Shown here: piece after piece, positions 1-64,000 of the stretch
Layout of the letters: each line of letters begins with the position of its first letter
Position numbering within the stretch: position 1 is the first letter of the stretch
Source: a virus
Taxonomy: Duplodnaviria; Caudoviricetes
Virus record (IMG/VR): IMGVR_UViG_3300009185_000001
Span: 64,001-128,000 of that record
Strand: one strand, 5' to 3'
Length of the DNA: 64,000 nt
Program-made: the position numbers and the translations under genes
Notes under the pieces: generated by a model
Told to the model about the DNA's origin: nothing
The model's input: the letters and a program-made list of their open reading frames with translations, nothing else
Databases searched by the model: none

Positions 1-2
1 GA

Positions 3-248
3 GCCTTTTTAGGAGAAACTGCAAAGTATATTAAAGAAATTAACATGAATGGTGCTGATTTTAATTATAAAAAACTACAAACAACTCAAAAGGTACAATT
101 TGTGGAGAAACTACCAGCTTCTTTAGTTCAAAATATTTTAGAAAAAATTGTAGAATGGAAAGCAGAAATTGATACTATCTGTACAGTTTCTCATGAAAAT
201 ACAAATAAATTGATAGAAGTTAATAGTTTATTGTTTTTGACCAATTAG
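3..248 (+). CDS. C-terminal part of a probable baseplate hub assembly protein (gp26-like); truncated by the window start
   Basis: Frame is open from position 3 (AFLGETAKYIKEIN-MNG...) to TAG at 246-248. Lies directly upstream of the tape-measure-like gene; function inferred from position. Confidence 0.35.
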   Translation, partial: AFLGETAKYIKEINMNGADFNYKKLQTTQKVQFVEKLPASLVQNILEKIVEWKAEIDTICTVSHENTNKLIEVNSLLFLTN

Positions 249-296
249 TATTCAATCTGCCTTTTAAATAAATGTCATATAGATTAAGTATTATAT

Positions 297-2543
297 ATGA
301 CAGTAGAAGAATTTGATCAATATCTAAAGAATCAAGGAATTGAATCCGTTGATTCCAAAGAACTTTTACGAACAATTTTAGGAGTAAAAATCTTTAATAT
401 TGAAGAAACTAATGAAAAAATTTCTCAATTGAGAGAAAGTATTTTGGATTCTGCTACTAAAACTGCTTCCAAAATAAAAAATAATGTAGAAAATATTGAT
501 CAGAAGAAGGCTGTTAGTGATTTATTGGGAATTCCTGTTGAGAAAGTAGACTCCACCCCACTTAATATCTTAAGAAAAGATCTATTATCAAAGGTATTTG
601 AAAATTTTAATCAAATAAAAAATGAATTAACCGCTAATAAAGAATCTGTTAAAAGTAATATAACAGATCCTTTTGGAATGTCAGATAATTCTGATTTTAG
701 AAAAGAATATAGGAATAAATTAGCAGAAACTTGGGAAAATATAAAGAAAAATATAAGTGGTTCTTCTGAAAATGTATTCAGCAAGGTTTTTTCTACTGAA
801 ACTCCTTTCACATCAAACCCAAATGGCCCAAGTGGTAGTAATGATCCATTAGATCAGCTAATAGAAAACTTGACCAAATTAACTTCGAAAAAACCTTCTT
901 CTAAACCCCCAATTCCACCTGAAAATAATAATTTACTTGCTATAATTATTAATAAACTTGATGAAATTATTAAAAATAAACTTAATACACCTACTAAAAA
1001 AAGTCAAACACAAGAACTTTATGAAGTTGGTCCTAAAAAATTTAGACTCGATGAAGATTCTATAATAAGAATTACAAAGGGATTGAATCTTTCTAGCGAA
1101 CAACAGGAAAAACTTTTATCCGCATTATTAGCTGAAACAAGGGAAACCAGAGGAGAATTTGGAAAACTTAGTAGTTTTCTCACACAAAAAGGAAATGGTC
1201 TTGTAGATATACTATTCGACTTGGCTACTTTAACGGCAACAGGTGTTCTAGGACTTCTTTTTGGAAAGGGAATACTAAAGCTTGCTGATAGTATTTTTGG
1301 AACTGATTTGGTTGGACTTTTTGAATCAGTAACAGATCCATTAAAAAAATTTGGTGGTTATATCTTAGATGGAATGAAAGCTCTTATTTCATTTTCTGTT
1401 GTTCTAATGAATATAACGAATGGAGCAACAAATATTTTAACAAAAGGACTTAAAAATGTACTTAATGGTCTTACGGAAGCTGGTAAAAGTATTAGATCCG
1501 TTCCCAAATTTGTTAGTAGTTCATTTTCAAAAATGACTAGTGGATTATTTGGTGCAGGAAAACTTGCTGGAGCAGTGGGAACAACTGCTGTAGCAGCCTC
1601 CGAGACTGCTACAGGAGCAACAAAAGCTCTCGGAGCAGTTGGAGCAGCTGAAGGAGCTGTTGCAAGTGGAGCAACTAAACTTTTATCAAAAGCAGGACTA
1701 GGATTTCTCTTTAAAGGAGCACTGGGGGCTGTATTTAGAAAAATACCTCTTATCGGTGCTTTTATTGATGCTGGAGCAGCAATATCAAACATTATGAGTG
1801 GAGATACGATAGGAGGAACATTAAGAACTATTGGTGCTCTTGGCAATATTTTAAGCATGTTTCCTGGATTTGGTATTGTAGGATTTGGTGTTTCTTTACT
1901 TGCTGATTTTTTAGATGATGCAATGACAGAGGAAGCAGGTGGTGATGTTACGAAAAAAAATACAAATATATTTGCAACTATGTCAAAAATTATATCTGGT
2001 TGGGGGGAATCAATTTGGAAATGGATTACAAAAAAAGTAAAATCTATACTCGGATTTGCTCCTGATGAAGACGAGTCAGCGGAACCAAAACCAATGGAGC
2101 CTGAAACAAGCACAAGCAGTTCTAAAGTAGTTGAAAAGGCAAAGGAAATTTCTTCGTCAAAAACACAAACAGAATCAACAGAATCTAATGAAATTGATAA
2201 AATGTCTGCCGCAACTGGAATAAATTTTAGAGATTTAATTAAAATGAATTTGAATCCAATGTCAATTCCTTCTGCACCTCAATTAAATGTAAATGATATT
2301 GCAAAGAGTTCGCAATATTCCATATCAATGCCAGAGTCTATTGGAATTAATAATTCATCTATGCAAGGTATTATGGATATGATTTCAAATTCTATGGGGC
2401 AGATAATGCCAAGTCAACCCGTGTCGATTGCTGGCGGGGGCGGTAATGCAAATATGACTGATATGTTTATACACGGTTCTAGAGATCCTATATACGATAC
2501 GCGATCTGATTGGTGGGGAGTTTTAAATAAAAGGAAATGGTAA
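297..2543 (+). CDS. Tape-measure / baseplate hub tail-length determinator (gp29-like)
   Basis: 748 aa; long Ala/Gly-rich amphipathic and hydrophobic segments (GAVGAAEGAVASGATKLL, RKIPLIGAFIDAGAAI); tail module context. Confidence 0.6.
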   Translation: MTVEEFDQYLKNQGIESVDSKELLRTILGVKIFNIEETNEKISQLRESILDSATKTASKIKNNVENIDQKKAVSDLLGIPVEKVDSTPLNILRKDLLSKVFENFNQIKNELTANKESVKSNITDPFGMSDNSDFRKEYRNKLAETWENIKKNISGSSENVFSKVFSTETPFTSNPNGPSGSNDPLDQLIENLTKLTSKKPSSKPPIPPENNNLLAIIINKLDEIIKNKLNTPTKKSQTQELYEVGPKKFRLDEDSIIRITKGLNLSSEQQEKLLSALLAETRETRGEFGKLSSFLTQKGNGLVDILFDLATLTATGVLGLLFGKGILKLADSIFGTDLVGLFESVTDPLKKFGGYILDGMKALISFSVVLMNITNGATNILTKGLKNVLNGLTEAGKSIRSVPKFVSSSFSKMTSGLFGAGKLAGAVGTTAVAASETATGATKALGAVGAAEGAVASGATKLLSKAGLGFLFKGALGAVFRKIPLIGAFIDAGAAISNIMSGDTIGGTLRTIGALGNILSMFPGFGIVGFGVSLLADFLDDAMTEEAGGDVTKKNTNIFATMSKIISGWGESIWKWITKKVKSILGFAPDEDESAEPKPMEPETSTSSSKVVEKAKEISSSKTQTESTESNEIDKMSAATGINFRDLIKMNLNPMSIPSAPQLNVNDIAKSSQYSISMPESIGINNSSMQGIMDMISNSMGQIMPSQPVSIAGGGGNANMTDMFIHGSRDPIYDTRSDWWGVLNKRKW

Positions 2544-2549
2544 TAATAT

Positions 2550-3929
2550 ATGGCTAATAATGTAAACTTCAGTTTATTTACAGTAACAGAATCTGAAACC
2601 ACAAATTCTATTGGTTCAACATTTAAATATCCAAAAATATCCAAAACCGGAGATGGATATATAGACATAGTAAAAGATTTTTATTGGAAGAATAATGTAT
2701 CGAATAATATTGATGAAGTTCCCTCCGTTACCTTGAAGGAATATACTTTAAAATATGGAATGTGGGCAAACAATCTTGCAAGCATTATTAATCAAGCCAC
2801 CCAATTCGCATCAAGTAAAAATAATTTAGACCCCTATTCAACATTATATTTTGGAGAACCAACAGGGTTTATTTATAGACTTCCACATTTGTTAAAATCT
2901 GGATCAAGTATAAGAGGAGATATTAGCAATAGCTGGTCTGAAATAAGCAATCCGATAGGTGATATATTAGCTGCGGTTCCAGTAGTTGGAAGTTCAATTA
3001 AAAGAGCAGGAGATCTTATACAAACTCAAGCACAAAACGCAGCAAATTTTTTAACACCCGGATACGGAGCAGAAAAGGTATATAACTTTGGAAAAACAAA
3101 CTCAAAATCAATAGTAATTACATTTCCTCTTTATAATACTTATAGCGAAGAAAGTGCTATGAAGAATTTTAGTTTTGTAAATTTAATTTCAATTCAAAAT
3201 TTAAAGACTAGAACAAGTTATTTAACATATATTCCACCAAAATTATACACTGTTGATAGTGATTTATTGGGAGGCATTTATATGCCAGTGGCTAGTATTA
3301 CTAATTTAAAAATAGATAGTATAGGAACGACTAGAAAAATAAACGAATATACTGCTGATAATTCCCGAAATGGTGTTCTTATACCTGAAGCATATAGAGT
3401 AAGCATAACATTAACAGAACTATTACCAGAAAGTAGTAATATTATGATGGGTGCATTGGGTGGCGATAAGGTTCAGGTATTTAGTGAAGTAAGTCCTAAA
3501 AATATTATAAACAATGCAGTTTCCCCTAAGCCATCAGCAATTGCAACACCATCCGATATTAATATACCAAGTCCCAATTTTGACAGATTTTCTCGTACAA
3601 CTTTTCAGTCTATCCCAACATTCACAAACGGAGGAACTTCTACAACAGGGTTTCCAGCGGGAGTTGGTCCAACAATTAATGTTCCAGAAGGTGCATTAGG
3701 CCGTAACTTTCAAAATGTTCCTCAAGGAAGTACTGGTCCCTCAGTAACCCTATCCGAGCAAGCAGGTCCAAGCACAGGAAAGCCATCTCCTTCTTTAGTA
3801 TATAAACCACAACCTGCTCCTCCACCCATTACCAAAGGAGGACAGCCATTAGGACAGCAATTACCTTTAGTTCCTCTTAATGGTAATCCGCTTCCATTGG
3901 ACGTAACGCAATATCAAATTAAATTATGA
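2550..3929 (+). CDS. Baseplate tail-tube cap/initiator (gp48/gp54-like) with Pro-rich C-terminal extension
   Basis: Tube-protein-like core (SIVITFPLYN...YIPPKLYTV...ASITNLKID...PEAYRVSITLTEL); follows tape measure, precedes gp53-like gene. Confidence 0.5.
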   Translation: MANNVNFSLFTVTESETTNSIGSTFKYPKISKTGDGYIDIVKDFYWKNNVSNNIDEVPSVTLKEYTLKYGMWANNLASIINQATQFASSKNNLDPYSTLYFGEPTGFIYRLPHLLKSGSSIRGDISNSWSEISNPIGDILAAVPVVGSSIKRAGDLIQTQAQNAANFLTPGYGAEKVYNFGKTNSKSIVITFPLYNTYSEESAMKNFSFVNLISIQNLKTRTSYLTYIPPKLYTVDSDLLGGIYMPVASITNLKIDSIGTTRKINEYTADNSRNGVLIPEAYRVSITLTELLPESSNIMMGALGGDKVQVFSEVSPKNIINNAVSPKPSAIATPSDINIPSPNFDRFSRTTFQSIPTFTNGGTSTTGFPAGVGPTINVPEGALGRNFQNVPQGSTGPSVTLSEQAGPSTGKPSPSLVYKPQPAPPPITKGGQPLGQQLPLVPLNGNPLPLDVTQYQIKL

Positions 3930-4282
3930 GACAAAACGATTTTACAGATTTATCAAAACTTTCAATGTATAGATATGAAACATTTTTCAATATATATACT
4001 GATAATGATGATTTTAAGTTCTATAATTTACTAAGAAATATTAATCTATTTCCCGCAAATAACTCAGAAGTAGAAGTTTCTTATAACACCAAATATAATG
4101 ATACTTGGCATTTAATATCTTATAAATATTATAATACTATGGATTTATGGTGGTTAATATGTGCTTATAATCAAATACAAAATCCGGTTAAAATGCCAGA
4201 AGTTGGAACTGAATTAAAAATTTTAAAAGCAAATTATGTTTCTACTATCATTTCGGAATTGAATAAACAAATCGGTAGGTAG
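3926..4282 (+). CDS. gp53: Baseplate wedge protein gp53-like (LysM-like)
   Basis: NDTWHLISYKYYNTMDLWWLICAYNQIQNP...GTELKI matches the gp53/LysM-type pattern. Confidence 0.7.
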   Translation: MRQNDFTDLSKLSMYRYETFFNIYTDNDDFKFYNLLRNINLFPANNSEVEVSYNTKYNDTWHLISYKYYNTMDLWWLICAYNQIQNPVKMPEVGTELKILKANYVSTIISELNKQIGR

Positions 4283-4300
4283 TATTTTTTAATGTTTTTG

Positions 4301-4306
4301 TAAATA
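4301..4306 (+). promoter_or_regulatory. Late promoter core (TAAATA) of terL-N
   Basis: 6 nt before ATG; the same motif recurs before many late genes and gp55 is encoded. Confidence 0.55.
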
Positions 4307-4312
4307 TTCTTA

Positions 4313-4723
4313 ATGCCTAGAAAAAAGAAAGTAGAAGAAAATTCCTTAGATGATTTAGATATGGATGATATTCTTGTAGACGGAAAGTTCTATCAAGGAA
4401 ACGAAAACATCCTTCGCAAGGATGCATTGTTTAAATGGACGGATGACATGAAAGCAGAGCTTAGACTTTGCGTTAAAAGTATTTTGCATTTTGCAGAAAG
4501 TCACTTCTACATAATAACCGAAGATGGTAAGAAGAAAATAGAACTTTATAAGTATCAAAAAAATTTGTTAAAAGCATTTAAGAATGAACGATTTAACGTT
4601 GTATTGAGTTCTCGCCAATCAGGTAAGTGTTTGGCAAATAACATTTTAATAAAAATAAAAAACAAAAAAACTGGTGAAATAGAAGAGATTACGATAGAAG
4701 AGTTTTATAATAAATTTAATTAA
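4313..4723 (+). CDS. terL: Terminase large subunit N-terminal fragment (N-extein, 105 aa) fused to split-intein N-fragment
   Basis: gp17-like ELYKYQKNLL...RFNVVLSSRQSGK (Walker A lacking its Thr), then CLANNILIKIKNKKTGEIEEITIEEFYNKFN* (intein block A, Cys1 at 4628). Confidence 0.9.
   Translation: MPRKKKVEENSLDDLDMDDILVDGKFYQGNENILRKDALFKWTDDMKAELRLCVKSILHFAESHFYIITEDGKKKIELYKYQKNLLKAFKNERFNVVLSSRQSGKCLANNILIKIKNKKTGEIEEITIEEFYNKFN
4628..4720 (+). mobile_element. Split intein N-fragment (IntN, 31 aa)
   Basis: Begins CL directly after the Walker A Lys; has the intein N-terminal pattern GEIEEITIEEFY; followed by a stop codon. Confidence 0.88.
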
Positions 4724-4765
4724 AAAACATACTAGAAAACATTTGGCAAGAGAGTAAATATATTC

Positions 4766-6130
4766 ATGACCATTCATGAATTACTTAAAAAGTGTAAAAA
4801 AATTAAAAAAACAAATGGAGAATCCGCCGCTATTGATTTTTATGATACACAAATATTTTCCACAAATTTTTGTCCAACTTGTAAGGTGACTGGCAAAAAA
4901 TTATCATATGATAACTGGTCTGAATACTTTACTATATGCGGAGCAGCAGTCAAAAATGCACTTAAAAAGTGTGATAAAAATATAGAAAAGGCCAAATCTA
5001 TAATAGAAAATGAATATATATTTGTAGAAGAACTTTGGGGATTTTATTCAGATTTTAGGAGTTTATCTACAGCAATAGGAAAAAGAAAACTAAATCCTTC
5101 TCTTAACATCTCTTTATATGAAAAATATTTTAAAGATAAAACCAAGTGCTGTTTTCCTAGTTGTTATAATAAAGTTCCACATGAATTATTAAGATTAAAT
5201 TCTTGTTGTCAAACTCACTATAATCAAAATATTAAAATTAAAAAGGGAGAAAAAACGTTAGAAGATTATTCACATGAATGTAAAATTTGTAATGAAAAAT
5301 TTGCAAATTCCTCGCATTTAACTATTCATATAGAAAAAAAACATATGAAAGCAGAAGAGTATTATTTGAAGTATTTTTCTGACGCTAGAGGATCGTGTAA
5401 ATGGTGTAACAAGCCGACAAAATTCATAAGCATAACAAATGGCTATTGTGATTTTTGTTATAATACAAGTTGTAATATTGATTATCATAACAAATATCAT
5501 AATAGGCATAAATGTGGAGAAATTATCTCAAAATCATTAAAAGAAAACAAAAACATGCCAAATCAAAAAGAATATTGGATGAAAAGAGGTATGGACGAAG
5601 AAAATGCTATAAAAATGGTATCTGAAAGACAAACCACAAATAGTATACCAGTTATAATGAAAAGAAATAAATGTTCTAGAAAGGAAGCCGAATATATAAG
5701 ATCGGAAATAACAAAAAAATGGTTAGATTCATTTCCATGTTTAAACTATAGCAAAGTTTCACAAGAATTGTTTTGGAGTATTTATGAAGAATTAAAGAAA
5801 ACTTATAAAGAAATATATTTTGCTACTTTTAATGGTGGTGTTAAAGATGATTCAGGGGCTAATCATGAATATAAAGTTAAAACTAACGATTCTTATAAGA
5901 AATTAGATTTTTATATAAAAGATATAAATAGAGCTATAGAATTTCAAGGAACCTATTGGCACAGTGAAAGAAATACTAGAGATAAATTTTCACCAGAAAA
6001 AGATTTAATAAGAGAAAACCAAATAATAGACTCGCTTGGATGTAAAATACTAAATATTAAAGAGCTAGATTATTACGAAAATAAAGAAAAAACTGTCCAA
6101 AAATGTTTAAATTTTTTAAAAAATGAATAA
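4766..6130 (+). mobile_element. Free-standing putative homing endonuclease (Zn fingers + Vsr/DUF559-like PD-(D/E)xK C-terminal nuclease) between the intein halves
   Basis: C2H2 finger CKICNEKFANSSHLTIHIEKKH, further CxxC pairs, C-terminal KLDFYIKDINRAIEFQGTYWHS...LGCKILNIKE; own TAAATA at 4755-4760. Confidence 0.75.
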
Positions 6131-6479
6131 AAAAGAAAAAATAATACAGACTTATGATGTTTCTGACTATGAAATAATGACAGATGATGGTTGGAAAGAT
6201 ATAACTCATGTACATAAAACCATTCCCTTTGATATATGGCATTTAGAAACTGATGGTGGATTATTTATTGATTGTGCAGATGAACATATCGTGATAGATG
6301 AATTTGGAAACTCCGTATATGTTCAAGATTTAAATATTGGTGATAAAATAAAAACAATTAATGGTATAGAAAAAGTAAAAAATGTATTTAAAACAGATTC
6401 TTTGCCAGCAAACATGTATGATGTTACTGTTAATAGTAAAAATCATACCTTTTATAGCAACGGAATATTGTCTCATAAC
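6123..6479 (+). mobile_element. Split intein C-fragment (IntC, 119 aa)
   Basis: Block B-like CADEHIV, block F MYDVTV, block G SNGILSHN with His-Asn at 6474-6479, +1 Thr. Confidence 0.9.
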
Positions 6480-8021
6480 ACCACAACCATAACTATTTAT
6501 GCATTATGGTTAGTATGTTTTCAATCTGATAAACGAATAACAATTGTAGCAAATAAAGAAGCTACTGCTAAGGAAATATTTGCTAGAATTAAAATGGCAT
6601 ATGAACAACTTCCTATATATTTAAAACCCCCGATAAAATCTTGGAGAAAAGATGGTTTTAATCTTGGAAATGATTCGGCAATAACTGTTAGTACAACATC
6701 ATCATCCGGACCTCGCGGAACTACAAGTAATCTTTTAATTATTGATGAGATGGCTCACTGTCCTAATGATTTGATGAAAGAACTTTGGAGGTCTGCTATT
6801 CCAATTATTTCATCGATGAAAAAGTCGCAAATTGTTGTTATTAGTACTCCAAATGGAACTGATAATAAATTTTATGAACTTTATGAAGATGCTAAAAAAG
6901 AAAATAGCGAATGGCATTTAGAGGTTGTTAATTGGTGGGATGTTCCCAGTAGAGATGAAGAATGGAAGACAAAAACACTGGCTCTCATGGGATCTAAGGA
7001 GGATTTTGAACAAGAATATGCCAATAAATTCCACGAAGCGGGAAAGGGCGTTATTGATGAAGAATATCTAGCTCAATTAAAAGCCAGTTGCTCAGAACCT
7101 GTATTATCTTTAGAAAATGGAGCTTATCAAATATTTAAACTGCCCAATCCAGAGAGTTTCTATGTTATAGGAGTTGACGTTGGAGAAGGAATTGGAAGAT
7201 CAAATTCAGTTGCACAGATATTAGACGTTTCAAATTTACAAGATATTCAACAAGTTGCTCTATTTGCTTCAAATAATATAAATCCATTTCATTTCGGAAC
7301 TCGTTTGATGGGAATTTTACAGGATTGGGGAAGACCTCCAATTCTTGTTGAAAATAATAATAATGGTCAGCAAATTTTAGATGTTTTATGCCAAACTCAC
7401 AACTATGAAAATGTTGTTTCATATCATTTTGAAGGATTTAGTAAACACTATAACAATGCTAATAGATTTGGTATACACAATCATACAAATACTAGATATA
7501 AAGGAATAACAAATTTTAGATATTGGGTTAATAGCTTAAAAGCAGTGAAATTAAATGATATTGAAACATTATTAGAAATAGATAATTTTATTCGACTTCC
7601 AAATTTTACATATTCAAAAAAATCTGATAAATATTTAGATGATAGAGTTTTTGGACTTATTTGGGCATTATTTATTCTCGATCCTTCATTGGTTGGAAAA
7701 TATTTTAACATTTTAGACATAGACGATCAGGGAAGACCTATGAAAATTTTTCCAATTTCAGATAATAAAGAAATTATTAAGAATAGTCCTTTATTAATAG
7801 GAGGAGGACAGACAATTGTTAGAAAACCTTCTATAAATACTCCATTTTCACATGTCGGTGACATGGATATGGCCTCTGGATTTGATTTATATTCAGATGA
7901 TAGAGCGGCTCTTACCCAATGGTTGTTGGAAAGTGATGGTCCAGATCGTATGTTGCCTCTAAAAGCTGATGAAATGGATAAGTCTTCTATGGACACATAC
8001 CATCCAACTATAGTTTTTTAA
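6123..8021 (+). CDS. terL: Split-intein C-fragment fused to terminase large subunit C-extein (rest of ATPase plus RNase H-like nuclease)
   Basis: First 119 aa intein-like, ending MYDVTVNSKNHTFYSNGILSHN|TTT; then Walker B LLIIDEMA, VVISTPNG, FEQEYANKF, nuclease VIGVDVGEG and DDRVFGL. Confidence 0.92.
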   Translation: MNKKEKIIQTYDVSDYEIMTDDGWKDITHVHKTIPFDIWHLETDGGLFIDCADEHIVIDEFGNSVYVQDLNIGDKIKTINGIEKVKNVFKTDSLPANMYDVTVNSKNHTFYSNGILSHNTTTITIYALWLVCFQSDKRITIVANKEATAKEIFARIKMAYEQLPIYLKPPIKSWRKDGFNLGNDSAITVSTTSSSGPRGTTSNLLIIDEMAHCPNDLMKELWRSAIPIISSMKKSQIVVISTPNGTDNKFYELYEDAKKENSEWHLEVVNWWDVPSRDEEWKTKTLALMGSKEDFEQEYANKFHEAGKGVIDEEYLAQLKASCSEPVLSLENGAYQIFKLPNPESFYVIGVDVGEGIGRSNSVAQILDVSNLQDIQQVALFASNNINPFHFGTRLMGILQDWGRPPILVENNNNGQQILDVLCQTHNYENVVSYHFEGFSKHYNNANRFGIHNHTNTRYKGITNFRYWVNSLKAVKLNDIETLLEIDNFIRLPNFTYSKKSDKYLDDRVFGLIWALFILDPSLVGKYFNILDIDDQGRPMKIFPISDNKEIIKNSPLLIGGGQTIVRKPSINTPFSHVGDMDMASGFDLYSDDRAALTQWLLESDGPDRMLPLKADEMDKSSMDTYHPTIVF

Positions 8022-8022
8022 T

Positions 8023-8622
8023 ATGAATCAATCAATTTTAAATAGATCTAGAAATGACAAATTCAAACTTGTTATGGATTTGCCAATAGCATTAAAAAGA
8101 AAACAAGATCTTGTAATGGAATCAAATTACAATGCAGATCAAATTCAATTTACTACATTTGGATCTCCTGTACCAAGTATAAAGGTAAATGAAATTAAAG
8201 TTCCTTTTGGAGGACAGGTTTATAATGCATCTAGTATATCTCGTCCTGCATATGACTCTTTAACTTTGAAATTTTTAATTGATAATGGATATCAAAACTA
8301 TTGGATACTTTGGAAATGGTTGAATCTTTTTAATAATAGTGAAGATAGTTCCACTACTTTAACAGAACCAGTAATAATGGAAATTGACGATATGCGATTA
8401 ACAAATCCTATGTCAGATTTTACGACTACTTTTAGTTTATTTGGTTTAGATGAATTTAACAATAAAATAATAGAATTTAAGTATACACAAGCATTTATAA
8501 CTAGTTTAAGTCCTATTGAATATTCATTTCAAACTGCAAATGAAATTATTTGTACTGCAACTTTTGTTTTTAATCAATTAAATATTTCTTTATTAAAGGA
8601 TATTAATAGTTCTAATTGTTAA
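8023..8622 (+). CDS. Tail completion/tube terminator gp3-like (tail-tube fold)
   Basis: FKLVMDLP...PSIKV...YDSLTLKFLIDNGYQNYWILWKWL...FITSLSPIEY...CTATFVF resembles the gp3/gp19 family. Confidence 0.55.
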   Translation: MNQSILNRSRNDKFKLVMDLPIALKRKQDLVMESNYNADQIQFTTFGSPVPSIKVNEIKVPFGGQVYNASSISRPAYDSLTLKFLIDNGYQNYWILWKWLNLFNNSEDSSTTLTEPVIMEIDDMRLTNPMSDFTTTFSLFGLDEFNNKIIEFKYTQAFITSLSPIEYSFQTANEIICTATFVFNQLNISLLKDINSSNC

Positions 8623-10334
8623 TTATGGCTGATTCTGTACCATCAAATGACACTGCTAATGGAGCTAATACTGATAGTAGATTTTTACTTCAGATTAGGG
8701 ATCAATTATTTCACATAGAAGTGTGGATGTATAATCAAGTTGATGATAAAACCTTTAAACCATTTCCGATACCAACATATTTTATAGAAGGATTGGCTAT
8801 TGAAGAAAGTTTGATGAATTGGAATCAAAAGGGATGGATTGTATTGAATAATGATTTTGAAGTGTTTGAGCGCGGGGCATTGTCTACTGAATATAGACTC
8901 AAAGCTGGATCTAATACAGAATATGAAGGTGCTAATCAAATTCCTTCGCCCTTTACATTTAGAACCGATGGAAGAAATAAAATATCCTTAAGAATATTTC
9001 CAATAACCAAGTCTGATAATTCTGCAAATATTTCAGATTTGCCTTCGGAACAATGGGAAATGCGATACGACCTTGTTATATATGATATTGAAGATTTAAA
9101 AACTAATTCGGCTGCTAAAAAACTTAGAAAATTTTACTTTTGGGATGAAAGGTTTCAAATTTTTACGGAAAGAAATATTGAATGGTCTACTTCTTTATAT
9201 GGTAAGAGCAATGGAAATATAAATGCAAAAGATAGTGAAAGAATTATGCCTGTAAGTGAAGCCATAAAATCTATAATAAAAACAGCAGCTTCAAATACAT
9301 CTGATCCTAGAAGTTCATCCGATATAAAAGTTGGTAATACCGATGGACCAAAAGAAATAGCAAATCCTAACATTCCTTTAGATAATTTTGATTTAAAAAA
9401 TTGGGACGCAGGTTCTAATGATAGTTCGATTTTTTATACTTCACCCGCCAATAATTGTGTATTGGAAGATTTACAATATGTTTCTCAAAATTTAAAAGCT
9501 TCTGATGGTAGTTGTTTGTTTTTATTATTAGATAGATATACAAAACAATGGTCATTAATTCCTATAACTAAGTTTTTTAATGAAGCGGCCAAGAATCAAA
9601 TCGAAAGGCTTGTTATACAAGATAATCAAAGTCCGAGCCAAAGTTCAGAGGGAGGTTCTACTCCATATATGGGAAGAGCACCTTTTGATTCTAATGAAAA
9701 CTCTCCAATTAAAAACTTTCAATCTAATATAGCATCTAAAATATTAACCTATAAATTTGCTCCTATGGTAGCCAGTGATGATATTAGAATTACTAATGCT
9801 CCGGTTCATAATTATGATTTTTCAAATAATCAATATAATGTAAATTTTGAAGAAAACACTGCTGAAAAGTTTTTACAGAACATGAAAACATTTGCAGGTT
9901 CAAATAATTCAGAAGGAGGACTTTATTCTTTTAAACAAAGCAAAACACTTCTTTTAAATATAAATCAAACCAAAACAAGTGGCTTAATGGCATCCAATAA
10001 TTTTATTTCTCGTAGATTTTTTCCAAAAGACATATCCGCCGTTTCAATGATAAAGGATTTTTTGTTTTTAAATCAAGCATTATACTTTTCGGCACCTGGA
10101 TTAACATTTAGAACACCGGGAAAATTTGTTTTTATTGATCGAGATGCTTCTACTGGTGAAAAAAATCCCTTTGATGATAGATTTTTAGGACAATGGATGT
10201 TAATAAGAGTTGTTCACATGTTTACTAAAAGTGAATATGTAACCGACATTGTTGCAACAAAGATAGACACTTTCACTCCATGGTGGAAAGAACTAGACAA
10301 AGATAATCAAAAAGAAAATGGTGGTAAATACTAA
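8616..10334 (+). CDS. Baseplate hub protein (gp27-like)
   Basis: C-terminal APGLTFRTPGKFVFIDR...GQWMLIRVVHMF...YVTDIVATK typical of gp27/VgrG-N hub folds. Confidence 0.55.
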   Translation: MLIMADSVPSNDTANGANTDSRFLLQIRDQLFHIEVWMYNQVDDKTFKPFPIPTYFIEGLAIEESLMNWNQKGWIVLNNDFEVFERGALSTEYRLKAGSNTEYEGANQIPSPFTFRTDGRNKISLRIFPITKSDNSANISDLPSEQWEMRYDLVIYDIEDLKTNSAAKKLRKFYFWDERFQIFTERNIEWSTSLYGKSNGNINAKDSERIMPVSEAIKSIIKTAASNTSDPRSSSDIKVGNTDGPKEIANPNIPLDNFDLKNWDAGSNDSSIFYTSPANNCVLEDLQYVSQNLKASDGSCLFLLLDRYTKQWSLIPITKFFNEAAKNQIERLVIQDNQSPSQSSEGGSTPYMGRAPFDSNENSPIKNFQSNIASKILTYKFAPMVASDDIRITNAPVHNYDFSNNQYNVNFEENTAEKFLQNMKTFAGSNNSEGGLYSFKQSKTLLLNINQTKTSGLMASNNFISRRFFPKDISAVSMIKDFLFLNQALYFSAPGLTFRTPGKFVFIDRDASTGEKNPFDDRFLGQWMLIRVVHMFTKSEYVTDIVATKIDTFTPWWKELDKDNQKENGGKY

Positions 10335-10335
10335 T

Positions 10336-10647
10336 ATGGACAAAAATTCATTGATAAGAAGTCTACAAAGCAATAGGATACAGCAGCTACAATCATCAAA
10401 TAAGCCGCAAATGCCTTCAGCAACCAAGATGGCAGTTAACCTAGGCAAAAGCATAGTTAATAATGCAGCAAGTGTAATGGCAGGAAACGCATTAAAAACC
10501 GATTCTGAACAAGCAACTTCACGCTTATCCATATGTAGAGGGTGTGAATTCTTTGATTCTGGCTCTGAAAGATGCGGAAAATGTGGCTGTAATATGGCAG
10601 TTAAGACCTATCTAAGGGCTGAGAAATGCCCGATTGGTAAATGGTAA
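10336..10647 (+). CDS. Small Cys-rich protein (DUF6171-like)
   Basis: RLSICRGCEFF...RCGKCGC...KCPIGKW; ATG at 10336 avoids overlap with the upstream gene. Confidence 0.55.
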   Translation: MDKNSLIRSLQSNRIQQLQSSNKPQMPSATKMAVNLGKSIVNNAASVMAGNALKTDSEQATSRLSICRGCEFFDSGSERCGKCGCNMAVKTYLRAEKCPIGKW

Positions 10648-11218
10648 TAATTTTATCCACATAATCTTGTATAAAATCAGCATAATCATCTGCTTTATAA
10701 AAATTTTGTATTTCTATAACCACATCAGCTGCTTTTTTTAGAGAAATATTGTTATTTTTTTCAAATTTATTAGCAGGAGGAATGTCATCTCGTTCCAAAA
10801 ATACTAAAATTCCTTTTTTTTCTTCTTTCAACCAATATAGTTCGTCTCTTTCATACTCATTATATCGAATATCTGGTATAATTGGAATAAAATTCTTACC
10901 AAATTGTTTACTTTTGTTCAAAATTTCAATAAAATACCTACCTTTTGTCTGATTTCTCATGTATCTACCATATTCAACCATCAGAGGACGAACACTTTCC
11001 TTTTGCAGAGGATCATTTATGTCTATATCAGCATCTATCTTGCTAAAAATCATTTCTTGTAGATCTTTTCTAATAATATCACCTGCAATTGAACATCTTT
11101 TGGCTTTTGTATTGTATAAAAGAGCAAAATTGTAAATAAGATATGAGCATAGAGTATCTTTTCCAGATAATGCAGCACCAGCTATTCCAATCGGCGGGTA
11201 AATTATGGTTTTTGACAT
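10601..11218 (-). CDS. Deoxynucleoside monophosphate kinase (T4 gp1-like)
   Basis: IGIAGAALSGKDT P-loop; LMVEYGRYMR; IIPDIRYNEY. Confidence 0.75.
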   Translation of the reverse strand: MSKTIIYPPIGIAGAALSGKDTLCSYLIYNFALLYNTKAKRCSIAGDIIRKDLQEMIFSKIDADIDINDPLQKESVRPLMVEYGRYMRNQTKGRYFIEILNKSKQFGKNFIPIIPDIRYNEYERDELYWLKEEKKGILVFLERDDIPPANKFEKNNNISLKKAADVVIEIQNFYKADDYADFIQDYVDKIITIYQSGISQPLDRS

Positions 11219-11242
11219 AAGTTATTATAGTAACATTTTATT

Positions 11243-12622
11243 ATGGCAGATGCAACAACAAATTCAAAAGAAATAAATCCAGTAGCACAATCTGTATTGA
11301 ATTTTTCTTCTACAATAACAAATATACTTTCTTCTGCAAAGAATTCAATCGTTAATTTGTTAGACAATGCTACTGAAGGAGTCACTATAGCTTCATTAGA
11401 ACTTCAAACGGGTCTCGGATTTGGTTCTGATGGGGTTTTATATAAGATAAAACATAGTTGTTTGCCTAATGAAAACCTTTATGCCGCTCTTCTTTTTATT
11501 TTAATAAAGGGATATGATGCTATCGGAGCACAATTTACGTTTACTGGATCAGATCCAGTAGCAATAACCCCTGATCTTTATAAATGGTTTGTTACTTGTT
11601 ACATAAAGGACAATGGATTTGAGGAAAATTTAAAAAATACTCCTGCGGGTAAGAAAGAACAGCTTCAAGATATAGGTTCGGATGGGTCTTTTACTCGATA
11701 TTCTGCTAATAATGCGGTAAACATAATGACCGGACCGGGTATTAACACTCCCTGTTTGGCTACGGATCTTTTAAATAAAATACATCCGGGTATGGTGGAT
11801 GATATTGAAAACTTTTGTAATGTCATAAGAACTCGTTCCTATCTTTCTCTTCCTTCGGATTCATTCGGTGGTTTAAATCAGGCCATGTGGTTTATAACTG
11901 GTGCTGTAACTGCATTATATCAGGGATTAGTTGAAATATATCAAGGAATGGTTCTTCTGATACAGCAGGTATATACATGGTTGAACAATATATATAGAAT
12001 GATTCAACAATTTATTACAAGTGTTATTGAACAAATAATTCCTTTAGATTTAATATGTTTAATACTTGATGCTGCACAGACAATTTTGGATGACGTTGCA
12101 TTCTTTGCTCAATTATTTAATGGTTCTGATAACCTATTTCAGACGTTAAATGCAATTCAAACCGTAGTTAACTATGCTTCATTCGGAGTTAACTTTGCAT
12201 ATGATCCATTAGGAGGATTGGCTTCTCTATTTCCTAAAGAAACACAAAGAGTTTATGACTTTATACGAAATATTGAAAACTTACCTCAAACATTTTTAGG
12301 AAAGCTTTATCAGAACATAGGATTTGGTGCGGTTTCTAACAATGAAGCACTTGCTATTGCAAATACAATAGTTCAAAGATATGGATTAGGTTCTTCTCTT
12401 GGACCATTGAATGATGTTTTATCCTCGGCGGGTACTGTTGGTAATAGAAGTAAGTGGTATAAAACATCTAATACAGGTGTTAATATAGGAAGTCCTAATT
12501 TATATTCATATTCTATACCAAATATATCAGGAAACTTGCCTCCGTTGAATATAAATCTGCAACCATTCGGATGGGTTGGTACAACAATAGAAAGTTTTAC
12601 TCCACCTCCTCCCGTAGAATAA
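11243..12622 (+). CDS. Hypothetical protein, probably virion/baseplate associated
   Basis: 459-aa ORF co-oriented with and abutting the gp5-like gene; helical and hydrophobic mid-section; no motif recognised. Confidence 0.4.
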   Translation: MADATTNSKEINPVAQSVLNFSSTITNILSSAKNSIVNLLDNATEGVTIASLELQTGLGFGSDGVLYKIKHSCLPNENLYAALLFILIKGYDAIGAQFTFTGSDPVAITPDLYKWFVTCYIKDNGFEENLKNTPAGKKEQLQDIGSDGSFTRYSANNAVNIMTGPGINTPCLATDLLNKIHPGMVDDIENFCNVIRTRSYLSLPSDSFGGLNQAMWFITGAVTALYQGLVEIYQGMVLLIQQVYTWLNNIYRMIQQFITSVIEQIIPLDLICLILDAAQTILDDVAFFAQLFNGSDNLFQTLNAIQTVVNYASFGVNFAYDPLGGLASLFPKETQRVYDFIRNIENLPQTFLGKLYQNIGFGAVSNNEALAIANTIVQRYGLGSSLGPLNDVLSSAGTVGNRSKWYKTSNTGVNIGSPNLYSYSIPNISGNLPPLNINLQPFGWVGTTIESFTPPPPVE

Positions 12623-12623
12623 T

Positions 12624-13754
12624 ATGGAACCTGTTTTTGGAAATCATTTAGGAATGGTCATTAATAATAATGATCCAGAAGGAAGAAAAAGAGTTCAAGT
12701 TTTTATTCCATATCTTACAAATACTTTATTTGCTGATTGGAATAATAAATTAAAAGATGTAACTTTTAGAACTACTGTAGATTTACAAAAATATGGTGTT
12801 TTAGATAGATTAAAACAAACTCTTCCATGGGCAGAATATGCGGCTCCAATATTTGGCGGTGCAACATCAGTAACTTCTAATTCTTCTACCGGAAAGGTTC
12901 AAGTAAATAATACCGGAACTCCAACATTTGCAGGTTTTGATGCAATGGGAGGAGTGTCGATGGTAGATACTAATTCAACTGCTTTATTGACATCAAATAA
13001 TAGTGGAAATTTGCCTCCCACAGCCGCATCTCCTTCAACTTCACAGCCAAGTTCTTTAGCTTCTGCGAAGAATAATGTGTATTTTAGAAGTAATGTTAAT
13101 AATGTTACATTAAACATAGATACGGATGGAATTGGTTCTCCTACATTTAATGATTCTACCAGACAAAACCAAACATCTGTGCAAGGATTAAATGCAAATA
13201 CTCAAAGTTTTTTTGTATTACCAAATAAACCAGAATATTATAAATATAAAGGCAAGGCTATTTATGCTAAAAATAATACAACAGGAAAAAGTATAATGGG
13301 AATTGTCGGTGATTTTGGACCTACAACTAAGGGATTTGGGGAAATGTCATTATATGCGGCTAACGAACTTGGAGTGTGGCAGGAGGGACTTGGGAATGCA
13401 GCCAATACAAGCCAAGATGTTGAATTTTTAGTTTTGGGCGACAGCCCAACATTTGGTTCTAATTTTAATCCAGAAGATCTTCAAAAAATTGCAGATTCTA
13501 ATAATTTACAATCAACACAATTGGCTTCATTAGGAAATTCTAATCAACAATCAACCTTTTCTCCAATAGATTCTCAGAATGATCCTAAAAACGGACAAGC
13601 TGCGAGAAACAATAATGCAGATACTTCCGCTTCTGGATCTCCTAATGGAACCGTTTCGGTTCCGAATGAAAGTGCAAAGGTTTGGGTTTTCTTTTATGGT
13701 GGAGATATACAAAGACCTGTTTATTTCGCATCTGCTATTGAAGGTTCAACATAA
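12624..13754 (+). CDS. gp5: gp5-like baseplate spike N-terminal OB-fold with an inserted GH75 chitosanase-like domain
   Basis: OB fold split into GMVINNNDPEGRKRVQV...LPWAE and VPNESAKVWVFFYGGDIQRPVYF; the insert carries DTDG, FFVLP, GDFGP, GEMS. Confidence 0.7.
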   Translation: MEPVFGNHLGMVINNNDPEGRKRVQVFIPYLTNTLFADWNNKLKDVTFRTTVDLQKYGVLDRLKQTLPWAEYAAPIFGGATSVTSNSSTGKVQVNNTGTPTFAGFDAMGGVSMVDTNSTALLTSNNSGNLPPTAASPSTSQPSSLASAKNNVYFRSNVNNVTLNIDTDGIGSPTFNDSTRQNQTSVQGLNANTQSFFVLPNKPEYYKYKGKAIYAKNNTTGKSIMGIVGDFGPTTKGFGEMSLYAANELGVWQEGLGNAANTSQDVEFLVLGDSPTFGSNFNPEDLQKIADSNNLQSTQLASLGNSNQQSTFSPIDSQNDPKNGQAARNNNADTSASGSPNGTVSVPNESAKVWVFFYGGDIQRPVYFASAIEGST

Positions 13755-13778
13755 ACAAATAAATACGTTTATAAAAAT

Positions 13779-15776
13779 ATGGCAAAACTACCTAATCCTC
13801 TTTTAGACGAAAAAAATGAAATAGAAGGTCATTCAATTTTTACAAAAATTGGTGGATTGCTTTTTAGAGTTTATAAAACTTTTGATAAAAAAAAATCAAA
13901 TGTTGTTAGAGATGATTCATATATAGAATTATCAAATAACGAAAAGGCTCAGTCTAAAATAAGAATATCTTCGGGTGGTCATATTTTAATAAATGCTGCG
14001 GAAAATTTAACATTAGGCTCTAGTAAACATTTTAATCTCAGTATTAAAGGAGATAAACAAGAGGTTGTTTCCGGTTCTAGTACATCATATGCAAAAGGCG
14101 ATGTAAAAAATATAAAAGGAAAACAGGGAGATTCTGAAGTTGAAGCCGCAAAAAAACTTCAAGAAGCAACTGCTAAAATACAAGAAGCAAGACTAGCTGC
14201 AATGGATAAAAAGGGAGAAATGGTTGCATGTCCTGTTTGCAATGTTACTCACTTGGTTGATAACCATAGTTCTGTAGTTCAAAATTTATTTACGTGTATT
14301 AGAAAATATGTAATACCGTATTTTTGCTTTCCTTTAGATGTAGTTGAATTTTTAGCAAAAACATTAATATCTCCTATATTAACTCCTAAAAAAAACTTAG
14401 CACTTACAGGATCGAGTGGCTGTGGAAGTCCTGCTTGTAAGGGAGGGCAGATAGAATCGCCTGTAGCAGCAACCAAGGCTGCTGATAAGGCAACTGCACA
14501 GGCAATAAAAGATAATTCAGAGAATATTTCAAAATATTCAAAACAATTAGGTTCTGGTGGTGCAGAAATTGTTCCATATAAAACAGATGTTGTTTTTAAA
14601 TCAGGATTAAAGAAAAATACTGTTCCTGCCTATAAGAAAAAAGGACATAATGTATTTGGATTGTATTTTATGCCTGGAAAAAACGGCAATGGCCATGTTT
14701 TGGCTATGGGAAGTAAGGGTAGTTGCGAAAAGGTTGTATTCTGTCCTCCGCAAAGAACACATGGTAGCGTAATGTTTGATGTTGCAAATAATTTTACAAT
14801 TAACGCAGGATCACCCGGTGTTGATATTCAAACTTCTGGAAGATTTAATGTAATGGCAGGTGATATGGTTTTAAATGCCAACGAAGGAGAAGCTGTTTTT
14901 GGTTCTGCTAATGTTACTACAATTAAAGGTAAGAACATAATCATGGATGCTAATGATATGAGTGGTGATAGTGGATTTGTTGTGCAATCTCAACACACAA
15001 TGGTTAATGGCTCATTTAACGTCAGAGGAGATGCCGCATTCAAAGGACATGTAACAATGGATGGTGCTTTATCATGCCCATATTTAATTGTTCCTAGTAT
15101 GAGAACAGAAACTACAGCAGGATCTCCTTCTAAATTTAAAATAGAAGGTCCAAATTGGGTTGGAAGTGCTGCTACACTTTCAATTGGAAATCTAGTAAAA
15201 GATATTGTATTTAGATATGTAATGTCTGGTTATATAATGACACCATCTGGAATATATTCTTTAATTTGTGAAATTTATGATACTATAATGATGTCAATGA
15301 CAATAGAATTGACGCAGACTGGAATAGGAATTGGTTTGTATTATGTTGCTGTTTTTAATTTTAAACACAATCATACAAGAGTTGGAGAAGACCATAGCCA
15401 TAGCACAACAGTTCCAAAAGCAAGTTTCTGGAATGACAGAAAGGCATGGGGGCAGGAAAGAATGGGTGGAAGTTCTATTCCCACTCCTAGTCCAGTACAC
15501 GGAGATACCTCCTCACCGGGTCCTAAATCAAAAGCTGGTGGTTGCGGTGGTGGTGGGTTATATACTAAAAATAGAAACGAAAAATATGGATTAAATGCGT
15601 TAGATCCTTACAGTGGATTGAATTATATTCCATACAATATCAAAAGAGATTCCGGTGGAAATTTAATTCCCCCACCACAATTTAGTGTAGTCTACGGAGA
15701 TACTACAACAACACCTATAACAGGAAATTATACAATCCCTGCAAATACATTACCAGCATCTGCACTAAATTGTTAG
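13779..15776 (+). CDS. gp5 C-terminal-like beta-helical spike protein
   Basis: ISSGGHILINAAENLTLGSSKHFNLSIKGDKQEVVSG-type beta-helix repeats; CxxC motifs; HNH/HSH motifs near the C-terminus. Confidence 0.55.
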   Translation: MAKLPNPLLDEKNEIEGHSIFTKIGGLLFRVYKTFDKKKSNVVRDDSYIELSNNEKAQSKIRISSGGHILINAAENLTLGSSKHFNLSIKGDKQEVVSGSSTSYAKGDVKNIKGKQGDSEVEAAKKLQEATAKIQEARLAAMDKKGEMVACPVCNVTHLVDNHSSVVQNLFTCIRKYVIPYFCFPLDVVEFLAKTLISPILTPKKNLALTGSSGCGSPACKGGQIESPVAATKAADKATAQAIKDNSENISKYSKQLGSGGAEIVPYKTDVVFKSGLKKNTVPAYKKKGHNVFGLYFMPGKNGNGHVLAMGSKGSCEKVVFCPPQRTHGSVMFDVANNFTINAGSPGVDIQTSGRFNVMAGDMVLNANEGEAVFGSANVTTIKGKNIIMDANDMSGDSGFVVQSQHTMVNGSFNVRGDAAFKGHVTMDGALSCPYLIVPSMRTETTAGSPSKFKIEGPNWVGSAATLSIGNLVKDIVFRYVMSGYIMTPSGIYSLICEIYDTIMMSMTIELTQTGIGIGLYYVAVFNFKHNHTRVGEDHSHSTTVPKASFWNDRKAWGQERMGGSSIPTPSPVHGDTSSPGPKSKAGGCGGGGLYTKNRNEKYGLNALDPYSGLNYIPYNIKRDSGGNLIPPPQFSVVYGDTTTTPITGNYTIPANTLPASALNC

Positions 15777-16523
15777 GCGAGTATTATATAGGGGAATTTC
15801 TGCTTGCAATGCTTCTAATATAGCAGAGTCTGTTGCATCTTTTTGTGCTATGTATATAATAGGCGTTTTGAATAAAATAGATAAATCAGTTCTATCATCG
15901 TAATGATATTTTATATATTTTGTTTCATTTCCTTTTCTTAATCTCAAAAAAACAAAATATGGAAATTTATCAATTTGACAAATTTCAACTATAAATCCAT
16001 TCTTAATGTAATTATCATTTATATAATCATAAAATGATTGAACGTCTTCTATCTTTTTTGTATTATATTTCGTAAATACAAAGTCTATAACTTCCTGTGG
16101 ATTTATTATGTCTAATGTTGTACCCACCGGACATGTGGTTTCTAATTGTTTAATAGGAACGCCATCGGCATCGCAAATATAATTTTCTATAACCTGACAT
16201 CCACCTGCCTGTGCTACTTCTGTATACAATAAAATTCTAGGAAGAAAAGTTTCCAATGCAGCGGAAACCATATGTCCTAATGAATATCTATAATCTCCAA
16301 CTCCACTCAATAATGAAAAGTCCGGAATAGTTTGAAGATAATCAAATTCTTTATATGGAGTTCCATCTTCATTGACATATCCGTTAGGGGTTTTAATTGG
16401 TTTTAAAACGGGATCAAAGTCTTCTATTCCTGCGGTTTTAACAATTTCATTAAGCCAAGTCCTGTATCCACCAGTTGCGGTTGCACTTGGAAATAAATTT
16501 AAATTTACAAAGCTATTAGACAT
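15765..16523 (-). CDS. Hypothetical protein
   Basis: 252-aa ORF filling the gap between modules; no recognised motif. Confidence 0.5.
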   Translation of the reverse strand: MSNSFVNLNLFPSATATGGYRTWLNEIVKTAGIEDFDPVLKPIKTPNGYVNEDGTPYKEFDYLQTIPDFSLLSGVGDYRYSLGHMVSAALETFLPRILLYTEVAQAGGCQVIENYICDADGVPIKQLETTCPVGTTLDIINPQEVIDFVFTKYNTKKIEDVQSFYDYINDNYIKNGFIVEICQIDKFPYFVFLRLRKGNETKYIKYHYDDRTDLSILFKTPIIYIAQKDATDSAILEALQAEIPLYNTRLTI

Positions 16524-16529
16524 AATATA

Positions 16530-16934
16530 TTAATCATCGTATCCTTCATCATCTAAAAAATTTTCATGCTGTTGTCTTAAAAATATAGTTTTTAAGAAAT
16601 CCATTATAGCATCTCGATCCTTTGGGGTTTTGAATTGTTGAACAATTACTCGTTCTCCTTCTAAATTGTATCCAAACAATATATAAGCATCAAGATACTC
16701 TGTTATAATGTCTCTAAGAATGCTCAGATCTCTTACTATTAAATTTTTATCTTTAATATTTTTCTTGAGAAAATTATCGAGAGCCTTTTGAAGCTCTACA
16801 TCATTCATAGAAGAAAAAACTACATCTCTTACATTTTTAATGCAAGCATCATTATGCTCTACACTTGATGTAGAGGATAATGATGGGATTACGGTTTCTT
16901 GTTTTTTACGTGAGGGTTTTTTACGCTCCCGCAT
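16530..16934 (-). CDS. Hypothetical protein
   Basis: ATG at 16934 (MRERKKPS) preferred because the longer track call overlaps the upstream gene by about 150 nt. Confidence 0.5.
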   Translation of the reverse strand: MRERKKPSRKKQETVIPSLSSTSSVEHNDACIKNVRDVVFSSMNDVELQKALDNFLKKNIKDKNLIVRDLSILRDIITEYLDAYILFGYNLEGERVIVQQFKTPKDRDAIMDFLKTIFLRQQHENFLDDEGYDD

Positions 16935-17244
16935 AGGTTGAGGATTTGTTGTTGATATTAAATTTAACAAGATATTCAACGATAACCTCAATGGAGCTTG
17001 TTTTAATTTTAAATCGCTCTGGAATGAACTGTCCTCCATCATGCATTTCAAAATATTCTTCGCCCAAATCATTATGATTATTATAGCAAGTTACTAATAT
17101 GGAAGCCACATTAGGATCTACGATTGCCGTCCAACTACGTGGATCGGAATCTGCATAATCGTTGAATAGTTTATCTACTACATATCCACTGTCACGAAGA
17201 CGCTTAATGAAGTAGCTGCATGTTGTTACTCTGTTTTTTGACAT
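16921..17244 (-). CDS. Hypothetical protein
   Basis: 107-aa ORF in operon-like packing; TAAATA at 17256-17261 on the - strand. Confidence 0.55.
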   Translation of the reverse strand: MSKNRVTTCSYFIKRLRDSGYVVDKLFNDYADSDPRSWTAIVDPNVASILVTCYNNHNDLGEEYFEMHDGGQFIPERFKIKTSSIEVIVEYLVKFNINNKSSTYAGA

Positions 17245-17272
17245 AAGATTAATATTATTTATTTTTTAGTTA

Positions 17273-18022
17273 TTATTTTACAAGGGCTGATACGATATAT
17301 TTTAATTCTACATCGTTATCATCTTTATTTTGAAAGACAAATACTTTGTATTCATTGTTAATTTTTATTTTAACATCAGTTCTGCATGTTGCAAGATTTT
17401 TAAAAACTTCAGTATTTATAGGAATTGGTTCTATAACTTCTACTCCACTAAAAGTATTAGAAACCTTTAATGTTATGTTATCTACATTTGATAATGTTTT
17501 ATCATTAATCTCTGCATACATACCATCATCTTTGCTATAAAAGTATATCTTTGTTGTATCAGAAGCAAATGCATATCCCGCCATTATCTGTTTTATTTTA
17601 TTGCTAGACACTAAAAACTCTGTGTCAAAATTCAATTTAGAAATCTTATTGATATTGATAGGACATTCTCTGATGACACTATCATCTACCAAATGATATT
17701 TAAAATGAGTATTTTCCCCATCCAAAGTATTAGAACATTTTATGTTATTTTCCGTATTTTCTATTGAAAATTCTCCATCGCTCCCCAAACAATCCAATCC
17801 ACACAAAAGTTTTTTTACGCTTATTAAATTCAACCTAACAGGATTCTCAACATCATTAGGAAGTTTTACTCTAGCATATAAGACAACAGTACTGTCCGGT
17901 GAAGAACATATTGTATATAAACCTTGATTATCGGTTTTTAAAATACAACTTTCTGTTAATCTATTTACAGGTTTTAATAGTCGTTCTAAAAAAGCTTTTG
18001 GGATTGGTATTAATTTAGACAT
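17273..18022 (-). CDS. gp45: Sliding clamp (gp45-like)
   Basis: 249 aa with alternating beta/alpha clamp-like pattern (FKYHLVDDSVIRECP, LNFDTEFLVSSNKIKQI, LKYIVSAL); near gp32. Confidence 0.55.
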   Translation of the reverse strand: MSKLIPIPKAFLERLLKPVNRLTESCILKTDNQGLYTICSSPDSTVVLYARVKLPNDVENPVRLNLISVKKLLCGLDCLGSDGEFSIENTENNIKCSNTLDGENTHFKYHLVDDSVIRECPININKISKLNFDTEFLVSSNKIKQIMAGYAFASDTTKIYFYSKDDGMYAEINDKTLSNVDNITLKVSNTFSGVEVIEPIPINTEVFKNLATCRTDVKIKINNEYKVFVFQNKDDNDVELKYIVSALVK

Positions 18023-18515
18023 TAGTTTCTTTTTCTTTTAAAAGAGTAAACATCTTTGCCAAGGTTTTGTCAATATTTTTCAATGAATTTTTAATAGAAC
18101 CAACATCTTCTTTACGCAAAGAATATCCATCAAAGACACTTGAGGGTTCATATTGTTGCTGTTGTTGCGTATTTCTAATCGGTTCCGGTGTATGAATTGT
18201 CAAATTAGCTACTTGCGGCAGTAATGGTGCTGCATTTGGTTGTGGTTGACTCATTACAGGATCTGTAACAGATCTCAGTGCCAATTCATTGAGACCTTCA
18301 TATGCCTTTACCATTTCAGGAGAAGCTGATCGTGGATCGATAAAGGTCTGTGAATGTGTTTGCTTGCCCAACAATGGAGCAACAAAGTTCTCCATGTTAA
18401 TTTTATTTGCTGGATTATTAGAACGCTCTGTTGTCAGTTGGTCCACACCAATAAGGTGTGAACCAACCATACGTGCGAGCATTGCGGCTTCAATGACTTC
18501 TTCTCGGTTTTGCAT
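18015..18515 (-). CDS. Hypothetical protein
   Basis: 166-aa ORF abutting gp32 and the clamp; Gln/Pro-rich linker. Confidence 0.5.
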   Translation of the reverse strand: MQNREEVIEAAMLARMVGSHLIGVDQLTTERSNNPANKINMENFVAPLLGKQTHSQTFIDPRSASPEMVKAYEGLNELALRSVTDPVMSQPQPNAAPLLPQVANLTIHTPEPIRNTQQQQQYEPSSVFDGYSLRKEDVGSIKNSLKNIDKTLAKMFTLLKEKETNV

Positions 18516-18516
18516 A

Positions 18517-19371
18517 TTACAGATCCTTTAGAATGTCTTGAATCTTGTCATCGTTAGACAACTCATCGGAGTTTCGTTCGATTACGTTATCTGCCTTCTT
18601 AGTTACTGGAATAAAATCCTCTTCTACATCCTCAACAATTGTCTTGTTTGTAGGAGCAAAACTTTCTTCCTGACCCAAGAAATGAGTGTTCAAAGTAGCC
18701 TGAATCTCTTCCCTTGTCTTGTGTTCAAAAACAGTATCAAGATCCTTAGCAGATGCATATAGTTGTTCAATATCATCAACTCCTTCAAGTGCGGACGGAG
18801 CCATGAATCTAGAGGCTGTATACTGTGGATATCCACCATCATTGCCCTCTACCTTAATGCGAAGACTGCATCCCTTTTCCGAAAGATCAAAAATTTTTGA
18901 ACCAAATTCATCAGAATCATCACCACTAATTGCAGCAGAAATTACATTGTAAAGTTGCTTGCCGAAGCGAAGAACTTTCATCTGACCTTGATTTTCTGGA
19001 TTTGTCGGATCCTTCACAACAAATACATTGCAGAGCCAATTTTCATTCCTACGAATAGGCTTGATCCTTTCAATTTCCGCTTCATTCTTGGTGTTATAAA
19101 TCTTAGAACGATATTCGTCAATAGGACAAGTCTCTCCGTATGTATTCGGACAGAGAACAGATACCAACTGAGTTGTAATGACGCTCTTCCAGATATGATG
19201 ATAATAGTGATACATTGTCCTCTCTGGAGCGTTTAGGTTAGGAACCAAACGAACTACATAGCTGTTTCCGACCTCCAGCTTTAGAAAGTCTTTGTAGTTG
19301 GCATTCTCTGATGTTGTTTTCTTGTTAAGAGCCTCTTTAATGGACTCGAATAGGTTACTTGTATATTTCAT
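18517..19371 (-). CDS. gp32: Single-stranded DNA-binding protein gp32
   Basis: YHHIW, CPNTYGETCPIDEY, WLCNVFVVKDPTNPENQG, FGKQL, YPQYTASRF; acidic C-terminal tail. Confidence 0.9.
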   Translation of the reverse strand: MKYTSNLFESIKEALNKKTTSENANYKDFLKLEVGNSYVVRLVPNLNAPERTMYHYYHHIWKSVITTQLVSVLCPNTYGETCPIDEYRSKIYNTKNEAEIERIKPIRRNENWLCNVFVVKDPTNPENQGQMKVLRFGKQLYNVISAAISGDDSDEFGSKIFDLSEKGCSLRIKVEGNDGGYPQYTASRFMAPSALEGVDDIEQLYASAKDLDTVFEHKTREEIQATLNTHFLGQEESFAPTNKTIVEDVEEDFIPVTKKADNVIERNSDELSNDDKIQDILKDL

Positions 19372-19421
19372 ATATTTTGTATTTGTGTTATTTTGTTGTT
19401 TCTATGCTTCTAAATATTAGC

Positions 19422-20078
19422 TCAAACTCTTGAAGTTTGCAACTCTTTTTTTAGAAAATTTTTTATTTTATTAGCAGCCTCTTTTACAAGGTTTTTTGTT
19501 ATTTCGCTGTTATAATATCGAGTACGATACGAATCAATCTTTTCAAAAAAATCACCAGACCATACGATTCTTTCCTCTTCATTCATCATTTTAAATTTAT
19601 TAAAATCTCCCAATTCAAAGAAGGTATATGGATTTACATGATGTTCTCTATAATGTTGCATCCATGTAGGCATATTGTGGGTTTTATGACTAAGGTAATC
19701 TTCTAAGAAAAGATTATTTTTTAAACAAAACATTGCGATATAATGAAAACTTTCTTTGATTTTGTCAAGCTGTTTTTCAGGAGATTCGTCTTCCCGCTTT
19801 TTAATAGCCAATGAATATGATTTAATCGCGGGTCTTGTTATGAAAAAGTTGAGAGGAGGACATTTTTCGTCCGGATGCAAGAAATTTGGTGCTCCTAAAA
19901 AATCATCATATGTAATATGAGGAAATTTATTGAAAAACGCATTGAGTTTACGCAGAAGCACTATATTAGTGTAATCAATGTCTGAAAAATCTTTTCTAGG
20001 TTGGAACGGCAGTCCTTTCCTATAATGTTTTAAGTAGCAATTATAAATATTTTTTTCTTGCTGCGTAATATTATTCAA
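19422..20078 (-). CDS. Possible helicase loader (gp59-like)
   Basis: 218 aa, basic/aromatic; adjacent to gp32 as gene 59 is in T4; TTG start. Confidence 0.35.
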   Translation of the reverse strand: MNNITQQEKNIYNCYLKHYRKGLPFQPRKDFSDIDYTNIVLLRKLNAFFNKFPHITYDDFLGAPNFLHPDEKCPPLNFFITRPAIKSYSLAIKKREDESPEKQLDKIKESFHYIAMFCLKNNLFLEDYLSHKTHNMPTWMQHYREHHVNPYTFFELGDFNKFKMMNEEERIVWSGDFFEKIDSYRTRYYNSEITKNLVKEAANKIKNFLKKELQTSRV

Positions 20079-20081
20079 TTT

Positions 20082-20381
20082 TTATGGTTTTTCTTTGTTA
20101 AGTTTTGATCTGAATATTTTTTTGTATATATTTGGCGTACTATTTAAATATGCCTTCATTATTATTTGAAAATTTTCTTCATTCAAAAGTTTGAAGTAAA
20201 TGTTCTGTGTCTTCTTATCTTCTATCACGAATTTTAAGAAGTTCAAGAAATTAAATTTCTTTTTTTTCGCTATGCAAACAAAAGATCCAACTTTTAAAGT
20301 AATATCTTCGAATTCCGACAAATCCATTGCATTTGATGGGTTCATCATGTCTTCTACTTGTTGTGTTGAGGTAATAATCAT
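20082..20381 (-). CDS. Hypothetical protein
   Basis: ATG at 20381 makes an ATGA overlap with the DHH gene stop. Confidence 0.45.
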   Translation of the reverse strand: MIITSTQQVEDMMNPSNAMDLSEFEDITLKVGSFVCIAKKKKFNFLNFLKFVIEDKKTQNIYFKLLNEENFQIIMKAYLNSTPNIYKKIFRSKLNKEKP

Positions 20382-21304
20382 ATAATGGGGTTTAAGTTTT
20401 TTGTAATTTCCATGAATAATGGAGTAATAGTACCTGCGGCAGCATTCATATGACCACCACCATTGCAATATTTTTCTGCAAATGCTCCACAATCTATTTT
20501 ATCATTTTCGTTGTACTGTCTTATGGAGACTTTTTCATTTTTCATGTTTATAAAAAAGAATAAATCAGTTTTATTTTTTCTTACCAACACTTCCATGACT
20601 TGTGGAACTATTCTATCTACCATAGCAGCACAAACTTTTTTTTCTTTTCCTTCTACATGGACAGAACCGGAAAACATTTGTATTTTTGAGGCTTCTTTTT
20701 CTGCTTCATTTTTTATAAAAGCAATTGCTTTTTTTTGTTTTTCGGTGAATGGTTTGAACCCATCATAATAATCATTTAAAAAGTCTGAAAACCTATTTTG
20801 ATATTCACTCCAAAATAATATATTCAAATCATATGAATATTGAAGGCTTAATTTATAAGAATCAAAATCATCGGTCAAAACAACCAATAATTTCCTAGCA
20901 TCGGTTGTTTCTATCTTATCTTTAAACAATTTATACATCAAAAGAGTATTGGATGAATATTCTTTATAAATTATTTTTGCATTTTTAAACCTATCGATAA
21001 AATTCTCGGAAGATTTATGGTGATCAAAAAAAACTATATGCGATTTGTCTAAATCTGGTAGAAATTCCTCCCGCAATCCCATATCAAATATCAATGTCTT
21101 TGATGGATTGTGAGAGTTTAATACTTCTCTTTTTAATTTTGGAATTTCTAGATTAGATATGGGTGTATAATAAAAGGAATCGCCCTTGGGTTGACTCCAC
21201 ATGTATACTAAAACACTTACAGCCCCGTCTAAATCGTTATGCGTGAAAATATGATGACAATTAGCCATTTGAAACATATTTATAGGTCTTTCACATAATT
21301 TCAA
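20378..21304 (-). CDS. DHH/DHHA1 phosphoesterase
   Basis: THNDLDG, DMG, FFDHH, TDDFD and GGGHMNAA motifs. Confidence 0.85.
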   Translation of the reverse strand: MKLCERPINMFQMANCHHIFTHNDLDGAVSVLVYMWSQPKGDSFYYTPISNLEIPKLKREVLNSHNPSKTLIFDMGLREEFLPDLDKSHIVFFDHHKSSENFIDRFKNAKIIYKEYSSNTLLMYKLFKDKIETTDARKLLVVLTDDFDSYKLSLQYSYDLNILFWSEYQNRFSDFLNDYYDGFKPFTEKQKKAIAFIKNEAEKEASKIQMFSGSVHVEGKEKKVCAAMVDRIVPQVMEVLVRKNKTDLFFFINMKNEKVSIRQYNENDKIDCGAFAEKYCNGGGHMNAAAGTITPLFMEITKNLNPII

Positions 21305-22686
21305 TCATCACTTCCAATATTTTCAATTGCATTTAAGGTATCGGCTATGCTTTGAATTGCTGGAATGGATCCAGGAATGATTTTTTTCTTCGGTATAAAC
21401 ATTTTAGACACATCACTTGGATCTCTAAGTGTTAACGTAGGGTAGTCCAACTCCAATACAGTATGACACTGAACGGGTCCAAACCTATTTTTATTAATTC
21501 CGAGGTGAATCTGTCCAAGATCAACGTCTCCTTCTTCCGACCAAATTGCAAACTGTGCATCTGCTGTATGTGAAAGTCCCATGGATTCACTCATCGTTTC
21601 AAGACCGGGATTAGCCTCTCCGTATGCACTTCTATTAGCTTGTGTAGCGGTTATAATAGGACATTCAAAGTGATAAGACATTGCTCGTATTTGTTCTGTA
21701 ATTGCTTTGACGGATTCGTATGAATTCTTTCCCTTTTCTGGAGGTGCTAGGAGATTTAAATAATCAAGAACCACAACATCAGGCTTTATTCCCTTTTTTA
21801 CCAATCTATCTAGATATGCTTTTATCTGATTAGGTGTTACTGTTTGTGGCGGGAACTCTTTTATGATAAGTTTTGCGTTCTTATGCTTTGTTTTATAAGA
21901 TCCAAGTTCCTTTTTAAGTGGTTCTATGCTACTGGTAAGATCTGCCATCGCTATTTGTGTGAGATTTGCACTCATTCGCTTGGCATATACTTGTTCTGAC
22001 ATCTCCAAAGAGATCAAAACTACGGTTTTATCTTGATTTAAGATATTTGAGGCAATATTTCCCAAAAATATTGATTTTCCTACGTTAGTAACACCATAAA
22101 ACACATATATAGCTCTACCTTCAGCTAAAAACCCTCCACCAATCTTTTCATCTAACCAATTCCATCCACTAGGAATTGTTTTTGATACCTTTAATAGTTC
22201 TTTACAATGCTCATCAACAGATTCTAGATAATCAAACCCCATCTTTTCGATTAAAGAGATTCCACAAGCCTTTTCAAAATCTGCCAAGATTTTAGCACTG
22301 TCTATTTCTCCGGATTGAACGTCCACGGAGGTTTTAATAACAGTATTCAATACTGCCTTTTCTTTTAAGAACCTTTCAGTGTTTTTTAATAAAACATCTC
22401 TATCATAACTCTTATCAATACCGGAAAAACTCAGTGCAACATTCTTTAGCGCGTCTCGTTTTTCTTGTTCCACCAAATGAACCTTCAATTCTGTTATATT
22501 TGGAACTTTATTGTATGTAGAGTAGTATTGACACAATGATTCAAAGATTATTTTTATATCTTTATCTTTAAAATATGAAGGTTTTGCATGTTCTACAATA
22601 CTTTCAAGATAAATGGGATCCATAAGAGCATTATAGATCACCATTTTCTCAAAAAGTTCAACATTTAAGGGCAAGCTTTTTACCAT
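21301..22686 (-). CDS. gp41: Replicative DnaB-like helicase gp41
   Basis: GVTNVGKS Walker A, ISLEMSE, VVLDYLNL, TATQANR, INKNRFG. Confidence 0.93.
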   Translation of the reverse strand: MVKSLPLNVELFEKMVIYNALMDPIYLESIVEHAKPSYFKDKDIKIIFESLCQYYSTYNKVPNITELKVHLVEQEKRDALKNVALSFSGIDKSYDRDVLLKNTERFLKEKAVLNTVIKTSVDVQSGEIDSAKILADFEKACGISLIEKMGFDYLESVDEHCKELLKVSKTIPSGWNWLDEKIGGGFLAEGRAIYVFYGVTNVGKSIFLGNIASNILNQDKTVVLISLEMSEQVYAKRMSANLTQIAMADLTSSIEPLKKELGSYKTKHKNAKLIIKEFPPQTVTPNQIKAYLDRLVKKGIKPDVVVLDYLNLLAPPEKGKNSYESVKAITEQIRAMSYHFECPIITATQANRSAYGEANPGLETMSESMGLSHTADAQFAIWSEEGDVDLGQIHLGINKNRFGPVQCHTVLELDYPTLTLRDPSDVSKMFIPKKKIIPGSIPAIQSIADTLNAIENIGSDD

Positions 22687-22692
22687 GTTGGT

Positions 22693-22721
22693 ATCATATG
22701 CTTATTTCCTAGAGATGGCAA
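22693..22721 (-). promoter_or_regulatory. Sigma70-type promoter of the gp41 helicase
   Basis: TTGCCA-17-TATGAT-6-ATG. Confidence 0.65.
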
Positions 22722-22729
22722 TAACAAAA

Positions 22730-23827
22730 TTACTCTTCTTTTTTAAATCTTAGTTCTGTTTTCAATTTCTCTTCCAAAAGCGGAAGAATTCTTGCCCAAA
22801 CTGCATCATCATCTTTAAAATCCTTATAAAACCCAATAATTTCTTCTCCCAAAGCATATCGATGTCCTTGTTTATGGACAATATTATATCCTTCGGCCAT
22901 TTCCAAGAGTCCAGAGTACTTAGAAATACCTGTTCTAAAATTTAAATACATCTCTGCTTCCAAGAATGGAGGTACAAATCGATTTTTAGTAGTCAATGCC
23001 CTCATCGTAAGACCATTAACGTCTTTTGATAGCGGTGTTGTTTCGTCAGAAGCATTTTTATTGTCTGATTTACCGACTCTTTCTTGCTTGGTTGACATTT
23101 GAACTAATACAGAAGACATATAAAGCGGTCCAGAACCTCCAGATTGGCTTTTTACTAGAGTTGGATACATTGCACCGGGATTGTCATAGGTATGATTAGT
23201 GAAAACAACCGGACAATTTGCCTTTGCTGCTGCATGTGTGATTGCTCTCAGCATACTTTTCAAACTAACTGCTCTTGCACCCATGTCTGCGGAATCTTTA
23301 CCATCATCAATAATCTTTGCTTCTCTAGCAGATATCAAATTTCCCAAAGAATCAATCGCTAACATAATTTTGCCTTGTAGACCACTATCTACAACTGATT
23401 TTAAGAATTTTACGATTTGGTTCCTGCATTCTTCGATAATTTCAATCGGACAATGCTTGATTTTTGAAGAATCACATCCCAATGACTCAGCGGTTTCTTT
23501 ATCCAAAGCATTTTCAGTATCGAAATACACCACATGCATTCCTTTTTTTTGTGCATTGGCCATTATTTTATTAACCATCAAAGTTTTTCCACATGCTTGT
23601 GGACCTGCAAACCCAGTTATTCTTCCTACTGGTATTCCACCATACAAAGAACCAGATATAATAGCATTTAATGCCATACATCCAGTATCCACCCATTCTT
23701 TTACAGTAGATAGTGTGTTTTCATCCAAAAATTGAGCATCTGGATTCAAATCATCAAGGATTTTGAATGCGTCTTTGATATCGCCACTTAGTTCTGTTTC
23801 GTCTGTTTCGTTTTTTCTTTTAGCCAT
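22730..23827 (-). CDS. uvsX: RecA-like recombinase UvsX
   Basis: GGIPVGRITGFAGPQACGKT, YFDTENA, IDSLGNL, FTNHTY, GGSGPLY. Confidence 0.93.
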   Translation of the reverse strand: MAKRKNETDETELSGDIKDAFKILDDLNPDAQFLDENTLSTVKEWVDTGCMALNAIISGSLYGGIPVGRITGFAGPQACGKTLMVNKIMANAQKKGMHVVYFDTENALDKETAESLGCDSSKIKHCPIEIIEECRNQIVKFLKSVVDSGLQGKIMLAIDSLGNLISAREAKIIDDGKDSADMGARAVSLKSMLRAITHAAAKANCPVVFTNHTYDNPGAMYPTLVKSQSGGSGPLYMSSVLVQMSTKQERVGKSDNKNASDETTPLSKDVNGLTMRALTTKNRFVPPFLEAEMYLNFRTGISKYSGLLEMAEGYNIVHKQGHRYALGEEIIGFYKDFKDDDAVWARILPLLEEKLKTELRFKKEE

Positions 23828-23833
23828 GTTAGT

Positions 23834-23861
23834 ATTATAAACAAAAAACCTAGAAAGTCAA
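23834..23861 (-). promoter_or_regulatory. Sigma70-type promoter of uvsX
   Basis: TTGACT-16-TATAAT-6-ATG. Confidence 0.65.
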
Positions 23862-23879
23862 AAACTTTCTAGGTTTTTT
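23843..23879. terminator. Intrinsic, probably bidirectional terminator upstream of uvsX
   Basis: 16-bp perfect inverted repeat aaaaaacctagaaagt-caaaa-actttctaggtttttt with A/T tracts at both ends. Confidence 0.75.
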
Positions 23880-23901
23880 TGTGTGTCAAACTAACTTTAA
23901 T

Positions 23902-24300
23902 CTATTCATCAAATAGATTAATGATAGTTGGGGATGGTTTTTCCCCTGATGAAGGTTGCGGTGGGGGTTGTGACGGTGCAGTGAATACATTGTTCTTATT
24001 AAACATCTGATCATACTGTGATTTTAAACGATAATCAAATGCATCAACATTTGTTTCTGTAATACTTGCCTTTTTATAAAAGGCAAGAGAGTCACTAGCC
24101 TTGTCTCCCAAGAATTCTCTAAAAATAATTGGAAATAGCTTAACAGACATTCTACCCATTTGATCTTGTTGCTCAACGTGTAGAATAACTGGATTTTTAA
24201 CAGCCAGAATTTGTTCTGTGGTTTGTGTATCTTCTCGTTCTCCGATAACTGTTCTGCCAACGGTGTCGAGAATTGCGATGAATTTATTTTGTGTTTCCAT
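23902..24300 (-). CDS. Hypothetical protein (small beta-barrel-like)
   Basis: 132 aa, FIAILDTVGRTVIGE...VKNPVILHV; TTGACA at 24333-24338 upstream. Confidence 0.5.
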   Translation of the reverse strand: METQNKFIAILDTVGRTVIGEREDTQTTEQILAVKNPVILHVEQQDQMGRMSVKLFPIIFREFLGDKASDSLAFYKKASITETNVDAFDYRLKSQYDQMFNKNNVFTAPSQPPPQPSSGEKPSPTIINLFDE

Positions 24301-24318
24301 GTTGTTATATATTTTATA

Positions 24319-25038
24319 TTAATTTTCGGTTTTGTCAACTGGAAGATTCCAACTAATAATTTTTTTAATGTGATTTAAAAAATCAGTTTGAGATAATTTG
24401 TTTTTCATCCAATTACAAGTTTTACAGCATGTACAAACATTATTTTTAGTATAACCTAATCTATTATCTATTCTATCCAATCCATTACGTTTCCAAATAT
24501 TTAAATTGCTAGATTTTGAATTATTACTTTCAATACTACCGCAATAAAAACATTTTTTTTCGCATAAAAAAACAAAATCACGAAAATTTAAAGAAAATTT
24601 TAAATTTCTATTTTTAGCATTTGATTTATACGAATTATACGTTTTAATTTTAGATGATTTTTTATCGGGATCACATCTACATCCTAAAAATTTTTTTCTC
24701 TTTAGTGCTGTTGCTCTGATTTTATATTCTTTTTTGCAATCTATACATTCACATAAATACAAATGACCCTGTTTACCATTACTTTTTGAATTTTTTTCTA
24801 AAAGTTTTAAAACTTTTAATTTTCCAAAAAAATTATCAGTTAAATCATTCCAAAAATCTTTTTTACAACCACAAGATATTTGTTTTTTTAAAAAATGACT
24901 TTGTATTATTGTTTCTTTACCACAATTACACAAACATCTAATATTAGAATGTTTTCCACTTTTATTAGAAGGTATTATCTCTAATACCGTTAAATTTTGA
25001 AATTTTTGATTTAAATGTATACTGCATCGTCTACCCAT
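24319..25038 (-). mobile_element. Free-standing HNH-type homing endonuclease
   Basis: Two N-terminal L-x-V...CxCxCG/CxC repeats, then CFYCG...NGLDRIDNRLGYTKNNVCTCCKTCNWMK; exact TATAAATA at 25045-25052. Confidence 0.8.
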
Positions 25039-25044
25039 ATAAAA

Positions 25045-25052
25045 TATTTATA
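25045..25052 (-). promoter_or_regulatory. T4-type late promoter of the HNH gene
   Basis: TATAAATA, 6 nt before ATG. Confidence 0.65.
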
Positions 25053-25076
25053 CTAAATGCTACAAATTACATACAT

Positions 25077-25742
25077 TTACATAAAATTTCCTTTAAATTC
25101 GTTAAAATTATTTAATGCACTTGTTGTATTTGGAAATATTTCTGAAATTATTTTTGATATTTCTAATGCAATTTCTCTATGTTCTAGTTGTGTATTTTCT
25201 TCCAACCTCACGTTGAAGTAAGAAATCCAGGAACGAAGATTTCCGGTCATATAAAGTGTAGTCTGAGTACAAAGAGGAAGCAACATTCTTGCACATTCTC
25301 TTGCTGCACCCTTTTCTAACAAATTTTCATATAAAGAAACTCCTTCTACAATGTGTGATTTCAGCCTTTCCAAGTCCTCTTCGGAAAGATCCAACATATC
25401 ACTACTGGATTGTCTATTTTTATCTGCTTGTTTTCTTATGTTAAAAGATTCTAATGACGTGATTGTGCTATATCTCTGACTAAATTCTTGAAAACAAAAG
25501 CTTCTATGCCGAAGAATCTGAGCAGCAATCGCTCTTGAGGTGACAATTTGGAACGTCAAAGAAACTTGTTCAAAAGGAGACCAATGTTTATGCTTAATTA
25601 AGTACTTCAACAATTTTGGAGCAGTTTCAGTATTCATTTGATTGCTAGGGTTAGAGACTCTAGCAATATAGCTGATTAAATCTTCAGCGGATAGTAATCC
25701 TTCGACTAGTGGTTGTGTTATGCTTATTAGTTGTACTTCCAT
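25077..25742 (-). CDS. thyX: FAD-dependent thymidylate synthase
   Basis: HWSPFE, RHRSFCFQEFSQRY, ARMLLP, QLEHR. Confidence 0.95.
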   Translation of the reverse strand: MEVQLISITQPLVEGLLSAEDLISYIARVSNPSNQMNTETAPKLLKYLIKHKHWSPFEQVSLTFQIVTSRAIAAQILRHRSFCFQEFSQRYSTITSLESFNIRKQADKNRQSSSDMLDLSEEDLERLKSHIVEGVSLYENLLEKGAARECARMLLPLCTQTTLYMTGNLRSWISYFNVRLEENTQLEHREIALEISKIISEIFPNTTSALNNFNEFKGNFM

Positions 25743-25797
25743 AAATAAAATTATAAATTAATTTACAAATAAATCAAATAAATTTTTGTTATATAAA

Positions 25798-28374
25798 TTA
25801 ATTGCCAAATAAATCAAATAAATTTGTATGTGTTTCGAGTGTAATTTGAGGAAGATCCCATCCTATGCAATCATAAAGACGCTTTACGGGAGGGGTTACA
25901 CTCTTATCAAACATCTTTGAATGATTGATAGTAAAAATATGATTAAATTCTGTAGGAAACTCATCTAAGAATGCCATTGAAGTGAAATTAAAAGCATTTT
26001 TAGACGGATAAAACCATTTAATCTTTATTCCGCTACCAATGGCTTCGTATCTTCCCTCCAAATCAAAATGTTTTAACATATTATTAAAATATATAGCACC
26101 CTTCGCATGAACTGGTGTGCCTAATCCAATTTTTCCATCAGATGTTATCTTTTTTTTCTGTTTTTCTATATCAGATATTTTGCTTCTGAATGCAATGTCA
26201 GCTATAGGAAAATTACAGAATTGTTGATAGGCAGATTTTAAAATTTTATTAGAAGCTTCTTTGTCTTGTGATAAAATTGCAGATTCGATTACATTTTTAA
26301 TCAAATCCTTTGTTGCATCTGAAAAGGATGATCGAACAACTTCTACCCCAACATATTTAAACGGTTTTTTTGGGACAACCCCCTCCGATTCCAATACATG
26401 CATTATGTATCTTTTCTTTTCCATGAACACCGCCACATCACATATTGCTTCCTGCTTAAAAATAAATCTAGGATCTGTTGATTTTAGTTCAGACTTAGAC
26501 CATTCAATAATTCCCTTATTTAAATAATCCCCGATTTCATTAATAATAGAATATGATTCATCAGTAATTTTATTATTCGCTAACAATTCTACATTAAAAT
26601 GATCTAAGACAGGTTGAATAGAAAAATAACAACTGTCCGTATCTCCATATTTATAAATAGCAGATTTTTCACACTGAACATTCTTGCTTTTTACATATTC
26701 ATAGACAATTTCCGATGCTTGTTTAACCACTGCCTGACCTGTTAATGTAATGCTTGCTGCATGATCAATATCAAACAATGGAGAATACTTTTGACCAAAA
26801 ACTCCATAAATAGAATTCAAAATTAATTTATACACATTTTGTATGGTATCTAAATCCATGATCCTCTCTTCTATTTTAGATACTTCAGCAGGATCTTTGA
26901 TTTTTTTAGATTCTTTTGACAAAGAAATCATTTTATTTTTAGCATTTACACGTTCTTGATATAATCTATCGATAAATTTTGGAACAACACCCTTGAACTT
27001 TTGTGTATACAGAACATTATACTTCGATATAGAAATTTCTTCTTTCTTTAAAAGTTTTTGAAACTTCTCTTCTTCTAGAATAAAACTTTTTCCATTTGAA
27101 AGTTTTAAAGTATAGTTATTATTTTCTACATTTGTAATTCTTCCAATTTTAGTTTCTGGAGAAACGTTTAACGATATGATTGTATTTGGATATAGGCTGT
27201 TTGCGTCATAACTAACCACCGCTTTGCTCAATCCCCTTTCCGGATCGTGTACATAACCACCGACATATTCTGAAATCACATCTTCATTCTTAAATGTTGG
27301 TATGATCATATTATCTTTAGACGCCTGATTAGCTATTGCACCTGTAATAAGAGACACCTTTCCCATTGATTGTTCAAATTGGATGAATCCTTTATAAGAA
27401 ACATTTCTAATAAGGTTCAAATATTTTAATTTCTCATCTAATTTTACAAGAAGCCTTACGTCTTGAATGTTATAATCTACAAACTTGTCCCAATCCATAT
27501 CTGATAACGTGGAAAGATTAGTTGCTCCGATATTAACCTTTGTTTCGCCTAGCTCATACTGTCCGATATATCCAAGTGAATACGATTCCCTATCATTCCT
27601 AGAAAATGTTTTATATGCTTCCATATAATCGATACAACTCAATCCTCGTATATACCAACGATTGATTTGTTTTCCAAATTTATCAATTCCTACATTTTCT
27701 CTATAATAAATTTGATTTACCGGAGACATTTTAGCCGCTTCCTCGTCTCCTACAACATCGCTGAAGCGTCTCATGATATATGGAATATCGAATCCGCTAG
27801 AATTCCAACCTACTAGCATGTCTGGTGGTTCCTTTTCCCAAAAAGAAAGAAATTTTTGAATTAATTGTGATTCGCTAGCACAATAAAAGTATTTTACATT
27901 CGTATCTATTGGATTATATTTCTTCGTTCCCCAAGTATAGAATGTTTTGTCTAAAGAATTGTAAATTGTTATTAGATTGATGGGATCTGCTGCCTTTTCA
28001 GGAACAGGAAATGAACCTGTAGAATATGTTTCGATATCGAAGAAGTAAATCTTAAGAGGATTTTGACCAAATTCTGGTTTATCAATTTCATCCTTATAGG
28101 TACTCAATAAAAATTCTTGCTCACAACCAATATTATGAAACAATCTTTTAATAGGAGTTTCATTTACGTATTTGTTTCTCTCGAACTGATTCTTGAAGGT
28201 GAGCTTCTTTAAAGAAGTATTAAAAATAGATACCGCATCTGCACTTTGAGAAGATTCCACATAAAGATATGGTTCATAACTAGTCTCAATCTTAATTCTA
28301 TTGCCCAATTCATCCCATGTCCATAGGTGAATCAGCTGTTGTCTTCCATCATAAAAAATATTTCGCCATGCCAT
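25798..28374 (-). CDS. gp43: Family B DNA polymerase gp43
   Basis: Exo motifs FDIET, GWNSSGFDIPY, YNIQD; pol motifs YDANSLYP, KLILNSIYG, YGDTDS, KKRY. Confidence 0.97.
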   Translation of the reverse strand: MAWRNIFYDGRQQLIHLWTWDELGNRIKIETSYEPYLYVESSQSADAVSIFNTSLKKLTFKNQFERNKYVNETPIKRLFHNIGCEQEFLLSTYKDEIDKPEFGQNPLKIYFFDIETYSTGSFPVPEKAADPINLITIYNSLDKTFYTWGTKKYNPIDTNVKYFYCASESQLIQKFLSFWEKEPPDMLVGWNSSGFDIPYIMRRFSDVVGDEEAAKMSPVNQIYYRENVGIDKFGKQINRWYIRGLSCIDYMEAYKTFSRNDRESYSLGYIGQYELGETKVNIGATNLSTLSDMDWDKFVDYNIQDVRLLVKLDEKLKYLNLIRNVSYKGFIQFEQSMGKVSLITGAIANQASKDNMIIPTFKNEDVISEYVGGYVHDPERGLSKAVVSYDANSLYPNTIISLNVSPETKIGRITNVENNNYTLKLSNGKSFILEEEKFQKLLKKEEISISKYNVLYTQKFKGVVPKFIDRLYQERVNAKNKMISLSKESKKIKDPAEVSKIEERIMDLDTIQNVYKLILNSIYGVFGQKYSPLFDIDHAASITLTGQAVVKQASEIVYEYVKSKNVQCEKSAIYKYGDTDSCYFSIQPVLDHFNVELLANNKITDESYSIINEIGDYLNKGIIEWSKSELKSTDPRFIFKQEAICDVAVFMEKKRYIMHVLESEGVVPKKPFKYVGVEVVRSSFSDATKDLIKNVIESAILSQDKEASNKILKSAYQQFCNFPIADIAFRSKISDIEKQKKKITSDGKIGLGTPVHAKGAIYFNNMLKHFDLEGRYEAIGSGIKIKWFYPSKNAFNFTSMAFLDEFPTEFNHIFTINHSKMFDKSVTPPVKRLYDCIGWDLPQITLETHTNLFDLFGN

Positions 28375-28408
28375 GTTTCTAAGATATCATACTCCTAGAA
28401 ACATGGCA
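28369..28408 (-). promoter_or_regulatory. Hairpin/inverted repeat over the polymerase start codon, overlapping a sigma70-type promoter
   Basis: 13-bp arms 28369-28381 and 28396-28408 (tgccatgtttcta/tagaaacatggca); TTGCCA-17-TATCTT-6-ATG. Confidence 0.6.
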
Positions 28409-28414
28409 AGTATT

Positions 28415-29734
28415 TTATACCTTTTGATCAGGATTTAGTTTTATAAGAGTTGAAGACATTTCATTTCGTTCCTTGGAACCCCACGGAGTCGTATACAAGG
28501 CTTCATACTCGTCCAAATGGTCTTCTAGCCATAATTTATCGGTAAACTCTCTAGCCCTTTCGGAATATTTCATATATCTACCAACATCAGAGGTAATATG
28601 TTCCAGTTGAGAGATGAGATCCCTGCCATCATCAAATTTAAACGCTGCTTCTTCATAGGTACAAAGGTTTTGATACGTACCCGGAAGTCCCAAAGCACCA
28701 GATTCCACCATTTTAATGTTGCTCTTCGATTTATTAAAAACATTATCAACCAAAGGAGCAAAAGTTGCATTGCATCCCGCATCATACAAGGCTTTTGGAA
28801 GATCCAAAAGTGCAGACCAGTTAATAAACTCCATTTCACCATTATCAATGAATGGTTTTACTGCAAGTGGGTAACAACCCTTCCAAACAAACTTAAATTT
28901 CTTTCTAGCCTTGATAATTTCATCAACAACATGATGGAAATCATCTTTCATTCCAGTTCTATTCGTAGTGTCGATGTGTGTTCCAGAACCTGCATATAAA
29001 ATTCTAGGACGCTTTTTGTTTTTATCATATAGTTTTTCTATACGTTCCTTGTGATAAAATCTATCTAACCAAAATTTAGGAGCATAATTTGGAATAACCG
29101 TAATATTTTTATTACCAGTCTTATTAATATAATAATCCTTCATGTATTGACATGTTACGGTAATTTCATCCATCATTCCCATTATTTTAAGAATATTATC
29201 TACAATAGTTTGATCAGTAAATGCATCTTTACATCTGTTATAGTCTGGAATGTCATCTCTGAAGACGATATCATCGACTTCATATAGCAATCTGTATCCA
29301 AAATTTGATTGAGCCTTCTTTAACTCTCCGATAAATGCTGCTTGTGCTGGTGTAGCCTGTCTTTGCATTCTAATGGACTTTATATTTTGATAAAACCTAA
29401 GATCTAACACCATACTAGTCAATCCAGTAATAATTGCCTTGTTATAGCTATTCAAACAAAATTCCGGCCAAATCATTCTCCAGTTACCACACCCACCGTA
29501 GTCCGCATAGTAATTTATGCTCCTAGGCAATCCAGCTTCAGGCATTTCAACAGGAGCAGGAGCAGGTACTTTTACTGGTTTCAACTCAACATAGCTATAC
29601 TTGGGCATTCCAAGCGGAGAAGCATTGGGTAAATTTGGTATACCACCATTTACAAACGAATATTCATACACAATACTGTTTGAATTATCTACTGCTTTCT
29701 TATCCAAGGTTTCAGATCCTTTTATTTTTATCAT
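28415..29734 (-). CDS. Glycosyltransferase (GT-B/GT4-like)
   Basis: YYADYGGCGNWRM, YEVDDIVF, ITVTCQYMKDYY, VIPNY, APLVDNVFNKSKSNIKMVESGALG. Confidence 0.7.
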   Translation of the reverse strand: MIKIKGSETLDKKAVDNSNSIVYEYSFVNGGIPNLPNASPLGMPKYSYVELKPVKVPAPAPVEMPEAGLPRSINYYADYGGCGNWRMIWPEFCLNSYNKAIITGLTSMVLDLRFYQNIKSIRMQRQATPAQAAFIGELKKAQSNFGYRLLYEVDDIVFRDDIPDYNRCKDAFTDQTIVDNILKIMGMMDEITVTCQYMKDYYINKTGNKNITVIPNYAPKFWLDRFYHKERIEKLYDKNKKRPRILYAGSGTHIDTTNRTGMKDDFHHVVDEIIKARKKFKFVWKGCYPLAVKPFIDNGEMEFINWSALLDLPKALYDAGCNATFAPLVDNVFNKSKSNIKMVESGALGLPGTYQNLCTYEEAAFKFDDGRDLISQLEHITSDVGRYMKYSERAREFTDKLWLEDHLDEYEALYTTPWGSKERNEMSSTLIKLNPDQKV

Positions 29735-29769
29735 AATATACTCTATACTAACATTGATTTACATATAAA

Positions 29770-31566
29770 TCAAGAAACTATAGTTGTTTTTCCATTTTTC
29801 TTCTGTAATTCAATAATATTACTAAAATTTGTGTTTATTGCAGCTTTATTGTGTGAAATTACGTAGATAGCTTCTTCAAATTTTTCTGATCTTTCCTTTA
29901 AAACATCAAAAACTTTTAATACTCCATTTTCATCTAAAGCAGAGTCAAATAACTCATCATACATGCTAATATTAAATGAAATGCCAGTCTGCATTCTTAA
30001 AATATCTTGAAACATGAATAATATTGCAATATCTATTCTTTTTCGTTCTCCTCCACTAAAATTAAAGTAAGAACACTCCTTTGAATTTGAATTATAGATT
30101 GTTTCTTCAAACATTTCATTAAAATAGCAAGTACAGGGAGCACCTAATGTTTTTAAATAATAATTTAACTGTGCATTCAAGACAGAAAGCATTTTTTTAA
30201 CAATAAAGGTTTTAACACCTTCTTCTGAAACAACAAATTTTGCGTTTTCTAGAATTAAAAGTTGTTTTTGAAGTTTTTGTAATTTTTCTTCAGTTTCTAC
30301 TATCTCTTTTTCAATTTTTTCTATAAAATCAAATACGCTATCCTTTGTATTCTTAATTTGTTCTATTTCACTCAATATTTCATCATTTCTAGTCTGCAAA
30401 TGACCTATTTCTTGTGAAGTCAACAGCAATTTTTGTATATCTTTATCTGTTAAGTCGATAAAATTCTTAGTTTCTCGAATTGCCGTTTTTATTTTGACTT
30501 TTTTTTCTGCTATTACGGAAATTTCTCCATTTGTATCTGATTGCAGAGTTAAATTATTTTTTAAATTTTCTTTTAATTGTTCTAAATCAACGCAGGAATC
30601 ATCAAAATCATATTTTCTTTTACACGTTGGACATATTCCAGTCTTTTCTTCGATAGATTTTATTTCATCCTTTGAATTTTTTACTTTAAAATCATTCGTC
30701 AACTGTTCTTTTAACTTTTCTTGTAATTTTGTTTCGGTTTTTTCTAAACCATCTTCTAATTTTATAAAAAATTCTTTTTTATTTTCAATTTCTTCTCTTT
30801 TTGTTTTAATTTCTTCTTCTATTGAGGAATTGTTTGAAAATATATTAATTTTTTCAGTATTGGATTGAATTTTTTCCAATAAATTTGTTATCTTATCTTC
30901 TTTTATTTTTTTATTTTTTTCTATTTGCTCTTGATATAGATTTAAATTTTTATTCTGTGTATTAAATGAAGATGCTAATATATCATTTTCTTTTTTGTAT
31001 TCATTGTAATGCGATCTAACTTTTAACAACATTTCACTGAAAATTCCCAAATTTAAAATACCTTCTACAAATTTTCGTTTGTCTATCTTTTTCTGAGCCA
31101 TAAATGGCATCGTATTGTTTGCAGTCATTATCACTGCATTCTGGAATACCTCTTCATTTGCTCCTATTAGCTCTTTAATGCGTTCATCGGTCTTGGGCAT
31201 TGTAGATAGCGTTACATCCTCATCATCTTTAAACAGAGAGACTTTATTAGGCTCTAACGAGCGAATAATTTTATAATTATTTGTAGTTTCTCCCTCTTTT
31301 AGGGAAAATGTCAAAGTAACTTCACAATCCTTTTTTGATTGATTGTGGATTATTTTGTCTTTTTTGATTTCTCTAGTCGTGGAACCAAATAGCACCCAAT
31401 ATATAGACTCTATAATAGAACTTTTTCCGACACCATTCCTACCAGAATTGTCGCAATTTGTCCCTGTTATAAGATTTGTTCCGTTTTTAAACTCTAAACA
31501 AACTTCTTGCTCTCCTATAGATAGAAAATTTTTTATAAAAATCTTCTCAAATAAAATTTTTTTCAC
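29770..31566 (-). CDS. gp46: Recombination endonuclease ATPase subunit gp46 (Rad50/SbcC-like)
   Basis: GRNGVGKSS, coiled coils with CPTC zinc hook, FSGGERKR, MYDELFDSALD, YVISH. Confidence 0.93.
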   Translation of the reverse strand: MKKILFEKIFIKNFLSIGEQEVCLEFKNGTNLITGTNCDNSGRNGVGKSSIIESIYWVLFGSTTREIKKDKIIHNQSKKDCEVTLTFSLKEGETTNNYKIIRSLEPNKVSLFKDDEDVTLSTMPKTDERIKELIGANEEVFQNAVIMTANNTMPFMAQKKIDKRKFVEGILNLGIFSEMLLKVRSHYNEYKKENDILASSFNTQNKNLNLYQEQIEKNKKIKEDKITNLLEKIQSNTEKINIFSNNSSIEEEIKTKREEIENKKEFFIKLEDGLEKTETKLQEKLKEQLTNDFKVKNSKDEIKSIEEKTGICPTCKRKYDFDDSCVDLEQLKENLKNNLTLQSDTNGEISVIAEKKVKIKTAIRETKNFIDLTDKDIQKLLLTSQEIGHLQTRNDEILSEIEQIKNTKDSVFDFIEKIEKEIVETEEKLQKLQKQLLILENAKFVVSEEGVKTFIVKKMLSVLNAQLNYYLKTLGAPCTCYFNEMFEETIYNSNSKECSYFNFSGGERKRIDIAILFMFQDILRMQTGISFNISMYDELFDSALDENGVLKVFDVLKERSEKFEEAIYVISHNKAAINTNFSNIIELQKKNGKTTIVS

Positions 31567-31621
31567 TCTTTAAGAGTATATTGTTTTAAACATATTTCAA
31601 CTCAATATATTTAAAAAAGTA

Positions 31622-32236
31622 TTATTTTTTTACTATTATGAGATTTTCTAGGTTTATGAGCTTTTTTTCGTAATCATTCCAAAATTTTCGTATGATCTTT
31701 TCATAACTTTTGTCATGTTCGATGCACATACAACTAGGTTTTACTATATTTAAATCAACTTCAAGTGCTAATTCAGCCGAAAATCCCTCTACATCAATGG
31801 ATAAAAAATCTACAGTGCCTTCACGTTTTTTCACAAATTCTAATATTTCATTTATAGATATGCTACTAAGGAATATTTCTCTAGTTTTTTTATCAAATTC
31901 TTCGGGCGATTTGTGACATCTTTTAAGATTGTCTTTATTAGTAGAACTGAATGCTGAAAACGGAGAATCCCAAAACGATATCAATCCAGATTCTTTTGTT
32001 TTTGTAACAATACTTTGTATTATATGAATTTTAGAATTTTCTTTATATTCTTCAAATAATTTTGAAATACAAAATGGTGATGCATCTATTAAATAGGCTG
32101 TCCATCCCTTTTCAATCAAAGCTCTAGAATTTGAAAACTTTTTACTTTCAAATGCACCTATTTCAATCAATACTCCATCGTTTTTATCTTTGTAGTATTC
32201 TAGTAAAATTTTATCTTCATCGTTTTGACTGTACAT
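31622..32236 (-). CDS. FkbM-family SAM methyltransferase
   Basis: YSQNDED, LIEIGA...SNSRAL...GW, DFLSIDVEG. Confidence 0.75.
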   Translation of the reverse strand: MYSQNDEDKILLEYYKDKNDGVLIEIGAFESKKFSNSRALIEKGWTAYLIDASPFCISKLFEEYKENSKIHIIQSIVTKTKESGLISFWDSPFSAFSSTNKDNLKRCHKSPEEFDKKTREIFLSSISINEILEFVKKREGTVDFLSIDVEGFSAELALEVDLNIVKPSCMCIEHDKSYEKIIRKFWNDYEKKLINLENLIIVKK

Positions 32237-32268
32237 AATATTATATACTTATCATAAATAAAAATCAC

Positions 32269-33138
32269 TTATATACTTTTAAATTTTTGTTCTATAATTT
32301 TATCTAAAATATCAAATTTAGAACCATTTTCTATTTCATCATCCCATTTATTATGCCAATGCCAAGTAAATGCACCCTCAAATAATTCTATATTATCTAC
32401 TTTTTTAAACGGATTGCACTCTGTTCCCTCATATCCCCACTCCGAGTTAAACCATATTCCAGGTAGTACTAATAAATCGTTGTCGCATATTTTACTATAT
32501 AATAAATTTCCCCATATTGTACTGTTTTTAATAATAGGAGATTTGGACAATTTATCCAAAAATTCTATAGAAAGTTTAGAATTTTTATTTAATTTCATTA
32601 TAGCACCATTCATTGTAATGGTTGGTTCTTCAGCAGTAAATCCAGAAGTTCCCCATTGATATAAAAATTCATAATTATGTAAAGGAGACATATTTCTTAA
32701 TACAAGAACATCCATGTCTATGTAGAATCCTCCATATTTATGTAATATCAAAAGTCTAAATAAATCTCCTTCTAGATAACATTTATCATCTACAATAGAA
32801 TCGATATTTAAATAATTTTTTAAAAATGAATTTTCTAATTCATACAACAAATTCCACCTTTTTAAATTTACAAACTTAGATACTTGTTTAAAATATTTAT
32901 TTTCTGATAAATCAACATTAGACCAGAGGTTAATTTCAATATTTTTATCATGATTTACAATTATAGATTTTAAAACTGTTAATTGTTTTTTTCCAAAATT
33001 TCTAGGAACTCTCCAGAAACAATGGAATTTTAATTTTTCTTTGGTATTAGAAAGATTTTTTGCATACTCAAGAGATTTTAGATAATTTTCTCTATCTGGT
33101 TTGTATAGATTTTGATTATTTTCTAGTAATTTAATCAT
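32269..33138 (-). CDS. Glycosyltransferase, GT32/Gly_transf_sug-like
   Basis: GDLFRLLILHKYGGFYIDMDV (DxD); WHWHN. Confidence 0.8.
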   Translation of the reverse strand: MIKLLENNQNLYKPDRENYLKSLEYAKNLSNTKEKLKFHCFWRVPRNFGKKQLTVLKSIIVNHDKNIEINLWSNVDLSENKYFKQVSKFVNLKRWNLLYELENSFLKNYLNIDSIVDDKCYLEGDLFRLLILHKYGGFYIDMDVLVLRNMSPLHNYEFLYQWGTSGFTAEEPTITMNGAIMKLNKNSKLSIEFLDKLSKSPIIKNSTIWGNLLYSKICDNDLLVLPGIWFNSEWGYEGTECNPFKKVDNIELFEGAFTWHWHNKWDDEIENGSKFDILDKIIEQKFKSI

Positions 33139-33769
33139 TTGTGCAATACATTATATACGGTCTTTGAGTTATTATTATAGGCTCATCATTCGCTATATTT
33201 TTAAACTTAAAATTATTATCTGTCATTATTGTATATATTTCTTCCCAATCTTCATCTAAATGGCATTCTATAATAATCAATTTGCATTTTTTTAACGTTT
33301 CTAACCCACCTTTGATGGCTTTTAATTCAGATCCTTCGATATCAATTTTAATACAATCTAATGATTTATCTTTAAAATAAAAATCTAATGTTGTGCATGG
33401 AATTTTATTTTTAAAAGGTGATATGTTATAACCAACATCATGTCCTAAAATATTTGACATATGAGATCCGCATTCGTATACATTTTCAAATCCTATATTA
33501 TCGGAAATTGCAACTCTTTCAAAAATAGAATCTAAAATGACAGGGTTATTGTCATTTATTTCAAATGCATAAACTTTTCCATTTGGTTTTGAAAGATTTA
33601 AAAATGAATAAGTAAATCTTCCTTGGCAAGAACCAACATCACAATAATTCCAATCTGGTTTGTGCTTTTTTAATACAATTTGATCTATTAAGTTGTCCCA
33701 ATCTATATTACCAGCCCATGTTGGTCCTTGTAATTTTTTTTTATTGTTTAATTCTTCTTGTGTTTTCAT
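33131..33769 (-). CDS. FkbM-family SAM methyltransferase
   Basis: DVGSCQG, VYAFE, TTLD, IKIDIEGSELKAIKG. Confidence 0.8.
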   Translation of the reverse strand: MKTQEELNNKKKLQGPTWAGNIDWDNLIDQIVLKKHKPDWNYCDVGSCQGRFTYSFLNLSKPNGKVYAFEINDNNPVILDSIFERVAISDNIGFENVYECGSHMSNILGHDVGYNISPFKNKIPCTTLDFYFKDKSLDCIKIDIEGSELKAIKGGLETLKKCKLIIIECHLDEDWEEIYTIMTDNNFKFKNIANDEPIIITQRPYIMYCTND

Positions 33770-33855
33770 TTTTTTTTATTTATATGAATAATTATGTTAT
33801 CTCATTTAAAAGTAAATCTTGTTGAATGTTTTTATTGTTACAATAAATTATATAA

Positions 33856-34659
33856 GTGATAAAATTTAACATAAAAAATATTTTAAATGCAGCAAATTAT
33901 GAGAATTTATGTAAATTTTCAATAATTCCCCCAGAAGGTAAAATATTTACAAATAATATATTACAAGAAGATTCAATAATTTTTTGTAAAACCGATTTTT
34001 TGGAGTATTTATTTGAAAATTTAAAAAATTCTAAACATAAATATACTGTAATAACACATCATTCAGATTATTCTATAGATGAATTTATTTTTAAAAAAAA
34101 ACCATCATGCATTAAAAAATGGTTTGCAATTAATCCTACGTTTATACATGACGATTTAATTTCAATTCCTCTTGGAATAAAAACACATACGGGAATATAT
34201 TTTGAAGAAAAATACAAGACAAATTGGTTTTCGGAAAATATTGATAATTTAATAAAAAACGAAAAACAGTTTAAACTATATTGTAATTGGAATAATACAA
34301 ATCCGTATAGAAATAATATAATAGAAATTTTAAAAAAAAATAATTTGAATTATACGCATGAATGCAATAAACCATTTGAAGAATATGCAACGAATATGTC
34401 CAAACATAAGTTTGTAATATCCCCTCCGGGAAATGGAATAGATTGTCATAGGACATGGGAAGCTTTATATATGGGATGTATACCAATAGTAATAAAAAAT
34501 TATATATATAATAGCTTTACCGATCTTCCTATATTGCAATTGAATGATTATTCAGAAATAACTAATAATGTTTTAGATTCTTTTATTGATAAAAAATTTA
34601 ATTATGAAAAATTAACAATTGATTATTGGAAAAACAAGGTAAATTTAAATTATGAATAA
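33856..34659 (+). CDS. Exostosin/GT47-like glycosyltransferase
   Basis: HKFVISPPGNGIDCHRTWEALYMGCIPIV; GTG start. Confidence 0.7.
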   Translation: MIKFNIKNILNAANYENLCKFSIIPPEGKIFTNNILQEDSIIFCKTDFLEYLFENLKNSKHKYTVITHHSDYSIDEFIFKKKPSCIKKWFAINPTFIHDDLISIPLGIKTHTGIYFEEKYKTNWFSENIDNLIKNEKQFKLYCNWNNTNPYRNNIIEILKKNNLNYTHECNKPFEEYATNMSKHKFVISPPGNGIDCHRTWEALYMGCIPIVIKNYIYNSFTDLPILQLNDYSEITNNVLDSFIDKKFNYEKLTIDYWKNKVNLNYE

Positions 34660-35404
34660 AATAAATTTTTTCTTAGTAACTTATGATAGGTTATACGATA
34701 AAGTTTTAGAAAAATTACATGAAAAAGAAGTTTCTGATATTGTTTGTTATAATATACAAAAAAACGTTCCTAAACATATAACTTCTTTGGTAAAAAATCA
34801 AATAAACGAATGGGAACTTGAGTGGAACGATTTTGATTATCAAAAAAAACAATATTACGAATATTCATCTTTTATACATTTGCTTAAAAATCCAATATTA
34901 ATCGATACTCTTACTCATATAGGAATTTTACACTACGATACGATACTGGAAAAAAATTCAATAAAAGATATATACGATGTTTTAGAAGAAAACCCCGATA
35001 CAATTTTTTATCAAAAAATAAGAAATACTGTTGATTTGTATCTTTCTAGATATGAGGTAGAATGCTTATGTAAATTTATGTCTGAAAAACTTAAAATGAA
35101 TATAGATGCAAATAACATATGGAATAATGGTTGGGTAAGCGAGGCATTAAGCGTAACGCCAAAATATATTTTTTTAAAATTTGCAAATTTTTTAATAGAA
35201 AATAAATTAGAAATAGAAAATATTTTATTAGAAAACAAATGGGGAATAATGAATAATATAAATCATAGAATATGTGGTATAATAGAAAGAATGTGGGGAT
35301 TTTATTTAATTTCTTGCGGATTAAATTTAAAAAAAATGAATATAACTCATGATTGGGATTCCTATGTCCACAAACACACCACAGAACCAAACTGGATTAA
35401 ATAA
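34652..35404 (+). CDS. Hypothetical protein, possibly GT-A-like
   Basis: HIGILHYD, ICGIIERMWG; inside the glyco island. Confidence 0.45.
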   Translation: MNKINFFLVTYDRLYDKVLEKLHEKEVSDIVCYNIQKNVPKHITSLVKNQINEWELEWNDFDYQKKQYYEYSSFIHLLKNPILIDTLTHIGILHYDTILEKNSIKDIYDVLEENPDTIFYQKIRNTVDLYLSRYEVECLCKFMSEKLKMNIDANNIWNNGWVSEALSVTPKYIFLKFANFLIENKLEIENILLENKWGIMNNINHRICGIIERMWGFYLISCGLNLKKMNITHDWDSYVHKHTTEPNWIK

Positions 35405-35407
35405 TTT

Positions 35408-35968
35408 ATGAACACATTAAACCAAATACTAAACGTTTCTAATTCTATATTAGATCAGCAAGATACTTCTTATATCAATAAACATAATTTGTATCATGAT
35501 ACTTCTTATTATCACTTAAACAGTGGAAAAGAGCATTATAGATTGCTAATGTATATTTCTTCTTTATTCACTAATTCAATTTTATTTGATGTGGGAACAA
35601 ATAAATGCATGTCTGCATTGGCTTTGTCTAAAAATGGTACAAATACAGTTAAGACTTATGATATTCTTAAAGCGTCTCCCGAATATCCTTCTGTAAGCAA
35701 TATTGAATATATTATAGGGGATTCAACAGAAGATAAAGATTTAATAAATTCTAACTGTATATTTTTAGACGTTGCTCATGATGGAACATATGAAGATATA
35801 TTTTATGATCACCTTCGCAACATAAACTGGAAAGGATTTTTACTTTTAGATGATATTCATCTAAACGATCCAATGAAAACCTTCTGGAATAGAATAACAG
35901 AAGAGAAATATGATGTTACCGATAAAGGTCATTGGAGCGGTACTGGATTAGTAGTTTTCAGAGATTGA
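35408..35968 (+). CDS. Class I SAM-dependent methyltransferase
   Basis: LFDVGTN...SALAL, IIGDS, IFLDVAHDG, GFLLLDDI. Confidence 0.7.
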   Translation: MNTLNQILNVSNSILDQQDTSYINKHNLYHDTSYYHLNSGKEHYRLLMYISSLFTNSILFDVGTNKCMSALALSKNGTNTVKTYDILKASPEYPSVSNIEYIIGDSTEDKDLINSNCIFLDVAHDGTYEDIFYDHLRNINWKGFLLLDDIHLNDPMKTFWNRITEEKYDVTDKGHWSGTGLVVFRD

Positions 35969-35969
35969 A

Positions 35970-36653
35970 TTACAATCCTTGACTAATCATAATACATTCA
36001 GGATTTATAACTCCATTACTAAGACTAAGATATTGTAACCATTTATTGCAATATCTAGTTTCATCAAACATATCAAGATTGGTAGCTATTATACTTGCTG
36101 CTGATTGATCGTGCCTGTGTCCCATGCATCTAGAATCTTGTGATTCCGTATTATTTTGATTTGTCCAACTTCCTTTAAAATAGGGAATCGAATCTTTCCA
36201 TTGTTTTAAGAATTCTATACTTTTTTCATTGGTAAGATCCAATCCCATAAAACATGCTAAAATTTGATATATTTTTTCTGATTGATCTCTTGAGATTTTA
36301 AAATAATTTAACATCTCATCATTTGTCCACTGAGCACAATTCCAGCCATCCCAAAAAAACATATGTCCATGTTCTTCTATATAGTCAAATATTGGTTCTA
36401 AAGACTTTATTGCATATAATGCCGAATCACACCATAATATACTTTCATATCCTTTTGAAAATGCCTTTTCAAACGCTGCTATTTTGAAAGCATACGGAAC
36501 TTCTTGATGGGTGGGAGAGGGAATTTTACTTTCATCTGTAAATGCAAACATATCTCCCTTGAAATTTTGTTCTTTTAAAGATTCTATCAATCTTTTTTGT
36601 CCATGTGGATACCAACTTCCTTTTGCAAAATTGATAATACATCTTTTTTTCAT
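35970..36653 (-). CDS. Glycosyltransferase, GT34/nucleotide-diphospho-sugar transferase-like
   Basis: YAFKIAAF, ILWCDSA, HRHDQSAAS. Confidence 0.6.
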   Translation of the reverse strand: MKKRCIINFAKGSWYPHGQKRLIESLKEQNFKGDMFAFTDESKIPSPTHQEVPYAFKIAAFEKAFSKGYESILWCDSALYAIKSLEPIFDYIEEHGHMFFWDGWNCAQWTNDEMLNYFKISRDQSEKIYQILACFMGLDLTNEKSIEFLKQWKDSIPYFKGSWTNQNNTESQDSRCMGHRHDQSAASIIATNLDMFDETRYCNKWLQYLSLSNGVINPECIMISQGL

Positions 36654-37924
36654 ACTATTGATGTAGTTTGTTTGCTATTAAATAAATAATAATGCAAAAT
36701 TTTATCTATATGATGTTCGGTTTTTGCTGATTTACATAAATCTTCAACCCAACACCAATCTTCTGTCAGTGAAATGTCATTAAATTCAGTTTTTTTTGCT
36801 ATTTTACTATTCCACACGCACATATGAAATGGTTTTCTATATACAGGAATTCCCTGATAATATTCAGTATTTTCATATTGTAAACCAAAATATACAATTG
36901 TAGGAACATCATCATTTATCCGAGTTTCTTGGTTAAATGAAATCACATCAACGTCCATATTTGTTTGTATAGCAGTTATTATTTCTCTGATGTAGTCATC
37001 TGATATATCATCATCATCGTCTATATATGCTATAAACCTTCCCTCACTCATATTTAAAATAGACTGTCTTTTATTACCAACTGAACGAGTCTTGTTGTCA
37101 ATAACAACTAAAATTTCTACTTCAGATTTTACTTTATATTTTTCTATCTGATTTTGTAATTTTTCAATTAAATATTTTAACTTATCCATTCTTTCAGGAA
37201 TTCCTAAAATTAAAATTGAAAATAATTTTTTATTTAAATCATGCAAATCAAAGTTTTTTTCTTTTCGTTTGTTGTAAGTTTCTTTATCTGTAAAGAAATA
37301 TGATTCATTTCTTACATATAATTGATCATAATTAGTCTTTTGATATACTGGATGTGCATGTTCGATTATTATTCTATCTGATCTATAACATTTTTTAAGG
37401 TTTAAAGATACATCAGTAAATTCATTGTCACACCATAAGCTAATATAATCCGGATGATATATGTAATTAAAACGTTCATAATATTTTTTACCCAAAATAC
37501 AAAGAGTATTGATATTGTTTTGACCTCCATCATTATACCAAAGAACACCATCTAAATTTTTAAAATGATCATTCATATCCCCTGTAATGATAGTATCATA
37601 ACCCCTTTCAATTGGAATCATATCGTCCGATGCTAATAACACTATATCCCATCCTATAATTTTATCCACATCAGCATTACAGGCTTGAATTTTTGTTTTA
37701 CTATCACCAAAAAAATATGCTAATTTAATTTTATTCTTATAATTTTCTAATTTACTAATAACAGAAGAATTATTCATAGTAGAATCATCACTATCCATTG
37801 ATATTAGAAATGCAATGCTAGAAACATTTTCAGCCATTTCAATATACTTGTCCAATACCGAAAAGAATTTTTCTGGTCTTCCTCTGGTTGGAAATTTGAT
37901 TAATAGTTTTAAGTTTGATTTCAT
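36650..37924 (-). CDS. Tandem two-domain GT2-like glycosyltransferase
   Basis: Domain 1 KFPTRGRP...LASDDM...WCDNEF; domain 2 SILIL...VGNKRQ...YIDDDD...EDWCW. Confidence 0.8.
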   Translation of the reverse strand: MKSNLKLLIKFPTRGRPEKFFSVLDKYIEMAENVSSIAFLISMDSDDSTMNNSSVISKLENYKNKIKLAYFFGDSKTKIQACNADVDKIIGWDIVLLASDDMIPIERGYDTIITGDMNDHFKNLDGVLWYNDGGQNNINTLCILGKKYYERFNYIYHPDYISLWCDNEFTDVSLNLKKCYRSDRIIIEHAHPVYQKTNYDQLYVRNESYFFTDKETYNKRKEKNFDLHDLNKKLFSILILGIPERMDKLKYLIEKLQNQIEKYKVKSEVEILVVIDNKTRSVGNKRQSILNMSEGRFIAYIDDDDDISDDYIREIITAIQTNMDVDVISFNQETRINDDVPTIVYFGLQYENTEYYQGIPVYRKPFHMCVWNSKIAKKTEFNDISLTEDWCWVEDLCKSAKTEHHIDKILHYYLFNSKQTTSIV

Positions 37925-37926
37925 AA

Positions 37927-38469
37927 TTATGTGCTAGATGGGTAATAGTAATATATTGGACCTTGTATATAAGTTTCTGTTTTTAACTTTCCTTGTAATC
38001 CATGTGAAAATGCTTTATCTTCTGCATAATAAGCATCTGGAAATCTTACATCAAGTGCTATTTCCCTTCTAATAGGATTTAAATGATTTGGACATCTATA
38101 ATAAACATCATTTTCTTCAAACCAATCTTGATATCTTAGAGAATGTATGAATTTTTTGGGACCGATGTGCTGTTGTGTTATAATTCCTTCAATTCCGCAA
38201 CAATCTGGATTTGATTTTAGTGCTTCTAATATACCAAAAACATAAAAAGGAGAAACCATATCATCATCATCAACAAAAACTACATAATCGCCCTTTGCTG
38301 CTTCTAGTAGGTCGTTTCTTTTTGCTCCTATGGATCTTTCTCCGTTATCACAAACTGCTAACATTTCCACCGAATCATTTGATTGAGCCTTTAGTACTCT
38401 GGCTAAATTCTGAAAAACAGGTAATCGTTGGTGTAGTGTTGCTGTTAATATGGACAATCTTTTATTCAT
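37927..38469 (-). CDS. GT2-like glycosyltransferase
   Basis: LSILTAT, IGAKRNDLL, VFVDDDD, AED. Confidence 0.8.
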   Translation of the reverse strand: MNKRLSILTATLHQRLPVFQNLARVLKAQSNDSVEMLAVCDNGERSIGAKRNDLLEAAKGDYVVFVDDDDMVSPFYVFGILEALKSNPDCCGIEGIITQQHIGPKKFIHSLRYQDWFEENDVYYRCPNHLNPIRREIALDVRFPDAYYAEDKAFSHGLQGKLKTETYIQGPIYYYYPSST

Positions 38470-38509
38470 GCTTAAATTAAGTAATATTTTATACTATTTT
38501 ATAAAAAAA

Positions 38510-39985
38510 TCAAGTTTTTTTAACTTTAATATGTTTATAATCATTAAATTTTTCTATTGAAATTTCAAAGGACTTTAAATTTAAGTTAAACAATCCATTG
38601 TCTTTTAAATTTGTTTTTCCTGCAATTTCATCTTCTCTTATTTTTCCATTTTTTAAATGTGCTTCCCATTCTATAGGATTTTGTATTCGGGGTGTGTGTG
38701 GAACAGAATAAAACCTTCCAAACGGATATCTATACACATTTAATCCAGATTTTTTTACTCTTTCTCCTAATATATTGTCCTCAGAACCCCAACCCACACA
38801 ATTTATCGGATAACCATTTACTAACTCAAAATGTTCTCTTCTAAAAACAATCACACCACCCATAAGAGCAGCAGGATCTTCGATATAGTTGAACTGACTA
38901 CAATAAGTGCTCATGTGAACAGGATTTACAGGGTATGAGTAATCGGCAACCTCTGGCAATAAGTCTACATCATGAAAACAGTAGTAATCCGAATCAGGAT
39001 TTAATAAAAAAGCTATGTTATTAATAAGTCCTTTATTAAAAAGTTCATTATCATTTTGTTCTACTACTATTAATTCAAAATTCTCTACTTGTTTTGATAT
39101 ATAATCCTTCAATCTTGGTATTAACAAATCTAATGCCTTTTTCCTATCTCTATATGGTATGATAACAGAAAGTTTTTTGTTTTTATTTATAGTTTTTTTC
39201 CTGCTATAATTTGATTGTAAAAAGGAAAGAGTATTTTCTAATTCATTTTTACTAACAGGCTCTATTTGATTGGTAAAGTGTCCCCATTTTTTGACAAAAT
39301 GGTTTGCAGACCTTTCAACATTTTCTTTATAATTTTCTTTGTTGGTTATAGAAGAGTTATCGCTACTTCCTTCTATATCTGTTAAATAATCATTACTGTT
39401 CAACACGTCAGGGAAATACCAAAAAGGTGGGGCAACGTTTTTCTTTATTAAATTATATTCAAAATCCACATGTTCAAATGCATTTATATAGGATTCATCA
39501 AAATAACCTAATTTTTTAATAAGATTGGCATTTATATACATAAATGCCCCCTGTGGATTGTGATAAAATCCTACTTTTGTTCCGTCACACTGCTCTAAGG
39601 CATATTTTAATGTTTTTTCGTTACCTGCTACCTTTTCATAACACAAATGATGTATTCCTGTAGAGTTTGCAGTTTTGATATATTCATCAAATACATTTGA
39701 ATCTTTAATGATAATGTCATCTTCAACCAGAAATAGATACTCACAATCAAATTTTTCTATTAAAAAATGCAAAGCATGGTTTTTAGAAACAGAAACTCCC
39801 AATTGAGCATTGTGTTTTATGACATAATCACCATCTAATTCATTTACATATGAATTTTTGCCATCATTAACAATAACAAGAGCATCTATCCTGTCTCTTG
39901 GAATGCTTTTTAATACTTGAGAATAATACTCAGGTCTATTATAAGTTATAATCCCTACGCCAATTTTTCCGCATGGTTTTTCCAT
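38510..39985 (-). CDS. GT2 + GT7 (galactosyltransferase-like) fusion
   Basis: N-terminal GIITYNR...LVEDD...FEHVD; C-terminal VIIPYRDR, FNKG, FHDVDLLP, NGYP...GWGSED. Confidence 0.8.
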   Translation of the reverse strand: MEKPCGKIGVGIITYNRPEYYSQVLKSIPRDRIDALVIVNDGKNSYVNELDGDYVIKHNAQLGVSVSKNHALHFLIEKFDCEYLFLVEDDIIIKDSNVFDEYIKTANSTGIHHLCYEKVAGNEKTLKYALEQCDGTKVGFYHNPQGAFMYINANLIKKLGYFDESYINAFEHVDFEYNLIKKNVAPPFWYFPDVLNSNDYLTDIEGSSDNSSITNKENYKENVERSANHFVKKWGHFTNQIEPVSKNELENTLSFLQSNYSRKKTINKNKKLSVIIPYRDRKKALDLLIPRLKDYISKQVENFELIVVEQNDNELFNKGLINNIAFLLNPDSDYYCFHDVDLLPEVADYSYPVNPVHMSTYCSQFNYIEDPAALMGGVIVFRREHFELVNGYPINCVGWGSEDNILGERVKKSGLNVYRYPFGRFYSVPHTPRIQNPIEWEAHLKNGKIREDEIAGKTNLKDNGLFNLNLKSFEISIEKFNDYKHIKVKKT

Positions 39986-40806
39986 ATTTCTTGTAAATTT
40001 TTAACAACTTCTTCTTCTGTATATTCATTTTCTACTGGTCCATATCCCTGAACAACCGCAAAATTGTTTTTCTTAACAAATCTTTGATGGTTTTTTAAGA
40101 AATTTTCTGCAAAGTCTTCTTGAGATCTTATCTTGCTATTTTGATGATCAGGAACAATATCTTTAAGATAATTTTCCGCATCTTGCACGTCAGCAAACCA
40201 TCTAAAATGCGGATGGTATCCTGCTTTAATTATTTGATACGTGTGATCTACATGTTCCAGAGCATTATAAAATTGCTCGTCTATGAGTCCAACATCTTTC
40301 AAAGTATCTATATGATAATAACTAAATGCTCCTAATATATTTGGATATAGAACAATTTTAGTTTGATCCGGATAATTTATAATTCTTCTGGATACTGGAT
40401 CACCGTTTAAATTTCTATTGTGATTTCCATGAAGTCCAAAATTTAAATGTTTTATTCCGGTTGTCTTTGCTGCGTTAATATATAAATTAAAAATTTTATG
40501 ATCTAAAAGCTCAACATCATCTTCCATAAGAAAGACATGTTCACATTCAGAATCACTTAACCTTTTAAGTCCATAATTTTTCGCCTTTCCTACGCCTTCC
40601 TTTCCCTGAGTGTGTATGACTTCTACCCCTAATCCTTCATAAACGCTATTATCTCGTAAAGAAGGAGGGGTATCATCTATTACAATGAGCTTAAAAAAAC
40701 TACTTTCAAATGTATTGGTGTGTTTTAAGACGGATGTTAGGCTTTTTTGTAAAAAATTATAACGATCACACGTAATTAACGCTAAACCTATTTTATTTTT
40801 TTGCAT
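39955..40806 (-). CDS. GT2-like glycosyltransferase
   Basis: LITCDR, GVGKAKN, LMEDD, GLIDEQF...EHVDH. Confidence 0.75.
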   Translation of the reverse strand: MQKNKIGLALITCDRYNFLQKSLTSVLKHTNTFESSFFKLIVIDDTPPSLRDNSVYEGLGVEVIHTQGKEGVGKAKNYGLKRLSDSECEHVFLMEDDVELLDHKIFNLYINAAKTTGIKHLNFGLHGNHNRNLNGDPVSRRIINYPDQTKIVLYPNILGAFSYYHIDTLKDVGLIDEQFYNALEHVDHTYQIIKAGYHPHFRWFADVQDAENYLKDIVPDHQNSKIRSQEDFAENFLKNHQRFVKKNNFAVVQGYGPVENEYTEEEVVKNLQEIWKNHAEKLA

Positions 40807-41545
40807 AATTCTTTTGTAATGTTTCTAATGAATGCAATAATTGTTCTTGTGTAACTCCAGTTGGATCATTTTGACCGGGTATGTACTTGTTATTGTGAAC
40901 AAAATACGCATACGACAAAGCAACGCTTCTATGGGTATCTGGAAGTTCTCTGTGTCCTATTCTTTTAATTGAATTGTAGCTTTTCTTCAATCCTTCTCCA
41001 ATTGTTGGATGGTAATTGTCAGGAAGATATACTCCTTTTTTACGCAATCTTATTACGTAATCCAAAACATCCAAATCTTTTGTATTGTAGAATCTTTCAT
41101 CGAAATATCCATTATTACTGATAATACCGGAAAGCATGAACATAAATTCACTATTAAGTTCCGGTGAAGCATATAGAGTTGCTCCGCTATTCTCATCTTC
41201 CAACGGAAGACCATGCTTTCCATCACCTAGAATAAACCAAGTACCAAATACTTCTCCTAGTTTAATAGTATTTTCAAAAATCTTAGGATCATCTACTATT
41301 TGATTTGAGTGAAGTAAGAAAAAGTATTTGTATTTTTTAATTCTAAACTGAGAAATCAACCAGTTTCTTAGGGTTGCCATGGAAACTTCTCCATATACTC
41401 TATACTGATCGTTTACCATTTTATTTTTTGTTGATGAAACAACAAAAACGTTCTCTTTCAGTTCTGTTGGTATTGAAGAGTAACAAGAATCCAAGTCTTC
41501 TTGTTCATATATATCAATAATTCCTATTCCTATTTTATCATTCAT
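40793..41545 (-). CDS. Divergent GT2-like protein
   Basis: IGIGII start and GYFDERF resemble the neighbouring GT2 paralogues, but the DxD is not evident (LHSNQ). Confidence 0.45.
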   Translation of the reverse strand: MNDKIGIGIIDIYEQEDLDSCYSSIPTELKENVFVVSSTKNKMVNDQYRVYGEVSMATLRNWLISQFRIKKYKYFFLLHSNQIVDDPKIFENTIKLGEVFGTWFILGDGKHGLPLEDENSGATLYASPELNSEFMFMLSGIISNNGYFDERFYNTKDLDVLDYVIRLRKKGVYLPDNYHPTIGEGLKKSYNSIKRIGHRELPDTHRSVALSYAYFVHNNKYIPGQNDPTGVTQEQLLHSLETLQKNYAKK

Positions 41546-42591
41546 GCTATTAGTTCTTTGTATAAATTGTTTAGATAGTCTATGATATCAGATTTATGCT
41601 CAATGTCTATCGAGTTTACAAAATCTTCTATATTTTTCTCCATGTCTAAAAGATTATAATCTATAATGTCAGAATTTTCAAGTTTTTCCTCCACAACAGA
41701 TTTATAATCAAGTTTAAATACCTTTGGATTATATTTTTGTATATTTGCAGTTAATAAATCTATTTTATTATTTGGAATTTCTTCATCTATTATCAAAGAT
41801 ACCATATTATTTGGTACATTATTCTTTAAATAGTCACCATCCTGTGTTTTATCACGCAATTTACTTAAAAATATCTTTATATGTTTAGGCGAAATCGTAT
41901 TTTCTACAAATTTCAATTCTTCGGTTTCTATATTGAAAATATAAATTCCTCTATCATCACCTGAATCTCCATAGTTCTGCTGGAACGGACTTCCTACATA
42001 AACAATTCTACCTTTATTGTATTTTCTATCATCCTTCTTGTGAAAGTGACCAGAAAACACCAATGGAGATTTTTCTAAAATATTTGATGATTCAAACCCA
42101 TGATCACACGTTTTAAAGTTATTCATATAGAAACTTTGAATTTCAAAATGTCCAAAGCAAATATCAGATTTAGGAATATCTTGAATTGAAGTTCCCCAAG
42201 GAATCAAAGAAATTTTTTTGTTCTTATATTCTATAATAAGAGGTTCTTTATCAACAATAGTAATATTTTTCCACCCTTTTAGTATGCTGACTGAATTAAC
42301 ATCAGACCTGTCTTTGTAAAAACTGTCATGATTTCCAACCGAAATAAAAATTTTAAAATCCTTTAAAATTTCAAAAAATTCATTAGCAACCGAAATGGTA
42401 TTAACGCCTATTTCACTTCTATTGTGAAATATATCACCTGGAATAATAATATCATTTATTCCTGCTTCGGAATAAACTTTGGTAGCCCATTTAGCAAAAT
42501 CCAAAACAATATCGTGCCATGTCGAGCTATCTTGACCTAATCCTATATGAATATCCGAAAATATTCCTATGTTTTTACCTTTTAAAATCAT
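41542..42591 (-). CDS. gp47: Recombination endonuclease nuclease subunit gp47 (Mre11/SbcD-like)
   Basis: SDIHIG, PGDIFHNR, GNHDS, FGHFE, SGHFH, YVGSP. Confidence 0.92.
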   Translation of the reverse strand: MILKGKNIGIFSDIHIGLGQDSSTWHDIVLDFAKWATKVYSEAGINDIIIPGDIFHNRSEIGVNTISVANEFFEILKDFKIFISVGNHDSFYKDRSDVNSVSILKGWKNITIVDKEPLIIEYKNKKISLIPWGTSIQDIPKSDICFGHFEIQSFYMNNFKTCDHGFESSNILEKSPLVFSGHFHKKDDRKYNKGRIVYVGSPFQQNYGDSGDDRGIYIFNIETEELKFVENTISPKHIKIFLSKLRDKTQDGDYLKNNVPNNMVSLIIDEEIPNNKIDLLTANIQKYNPKVFKLDYKSVVEEKLENSDIIDYNLLDMEKNIEDFVNSIDIEHKSDIIDYLNNLYKELIA

Positions 42592-43226
42592 TCTCTGTTT
42601 ATACTATTCGTTTTATTATTTTTTACAAGATTATTATAGCCTTCAGAAAACATTAAAAATTCATTTTTATACTTTTCATGAGTTTCATGTATATGTTTTT
42701 CCTTTTTAATTCTATTTCTAAATGCATTGAATGCAATTCTTGTAAAATATGAAAAGGGATTTGTTCCTTTTGTGTGATTATATTTTTTAGACATCAATGC
42801 TTTAAACATTCTGATGACACCATCTCCTACCATCTCTTCTCTGTATGAGTAGTTGATAAAATTAGGAGCATAGCTTAGTTTGTGAGCAATCTTGCTGACC
42901 ATTTCTGCTAATTCATTAGAAAGTACTCCACTTTCATAATATTCCAAGATTTTAGTATCAAAATTTTTTGGATCTACATAAAACTTTTCTTTATCTGTCT
43001 TTTTTTTGTTCTTAGGTTTTCTATCATAATCGATTTTGATTTCTACCTCTTCATCATCTTCATCTTTACTAACAATTTTATCATCATCTAATCGATCTTC
43101 GTCGAAATCATCACTTTCTTGTTTTAGATCTAACCCTAAATACTCGGCTTCTTCTTCTGAGTATTCGATGAAATCATCATTTTTTAATGCTTTTGCTTTA
43201 CGATATGCTTTTCTCTGTGTATTCAT
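42588..43226 (-). CDS. gp55: Late-transcription sigma factor gp55
   Basis: KIAHKLSYAPNFINYSYREEMVGDG...NPFSYFTRIAFNAFRNRIKKEK. Confidence 0.9.
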   Translation of the reverse strand: MNTQRKAYRKAKALKNDDFIEYSEEEAEYLGLDLKQESDDFDEDRLDDDKIVSKDEDDEEVEIKIDYDRKPKNKKKTDKEKFYVDPKNFDTKILEYYESGVLSNELAEMVSKIAHKLSYAPNFINYSYREEMVGDGVIRMFKALMSKKYNHTKGTNPFSYFTRIAFNAFRNRIKKEKHIHETHEKYKNEFLMFSEGYNNLVKNNKTNSINRE

Positions 43227-44613
43227 AATTTTCTGTGTTGTATAATTTTTTTCTTTCTATTAAATGTAATTTTGCGTATTTCGTATTATCTGAAATATCA
43301 AATATGTTTGCCATTGTTTTGGTTGGGTGCAATCGAAGTGCTCTTCCAATGGATTGCATAATTTTTATTTTTGCTTTTCCTGCTGAAGCAAAAATAATGT
43401 TGTGAAGATTTGGAATGTTGATTCCTGTGCTAAAAATTTTTGAAATTGCTATAATGATGACATCATTTCTATCATTCATAAGAGATCTTATCTCTTCTCG
43501 ATCTTGCATCTCTGTAGATCCTCTAATAAAATATATAGGTTTTTTATCCTTAGTTATTTCTTTTATGATGCTTTCTAAAATTTCTCCATGTGCTAACCTA
43601 TCGACCATTATAAGAGTGTTATTTGTCAATTTATCTGCTAATTTACAGATGATTTGATTTCTTCTTTCACTATTAATGATAAATTCCAATTCATTTTCAT
43701 ACGAAGCAGTAGGATTCAATGATGTTGCTTGTTTTGGTCGTGCGGTATGCTGTACATTTAGTATAACAATTTTAAAATTAGAAATATATTGTTGGTTTTT
43801 TAATGTTTGGGTCTTTTGTTCAAAGGTTATCGGTCCTAATTTGCCTATAATATTCCACTGATCTATTTTGCATGTAGGCATTGTACCAGTAAATCCGAAT
43901 TTATAAGGGGTTTTTAACAATTTTAAAATTTTATTGATTTCATTACCCTTTTTTAACGAATGGCACTCATCCTTTATCAACAATTTTACATCTGCTAATA
44001 TGGACAAATTAGTTTTTTCACTTAATAAAAACTGAGTACCTGCAACAATTATGTTTGCATTGGTATCGAGCTTGTTATTGCCTGACCACTTCGTTACTTT
44101 TGTTAAGCCGTAGGAAATAAAATCATTTGCCGTCTGTTCTACCAACTGTATAGAGGGTACAGTAACCAACACTAAGGCATCTGGATCGTTCGTGGTTTCT
44201 CTGAAGCTCTCAATCAGTCCTGCACATATCAATGTCTTTCCTCCAGCGGTAGGAATGATGGTGACACCCCTTCCTTGCTTGATTGCTGCTGTTATAGATT
44301 GCTCCTGATATTCTCGATAGTCTATAGAAAGTTTCTTTATGATTGGAGTTTCAAATCCACATGAAAATTCTTTTTTTAAATCCTTGGAAACACCATATTG
44401 ATAGTTAGAATGTTCAAGATATTTTATAATTTCACCTAGTAAACCCACTTCAAACTTTCCGCTAGGAGTTATTGAATAGAGTCTACTAGAAACATACGGA
44501 ACATTTTTTCTAAAAGCAGGATTTGCTATGGAAAAGTTTTCTCTCAATAGACTCAAAACGTCACTATCCGCAATTATCTGACCACTGTTTTTTATTAGAG
44601 AAAGTTCTATCAT
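43198..44613 (-). CDS. uvsW: SF2 helicase UvsW
   Basis: YREYQ, PTAGGKT, DECH, GFTGT, FSTGINIPNLH, QSIGRALR. Confidence 0.92.
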   Translation of the reverse strand: MIELSLIKNSGQIIADSDVLSLLRENFSIANPAFRKNVPYVSSRLYSITPSGKFEVGLLGEIIKYLEHSNYQYGVSKDLKKEFSCGFETPIIKKLSIDYREYQEQSITAAIKQGRGVTIIPTAGGKTLICAGLIESFRETTNDPDALVLVTVPSIQLVEQTANDFISYGLTKVTKWSGNNKLDTNANIIVAGTQFLLSEKTNLSILADVKLLIKDECHSLKKGNEINKILKLLKTPYKFGFTGTMPTCKIDQWNIIGKLGPITFEQKTQTLKNQQYISNFKIVILNVQHTARPKQATSLNPTASYENELEFIINSERRNQIICKLADKLTNNTLIMVDRLAHGEILESIIKEITKDKKPIYFIRGSTEMQDREEIRSLMNDRNDVIIIAISKIFSTGINIPNLHNIIFASAGKAKIKIMQSIGRALRLHPTKTMANIFDISDNTKYAKLHLIERKKLYNTENYEYTEKSIS

Positions 44614-45005
44614 TAGGTTGTTTCGAGCTTTGTAATTTCGACAATATTTTTCAAATCGTAGGTCATGCTTCTAAATATCAGTTCAACTTTTTCCAAATAT
44701 TCAATTATGATTTCAACTTCTTCTATATCTTCTTGAATTTTTAAAACAACATCTGAAGAATTTATTTTGCTATCAAGGCTTGCCTTGGGAATACCTGTTG
44801 GAATTCCTTTTTCTTTTAAAGAATCCAACACAGAATCTTTTATTGTTTTTTTCTTTCTATTCAAAGAATTCAATTTTCTTTTATATTCAATCAACCGAGC
44901 AACCCACTTATGTCGAATTGCAGGTAGCATCATTTGTTTGTCTAAAAGATTTATTTGATCTATTTTAGTATCTTCTTGTAATTCTTTGTTAAATTCTTCA
45001 AACAT
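44613..45005 (-). CDS. uvsY: Recombination mediator UvsY
   Basis: 130-aa helical protein directly upstream of uvsW; IDQINL...KW...YLEKV...YDLKNIVE. Confidence 0.7.
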   Translation of the reverse strand: MFEEFNKELQEDTKIDQINLLDKQMMLPAIRHKWVARLIEYKRKLNSLNRKKKTIKDSVLDSLKEKGIPTGIPKASLDSKINSSDVVLKIQEDIEEVEIIIEYLEKVELIFRSMTYDLKNIVEITKLETT

Positions 45006-45033
45006 CTTTATAAGTATTTTTTAAATATAACAT

Positions 45034-45297
45034 ATGTTTAAGAAATTTCAAATATTAGTTGATACTATTTTAGAAAATATGAATAGTGCAGGTGCTGGAG
45101 GAGCATTTGGAACTCCACAACAAGCTTCATACAATCCACCTACAAATGTAAACAGTGGAGATTCTATAGCTACAGGAGATGGTCGTAATATATTTGGAGG
45201 TTACTTGCCATTAGAAACTAAAAACAAAAAAAAATCAAAAAAGAAAAATAAAAACCCATTAATGATTCGTAGAAAACTTTCTAGAAAGGATATGTAA
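45034..45297 (+). CDS. Small late protein, possibly an internal head protein
   Basis: TAAATA 6 nt upstream; N-terminus ends in ILE; Gly-rich middle; basic tail. Confidence 0.45.
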   Translation: MFKKFQILVDTILENMNSAGAGGAFGTPQQASYNPPTNVNSGDSIATGDGRNIFGGYLPLETKNKKKSKKKNKNPLMIRRKLSRKDM

Positions 45298-45731
45298 TGG
45301 ACTCTGGACATTGGATTTTAGAGGAAAATGTAAATTTAGACGAAAAAACATTTGGATTCATATATTCAATTATTAATAACGTCACAAATAAAAAATATAT
45401 TGGAAAAAAACAATGTATTTCTAGAATTAAAAGAAAGCCCTTAAAAGGACAAAAAAGAAATCGAATTGATTTTAAACCTTCAGATTGGAAGTCATATACC
45501 AGTTCTTCAAATGATCTAAATGAAGATATTAAAATTTATGGAAAAGAAAATTTTTCATTCAAAATTTTAAAAACATGTGGTTCTAAGTGGGAATTGGCTT
45601 ATGAAGAAATAAAAAAACAAATAGAAGAAGATGTTTTACTTCGAGATGATTACTATAATGGAATAATTAATGTGAGAATAGGTACTCCTCCTAAAGATAT
45701 TTTAAACAATTTTACTAAATATACAAAATGA
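45297..45731 (+). CDS. GIY-YIG endonuclease (Seg/DenA-like)
   Basis: FGFIYSIINNVTNKKYIGKK...DWKSYTSSS...YEE...YYNG. Confidence 0.8.
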   Translation: MDSGHWILEENVNLDEKTFGFIYSIINNVTNKKYIGKKQCISRIKRKPLKGQKRNRIDFKPSDWKSYTSSSNDLNEDIKIYGKENFSFKILKTCGSKWELAYEEIKKQIEEDVLLRDDYYNGIINVRIGTPPKDILNNFTKYTK

Positions 45732-46288
45732 ATAAAACATCTTGCATTTATTGCGGTTCAGAAAGTTATGGAAAGGGTTGTATGTATTCCCCAACCGATA
45801 CTCATGTTCATATGGATGCTCCTAAAAAATGTATATATTGTGGATCTGAATCACTTGGAAGTGGTTGCATGTTTAATCCATATGGAAATGTTCATGTTAA
45901 AGGTCCGGAATTTTTAAATAGATCTGCCATTAAAACTGAAAAAGCAGCTGTTTTGACATATATTTTGAATATGGCTAGTTCATTGCTTTCGGAAAACAAC
46001 ATGTACAAGTCTCCTTTGGATCGATTGTACAAAAGAATGGCTTCTATCATAGCTTCTGCAACAGAACCTCTCTTAGAGGCATTCTGTTTGCAGGAATCGC
46101 CATCTTACGGAAAGCTTGATAAGACTCAACTCATAAAAACGGTAGATTTTAAAAACAAATTCAGAAAACAATTGGAAGAATTTTCAAAAACAGTTTCTGA
46201 AGCTTCTTTGGAATTACCTCAAGAAATTGTTGAAAAAGTCGTAATGGATGCTATAATCAGTATAGATGTCCGAAAAATTAAAGATTAA
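45728..46288 (+). CDS. Hypothetical protein with two tandem Cys/His metal-binding repeats
   Basis: CIYCGSESYGKGCMYSPTDTHVH and CIYCGSESLGSGCMFNPYGNVHV. Confidence 0.55.
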   Translation: MNKTSCIYCGSESYGKGCMYSPTDTHVHMDAPKKCIYCGSESLGSGCMFNPYGNVHVKGPEFLNRSAIKTEKAAVLTYILNMASSLLSENNMYKSPLDRLYKRMASIIASATEPLLEAFCLQESPSYGKLDKTQLIKTVDFKNKFRKQLEEFSKTVSEASLELPQEIVEKVVMDAIISIDVRKIKD

Positions 46289-46745
46289 AGATTTTTTAAT
46301 ATATTATATCTCTCAAAGAGTTATAATATTCCCAATTTACGAATATCTTCCTATTATTGCTAATAATATTATAAGAGATTTTGAAGAATGGGATCTTCTA
46401 AAAGACAAAAAAATTACTCAGAAGGAGAAATATTTTAAATTTTTTCTAGAAAAAGAACTTGACAAGCTCTTAGAAACCTTTATTATAATTTTTAAGGATT
46501 TAAATATTAAAATATTTACAATATATAAAAAAGATACTTCTTTATCTTCTGAATATTCTAAATATTTTATAAATCATAATGAATTTGGTAATATTGTGAA
46601 AAATATAATAAAAAAGAAAACAAAATATTTTAAAGAAATTAATAATAATTCTTTATTTAATAATATTGAAGGATATTATAAAAATATAAGAGTAGGAATT
46701 CCAGATGGTGATGATATGGAGTTTTTTTCGAAGTATTTTAACTAA
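46266..46745 (+). CDS. Hypothetical protein
   Basis: 159-aa ORF in tight operon packing. Confidence 0.4.
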   Translation: MSEKLKIKDFLIYYISQRVIIFPIYEYLPIIANNIIRDFEEWDLLKDKKITQKEKYFKFFLEKELDKLLETFIIIFKDLNIKIFTIYKKDTSLSSEYSKYFINHNEFGNIVKNIIKKKTKYFKEINNNSLFNNIEGYYKNIRVGIPDGDDMEFFSKYFN

Positions 46746-46748
46746 ACT

Positions 46749-47678
46749 ATGAAACAATATTCAATTTTTCACATTGATGGAGGTTGCGGAAAATCTATAA
46801 TTGCTACTTCTGTAGTAAAATCTATAAAATCTGCATATCCAGAACATGAATTAATAGTTGTAACCTCATATCCAGAGGTATTTTTACATAATCCTAATGT
46901 TTTTAGAGTATATAAATTTGGAAATATTCCTTATTTTTATGATGATTACATAAAAAACAAAGATTCTAAAATATTCAGAATGGAACCGTATCATTCTGGA
47001 GATCTTTTATATAGAAAAAAACATTTAGCAGAAATTTGGTGTGATATATTCAATATTCCATGTATTTCTACTAAACCAGAACTCTTTCTAACTGAAAGAG
47101 AGTTGATGTTTGTTCAAAATATTTTAAATAAGCAAGGTCCAATACTCACAATTCAATCTTCAGGAGGTGCTGAAAATCAAAAAATACCATATTCTTGGTC
47201 TAGAGATCTTCCAATATCATTTACAGCAGAAATTGTTGATTCTATTAAAGATAAATTTGATAAAATACTTCATATTAAGAGAGAAAATCAACAAACTTTT
47301 CAAAATACTATTCCAGTAACAGATAATTTTAGAAATTTGTTCTGTTATATTGCATTATCAGACAAGTTTTTATGTATAGATTCATTTGCTCAACATGCAG
47401 CAGCGGCTTTAAACAAAAATGCTACTGTTGGATGGATTTCAAACTCTCCAAAAGTATTTGGACATGAAATTCATACAAATATTGTAGTAGATAAAGAAGA
47501 ATTGTTTCGTCATAGAATAGATTCATACTTAGAATCTGATGATTGGACAGGTGGTAGGCTACATGAATGTCCATATAACAATATTAATAAACTATTTGAC
47601 AAAGATGTTTTTATAGAATCAATTTTAGGTTCAAAAAATGAGTTGTTTTTTGATTTGAATCCTACTATAGTGTTTTAA
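46749..47678 (+). CDS. GT9 (heptosyltransferase-like) glycosyltransferase
   Basis: GGCGKSIIATSVVKSIK..YPEHELIVVT.YPEVF.HNP, LCIDSFAQHAAAAL. Confidence 0.7.
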   Translation: MKQYSIFHIDGGCGKSIIATSVVKSIKSAYPEHELIVVTSYPEVFLHNPNVFRVYKFGNIPYFYDDYIKNKDSKIFRMEPYHSGDLLYRKKHLAEIWCDIFNIPCISTKPELFLTERELMFVQNILNKQGPILTIQSSGGAENQKIPYSWSRDLPISFTAEIVDSIKDKFDKILHIKRENQQTFQNTIPVTDNFRNLFCYIALSDKFLCIDSFAQHAAAALNKNATVGWISNSPKVFGHEIHTNIVVDKEELFRHRIDSYLESDDWTGGRLHECPYNNINKLFDKDVFIESILGSKNELFFDLNPTIVF

Positions 47679-47681
47679 TAT

Positions 47682-48503
47682 ATGATATTTTTCAATTCTT
47701 CAATGCCAAGAAGCATGTCAACGCTTCTGCAATGTATTCTTAATCAAAATCCAACCATAACAGCAACTCCTACTGATCCAGTTCTCGAATATCTGTATGG
47801 AGCTAGAATGAACTTTACAAATTCTCCAGAAGTTAAGGCTATTGATAAGAATTTAGCAATAAACGCATGGAGAGGATTTTGTTGGGGTGGTTTGGAAGGA
47901 TATGCAAGTTCATATTCAGAAAAATCTAATATTTGCATAAAAACAAGAGGCGGTACTATTCATTATAAATGGTTTGAGGCATTTATGCCATATAAACCAA
48001 AGATGATATGCATGGTAAGAAACTTAAAGAGTATTATTTCATCCATGGAAAAAATTTATCGTAAAAACCAAGAAAATCACCAATCAATTCAAAATCATGC
48101 AGAGATGTCTGGTACGATCACTGCAAAAAGAGTAGATTCATGGTTTGCATCACCACCAGTAGGACTTGCATTGGAGCGTTTAGAGCAGTGTTTTCTAGAG
48201 GGCATTAATAAAGATGTTGTATATGTCAGAGCAGAGGATTTAACAAACAATCCTCAACAAGAACTTAATAAAATTTACAATTATCTTGGACTAGAATCAT
48301 TTCAACATAATTTTAAAAACGTTGAGCAGTCCATTAAAGAAGATGATTCTGTATATGGTCTTACTAGTGATCTGCACACTATTAGAAGTGAAGTGATTCC
48401 CTTAAATACGGATTATAAGGAAGTTTTAGGCAAAGATATTTGTAATTGGATTGATAAGACGTATTATAACTATCAAAAAAGATTTGGCTATATTAATTTT
48501 TAA
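47682..48503 (+). CDS. PAPS-dependent sulfotransferase
   Basis: 5'-PSB-like SMPRSMSTLL, 3'-PB-like ICMVRNLKSIISS, VRAEDL..NPQQELNKIYNYLG. Confidence 0.8.
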   Translation: MIFFNSSMPRSMSTLLQCILNQNPTITATPTDPVLEYLYGARMNFTNSPEVKAIDKNLAINAWRGFCWGGLEGYASSYSEKSNICIKTRGGTIHYKWFEAFMPYKPKMICMVRNLKSIISSMEKIYRKNQENHQSIQNHAEMSGTITAKRVDSWFASPPVGLALERLEQCFLEGINKDVVYVRAEDLTNNPQQELNKIYNYLGLESFQHNFKNVEQSIKEDDSVYGLTSDLHTIRSEVIPLNTDYKEVLGKDICNWIDKTYYNYQKRFGYINF

Positions 48504-48544
48504 TTAAATATCCGATTAATATTATTTTAACTTTAATATATATT

Positions 48545-48566
48545 AGATGGTGCATATGCACCATCT
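48545..48566. repeat. Perfect 22-bp palindrome between convergent genes
   Basis: agatggtgcatatgcaccatct is its own reverse complement. Confidence 0.85.
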
Positions 48567-48589
48567 GATCATTATTATAATACGTTTTT

Positions 48590-49462
48590 TTAATATGTAT
48601 TTGCTCCAAAAGCTGTCATTAGTGTATTCCATCTAGTTGATAGCTTTTGTGCTTGAGTAGCATTTAAACCTTGAGTAATAGCATATCCTCGAATATAACG
48701 AGTAGACCAGAGATAAGGTGTGGATCCGACTACGCCCATTGCTCCTATGACAATACTTTGAGAAGGAAAGTCAGTTCCTGTTGCTGTAATAGGTGTGCTT
48801 ATTTGTGTTCCTTTATTATAATAATATTGGGATCTATCTCCGTTTGTTGTTATAAAAGATGGACCATCTAGTGAAGTAGGAGAAGACGCAGGAGAAAGTT
48901 CCCCAGTTAAGTTTAATGACCCACACGCACCTCCTTCTTTATTTAAAGAACTCCATCCTAAACCTATAGCAGCTAAAGGTGATACAGTTGATTGAATACC
49001 CATTACATATCCAGATGATGTCTCAGTCCCAGCCCAATAAGCAAATATACCAAAATTAGTTAAAGACGATGATTGAGGATTTGTTCCCGTCAAACCCGGA
49101 TTAAATTGCGTGTTTAAATACGTATTACTGCCATTTGCTTTGAACCCTGCTGTAGAACCAGTAGGGACGTAAGTTCCGCTACTAAAATTATTATTTATTA
49201 AAAGTCTAGAAGCAAGAACAGTCTTCATTTTCACTAACGCTCCTGCTCTGGAGGTTACACCAGCAAACAAGCCCATATCATAAATAGAATTCCAAATTTC
49301 ATCAATTTTTAATCCAATAAAAAAATTATTCACTGCTGTCCTAGCAGATACATTAATTGATCCTCCGTTTGCAACAACAGCATCAAAATATGCTTGTGCA
49401 TCAGTGTCTACAGAAGGTTGTGAATCGTAGATGCCAATTAAAATTTCTTTATTCAATAACAT
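48590..49462 (-). CDS. Probable virion surface protein (beta-rich, lectin/LamG-like)
   Basis: DTDAQAYFDAV...AVNNFFIGLK, then a Gly/Ser/Thr-rich beta-strand pattern; downstream of the fibre genes. Confidence 0.45.
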   Translation of the reverse strand: MLLNKEILIGIYDSQPSVDTDAQAYFDAVVANGGSINVSARTAVNNFFIGLKIDEIWNSIYDMGLFAGVTSRAGALVKMKTVLASRLLINNNFSSGTYVPTGSTAGFKANGSNTYLNTQFNPGLTGTNPQSSSLTNFGIFAYWAGTETSSGYVMGIQSTVSPLAAIGLGWSSLNKEGGACGSLNLTGELSPASSPTSLDGPSFITTNGDRSQYYYNKGTQISTPITATGTDFPSQSIVIGAMGVVGSTPYLWSTRYIRGYAITQGLNATQAQKLSTRWNTLMTAFGANTY

Positions 49463-49464
49463 GG

Positions 49465-51450
49465 TTAAACGATTCTTCCTACAGCAAATAAATTGTTAGA
49501 ATCTTTATAAACAAATGCTCCTCCATAACGAGTCGTGATTGTTGTTCCAGCAGAATTAAGCTGAGCAGCTGATAGAACTAAATTATTTGTTCCAATATTC
49601 ATAATTGCTGCATTGAAGCCGTTGCTTAGGGAACTCGGAAATACTGCACACAAAGAGGTTGTTGTTGTATTAATGTGAATTACTTTGTTGCTATCAGCAT
49701 CAGTAAAGATCCTGTTCGTTGAATCATTAATGACACTGACTTTGATGTTACTTGCCGAAGCAGAAATAATACCAGTAGCAGAAAGATTATTTACATAAGT
49801 AAAATTTGGTTGTGATGCTGTTATATTAGAACCTAATATAAAGGTATTGGATTGACCATTAGTATTATTACTAATACCGCCTAAAATTGAAGAATAATCT
49901 CCAGAAGCAGTATTAGAACCTCCACCAGAAACGTTCGAAGCACTTCCAGAAGCATTATTAGCCCTGCCACCAGCAACGTTTGAATAACATCCAGAAGCAG
50001 TACTATTCACACCACCACCTACTGTTGAATAATAATTAGAAGCAGTATTACAATAACCACCACTTACTGTTGAATGATATCCAGAAGATCTATTAATACG
50101 ACCGCCGCTTACTGTTGAATGAGATCTAGAAGCAGTATTACCATAACCACCACTTACTGTTGAAGAATTTTCAGAAGCAGTGTTACATCTACCACCACCT
50201 ACAAATGAATAATCACCAGTTGTTCTGCTAGAAAAACCGCCTACTATAGTTGAACGATATCCAGAAGCAGTATTTTCTTTACCACCACCTACTATTGATA
50301 CGTTTCCAGAAGCAGTGTTACATCTACCACCACCTACAAATGAATAATCACCAGTTGTTCTGCTAGAAAAACCGCCTACTATAGTTGAATAATTTCCACA
50401 AGCAGTATTACAAAAACCGCCAGCAACATTCGAATAACATCCAGAAGCAGTATTATTTCCATATATAGGGTTTATAGAAGTTGTTGGATGTATTAAAGTA
50501 TAAGCCTGACTAGAATAAACAGAATTCCATTGATTTGAATTACCATTTGAATCGTAAATTGTATTATTAGCACTTAATGTATCTGTATTGATAACACTAA
50601 AATAATCAATCGCATTTAAATTTATTCCTGTAAAAATTGAATTTGCTTTATCGTAAACAAGATTTAAAATGCTATAATAACCTGATAAGCTAACTCGCTC
50701 GACACTGTTTGCTGCTGAATTTAACACAAAACTATTTGCCAGCGTAATATTAGTTCCTGCACTTGATGTTACTGCGTTCGATGCTGGACTTGCTGCAAAA
50801 ATAGCACAACCATCAAACTGTAAACTCCCGAAAGTTACACTTGGAGCAATAACCTGATAAGAGTCTTTAATCAAAACACTTGCAGCCGCATTTGATACTG
50901 TTACTCCCCAACATTTATTTCCCACAATTGAAACGATTCCTGCCCCTGTTATTTGAACTCCAGATATACACTGTAATTCACTGTTGATGATTTCAACATA
51001 GTTTGTACCGGACTTAATAACTTGCGTATCTACAGTGCAGTTTGAGATATATGCATTCCCCGAACCAGCAATGGTCAGGCTAGTCATTTTTAAACCAGCT
51101 ACGCGAGCAGCGGCAGATAATGCCAGTGTTCCGTAAACAATTGTAGTTGCACCTGTTATCCCGAATGTTGTAATTGTGGTGTTATTTGATGTAACAGTAG
51201 GATTTTCAGTATATCCACCCGGATGAACAATTATTGTATTTTTTCCAGCCCCAACCAATTTCAATGCCTTGGTAATTGATGAAACAGGATTTACCAAAGT
51301 GCCGTCTCCAGTTGTATCGTTGCCATCCTTGCTAACATGAATTTCTAAGTTATATGCAGAATAATTACCAACTGTTCTGCCAGTGCCGCCACCAGCTACG
51401 GTTCGAACTCCGTTTGTTTCTACTATTGTTTGATTAAATTTTGTATTCAT
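49465..51450 (-). CDS. Tail fibre/adhesin-like protein with 15-aa repeats and beta-helix
   Basis: HVSKDGNDTTGDGT...ITKAL N-terminus; 13 x 15-aa NTASGxxSxVxGGxx repeats. Confidence 0.65.
   Translation of the reverse strand: MNTKFNQTIVETNGVRTVAGGGTGRTVGNYSAYNLEIHVSKDGNDTTGDGTLVNPVSSITKALKLVGAGKNTIIVHPGGYTENPTVTSNNTTITTFGITGATTIVYGTLALSAAARVAGLKMTSLTIAGSGNAYISNCTVDTQVIKSGTNYVEIINSELQCISGVQITGAGIVSIVGNKCWGVTVSNAAASVLIKDSYQVIAPSVTFGSLQFDGCAIFAASPASNAVTSSAGTNITLANSFVLNSAANSVERVSLSGYYSILNLVYDKANSIFTGINLNAIDYFSVINTDTLSANNTIYDSNGNSNQWNSVYSSQAYTLIHPTTSINPIYGNNTASGCYSNVAGGFCNTACGNYSTIVGGFSSRTTGDYSFVGGGRCNTASGNVSIVGGGKENTASGYRSTIVGGFSSRTTGDYSFVGGGRCNTASENSSTVSGGYGNTASRSHSTVSGGRINRSSGYHSTVSGGYCNTASNYYSTVGGGVNSTASGCYSNVAGGRANNASGSASNVSGGGSNTASGDYSSILGGISNNTNGQSNTFILGSNITASQPNFTYVNNLSATGIISASASNIKVSVINDSTNRIFTDADSNKVIHINTTTTSLCAVFPSSLSNGFNAAIMNIGTNNLVLSAAQLNSAGTTITTRYGGAFVYKDSNNLFAVGRIV
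49870..50454 (-). repeat. 13 tandem 45-bp (15-aa) coding repeats containing an exact 83-bp duplication
   Basis: 50172-50254 is identical to 50307-50389 (offset 135 bp = 3 units). Confidence 0.85.
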
Positions 51451-51454
51451 ATTT

Positions 51455-54328
51455 TTATATAGCCTGTGCGTTTACTACGTCATTATTTCCGTCAATGGAT
51501 AGGCGAATAATTCCTGATCCTGATGGAGCGTTATATACATCAGAAGTTAATCTACAATAAAATAATTTACCGGACAATGTGCCAGTATCACCACCTCCAA
51601 AACTCCCCGCTCCACCAGTGCATCTAGTAAATGTTCCAGATGCATTAGAAAAATAAGAGCCGAAGCTTCCATCTCCACCAGTACAATCAACAAATTCTCC
51701 AGAAGCAATTCCTACAGATGATCCAAAAGATAAATTTCCACCTTTGCAATTTATATATGTACCGCTCGCATCTCCTCCGTCAGTAGTGCCACCAGCTCCA
51801 GTATCACCGCCTGAAAAACTATAATCTCCACCAATACAGTTTGTAAATTTGCCGCTCGAATCGTTAAATCCACCAAAACTTCCATCACCCCCAATACAGT
51901 CTGTAAATGTACCAGATCGAGGTGCCGCAAAACTTCCATCACCTCCAACGCATCCTGTAAATATTCCAGATGCAATCCCTCCAAAACTATTATCTCCAGC
52001 AAAGCAATCTCTAAATGTCCCGATCGCTGTTCCTCCATTGCTGGCAAATGATGAATTTCCCGCAGTGCAATTTGTAAATGTTGCAGGTCCAACAGTTACT
52101 GTTCCAGCGTTAGCTGATCCAAAGCTATTATCTCCAGCAGTGCAGTTTTCAAATGTACTGTTACCAATAATATTAATATTTGATGGATATTCAGGATCGC
52201 TTGTGATAGTTCTTCCAAAACATTCTGATCCTCCCGTACAATTTTTAAATGTAGCATTGTTAATTGTCACGTCACTTTGTTCAGAAAATGAATGTCCAAA
52301 ACTGTTATTTCCAGCAATGCAGTTTTCTAAGTTACCCGAAATAGCAATTCCCTCCCCGCCGTACCCAAAACTATTATCGCCAGCTTTACAATTTTTATAC
52401 ATTCCAGTTAGAGTAACTAAGTTACTATCAGACCATCCAAAGGAATTAGCTTCAGCTGTGCAATTTATATAAGATACACCATTCCCATTAAATGACGTAT
52501 CTCCAGCAGAACAATCCTTATATGTTCCAGTGCCATTGAATGATTCATTACCAGCAGAACAGTTTGTATAAGATGATCCATTTCCTTGAAATGATTCATT
52601 TCCAGAAGAACAATCTATATATACTCCATCTCCATTAAATGAATTTCCTCCAGCAGAACAATTATTATATGTTCCATTTCCGTTAAACGCGGTTTGAATA
52701 GCATAACAATTTGTATACACTCCGTTACCACCAAAATCATTAGCATTTGTTGCAGTTGTGCAGTTCTCAAAAATCTGTGAAGCTGATATGCCAGAAACTT
52801 TAAATCCCTCTCCATCTCCACCTAATACACCAATTCCAACAACTTTAACGTCACTTGCAGAAACGTCAATTCCATAAACATTAAACTCTGAAGTGGGAAT
52901 TAAAACAAGCGGATGCTTGTCTGTTGATCCTAATCCAATAACATCAACACAACTAGTACTGATATTAAGCGTTTCAGATAATGTATATGCGCCGGGGAAT
53001 ATAATAAGACTTGCTCGATTTGTTACTGACCTAGCAGAGCCATTAGGGGTCAATGTTACTGCGGCAGCATACTTCGCAACAAGATCATCTCCGGATTTTG
53101 CTATAATAACCGAATCAGTAGAAGTTTGCAAATAATAAGCAGAATTAGCATTAAATGAAGTATAAGCAGAATTCCATTGATTTGAATTTCCAACAGAATC
53201 GTAAATTGTATTGTTAGAACTTAATGATCCATATATAGAAACATTATTTTCAGTTACTTCTAGCGTCAAATTTCCATAACCTGCGTTCAATCCCGATAGA
53301 ACATTAACCTCACCTATTATTGTTCCACCACTTAAAGGAAGATAATTAGAATTTACATAATTTATAGAAGCATTACTAGCAGAATTTGATAAAACTGAAT
53401 TATAAACAGAATTCCAATTAGAACTATTTCCACTTAAGGCATAAATAATTCCAGTTGCACTGATTTCTCCAGTAACTGTTAATTCCTTATTCGGAAAACT
53501 TTGATTTATACCAACTTTTCCGGTTTGACCAAAATTTGCATTACCAACGTGTAAAACTTCTATACCATCTCCATCAACAAATGAAGCAACATCATACGGA
53601 CCAGATGCTTGATATACATATAAAGCAGGACCAACACCTAAATTAACAACACTTAATGCGCTAGTGGTTGTAAAAACAGTATCTGCAAATGTCGCACCTC
53701 CAGCAGCACTCAAAGAACCTTGAATTACAATATTATTAGTAGCAAATAAATTATTTACATATGTAGTATCCTGTGCATTTGCTGTGATATTAGAACCTAA
53801 TATAAAAGTATTGGATTTATTGTTAGTATTGTTATTTTTTCCACCTAAAACAGAAGAATAATCTCCAGAAGCTGTATTAGATTTACCACCTGCTACATTT
53901 GAAACATATCCAGAAGCAATATTACATTTACCACCAGCTACATTTGAACCATATGAAGATGCGATATTATTACAACCACCAGCTACATTTGAAAAATATG
54001 TAGAAGCACTATTACCATAACCACCCGCTACATTTGAGTAGTAACTAGAAGCAGTATTACTAGAACCGCCAGAAACGTTTGATTTGTGTCCAGAAGCAGT
54101 ATTACCACAACCACCATTTATATTTGAATAACTTCCCGAAGCAGTATTATTTCCTAATTTTGGAATAATAGCAGTATTATTTGCATCAGAAAATTTATAG
54201 GGGGAAGGATCTACTAATGCAGAAAGAGGAGATTGGTACGTAACACCTCCTATATTTGTTATTATAACAGCACTTGTTGGTAAACTTGAAGTGTTTAATG
54301 GTAATTGACTAATTTTCTTTGAAGCCAT
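51455..54328 (-). CDS. Tail fibre/adhesin-like protein with 15-aa repeats and C-terminal Cys-containing beta-helix repeats
   Basis: KKISQLP start, 7 x 15-aa NxAS..YSNVAGG units (53834-54148), YLPLSGGT, many FxNCxAGDxSFG repeats. Confidence 0.65.
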   Translation of the reverse strand: MASKKISQLPLNTSSLPTSAVIITNIGGVTYQSPLSALVDPSPYKFSDANNTAIIPKLGNNTASGSYSNINGGCGNTASGHKSNVSGGSSNTASSYYSNVAGGYGNSASTYFSNVAGGCNNIASSYGSNVAGGKCNIASGYVSNVAGGKSNTASGDYSSVLGGKNNNTNNKSNTFILGSNITANAQDTTYVNNLFATNNIVIQGSLSAAGGATFADTVFTTTSALSVVNLGVGPALYVYQASGPYDVASFVDGDGIEVLHVGNANFGQTGKVGINQSFPNKELTVTGEISATGIIYALSGNSSNWNSVYNSVLSNSASNASINYVNSNYLPLSGGTIIGEVNVLSGLNAGYGNLTLEVTENNVSIYGSLSSNNTIYDSVGNSNQWNSAYTSFNANSAYYLQTSTDSVIIAKSGDDLVAKYAAAVTLTPNGSARSVTNRASLIIFPGAYTLSETLNISTSCVDVIGLGSTDKHPLVLIPTSEFNVYGIDVSASDVKVVGIGVLGGDGEGFKVSGISASQIFENCTTATNANDFGGNGVYTNCYAIQTAFNGNGTYNNCSAGGNSFNGDGVYIDCSSGNESFQGNGSSYTNCSAGNESFNGTGTYKDCSAGDTSFNGNGVSYINCTAEANSFGWSDSNLVTLTGMYKNCKAGDNSFGYGGEGIAISGNLENCIAGNNSFGHSFSEQSDVTINNATFKNCTGGSECFGRTITSDPEYPSNINIIGNSTFENCTAGDNSFGSANAGTVTVGPATFTNCTAGNSSFASNGGTAIGTFRDCFAGDNSFGGIASGIFTGCVGGDGSFAAPRSGTFTDCIGGDGSFGGFNDSSGKFTNCIGGDYSFSGGDTGAGGTTDGGDASGTYINCKGGNLSFGSSVGIASGEFVDCTGGDGSFGSYFSNASGTFTRCTGGAGSFGGGDTGTLSGKLFYCRLTSDVYNAPSGSGIIRLSIDGNNDVVNAQAI

Positions 54329-54375
54329 ATATTAATATCTATATTTACCTCAAGGTTAGGGTAAATAATATTTAA

Positions 54376-54720
54376 ATGAGCAAATTTTTAAAATTATTAA
54401 ATTCCGTATTAAACGAACAAGAAAATCTCGACATGCCTCCTCAAGAAGGTAGCGACATTACTCCAACAAGCATGGATTCTGAAGTTCCATCTGCTCTTCC
54501 AGAAGAAGATGAGGTTGCTTTGGATACTATAAAATATAAAACTTTATTAAAAGCATTAAAAAAAGCTTTATATAACTCATATCCAAATAATTTAGAAAAA
54601 CAAACACAAATATCTAAAATTAAAGTAGATAGTGATGATTTAAAGAGACTTCAATCGGCAGAAAATTCTTTAATGTCTTTATTGGATGATGAAGATTTTA
54701 TTCCTTCTACTGAAGAATAA
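54376..54720 (+). CDS. Hypothetical late protein
   Basis: TAAATA at 54362-54367; acidic; N-terminus ends in VLNE. Confidence 0.5.
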   Translation: MSKFLKLLNSVLNEQENLDMPPQEGSDITPTSMDSEVPSALPEEDEVALDTIKYKTLLKALKKALYNSYPNNLEKQTQISKIKVDSDDLKRLQSAENSLMSLLDDEDFIPSTEE

Positions 54721-54721
54721 T

Positions 54722-54749
54722 TTGATTTTTTTCATTTCTTTGTTAGTAT
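54722..54749 (+). promoter_or_regulatory. Sigma70-type promoter
   Basis: TTGATT-16-TAGTAT with TGn extension, 6 nt before ATG 54756. Confidence 0.55.
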
Positions 54750-54755
54750 TAAGAA

Positions 54756-55028
54756 ATGGAAGCATATTCGATTGAAAATTTAACAAAGGAGCAATATAAA
54801 CTAATATTAGAGTCTGTATTGTTTTCCGGATCAACGTCAGTAAATGCACGTTGGTATATCGATAATGCTAGCGATTTAGTTGATATTGGACTCTTTTTGA
54901 GAAAAAAGCATCCAAATGTTTTGACAGAAAATATATTTTTACTTAATGATAAAGAATATCATGATGAATTTTCTGAAAAAATTATTGACTTTTTCCCCGA
55001 AATAGTAGAAAATATATCTGATTTATGA
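54756..55028 (+). CDS. Hypothetical protein
   Basis: Preceded by TTGATT-16-TAGTAT-6-ATG. Confidence 0.5.
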   Translation: MEAYSIENLTKEQYKLILESVLFSGSTSVNARWYIDNASDLVDIGLFLRKKHPNVLTENIFLLNDKEYHDEFSEKIIDFFPEIVENISDL

Positions 55029-55663
55029 AAATATGTGCTAGCGGAACTCACTGCCAAGGAAAGTCAACTTATGTTAAGGATTTTTTAAAAAAATGGCCTT
55101 CATATAAGACTCCAGAAAAAACATACAGGGATTTTATTAAAGATAAAAACTTACCTCATTCAAAAAATGGAACTGAGGAAAGCCAAAAAGCAATTTTAGA
55201 TGCTTTGTTAGATGAATCCCAACAATACACCAGAAATGATAATGTTATTTTTGATCGTTGTATTGTAGATAACCTAGCATATTCTTCTTGGCTCTTTCTG
55301 AATAATAAGGTTTCTGAGAAATTTTTGGATCAATGTAGAATTACTATCAGAGAGGCATTGAAAACTTTTGATATTATATTTTTCTTTCCGATTACGAAAT
55401 TTTCTCCCGTAGAATTTGAGCAGGATGAGTTGAGAGAAGATGATTTAATTTATAGAGAAGAAATTGATAATATTTTTAAAACTTTTGTAAAATCATATCA
55501 TCAGCAAGATGGTAGAGTATTTCCTACTGATGATAGTCCTCCAATTATTGAAATTTTTGGAAATCCGGAAGAAAGAATAAAACTAACCGAAATGTACATC
55601 AATCCAGAAGGAAAAGCATTCGGAGAAGATCAGAGTTTGATTTCTGATATTTGGACACCCTAA
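55025..55663 (+). CDS. P-loop NMP kinase / AAA_28-like ATPase
   Basis: ICASGTHCQGKSTY, IFDRCIVDNLAY. Confidence 0.7.
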   Translation: MKICASGTHCQGKSTYVKDFLKKWPSYKTPEKTYRDFIKDKNLPHSKNGTEESQKAILDALLDESQQYTRNDNVIFDRCIVDNLAYSSWLFLNNKVSEKFLDQCRITIREALKTFDIIFFFPITKFSPVEFEQDELREDDLIYREEIDNIFKTFVKSYHQQDGRVFPTDDSPPIIEIFGNPEERIKLTEMYINPEGKAFGEDQSLISDIWTP

Positions 55664-55679
55664 AGATAAATAATATTAT

Positions 55680-56519
55680 ATGAGATTTAATGTTTTAGCC
55701 GAAAGTATTATCAATGACATGGTATCAGAAGGTCGCATGTCAAAAGTTTCAAAATATTCTAGTATTGGTGTAGATGCAGGAAAAATGTTAGAAAAATTCA
55801 AAGCAGGAGATTTTGATATTATATTTAAGAGTTGGGTTGGTAGTCCGCGATATGCAGGACTTACAGAAGAAGAAATTCGTAATATCGTCAGTGGTGTTGT
55901 TTCTAATATCGCAGAAACTAATCCATCTTCTTTTGATGAATTGAGTGATTCGATTATGAATGTAGTCGATAAGGCATATCAAGACAAGGGGCCGAGAAGG
56001 AAAACATACAACGAAAGATTGACTAAGGCTATTAGAAATTTAATTTTTCATAAAGAATATGATTTGATTAAAACCGGAGAATCAAATTCCATCGACACTT
56101 CTTCGGATTCTGAAGATATGTCCGATGAAGAAAAACCAACATTTGATATCGAAGGGTTGACACAGATTGAATCCGCTGTTTATGAGTTCATAAAACAAGC
56201 AGATAATCCCACATCTATTTCAGAATTATCAGAAACTTTTAATGATCCAGAAAGCATAACAGCTTCTTTACTACAAAAAGGTTTAATAAAAAAGGAAGGT
56301 AATGCTTTTGTTGCTTCTGAAGATTCTGATATGACTAATATATTAGACATTGATGACGATTTTGAAGAAAATCCATTAGAAACCGATTCTGATGTTGCTT
56401 CTACCTTTAAAGATACTTTTGGTAGACAAGGAAGTGAAGAGTATGGAGATGCTGGAAACATTCCTTCATGGAGAAGGAGCGGTAGATCAGATTATGGTAA
56501 TGAAAATTTTGATTATTGA
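55680..56519 (+). CDS. Hypothetical acidic late protein
   Basis: TAAATA at 55667-55672; D/E-rich C-terminal half. Confidence 0.5.
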   Translation: MRFNVLAESIINDMVSEGRMSKVSKYSSIGVDAGKMLEKFKAGDFDIIFKSWVGSPRYAGLTEEEIRNIVSGVVSNIAETNPSSFDELSDSIMNVVDKAYQDKGPRRKTYNERLTKAIRNLIFHKEYDLIKTGESNSIDTSSDSEDMSDEEKPTFDIEGLTQIESAVYEFIKQADNPTSISELSETFNDPESITASLLQKGLIKKEGNAFVASEDSDMTNILDIDDDFEENPLETDSDVASTFKDTFGRQGSEEYGDAGNIPSWRRSGRSDYGNENFDY

Positions 56520-56544
56520 CAAATAATCAAAATTATGATAGCGT
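56516..56544 (+). promoter_or_regulatory. Sigma70-type promoter of primase
   Basis: TTGACA-17-TAGCGT with TGn extension, 6 nt before GTG. Confidence 0.55.
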
Positions 56545-56550
56545 ATTTAT

Positions 56551-57501
56551 GTGAATAAAATACCTAGCAATTATGTTTTAGAAAAATTCTATACATATTC
56601 TGGAAGTCCTTCGTATAATAAATTTACTAAAACCTATAATGCTTCCTGTCCTGTTTGTAGAGAAGGCAAGTCTTGGTTGAAGAAAAAACGATTGTTTCTT
56701 TATCCAGAATCTGATAGTTTTTACTGCTTTAATTGTGTTAAATCATGGAATATATATACTTGGTTGTATCAAGTGTCGGGAATGACAAAGGAAGAGATAC
56801 ATCAAGAAGCATTTTCAAATGATTTTTCGCGTGAAATTGTTTTAGAAAATAATAAAAATGAATTTATTAAAAAAGTAACACCACTTCCGCACGATTCTAT
56901 AAATTTAAATGATCTTCAGCAAAAAATATTCTATGGAAATGATAAGAGTTTTAAAAATGCTTTAGATTATATTGAAAAAAGGAAATTAAACACGGCAGTA
57001 AACAAGAGTTCTTCTTATTTCATAAGTTTAACAGATAATTTTCACAAAAACCGACTATGTATACCATATTATGATATTGATAAAAAGATAGTATTTTATC
57101 AGACAAGAGCATTGGATGGATCAGAGCCTAGATATTTGAATAAAGTTGGATGTGATAAATCGCTTTTTGGTATAGAAAGAGTAGATTCTGATATTGAATA
57201 TCTGTTCTTGTTTGAAGGTGCTATAGATGCAATGATGGTTAAAAATGGATTGGCAGTTGCAGGATTAACCCTAACAGAATATCAGAAAAAACAATTAAGC
57301 AATTTCCCATTTCATAAAAAAATATGGGTTTTAGACAATATAAAAATAGATAAAGCAGCTAAAGATAGTACTCAAAGATTATTACTAGAAGGACAAACCG
57401 TTTTTAGATGGCCTGATGTACCCTATAAAGATTTTAATGAATGGGCTGTAAAAGAAAACTTAAATGAAATAGATTATAATATTATTTTAGAAAATATTTA
57501 A
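56551..57501 (+). CDS. gp61: DNA primase gp61
   Basis: Zn ribbon CPVC...FYCFNC, FYQTRAL, TOPRIM LFEGAIDAM, WVLDN, KDFNE; GTG start. Confidence 0.9.
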   Translation: MNKIPSNYVLEKFYTYSGSPSYNKFTKTYNASCPVCREGKSWLKKKRLFLYPESDSFYCFNCVKSWNIYTWLYQVSGMTKEEIHQEAFSNDFSREIVLENNKNEFIKKVTPLPHDSINLNDLQQKIFYGNDKSFKNALDYIEKRKLNTAVNKSSSYFISLTDNFHKNRLCIPYYDIDKKIVFYQTRALDGSEPRYLNKVGCDKSLFGIERVDSDIEYLFLFEGAIDAMMVKNGLAVAGLTLTEYQKKQLSNFPFHKKIWVLDNIKIDKAAKDSTQRLLLEGQTVFRWPDVPYKDFNEWAVKENLNEIDYNIILENI

Positions 57502-58152
57502 TCATAATTGTTCTTGATCTCTCAAGCGTTTTGGAGCCATAATAACAAAAGAGTTTAAAACTTCTTTTAGTTTTTCAATTTCACCTGCAATACGAGTAAT
57601 GCTGTCAGAAGCTTTACGTGTTATGCCTCTTAATAAGCTACCTGCTTTATCGTTGTCTGCTAAAACTTTGTGCAAAGATTCAGTAGAAGGATCATTTAAG
57701 AATTCTGCAAATTGATCTAATTTTCCAGACCATTCTTTAATTTGTTTAATGCTTTCAGTTGAAATATTAGGATCTAAACCTTCAACATCGAAATCTTCTG
57801 GATTTGTTTCTGAATCAAAAGATTTTTCATAATCTTGTTTTGTTTTTTCTGGTGTAAAATCATTAGGAGATTTTTGTTCCATGCCAACCAAAGAATCTTC
57901 TTCGGAAGAAGCATCTTCTGGAGTTTTTGCATCTGCTTCTTCTTGTTCTTTCAATAAATTTGAATAAAAACTGCGAATGAAAGGAAAATCAGATTCTGTC
58001 AATGTTTTGTCTTTTTTAAAAATATTTTCGATGGAGTCTTTCATAAATTTTGATGCATTTCCCTTCAATACTGTATCAACGTCCTTTTTTCTTTTCTTAT
58101 CAACACAAGGAACAGTTGATATGGCATTTTTTTTCTTCTTGATTTTATACAT
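57502..58152 (-). CDS. Hypothetical late protein
   Basis: TATAAATA at 58168-58175 (- strand); NLLKEQEE, acidic middle; start uncertain. Confidence 0.45.
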   Translation of the reverse strand: MYKIKKKKNAISTVPCVDKKRKKDVDTVLKGNASKFMKDSIENIFKKDKTLTESDFPFIRSFYSNLLKEQEEADAKTPEDASSEEDSLVGMEQKSPNDFTPEKTKQDYEKSFDSETNPEDFDVEGLDPNISTESIKQIKEWSGKLDQFAEFLNDPSTESLHKVLADNDKAGSLLRGITRKASDSITRIAGEIEKLKEVLNSFVIMAPKRLRDQEQL

Positions 58153-58208
58153 ACTTGTGGGATAATATATTTATATTTACTCCGTGAATGTTAAATTTAT
58201 ATAAAAAT

Positions 58209-58880
58209 ATGAATACTGATTATAAAATAATTGTTGCAACTCCACATAAAAAAGAAGAATTTAGAGATAAAGCGGGGATTGCGCTTACCCTAGATAAATT
58301 AAATGTTTTTAATGCTTCTTCTATAATTTATGAAAACAAACAAGGACTAACTAAAGTTTATAATTCTTTTATAAATGAGGAGAATAGAGGAAAAAAATTA
58401 ATTTTTGTACATGATGATGTTATAATTGAAGATCTTTTTTTTGAGGAAAAACTTAAATTAGCATTTGAAAAATATGATATTGTTGGTTTGGCTGGCACAA
58501 AACAATGCAATTTAGATTCTGATATGATGGCATGGCATTTGATGTCACCTAGAGAGTCATTTGTTGGTGAGGTAGGGCATAGTAAGGATAAAAATTACTG
58601 GACAAGTGGATTCGGTCCAAGTCCATCAAGAGCATTAATAATCGATGGGTTGTTTATTGCGGTAAATGTTGATAAATTATTGGAAACAAACACTAGATTT
58701 GATGAAGATTTTGATTTTCATCACTATGACATATCTTTTTGCTTGATTGCTAATAGAAACAAGTTAAAAATAGGTGTATATCCGATCAAAGTTACTCATT
58801 TTGGTCTTGGAGACAGTATGAACTCTCCTGAATGGTTGAAAAGCTCTATAACATTTAAACAAAAATATTTAAAATGGTAA
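58209..58880 (+). CDS. GT2-like (Glyco_tranf_2_5-like) glycosyltransferase
   Basis: KVYNS, LIFVHDDV, IVGLAG, IIDGLFIAV, FHHYDISFC; second ATG preferred. Confidence 0.7.
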   Translation: MNTDYKIIVATPHKKEEFRDKAGIALTLDKLNVFNASSIIYENKQGLTKVYNSFINEENRGKKLIFVHDDVIIEDLFFEEKLKLAFEKYDIVGLAGTKQCNLDSDMMAWHLMSPRESFVGEVGHSKDKNYWTSGFGPSPSRALIIDGLFIAVNVDKLLETNTRFDEDFDFHHYDISFCLIANRNKLKIGVYPIKVTHFGLGDSMNSPEWLKSSITFKQKYLKW

Positions 58881-59272
58881 AAAAACCTTATAATGATGAT
58901 TTATTCATCCACATGGATTGGATTTTAAAGAAAAAGGGCAGCGAACCGCAATGCGAAAACAATATACCATATCCATTTATTTTAAACCGATGGTTATCGA
59001 TGGTGGACTCATCTATTTCTCAGATTATCAATGCAACCACGAATAAATGGATTACTGCACAGGGAATTTGCTCTGACAAAAAAACTTTAGGCAGATTTTA
59101 TAGAAAAGTTATGCCAAAAACCTTTAAGAAGTATTCATACATAAAAAAACCTTCTAAAAATGAATATAATAGTGATGATTATGAGAATTTAGCAATCGTT
59201 AAAGAAATTTCTGTAAGAGAAATAAAAATGTATGAAAAAACACTTGCAGAATTAAAGGAGCAACTTAAATAG
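58874..59272 (+). CDS. gp62: Clamp loader small subunit gp62-like
   Basis: YPFILNRWLSM...N...RFY...PK..KKYSYIKK...ISVREIKMY. Confidence 0.6.
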   Translation: MVKKPYNDDLFIHMDWILKKKGSEPQCENNIPYPFILNRWLSMVDSSISQIINATTNKWITAQGICSDKKTLGRFYRKVMPKTFKKYSYIKKPSKNEYNSDDYENLAIVKEISVREIKMYEKTLAELKEQLK

Positions 59273-59279
59273 ATATATT

Positions 59280-59663
59280 ATGATGCAAAGACCCGAACAA
59301 GAAGATAGAATTGGTGGATTAGTACAAATTGATAACTACAAAGGTAGTCATTTTGAACTTGATGGTTGGCAATTGTCTAAAGTTTTAGATGATATTTTAA
59401 TGGTTCAGTATGCAGATATCAACGAAGAAGGTGATTTGGTAAAAAGAGGAAGCATGTGGGTTCCTATTAATGCCGTTAATCACGTCTGGAGAGTTGGAAG
59501 GATTTTATTGGCTGGACCAAATTGTAAGACTGTTACTGAAGGAGATCATATAGTTTTTCCAAATGATAGAGGAATTCAAGTTTCCAATTTAAACGGACTT
59601 AAACATATTGTCTTCTTGAACGAGGCCAGAATATTTGGAATCTGTACTCCAAAGGCTTCTTAA
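59280..59663 (+). CDS. GroES-like co-chaperonin (gp31 analogue)
   Basis: DDILMVQY...RVGRILLAGPNCKTVTEGDHIVFP...FLNEARIFG; TAAATA upstream. Confidence 0.7.
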   Translation: MMQRPEQEDRIGGLVQIDNYKGSHFELDGWQLSKVLDDILMVQYADINEEGDLVKRGSMWVPINAVNHVWRVGRILLAGPNCKTVTEGDHIVFPNDRGIQVSNLNGLKHIVFLNEARIFGICTPKAS

Positions 59664-59673
59664 ATAAAGAACA

Positions 59674-60057
59674 GTGAAGCTATCATTGGATGGTCTAAGA
59701 CAACTTTGTTCTTCTAATCTAGTTGAATTAAAGTTTAATAGAAGATTAAGAATAATTGGATTACCTCCGACCAGAAGAATGCTAGCTACTTTGGATGCTC
59801 AACTTTTAAATTCTACTTTAGGAAAGGAAGTATTAAACTTCAAACCTCCGGTAAGAAATGCTGCATATAATGCAGCATCTAAAGGGTTATTAACTGTTTG
59901 GGATTTACTATATCAGGATTGGAGAAATATTCCAATTGAAAATGTTTTTGTAGTATCCACAGTTCCAACAAAACCCGAAAAAACTTTTTGGGAATACTTT
60001 GATAAAGTTTTAGGAAAAATGACAGCTTCACAGAAAGCTGCATTCATGAGCAAATGA
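59674..60057 (+). CDS. DUF2693/WYL-like SH3-fold protein
   Basis: VELKFNRR...RRMLATL...TVWDLLYQDWRNIPIENV; GTG start. Confidence 0.55.
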   Translation: MKLSLDGLRQLCSSNLVELKFNRRLRIIGLPPTRRMLATLDAQLLNSTLGKEVLNFKPPVRNAAYNAASKGLLTVWDLLYQDWRNIPIENVFVVSTVPTKPEKTFWEYFDKVLGKMTASQKAAFMSK

Positions 60058-60410
60058 ATATTACAAAAACACCAACAGAAAATGCATGTATGTTTTTACT
60101 ACAGAAAAACATATCATTAGAATTAAATAACAAACCATATAAGCAGGGAAAGCTTATAATTTTTTATCAGAAAAATTTTTATTTGACATTTGTAATAGAT
60201 ACTGTTAAAAAGAAGAGAGAAAAAATAGAAATACCTATTCCTTTTGGAGTGGAAATGCACGAAGATGATGATTTGGTGTTTTTTGATTATAGATTAAAAA
60301 CGCTTGCCAAACAAGCTCCAGAAGTGGAGAATTATCTGAGAGTATATTCCTCTAAAAAGAATTCTAATAAATTTTGGAACTCAATATTAACAATCGATGC
60401 AAAAAACTAA
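60054..60410 (+). CDS. Hypothetical protein
   Basis: 118-aa ORF with ATGA overlap. Confidence 0.5.
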   Translation: MNITKTPTENACMFLLQKNISLELNNKPYKQGKLIIFYQKNFYLTFVIDTVKKKREKIEIPIPFGVEMHEDDDLVFFDYRLKTLAKQAPEVENYLRVYSSKKNSNKFWNSILTIDAKN

Positions 60411-60654
60411 TAATATTCTAATGTATAGTATCTTTTCTGGAACTTTTTATGAGGTTCCAGATTCAGATTTTCATCTTATGGATGGTGGTCAGATTCCTCT
60501 GCTCAAAAAACCTTCTTCAAGCTGTAGCAAATGCTATGGAAGAGGGCACCTAGGCAGGGATACGCAAAGCTTTGGTTATACCGTGTGTAATTGTGTGCGA
60601 AAAGTAGCAAATATTAACCTCCTCAAGACCGCCAAAGATGTTACAATTAGTTGA
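60397..60654 (+). CDS. Small Zn-ribbon protein
   Basis: CSKCYGRG...VCNC. Confidence 0.5.
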   Translation: MQKTNNILMYSIFSGTFYEVPDSDFHLMDGGQIPLLKKPSSSCSKCYGRGHLGRDTQSFGYTVCNCVRKVANINLLKTAKDVTIS

Positions 60655-62302
60655 TTACCTAAAGACATTTCCCACCGATGCAAAAGCAAGACCACAGCAA
60701 GAAGTTGCTTTAAATAAAATAGCCAAAGCATTTTCTAGTGGTAAAAAATTTGTTATAGCATCGCTTCCTACTGGTTCTGGCAAATCTCATATTGCAGCAT
60801 CCGTTGCAAGATCTGCAACTCCAATAGATACCCGCCGAAAAGAGTTGGTAGATTCTTATATGATATATAAGAAGGACAGGAATGGAAATTTTAAGTATGA
60901 AGATGATTTTTTAGACGGAACTTCATTCGGAAGTTACATTCTGACTATCACCAAATCATTGCAGGATCAGTATAAGGGGTTGTTTAAAGAGTCTGTAATC
61001 GTTAAGGGCAAATCGAATTATTCCTGTGATGTAGACCCCAACGTATCAATTGATTTTGCTCCCTGTTTATATTCACCAGAAATCAAAGAGGCTTGTTTTG
61101 CTGCTGACAGATGTCCTTATTATAGAAATCGAAATGCTGCGTTTACTTCGGTAGATCCTGTATTGAATTACAGAGCTTTCATGAATCTTCCTAGTTTTTT
61201 GAGAAAACGAGAAATCTATATATTCGATGAAGCTGGTGACATGGAAGCCGAATTAGTGGGTCAGTATTCTATATCAATAAATTATTCACATCTTTTGGCT
61301 GAAGATATTGATTTTAGAAAATTGAGTAGCGATGACAATAGAGAAGCTGGAAAATGGCTAAACGATGTTTATACTAAATTAAAAAGCGAATCTGATAAGT
61401 TAAAAAATCGACTCTCCAACCTAGAGAAGAAGGAATCACATAAAGCAGTTAAAAATAAAGACATTCAGAGATTAGGAAAGCTTAATGGAATGATTCATTC
61501 ATTGGAAAATGTTATTAATTTTTGGGAGGAGTGTGAGTATTTGGTTGAACGTAGAGATTCTGAGGGTGTAACATTTGTTCCTTATGATGTTAGACCATTA
61601 GCTGATATGCTTTTTAAGGGTGCAGATATGATTTTAATGATGTCTGCTACTATTTCTAATCCCAAACAATTTGCAAAAACACTGGGTATTCAAGAAGGCC
61701 AATATGAATTCATAGAAGCCTCTTCTTCGTTCAGTTCTACCAAATCTCCTATCAGGACATCTAGGAAATATAGTCTTTCATATAAAAACAATAATAAAGA
61801 TTTACCGAGAATAATAGAAGCCGCTGTAGAGCTTTGCAAATGCCACAAGGGGCAGAAGGGAGTTATCCATACCCATACAAATAAAATAGCCGAAGAAATA
61901 AAGAGAAAGGTTTCTGGTGATAGTAGATTTATTTTTAGAGAAATAGGAAATACCAATGAAGATATTTTGGAAGAGCATAAATCAAGAATCGATGATGATA
62001 CAATTTTGGTAAGTCCCTCTTTAGATACTGGAATTAGTTTGGATGGTGATCTGGGAAGGTTTCAGATAATACTAAAGGCTCCGTTTCTTCCACTAAGCTC
62101 TAAGAGAATTAAAAAAATATACGACAAGAATAAAGAATATTACATGATGAAGATGTTGGATAATTTGATTCAAATGTGCGGAAGATGTACAAGATCAGAT
62201 GAGGATCATTCTGTAACTTATATTTTGGATGCAAATGCTGTAAATTCTATCATTTCAAATAAACATTTATTACCTAAACATTTTTTAGAACGTATTTCGT
62301 GA
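60638..62302 (+). CDS. DinG/XPD-like SF2 helicase
   Basis: RPQQ, LPTGSGKS, Cys cluster C..C..C..CPYY, DEAG, MSATI, GISL, QMCGRCTR. Confidence 0.8.
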   Translation: MLQLVDYLKTFPTDAKARPQQEVALNKIAKAFSSGKKFVIASLPTGSGKSHIAASVARSATPIDTRRKELVDSYMIYKKDRNGNFKYEDDFLDGTSFGSYILTITKSLQDQYKGLFKESVIVKGKSNYSCDVDPNVSIDFAPCLYSPEIKEACFAADRCPYYRNRNAAFTSVDPVLNYRAFMNLPSFLRKREIYIFDEAGDMEAELVGQYSISINYSHLLAEDIDFRKLSSDDNREAGKWLNDVYTKLKSESDKLKNRLSNLEKKESHKAVKNKDIQRLGKLNGMIHSLENVINFWEECEYLVERRDSEGVTFVPYDVRPLADMLFKGADMILMMSATISNPKQFAKTLGIQEGQYEFIEASSSFSSTKSPIRTSRKYSLSYKNNNKDLPRIIEAAVELCKCHKGQKGVIHTHTNKIAEEIKRKVSGDSRFIFREIGNTNEDILEEHKSRIDDDTILVSPSLDTGISLDGDLGRFQIILKAPFLPLSSKRIKKIYDKNKEYYMMKMLDNLIQMCGRCTRSDEDHSVTYILDANAVNSIISNKHLLPKHFLERIS

Positions 62303-62314
62303 TAAATATAGGAA

Positions 62315-63010
62315 GTGAAGAATTATACTTTCCATTTTGAAGCGCAAACATTATTAGAACAATTTGTAGCAGCTTTTAACGATATTGTTATTAAAAGATA
62401 TGATAATCAGGATACAACAGTATCTCCTACAAGTGGATTTAAGGTAAATTTTGTATATTCCCCTAAACAAAGATTATATGCTACTTTAAATACACCAGCA
62501 CCGGGTGGGCTAACGGTTCCTTGTGTTGCGGTTAGTATAAATGGCATATCAAGAGACAATACTAGAGTTTTTAATAAATTAGAAGGATTTACAGTTCCTA
62601 ATTTTGATATAGAATCTGGAAATTATGTAAAAAATATTCCACAACCAGTTCCTGTAAATATTGGTGTGAATATGACCATAGTTACTAAATTTCAAGCAGA
62701 TATGGATCAGATATTATCTAATTTTATACCATATTGTGATCCTTATATCATAATTTCATGGAAACTTCCATTTGCTAAAAATTTTGAAATAAGGTCTGAA
62801 GTATTATGGAGCGGACAAACAAACGTCCAATATCCAAGTGATATTGGACCTACACAAGCATTTAGAATATCCGCTGATACATCTTTTACGATAAAGGGAT
62901 GGTTATTCAAAAAAACTGATGAAATAGTTAAAAGAATTTATACAATAGATGAAAAATTCTTTATTTCTAATGACCCAACAAAGGATTATTTTAATTTACC
63001 AGAATTATAA
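62315..63010 (+). CDS. gp15: Tail sheath stabiliser/completion protein gp15-like
   Basis: LEQFVAAFNDIVIKR...YSPKQR...PVPVNIGVNMTI..KFQADMDQILSNFIPY..P...FTIKGWLF; GTG start. Confidence 0.8.
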   Translation: MKNYTFHFEAQTLLEQFVAAFNDIVIKRYDNQDTTVSPTSGFKVNFVYSPKQRLYATLNTPAPGGLTVPCVAVSINGISRDNTRVFNKLEGFTVPNFDIESGNYVKNIPQPVPVNIGVNMTIVTKFQADMDQILSNFIPYCDPYIIISWKLPFAKNFEIRSEVLWSGQTNVQYPSDIGPTQAFRISADTSFTIKGWLFKKTDEIVKRIYTIDEKFFISNDPTKDYFNLPEL

Positions 63011-63013
63011 ATT

Positions 63014-63514
63014 ATGGACGCAAGAGTTCTAGTATACGCAAAACCAAGTGCAGCAGATGTATTTCCATATAACATATATGTGGTGACTCCTGAATTATCT
63101 TCCACACAAATTAAAAACATTATAGTTTCTGGAAAAAGTTTTTATCAATTAAGATCCTTATACCTAAGCGGAAGTGATATAAGCATATTTCAAGGATTAA
63201 GTTACAATTATTTCAATCCATTTGTTGGTGTAGAACATTTAGATGTTAAAAATCCTCCCTTTTCCGCAACTTTAATACCTACATTTACAGTAGTTAGTGA
63301 AAATGTTTTACAATTTGACATACCGGATAGAATTTTTTATAATATACATGGAAAAACACCTCCATATGATTCTCATTTGGATGTAATAGTAGAAAATGAA
63401 GCAGGATATGGTCTTTTAACAAGAGATAGTATTATGTATAGAGTTAGTTCGTGGAGTGGTTTTATCCAAGAACAAAAACCCTCAATATCTGGAATATATA
63501 TTGCAACAACATAA
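63014..63514 (+). CDS. Hypothetical (Ig/IPT-like) structural protein
   Basis: beta-rich; LQFDIP...DVIVENEAGYG. Confidence 0.4.
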   Translation: MDARVLVYAKPSAADVFPYNIYVVTPELSSTQIKNIIVSGKSFYQLRSLYLSGSDISIFQGLSYNYFNPFVGVEHLDVKNPPFSATLIPTFTVVSENVLQFDIPDRIFYNIHGKTPPYDSHLDVIVENEAGYGLLTRDSIMYRVSSWSGFIQEQKPSISGIYIATT

Positions 63515-63547
63515 AGATTATTTGTCCGTTGTCTCTAAATATATTAA

Positions 63548-64000
63548 ATGGCAGCAATTTTTAATATATACAACAAATTAGAATCAACGTATTGGAAACC
63601 CGTAAATTTTAATGTTGTTGGAGATCAAGTTAATGTTAAAAAAATTCCAATATTATTTGATAATGGAATGTATTTCTATTTGCATACATTTTTAAAAAAT
63701 TCAAATGATTTTACATTTAATAAAAAAACAGGTAATTTTTTAACAAATTTTTTATACAATTCTTATTTTTTAAAAAATAATGTAAATCCTTATATAAACA
63801 ATGAATTAACAAAAATAGAAAGTCCTATAACTTCATCTGAAAATAGTGTTTATAGTATATATAATGCAAATTCCTCTATACCAAACAATCCAACTGTTTT
63901 AAAAGATACTGAACAATTAAACTTTTCAAAAACTGATACGATAGAATTTTTATTTAAAAATGATTATGTAGTTGTTAAAAATATATACGGAAGAGTTCTA
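63548..64000 (+). CDS. Hypothetical protein, 3' truncated by the window end
   Basis: ATG at 63548, frame open to 64000 (MAAIFNIYNKLESTYWKP...), TAAATA 6 nt upstream. Confidence 0.55.
   Translation, partial: MAAIFNIYNKLESTYWKPVNFNVVGDQVNVKKIPILFDNGMYFYLHTFLKNSNDFTFNKKTGNFLTNFLYNSYFLKNNVNPYINNELTKIESPITSSENSVYSIYNANSSIPNNPTVLKDTEQLNFSKTDTIEFLFKNDYVVVKNIYGRVL

Follow-up and report, generated by a model that had tools for sequence, protein, structure and literature searches.

The locus lies within the window, that is, the whole stretch of 64,000 nucleotides that was analysed, and all positions given here refer to it. The list of open reading frames contains three genes on the plus strand, namely terL-N (4313-4723; 136 aa), an endonuclease gene (4766-6130) and terL-C (6123-8021; 632 aa), from which the features in Table 1 were delimited. 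The earlier note had read terL-N as stopping 31 aa after the motif SRQSGK and terL-C as opening with 119 aa that end in SHN and are followed by TTT, and these boundaries are exact to the base: IntC ends in FYSNGILSHN with its terminal Asn at 6477-6479, and the codons ACC ACA ACC at 6480-6488 supply the three threonines. The stop codon of the endonuclease gene and the start of IntC overlap by 8 nt. In a scan of positions 4200-6300 for sigma-70 promoters and terminators, the number of sites did not exceed that in shuffled sequences.

Table 1. Features of the divided terL gene and its insertions (positions refer to the window)
Feature	Position	Strand	Description
terL N-extein	4313..4627	+	105 aa, up to and including SRQSGK, the N-terminal half of Walker A; PHROG terminase large subunit (1.6e-17)
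IntN and stop codon	4628..4723	+	31 aa (4628-4720), Cys1 at 4628-4630, TAA at 4721-4723; conserved in 7 alleles
Non-coding spacer, IntN stop to endonuclease start	4724..4765	+	42 nt
Free-standing homing-endonuclease-like gene	4766..6130	+	454 aa; C2H2 zinc finger (~5273-5344); Vsr/DUF559-like PD-(D/E)xK domain (~5870-6115)
IntC	6123..6479	+	119 aa; blocks B (CADEH), F and G (SHN); TIGR01443, PDB matches, fold model
terL C-extein	6480..8021	+	513 aa and stop; +1 Thr of Walker A (TTTITIY...), Walker B, nuclease domain; Terminase_6N (1.1e-11), PHROG terminase

With regard to the integrity of terL, uninterrupted proteins from close relatives provide a comparison. They are 618 aa long, equal to the sum of the two exteins (105 + 513), and carry SRQSGK↓TTTITIYA where the junction is predicted (here and below, the arrow marks the point of insertion). 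The N-extein is 92% identical to residues 1-108 and the C-extein 95% identical to residues 102-618 of one such intact protein (P0003). The proposal that joining of the two halves restores the P-loop SRQSGK-TTT is thus borne out by homologues that match the predicted product in sequence as well as in length. The whole 3.7-kb stretch is also present in single contigs from two other studies, which excludes an assembly artefact, and the same N-terminal IntC occurs in at least 10 protein clusters. The source genome, that of a freshwater T4-like phage, is complete (202,880 bp, terminal repeats), and no other copy of terL was found in these 202.9 kb, where the gene exists only as two pieces.

The identity of the inserted segments as an intein is indicated by sequence, conserved residues and fold. 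The curated model of intein C-termini, TIGR01443, matches IntC with 25.8 bits (cut-off 15.6) and with 31.6 bits in the search of the genome, while none of the Pfam intein models gave a significant match on the three open reading frames (Intein_splicing, E 0.48), such that a search with intein profiles, as proposed previously, succeeded with the former model and not with the latter. Sequence matches of IntC in the PDB are VidaL, gp41-1 and CatC. A Hint-domain match, which the earlier note had called for in the joined halves, was found for the predicted structure of IntC (pLDDT 85.7): each of the 46 PDB structures matched at E<=1e-3 is an intein or an intein-like Hint (BIL) domain, led by VidaL (PDB 6VGV; TMq 0.79, rmsd 1.2), with gp41-1 (PDB 6QAZ; TMq 0.76) as the other best solved match. 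Both stem from phage-like metagenomic fractured genes with host proteins other than TerL; VidaL is split earlier (S1, 16-aa IntN) and gp41-1 at the canonical site. IntC covers the Hint fold except for its first strands and helix, and IntN aligns with block A and helix alpha1 of contiguous as well as of AceL-type inteins. The 31 residues of IntN end after helix alpha1 as in the AceL type, in agreement with the suggested atypical geometry of a short IntN and a long IntC. The TAG that terminates 35-aa IntN alleles is ancestral and is still found in frame at 4733-4735, downstream of the TAA used here.

As expected of a class 1 intein, Cys is present at position 1, and block G has the penultimate His and terminal Asn, with Thr at +1. 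Seven alleles whose inteins diverge by up to 33% all retain Cys1, the block-B His, the Asp and His of block F and SHN↓T. Block B reads CADEH with an invariant His, the Thr of the TxxH motif being replaced by Ala just as in contiguous alleles from Ackermannviridae. In comparisons of at least 7 diverged loci, purifying selection is seen in each extein and in each half of the intein, with omega values of 0.06-0.20 for IntC vs. 0.13-0.27 for the C-extein, while the estimates for the few sites of IntN are noisy (0.11-0.81). When the complex of IntC(1-134) with TerL-N(91-136) was predicted, a score of 0.84 was obtained compared to 0.00 for the best of three controls; of the solved complexes, 51 among 78 attain this mark, as do 2 of 108 mismatched pairs. 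The docking runs agreed in at least 85% of contacts, which include block B and both junctions, and the pLDDT of the partner was at least 75, though the predictor may owe part of this success to prior exposure to the Cat complex that has been solved (PDB 6DSL).

The gene between the two terL pieces is likewise maintained under selection (omega 0.16-0.27). Among its homologues, PF18741 was found in six of six, zf-C2H2 in four and DUF559 in one. In the fold search, the nuclease domain matched I-Bth0305I (3r3p) best, albeit weakly (E 3.2e-3, TMt 0.64, 16-20% identity), with Vsr also among the matches listed. No match of the I-Bth0305I type was seen at the sequence level, PDB sequence searches with the single sequence and with a profile returned only zinc-finger matches, and searches of PHROGs and NCBIfam returned nothing. 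Both nucleases share the context of fractured genes and introns, and they differ in the N-terminal DNA-binding part. In two alleles, L006 and L009, the nuclease gene was lost or has never been present, and the stop and start codons are 33-45 nt apart. As these alleles stay split, the split form appears to work without the nuclease gene. Stop-codon read-through yielding a contiguous intein was considered as well and rejected, since the two terL reading frames of the window differ and L006 carries two in-frame stops, a single TAG being found solely in L009.

Judged by sequence, the intein is allelic with the contiguous Walker A mini-inteins of Ackermannviridae TerL, its nearest non-split relatives, which are annotated as intein in the Salmonella phages Maynard, Marshall and Mooltan. 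These share the identical insertion (SRQSGK↓C...SHN↓TT), Cys1, Thr+1, a block B of the form CAD(E/D)H and 34-42% identity, and differ in being single polypeptides that splice in cis and that carry a variable loop of 10-50 residues at the point where the intein studied here is broken. The position is an established one, as the K↓T site of mycobacteriophage TerL1-a has been described as the 'classic' P-loop site (PMC5050341). The AceL, GOS and Cat inteins, on the other hand, had been placed in the earlier note at EFE↓CEF with Cys+1, and this is corroborated by a natural sequence (L018) that reads VEFE↓C...SHN↓CEFLGS and contains an intein nearly identical to CatC of PDB 6DSL. Placed from natural homologues in IMG/VR, the AceL/Cat-type site (...QEFE↓CEFLGS) corresponds to approximately A286↓N287 of the TerL studied here (window ~7020), some 180 residues C-terminal to Walker A. 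Both groups reside in T4-type TerL, are split after helix alpha1 (S2) and follow class 1 chemistry, with IntN lengths of 25-37 aa in AceL/GOS/Cat vs. 31-35 aa in the present lineage, and CatC is a significant match to IntC in sequence and fold. However, the AceL/Cat type has Cys+1 and the GOS type Ser1, whereas Cys1 is combined with Thr+1 at K105↓T106 here, and identity to AceL/GOS/Cat is 26-31% as compared to 34-46% for other Walker A inteins. The suspicion that this is a distinct intein is therefore upheld by insertion site, +1 residue and sequence divergence. One terL gene (L130) even carries both types of split intein, at Walker A and at EFE↓CEF.

The arrangement as such has precedents. 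Fractured genes were described by Dassa, London, Stoddard, Schueler-Furman and Pietrokovski in 2009 (PMC2677866) and included a gp17-like terminase from Lake Gatun, later named GOS-TerL. Those loci and the one studied here have in common the same-strand order of N-extein with IntN, free-standing endonuclease and IntC with C-extein, the phage origin, the Vsr-like nuclease, a short spacer before the endonuclease (27-51 nt there, 42 nt here), an unusual break point that leaves IntC devoid of motif N1 alone (122 aa in a published locus, 119 aa here) and the existence of alleles without nuclease (gp41-7 in PMC2677866; L006 and L009 here). They differ in insertion site, intein lineage and +1 residue and in the presence of NUMOD-3 motifs vs. 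a C2H2 zinc finger. An RNA hairpin precedes the endonuclease start in 15 of the 16 published loci (PMC2677866); upstream of the nuclease start in five alleles studied here no significant hairpin was detected (folding z-scores -0.68 to +0.80), and such hairpins are an accessory and not a defining feature of fractured genes.

Comparable genes are furthermore present in cultured phages. TerL of Vibrio phage vB_VmeM-32 and Salicola phage SCTP-2 begins with IntC, the intein ending in HN↓T, and the N-terminal piece is located 79 kb and 173 kb away. In Campylobacter phage F379 we find the P-loop intein split by a nuclease gene, the relative CP220 having it in contiguous form. As in the present case, F379 and IBB_35 are T4-like and carry a mini-intein that is broken after helix alpha1 by a nuclease gene and possesses an IntN of ~30 aa; unlike the present case, the site is located three residues upstream (PRQ↓C...SHN↓SSKS, Ser+1) and the nuclease is of another type.

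Taken together, we consider it very probable that terL is a fractured gene whose halves are joined after translation by an atypically split class 1 intein at Walker A, the whole forming a nuclease-bearing cassette. Anatomy, homology, fold, conservation, selection and the absence of any other terL were established here, and every computational test that was run agrees with the core of what had been put forward before, i.e., a fractured terL whose split intein lies at the K↓T of Walker A, whose halves flank a nuclease gene and which requires trans-splicing. The chemistry of splicing and its necessity for packaging we infer. A mobile cassette would have invaded the sole terL gene, placing a class 1 mini-intein between Lys105 and Thr106 in the Walker A loop, and the intein itself would have been broken after its first helix by the gene for a Vsr-like homing endonuclease. 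Two polypeptides would be made, TerL(1-105)-IntN(31 aa) and IntC(119 aa)-TerL(106-618), the latter probably by translation coupled to the nuclease gene via the 8-nt overlap. Insertion of IntN into the nearly complete IntC would complete the Hint fold; formation of a thioester at Cys1, attack by Thr+1 and cyclisation of Asn119 would then release a seamless TerL of 618 aa with an intact P-loop SRQSGKTTT. The nuclease may drive the mobility of the cassette and would be dispensable for splicing.

The earlier note also suggested that trans-splicing could gate the activation of the terminase. As an addition to the present scheme, splicing would time or condition this step, e.g., via the redox state of Cys1 or the relative amounts of the two halves. 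That P-loop inteins may splice conditionally has been suggested in published work (PMC4760082, PMC5050341), and a precursor with an intein in its catalytic P-loop is certainly inactive. Close relatives with 92% identical TerL carry no intein, conservation of the cassette exceeds that of its flanks as expected of a selfish element that has spread recently, and in other relatives this very site is taken by an unrelated class 3 maxi-intein, a sign of a preferred target for homing and not of a regulatory adaptation. We therefore regard such gating as unsupported and unlikely.

Even less probable is that the intein halves do no more than dimerise and thereby keep the TerL pieces together non-covalently. 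Functional genes in pieces that do without splicing are known, the split NrdA of phage Aeh1 being cited in PMC2677866 as working without an intein, and the exchange of the block-B Thr for Ala would fit this explanation. Yet an unspliced domain of 150 residues between the Lys and the Thr of Walker A is not easily compatible with ATP binding, and mere binding would not demand invariance of Cys1, the block-B His, the penultimate His, the terminal Asn and Thr+1.

Joining at the RNA level, with the nuclease gene inside a self-splicing intron and a continuous mRNA for an intein-containing or intact TerL, is most improbable. Group I introns are known to harbour Vsr-like nucleases (PMC2677866), and the similar terminase arrangement of Campylobacter phage IBB_35 has been reported as a combination of intein and intron (PMC3322345). 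In the window, however, no Rfam intron family was detected over positions 3900-8600 even at E<=1, where a single chance match to a miRNA was the sole result, and the non-coding sequence around the nuclease reading frame amounts to 42 nt upstream and none downstream. In the alleles that lack the nuclease gene but have in-frame stops, the intergenic distance is too short for a group I or group II intron, and the flanking codons of IntN and IntC are under purifying selection at the protein level. Metatranscriptome contigs cover parts of both exteins without bridging the junctions and speak neither for nor against RNA joining; short A-rich 'joints' within them were dismissed as low-complexity noise that includes no credible joint, and such contigs cannot prove absence. 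That terL is a dead gene, inactivated by a selfish insertion in a defective or helper-dependent virus, is equally improbable, for although the genome is known solely from metagenomes, it is complete, exteins and intein halves are under the purifying selection described above, and the arrangement is found repeatedly in many samples and studies, with equivalents in cultured, plaque-forming phages.

The intein belongs to a large family, which comprises 628 clusters at E<=1e-10, mostly with an N-terminal IntC at GK↓T/S of TerL, so the rarity implied earlier does not hold: the lineage is abundant in metagenomes and also present in some cultured phages. Fractured genes with split inteins are already known, whereas the literature searched held no account of this combination of insertion site and intein lineage, nor of any split intein in the Walker A motif of a terminase, an absence that is no proof in itself. 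Published lists of atypically split inteins found in nature have just four entries (AceL TerL, GOS TerL, VidaL and PolB16). Tentatively, and with somewhat less than even confidence, we propose that the sequences represent a large, uncharacterised, naturally atypically split lineage (Cys1, Thr/Ser+1, IntN ~30-35 aa) that is specialised on P-loops at GK↓T/S of TerL and other phage ATPases, spreads with Vsr-like nucleases, outlasts loss of the nuclease or dispersal of the halves and is distinct from, and maybe orthogonal to, AceL/GOS/Cat. A Cys1/Thr+1 intein with a synthesisable IntN of 31 aa would be worth considering as a candidate tool for orthogonal ligation and, given the depth of the natural alignment, for consensus design.

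For the phages themselves, the finding means that an essential late gene, that for the packaging ATPase, is routinely kept in pieces and that its ATP-binding loop is completed solely by predicted trans-splicing. Split terL genes are the rule across hundreds of sequence clusters of the lineage, including cultured phages in which they have not been annotated as such. At one and the same site, nature presents a series of stages that ranges from intein-less genes, contiguous mini-inteins with a loop at the break point, nuclease-split inteins and split inteins without nuclease to halves that are 79-173 kb apart and a terL gene that is cut by two split inteins.

The terL gene of the window is divided into two ORFs separated by an endonuclease-like ORF, all three on the same strand in the ORF listing of the window, and the start of terL-C overlaps the stop of the preceding nuclease ORF by 8 nt. 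Every coordinate and sequence detail given for the split gene in an earlier note agreed with the ORF listing and the sequence. The C-extein of terL-C is that of a T4-type terminase (Terminase_6N, 1.1e-11; matches to PHROG terminase families). The same layout characterizes the 'fractured genes' of Dassa et al. 2009 (PMC2677866), among them a Lake Gatun terminase resembling gp17 whose IntC (long intein half) is exceptional at 122 residues. The Lake Gatun locus and AceL-TerL are the later atypical split inteins of protein chemistry, all with Cys+1. The locus studied here is real and almost certainly a functional, predicted trans-splicing terminase; it is of a known kind, the fractured gene, with a new insertion site, a distinct lineage and a Thr at +1.

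Features of the split terL locus (window positions)
Feature	Position	Strand	Description
terL-N	4313-4723	+	136 aa: TerL residues 1-105 ending SRQSGK, then 31 residues, TAA stop
Cys1 of IntN	4628-4630	+	first of 31 residues after SRQSGK
endonuclease-like ORF	4766-6130	+	454 aa, after 42-nt spacer
terL-C	6123-8021	+	632 aa: 119 residues ending FYSNGILSHN, then TTTITIY...

The source record, a virus sequence of 202,880 bp of which the window covers bases 64001-128000, has direct terminal repeats and is rated complete, and no further terL was found in it, a query with intact TerL matching two pieces only (residues 1-108 and 102-618). Uninterrupted relatives of 612-629 aa in a large protein collection all carry SRQSGK^TTT(I/V)T(I/V)(Y/F)A (^, splice junction). 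Alignment with these homologues, in which SRQSGK^TTT is continuous, bore out the junction predicted earlier, and one of them, P0003 (618 aa, 92% identical), matches the predicted spliced product (105+513) in length and sequence. In the same collection the N-terminal IntC occurs on at least 10 clusters of ~630-aa proteins, and a third kind of relative, of ~967 aa, carries an unrelated maxi-intein in the same site. The different intein of ~349 aa at the K^T site of P0036-P0039, P0045, P0082, P0083 and P0100 (SRQSGK^AL.L.TPI...IPTHN^TTT) begins with Ala and combines a LAGLIDADG domain with the Trp/Cys/Thr triplet characteristic of class 3 inteins (..DHLW.., ..VRCITVD.., ..PTHN). The 3.7-kb stretch was found in freshwater and lake metagenomes of 12 studies and is unbroken on contigs from two other studies (130 and 158 differences), so that the arrangement is not an assembly artefact.

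The Hint domain expected for the joined halves was recognised in IntC by both profile and fold: the NCBIfam curated intein C-terminal splicing model was matched above its cut-off (25.8 vs 15.6 bits), and the AlphaFold model of IntC (pLDDT 85.7) gave 46 matches at E<=1e-3, all to inteins or intein-like Hint (BIL) domains, the best being VidaL (TMq 0.79, rmsd 1.2), with the Cat structure 6DSL also among them. Against PDB sequences, IntC alone matched VidaL, gp41-1 and CatC, and as a profile VidaL at 1.2e-6. In seven alleles compared with their DNA (window, L004, L006, L007, L009, L010, L011), IntN comprises 31-35 and IntC 118-119 aa, and no change occurs at Cys1, CADEH (block B His), the Asp and His of block F or SHN^T, although the inteins differ by up to 33%; NG86 omega is 0.06-0.20 for IntC, 0.13-0.27 for the C-extein and 0.16-0.27 for the nuclease. 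Since the window IntN is cut to 31 aa by a TAA at 4721-4723, four residues short of the 35-aa alleles, the last four residues are dispensable; remnant codons (4721-4735) and the ancestral TAG (4733-4735) remain in frame, and the L006 IntN likewise has 31 aa. Complex prediction for IntC(1-134) with TerL-N(91-136) scored 0.84, the best of three controls 0.00, with at least 85% contact agreement between runs, a partner pLDDT of at least 75 and an interface that takes in block B and both junction residues. Of 78 solved complexes, 51 reach the mark of this test, as do 2 of 108 mismatched pairs. The test supports predicted IntC/IntN binding as likeness rather than proof, since the structure of a similar complex (Cat, 6DSL) is already known. 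Joining of the halves at the RNA level instead of by protein splicing is very improbable: the locus has no Rfam family match, non-coding sequence around the nuclease ORF is nearly absent, the space between the halves in alleles lacking the nuclease is much too short for an intron, yet these alleles contain in-frame stops, and the codons flanking the nuclease (IntN, IntC) are under protein-level constraint; RNA contigs carry no information at the junction.

The AceL/Cat site was placed by scanning IMG/VR for back-translated NGIVSHN^C. The intein of locus L018 is nearly identical to CatC and reads ...VEFE^C(29 aa, stop) ... IntC ...SHN^CEFLGS, and in a dozen relatives the sequence is QEFE^C...^C(E/D/H)(F/L)LGS. 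C-exteins of this type align from ~residue 287 of the present TerL (FEQEYA^NKF; window ~7020), so that the earlier statement of AceL/GOS/Cat at EFE^CEF with Cys+1, here ~180 residues downstream of Walker A, was right. The suggestion of a distinct natural split intein holds for site, lineage and Thr+1 as compared with AceL/GOS/Cat, whereas the layout itself was known. Identity of the window intein is 26-31% to AceL/GOS-type inteins, 28% to a Walker-B split intein (L062), 34-42% to Walker-A mini-inteins of Ackermannviridae and 46% to the Walker-A split intein of L130. The Ackermannviridae inteins, annotated as such in phages Maynard, Marshall and Mooltan, occupy the identical site (SRQSGK^C...SHN^TT) but are contiguous. 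All split forms share a break point structurally after helix alpha1, where contiguous alleles have a variable loop. On the IMG/VR contig L130 (1598-5084, +), terL lies in three pieces, with the Walker-A split intein (GK^CFSV..., IntN 43 aa, 312-aa homologue of the window's nuclease) and a second, GOS-TerL-like one (Ser1/Cys+1, QEFE^S...SHN^CEFLGS) in which the ORFs overlap and a nuclease is absent. A third atypically split TerL site, at Walker B, occurs in L062 (5215-8909) and L112, both IMG/VR (..LDE^C, IntC ...SHN^CAFIDD; IntN ~42 aa, 577-aa ORF between the halves), with contiguous relatives just upstream of Walker B in L069, L110 and L111.

The REase_MTES_1575 model was matched by six of six homologues of the interposed ORF, DUF559 by one and a C2H2 zinc finger by four. 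The top fold match of the nuclease C-terminal domain is I-Bth0305I (3r3p; E 3.2e-3, TMt 0.64), whose solved structure represents the Vsr-like homing endonucleases, a group originally reported in fractured genes; Vsr is among the fold matches as well. L006 and L009 have no nuclease gene (33 and 45 nt, respectively, from IntN stop to IntC start) and remain split, as does the likewise nuclease-less gp41-7 of Dassa et al. 2009, so the split form is stable and evidently works in the absence of the nuclease. In L009 (605-655), both terL ORFs share one reading frame, with a single TAG and 15 sense codons between them, and one substitution would give a contiguous mini-intein; in L006 there are two in-frame stops. 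Between several loci the cassette of intein and nuclease gene is much more similar than its flanks: dN between window and L006 is 0.044 in IntC and 0.30 in the C-extein, and for L010 nucleotide identity of 85-89% in the cassette drops to 60-65% at the gene ends. This gradient, part of which would also come from the conserved ATPase core, is consistent with the cassette spreading horizontally.

Searching with a profile built from eight IntC sequences gave 1168 representative clusters (50% identity level) at E<=1e-3, of which 628 reached E<=1e-10. Among the best 150 of the 1168, the IntC domain lies at the extreme N-terminus in 110 (Met start in 109 of these), and only three have a +1 residue other than Thr or Ser. 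Of the 138 that include enough C-extein, 119 are TerL-like, and in 92 of these the C-extein starts at residue 105-109 of the present TerL. The remaining 19, also cut just past the Walker A Lys, resemble other P-loop ATPases (DnaB-, SbcC/gp46-, clamp-loader- and ClpX-like, types judged from post-Walker-A motifs only). Putative non-TerL P-loop ATPases with N-terminal IntC are P0140, P0155, P0160, P0167, P0170, P0193-P0197, P0209, P0219, P0224, P0231, P0236, P0237, P0252 and P0254. This occurrence on several ATPase types suggests a P-loop-specialised split-intein lineage. Recent reviews list AceL TerL, GOS TerL, VidaL and PolB16 only as natural atypically split inteins, and no description of a split intein at the terminase Walker A was found in the literature searched.

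Cultured phages are among the carriers. In Vibrio phage vB_VmeM-32 (KU160494.1; L139, L141) and Salicola phage SCTP-2 (MF360958.1; L138, L142), the annotated TerL opens with an IntC ending HN^T, and TerL-N pieces (..RQLGK^C..) lie 79 kb and 173 kb away, respectively. The two pieces are on opposite strands and no intein is annotated in either record; the end of a 297-aa middle piece in SCTP-2 resembles a second IntN (..SLLY^CLDGETTVKLRDK..). The P-loop intein that is contiguous in CP220 occurs in Campylobacter phage F379 in a form split by a nuclease gene, at a site three residues upstream of the window's. Outside the window, the same genome encodes a ribonucleotide reductase large subunit (L145, G000:C1:47128-50199) with a contiguous maxi-intein and LAGLIDADG endonuclease (TIGR01443, 26.8 bits; Pfam Ribonuc_red_lgC, LAGLIDADG_3, Intein_splicing).

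The earlier proposal that splicing gates packaging found no support; the intein-less relatives, the second unrelated intein at the site and the cassette-like conservation point instead to a probable selfish element that is tolerated. The finding is of interest for how large the uncharacterised lineage is, for the natural series of evolutionary stages, and for a plausible candidate use of this predicted split intein as an orthogonal ligation tool.

What the first reader, a model, noticed from the sequence alone, without database searches (positions are those of the whole stretch)
13104..13437. GH75 chitosanase-like domain inserted in the gp5 OB-fold instead of T4 lysozyme
Seen: inside the split OB fold is VTLNIDTDG...Q.QTS...LNANTQSFFVLP...NNTTGKSIMGIVGDFGPTTKGFGEMSLYAANELG...DVEFLV. 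Known: Glyco_hydro_75 chitosanases show DxDxDG, L-x-A-x(3)-P/F-(Y/F)-V-V-L-P, GD-x-G-P...GE-x-S...LA..LG and DV-x-Y motifs, with a catalytic Asp/Glu pair. Candidates here are Asp at 13311 and Glu at 13341. T4 gp5 carries a GH24 lysozyme at the spike. Inference: the spike cuts de-N-acetylated, chitosan-like glycan, such as lysozyme-resistant deacetylated peptidoglycan or an aminosugar capsule. I do not recall this as a described tail-lysin class.
Basis: partly seen in the sequence, partly recalled or inferred. Interest (0 to 1): 0.75.

Follow-up and report, generated by a model that had tools for sequence, protein, structure and literature searches.

The report
Chitosanase-type enzyme inside phage tail spike
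The tail-spike protein of an uncultured 203-kb T4-like phage carries, spliced into the middle of its core fold, a small enzyme domain of the GH75 "chitosanase" family where related phages carry ordinary cell-wall-cutting enzymes. It is therefore most likely a cell-wall-cutting tool used at infection, a role I found in no searchable paper for this family.

Summary
ORF 12624-13754 (+, 376 aa) is a gp5/gpV-type central-spike OB-fold protein. Its OB fold is split: residues 9-35 match Pfam PF04717 positions 2-28 and residues 336-368 match positions 39-71.

Residues about 160-272, the flagged stretch, form a compact double-psi beta-barrel domain.
- Alone it is sub-threshold for Pfam GH75 (19-22 bits against a cut-off of 27).
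- A profile of 60 relatives hits the solved viral GH75 chitosanase V-Csn at E 6e-15.
- An AF2 model (pLDDT 91.7) matches V-Csn best (Z 11.9, rmsd 2.3 Å, 116 residues). It matches GH75 clusters (TM 0.78) better than RlpA-type clusters (TM 0.6).
- All four V-Csn active-site acids are kept: D166, D168, D230, E240.

A phage whose flanking DNA is 92% identical carries an unrelated insert in this slot. More distant family members carry lysozyme, amidase, M15 or M23 domains there.

The best reading is a virion-borne cell-wall glycan hydrolase. The substrate (de-N-acetylated peptidoglycan?) is untested.

The nearest relatives of the domain are fused to type IV secretion pilins of Patescibacteria. I rate it a new variant of a known kind. 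This scan had already noted GH75 domains beside a baseplate hub, in prophage lysis slots and on RHS toxins in other genomes.

The parts
12624..13754 (+). Central-spike OB-fold protein (376 aa, P0001) carrying the inserted enzyme
   Evidence: ORF. PF04717 Phage_base_V scores 32.4 bits against a cut-off of 23.8, in two halves. The N-terminus weakly resembles the cyanophage A-1(L) central spike 8kea_D (E 0.01). There are 92 metagenomic homologues, nearly all with PF04717.
12624..12878 (+). N-terminal half of the OB fold plus a conserved family block (residues 1-85)
   Evidence: Residues 9-35 match PF04717 positions 2-28. The block is conserved across 18 family members, with invariant G6, G10, V12, D17, P29, L67-P68-W69, G78-G79.
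12879..13100 (+). Linker 1 (residues 86-159), rich in S/T/N/P/G
   Evidence: Read directly from the sequence. There is no conservation across the family.
13101..13439 (+). Minimal GH75-type double-psi beta-barrel domain (residues 160-272)
   Evidence: The domain HMM covers residues 160-270. The profile matches V-Csn at E 5.7e-15. The AF2 model has pLDDT 91.7. V-Csn is the best structural match, with Z 11.9, rmsd 2.3 Å and 116 residues aligned. GH75 clusters in the Atlas give TM 0.77-0.79.
13119..13127 (+). D166-T-D168 of the IDTDG motif. These correspond to V-Csn D34 (binding) and D36 (proposed general base).
   Evidence: HMMER aligns the motif with V-Csn AIDADG. D166 is kept in 55/60 relatives and D168 in 59/60. 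The roles come from PMC9485262.
13311..13313 (+). D230 (GDxGP), which corresponds to V-Csn D148
   Evidence: Alignment. Kept in 58/60 relatives, with E in the other two.
13341..13343 (+). E240 (GExS), which corresponds to V-Csn E157, the proposed proton donor
   Evidence: Alignment. Kept in 59/60 relatives. E157Q almost abolished V-Csn activity (PMC9485262).
13440..13628 (+). Linker 2 (residues 273-335), rich in N/S/Q
   Evidence: Read directly from the sequence. Not conserved in the family.
13629..13727 (+). C-terminal half of the OB fold (residues 336-368)
   Evidence: Matches PF04717 positions 39-71. This is the most conserved block of the family, KVWVFF.GGD.Q.P.YFA.
13000..13565 (+). Exchangeable enzyme cassette (residues about 126-314)
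   Evidence: Against the syntenic relative L008, DNA is 92.6% identical over 11243-12999 and 91.9% over 13566-15776. There is no detectable similarity in between.
13779..15776 (+). Probable detached needle (beta-helix) part of the spike, a separate 665-aa gene
   Evidence: Weak matches to baseplate and gp5-type families at residues 45-155: phrog_4011 E 4e-4, phrog_27932 'baseplate hub subunit and tail lysozyme' E 6e-3, DUF2345 E 0.07. It is homologous (28% identity, E 2e-9) to the C-terminal 285 residues of P0125, an 857-aa protein that fuses OB-N, mini-GH75, OB-C and this part.
11243..12622 (+). Upstream gene of the same tightly packed block (459 aa), role unresolved
   Evidence: Only faint tape-measure-like PHROG matches (E 0.06-0.4). 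No Pfam or PDB match. It is conserved in synteny in L007 and L008.

Best explanation
ORF 12624-13754 encodes the OB-fold (gp5/gpV-type) subunit of the central tail spike of a complete 203-kb T4-like myophage. A surface loop of the OB fold holds a 190-residue exchangeable cassette: two flexible low-complexity linkers flanking a 113-residue minimal GH75-type double-psi beta-barrel glycosidase. It corresponds to Domain-1 of V-Csn without the 70-residue Domain-2.

Shown: the domain identity, the fold, retention of all four active-site acids, the split-OB topology, and the cassette exchange with other muralytic domains.

Inferred: after sheath contraction drives the spike through the outer layers, the tethered domains hydrolyse beta-1,4 bonds of the host cell-wall glycan. 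E240 would act as general acid and D168 as general base (an inverting mechanism, as proposed for V-Csn). This opens a local hole for the tail tube, which is the job done by the GH24 lysozyme of T4 gp5.

More speculative: because GH75 subsites read free amino groups through acidic side chains (D166 and D230 here), the preferred substrate may be a glycan containing glucosamine, such as N-deacetylated, lysozyme-resistant peptidoglycan.
For: Spike identity:
- PF04717 scores above its cut-off, in two halves.
- The neighbourhood is a myophage block with large terminase, tail tube and gp32 on a complete 202,880-bp virus record with terminal repeats.

GH75 identity:
- The profile of 60 relatives matches V-Csn 7TVL/7TVM at E 5.7e-15, with GDxGP and GExS aligned and IDxDG aligned across the missing Domain-2.
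- 17 of 60 relatives hit PF07335 (best E 3e-10), against 3 for DPBB_1.
- The AF2 model has pLDDT 91.7.
- V-Csn is the top Foldseek hit (probability 1.0) and the top VIA hit (Z 11.9, rmsd 2.3 Å, 116 residues aligned, 26% identity).
- ESM Atlas GH75 clusters give TM 0.77-0.79, against 0.58-0.61 for RlpA/DPBB_1 clusters.

Catalytic competence:
- D166 is kept in 55/60 relatives, D168 in 59/60, D230 in 58/60 and E240 in 59/60.

Cell-wall role:
- The same slot holds Phage_lysozyme (P0050 residues 144-265), Amidase_2, Peptidase_M15 or Peptidase_M23 in other family members, always before the C-terminal OB half. There are weak SLT and 3D matches in closer relatives.
- A 92%-identical phage has a different insert with sharp DNA boundaries.
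- Cellular relatives of the domain are fused to PG_binding_1 (P0103) and CHAP (P0152).
- A double-psi-barrel 'endoglucanase' domain of the cyanophage A-1(L) baseplate hub, which my model matches at Z 9.2, lyses EDTA-treated host cells (PMC10966104).
Against: - No activity data exist for this domain or any member of its subfamily.
- The protein alone fails the Pfam GH75 gathering score (19-22 bits against 27). It matches V-Csn only at E 0.08 as a single sequence.
- It lacks V-Csn Domain-2, which forms one wall of the substrate cleft (PMC9485262). The cleft and specificity may therefore differ.
- The only demonstrated GH75 substrate is chitosan, not peptidoglycan.
- The host is unknown, so I cannot say whether its wall contains glucosamine.
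- The full-length model failed (pLDDT 31). The way the domain sits on the trimeric spike is therefore not modelled.
- Virion incorporation is inferred from homology, not shown.
Confidence: 0.75

Rival explanations
1. The domain is a lytic transglycosylase of the RlpA / MltA-3D type. It would be a double-psi barrel that cuts MurNAc-GlcNAc bonds non-hydrolytically using a single acid (E240), not a GH75-type hydrolase.
For: It has the same fold class. RlpA-like phage proteins and PA4485 appear among the structural matches. 3 of 60 relatives weakly hit DPBB_1. A close scaffold relative (P0008) has a faint 3D-domain match in the same slot (E 0.065).
Against: Sequence and structure are clearly nearer to GH75. 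V-Csn scores E 6e-15 against 1.8e-3 for PA4485. TM is 0.78 against 0.6. Z is 11.9 against 9.5. The second carboxylate, D168, which corresponds to the proposed GH75 base and which a lytic transglycosylase does not need, is kept in 59/60 relatives.
Confidence: 0.1
2. The domain is a depolymerase for a glucosamine-containing surface polysaccharide (a capsule, sheath or partly deacetylated exopolysaccharide), not for peptidoglycan.
For: The only proven GH75 activity is on chitosan (PMC9485262). Phages often carry virion glycanases against capsules (PMC5380687, listed).
Against: By established knowledge, capsule depolymerases normally sit on tail fibres or spikes at the periphery, not in the central membrane-piercing spike. 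Every recognisable alternative occupant of this slot is a peptidoglycan hydrolase. Cellular relatives carry PG_binding_1 or CHAP.
Confidence: 0.1
3. The domain is a non-catalytic, expansin- or loosenin-like binding module that only anchors or orients the spike on the wall glycan.
For: Loosenin, kiwellin, expansins and the papain inhibitor, which are mostly non-hydrolytic double-psi barrels, score Z 9-10.7.
Against: All four acidic residues of the GH75 active site are kept under strong conservation. Expansins lack the base (PMC9485262).
Confidence: 0.04
4. It is an auxiliary metabolic chitosanase that releases nutrients from fungal or arthropod chitosan, as proposed for V-Csn.
For: It is homologous to V-Csn, which was published as an auxiliary metabolic gene product (PMC9485262).
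Against: The domain is not a free gene. It is built into an essential virion protein between the two halves of its OB fold, and it is exchanged with muralytic domains.
Confidence: 0.01

Closest known systems
V-Csn, soil-virus GH75 endo-chitosanase (PDB 7TVL-7TVP; Wu et al. 2022, PMC9485262)
   Same: Homologous double-psi beta-barrel Domain-1: profile E 6e-15, Z 11.9, rmsd 2.3 Å over 116 residues, 26% identity. The motifs IDxDG, GDxGP and GExS and all four acids are kept.
   Different: V-Csn is a free 224-aa protein with an extra 72-residue Domain-2 and was read as a metabolic gene. That paper never mentions peptidoglycan, lysis or endolysin. Here the domain is minimal (113 aa), lacks Domain-2 and is embedded in a tail-spike protein.
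Phage T4 gp5 (OB fold + GH24 lysozyme + beta-helix needle)
   Same: A central-spike OB-fold protein carrying a cell-wall glycosidase. One relative of this family even carries a PF00959 lysozyme (P0050).
   Different: By established knowledge, in T4 the lysozyme follows a contiguous OB fold and the beta-helix is in the same polypeptide. Here the enzyme interrupts the OB fold, the fold class is a double-psi barrel, and the needle appears to be a separate gene (13779-15776). That gene is fused to the spike in P0125.
Cyanophage A-1(L) baseplate: central spike gp25 and hub gp15 with an 'endoglucanase' domain (PDB 8KEA; PMC10966104)
   Same: The N-terminus of the spike resembles gp25 (E 0.01). Residues 285-399 of gp15 form a double-psi barrel that my model matches (Z 9.2). 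That domain lysed EDTA-treated Anabaena cells, which is experimental precedent for a baseplate-borne barrel glycanase.
   Different: In A-1(L) the barrel domain is in the hub, not the spike. It has no detectable sequence similarity to this domain (it is absent) and was compared with GH45 endoglucanases, not GH75.
RlpA / MltA 3D-domain lytic transglycosylases and RlpA-like phage proteins
   Same: Double-psi barrel fold acting on peptidoglycan glycan strands. They are present in phages.
   Different: Structural similarity is lower (TM about 0.6 against 0.78). This protein has no Pfam DPBB_1 or 3D match. By established knowledge they use a single-acid, non-hydrolytic mechanism.
Vibrio cholerae VgrG3 (T6SS spike with a chitosanase/lysozyme-like peptidoglycan hydrolase domain; cited in PMC12663445)
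   Same: A contractile-machine spike carrying a 'chitosanase-like' domain that degrades peptidoglycan.
   Different: According to that paper's references, the VgrG3 domain belongs to the helical lysozyme/GH46-type fold and is a C-terminal extension. It is not an insertion in the OB fold.
T4SS-pilin-GH75-like fusion proteins of Patescibacteria (for example P0092, P0096, P0099)
   Same: These are the nearest sequence relatives of the insert: 40-58% identity, E down to 1e-25. 33 of 59 relatives carry a pilin-like module. Genomic hits lie in Saccharibacteria, Paceibacterota and other Patescibacteria assemblies.
   Different: They are cellular membrane-anchored proteins with the domain at the C-terminus. 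Their function has not been studied.

Membership tests
GH75 (CAZy) / Pfam PF07335 Glyco_hydro_75 | Score at or above the Pfam gathering threshold (27 bits) | tested here: not met
   19.4 bits for the whole protein and 21.2-21.6 bits for the domain alone. 17 of 60 relatives match at E<0.01, best 3.1e-10. I therefore file it as a divergent GH75-related subfamily, not a canonical Pfam member.
GH75 (CAZy) / Pfam PF07335 Glyco_hydro_75 | Significant sequence homology to a biochemically characterised GH75 enzyme | tested here: met
   The profile of 60 relatives against V-Csn gives E 5.7e-15 and 58.5 bits. As a single sequence the E-value is only 0.076.
GH75 (CAZy) / Pfam PF07335 Glyco_hydro_75 | Double-psi beta-barrel catalytic domain that is closest in structure to GH75 | tested here: met
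   The model has pLDDT 91.7. V-Csn is top by Foldseek and by VIA, with Z 11.9. GH75 clusters give TM 0.77-0.79, against 0.6 or less for RlpA clusters.
GH75 (CAZy) / Pfam PF07335 Glyco_hydro_75 | Active-site acids equivalent to V-Csn D34, D36, D148 and E157 | tested here: met
   D166, D168, D230 and E240 correspond by HMMER alignment. They are 92-98% conserved in the subfamily.
GH75 (CAZy) / Pfam PF07335 Glyco_hydro_75 | Inverting endo-hydrolysis of GlcN-GlcN bonds in chitosan | not testable with these tools
   This needs an enzyme assay.
gp5 / gpV / VgrG-type spike OB domain (PF04717 Phage_base_V) | Pfam match above the gathering score | tested here: met
   32.4 bits against 23.8. Residues 9-35 match positions 2-28 and residues 336-368 match positions 39-71.
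gp5 / gpV / VgrG-type spike OB domain (PF04717 Phage_base_V) | Followed by a beta-helical needle | tested here: inconclusive
   The needle is not in this polypeptide. The next ORF has only weak gp5/VgrG-type matches, but it is fused to an OB-GH75-OB protein in P0125.
T4 gp5 architecture | The enzyme domain is placed after a contiguous OB fold | tested here: not met
   The enzyme lies between the two OB halves. The T4 layout itself comes from established knowledge.
Virion-associated peptidoglycan hydrolases | The catalytic domain is part of a virion structural protein | tested here: met
   The domain is fused inside the spike OB protein. Actual presence in virions was not tested.
Virion-associated peptidoglycan hydrolases | Degrades peptidoglycan | not testable with these tools
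   Support is by context only.
RlpA / 3D lytic transglycosylases (PF03330, PF06725) | Pfam match of this protein | tested here: not met
   No DPBB_1 or 3D hit at E up to 10. The structural match is weaker than to GH75.

The most novel reading that the evidence does not exclude
Viral GH75 'chitosanases' as a whole are an overlooked class of bacterial cell-wall lysins specialised for glucosamine-containing (N-deacetylated, lysozyme-resistant) peptidoglycan, not nutrient-releasing metabolic genes. This spike cassette was exchanged with the type IV secretion pilin-fused enzymes of Patescibacteria, which points to an ecological link between this jumbo phage and ultrasmall bacteria or their hosts.
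Probability: 0.3. Interest if true: 0.7.

Novelty: new variant of a known kind. Interest (0 to 1): 0.52.

Why it matters
Enzyme-armed tail spikes are textbook, but the enzymes described so far are lysozymes, lytic transglycosylases, amidases and peptidases. A GH75-type barrel in that position has three consequences.

First, it gives the GH75 family an unambiguous structural (infection) context in a virus. This challenges the published reading of viral GH75 genes as carbon-cycling auxiliary metabolic genes, and it matters for soil and freshwater virome inventories.

Second, it suggests a lysin chemistry that could act on N-deacetylated peptidoglycan, which resists lysozyme. That is of practical interest for enzybiotics.

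Third, the sharp cassette boundaries in 92%-identical phages show a natural plug-in slot in the spike OB fold. This is useful for understanding, and for studying in laboratory phages, how tail lysins are swapped.

Tried and rejected
- The full-length single-sequence AF2 model failed (pLDDT 31), so I did not use it. I could not model the OB halves closing or the trimer.
- There is no DNA or protein match in the GenBank phage collection.
- PHROGs gave nothing for this protein.
- Two IMG/VR scans, one with the subfamily alignment and one with the domain itself, found no further viral loci. The pattern method is insensitive, so this is not evidence of absence.
- The first genome-collection call failed because the alignment was too diverse. 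A narrower alignment worked.
- Promoter and terminator scans and a search for T4 late-promoter TATAAATA boxes were at chance level and gave no expression evidence.
- PDB sequence searches of the two neighbouring proteins found nothing.
- The domain tree is poorly resolved. It cannot show the direction of transfer, or whether the two spike lineages (P0001 and P0125) acquired the domain once or twice.
- I did not attempt host identification and did not use complex prediction.

Full report
**What is there**

The flagged stretch, 13104-13437, encodes residues 161-271 of the 376-aa product of ORF 12624-13754 on the + strand. The window is bases 64001-128000 of a complete 202,880-bp virus record with direct terminal repeats. 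The surrounding genes include a T4-type large terminase, a tail tube protein and a gp32-like single-strand-binding protein. This is therefore a large T4-like myophage known only from metagenomes, and it has no match in the GenBank phage collection.

The ORF sits in a tightly packed co-oriented block: 11243-12622, 12624-13754 and 13779-15776.

**The scaffold**

Pfam finds the gp5/gpV/VgrG-type OB domain (PF04717) above its curated cut-off, 32.4 bits against 23.8, but in two pieces. Residues 9-35 match profile positions 2-28. Residues 336-368 match positions 39-71 of 75. The N-terminus also weakly resembles the central spike of cyanophage A-1(L) (8kea_D, E 0.01).

An alignment of 18 family members shows two strongly conserved blocks, residues 1-85 and 336-370. 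About 250 unalignable residues lie between them.

**The insert**

On its own the insert is only sub-threshold for Pfam GH75: 19.4-21.6 bits against 27, E about 3e-4. As a single sequence it finds the solved viral GH75 enzyme V-Csn only at E 0.08.

An exhaustive HMMER search of 1.84 billion representatives with residues 150-285 found 61 relatives, with E down to 1e-25. A profile of 60 of them (alignment A2) gives these results:
- It matches V-Csn (7TVL/7TVM) at E 5.7e-15. GDxGP and GExS are aligned, and the IDxDG motif aligns as a second piece on the far side of V-Csn Domain-2.
- 17 of the 60 relatives hit PF07335, with a best E of 3e-10. Three hit DPBB_1.

An AF2 model built on that alignment is confident, with pLDDT 91.7 and pTM 0.85.
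- Its best solved match is V-Csn. Foldseek gives probability 1.0. VIA-align gives Z 11.9, rmsd 2.3 Å, 116 residues and 26% identity over chain residues 24-190.
- Generic double-psi barrels follow: kiwellin (Z 10.7), loosenin (Z 10.0), PA4485 (Z 9.5) and expansins (Z 9).
- In the ESM Atlas the nearest clusters are GH75 families (TM 0.77-0.79). There is a clear gap to RlpA/DPBB_1 clusters (TM 0.58-0.61).

The domain is thus a minimal GH75-type barrel. It is equivalent to V-Csn Domain-1 and lacks the 72-residue Domain-2.

**Active site**

According to the V-Csn structure paper (PMC9485262):
- E157 is the proton donor, and E157Q is nearly dead.
- D36 is the proposed base.
- D34 and D148 bind substrate, and D148N loses only five-fold activity.

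The equivalents here are E240, D168, D166 and D230. In the 60-member subfamily they are kept in 59, 59, 55 and 58 sequences respectively.

The glutamate is right. The more likely partner is D168 (13125-13127).

**Why a cell-wall lysin**

- The domain is not a free gene. It lies inside an essential virion protein.
- The slot is a cassette site. A syntenic relative (L008) is 92.6% identical in DNA over 11243-12999 and 91.9% over 13566-15776. It has no similarity across 13000-13565 (residues about 126-314), where it encodes an unrelated insert.
- In other members of the spike family the same position, before the C-terminal OB half, holds one of four domains: Phage_lysozyme (P0050 residues 144-265), Amidase_2 (P0062), Peptidase_M15 (P0070) or Peptidase_M23 (P0072). 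Closer relatives give weak SLT or 3D matches.
- Only three of 93 family members (this protein, P0002 and P0003) carry a strong mini-GH75 insert. An 857-aa relative outside that length range (P0125) also carries it.
- Cellular relatives of the domain are fused to PG_binding_1 (P0103) and CHAP (P0152). [quoted passage not shown]
- There is experimental precedent for a baseplate-borne barrel glycanase. The 'endoglucanase' domain of the A-1(L) hub gp15, which my model matches at Z 9.2 over residues 285-399, lyses EDTA-treated Anabaena (PMC10966104).

**Mechanism proposed**

Long linkers rich in S, T, N and P (residues 86-159 and 273-335) tether one barrel per subunit to the trimeric spike. After contraction, the domains would hydrolyse wall glycan around the puncture, with E240 as acid and D168 as base.

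A preference for glucosamine-containing (N-deacetylated) peptidoglycan is an inference from the GH75 acidic subsites and from the only proven GH75 substrate, chitosan. It is not shown.

Rivals are a lytic-transglycosylase mechanism, a capsule depolymerase, a non-catalytic binder and an auxiliary metabolic chitosanase. They are weighed in their own sections. The first can only be separated from the best explanation by product analysis.

**The rest of the spike**

This protein ends right after the OB fold. The next gene (13779-15776, 665 aa) has weak gp5/VgrG-type matches at residues 45-155. It is homologous (28% identity, E 2e-9) to the C-terminal part of P0125.

In a syntenic phage contig (L009), P0125 joins OB-N, mini-GH75 (residues 124-223), OB-C (residues 283-320) and this region in one 857-aa chain. 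The gp5 equivalent is therefore probably split into two genes here.

**Origin of the cassette**

The nearest relatives of the insert are not other spike inserts. They are C-terminal domains of membrane proteins with a type IV secretion pilin module. PF18895 is present in P0096, P0099 and P0121 and is sub-threshold in P0097. A pilin-like module occurs in 33 of 59 relatives.

Genomic hits lie in Saccharibacteria, Paceibacterota and other Patescibacteria assemblies. In a poorly resolved tree both spike domains fall inside this group and do not pair with each other. The direction of transfer cannot be decided.

**Comparison with what is known, and novelty**

Spikes armed with enzymes are well known: T4 gp5, and VgrG3 with a lysozyme/GH46-like 'chitosanase' domain (PMC12663445). 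Double-psi barrels in phage baseplates also exist (A-1(L) gp15 and RlpA-like proteins).

I found no paper describing a GH75 domain as a tail, baseplate or virion lysin. The V-Csn paper treats the family as a metabolic gene and never mentions peptidoglycan, lysis or endolysin. A 2026 preprint on soil viral CAZymes still lists GH75 outside the lysis and structural classes.

I rate this a new variant of a known kind.

Earlier AI notes of this scan, which are unchecked leads and not evidence, had already flagged related cases in other genomes:
- GH75 beside a baseplate hub in another freshwater T4-like phage.
- GH75 in a prophage lysis slot.
- GH75 on RHS toxins.
- GH75 fused to Patescibacteria pilins.
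- SLT-like inserts inside split gp5 OB folds.

My own tests agree with the pilin fusion and with the split-OB cassette layout.

Noticed in passing
window 13779-15776 (+); L009:1138-3711: The gp5 equivalent seems split into two genes here: the OB-plus-enzyme gene and a 665-aa needle-like protein. In a related phage contig both are fused in one 857-aa protein (P0125). The 665-aa protein has Cys-rich motifs (CPVC, GCGSPAC) and a His-rich HNH..DHSHS stretch that might bind metal like other spike tips (recalled, not tested).
   Followed up: partly
P0092, P0096, P0097, P0099, P0121; L002-L006: The mini-GH75 domain is mostly found at the C-terminus of type IV secretion pilin-like membrane proteins of Patescibacteria (Saccharibacteria, Paceibacterota). 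33 of 59 relatives have the pilin module. Other relatives carry PG_binding_1 or CHAP. This could be a wall-cutting tool of episymbiotic bacteria, and it hints at gene flow between them and this phage group.
   Followed up: partly
L008:3377-3933 (P0004 residues about 126-311): The alternative cassette in the 92%-identical phage has no Pfam match at E up to 1. By eye it has a motif reminiscent of SleB/CwlJ-type cell-wall hydrolases (recalled, not tested). It may be another unannotated lysin family.
   Followed up: no
window 13434-13449 (+): A terminator-like GC hairpin (TTGGGC-GACA-GCCCAA) lies inside the ORF at the 3' edge of the GH75 domain, about 120 nt before the right cassette boundary. It is probably chance, but it sits at a domain border.
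   Followed up: no
window 10601-11218 (-): A 205-aa ORF on the opposite strand just upstream of the spike block starts with a P-loop-like GxxGxGKD motif. It is conserved in synteny in L007 and L008. Its function was not examined.
   Followed up: no
ESM Atlas clusters, row 1: A bacterial GH75 cluster, commonest in Cyanobacteriota, carries SH3_3 wall-binding domains in 16% of members. This is another hint that cellular GH75 proteins act on bacterial walls.
   Followed up: no
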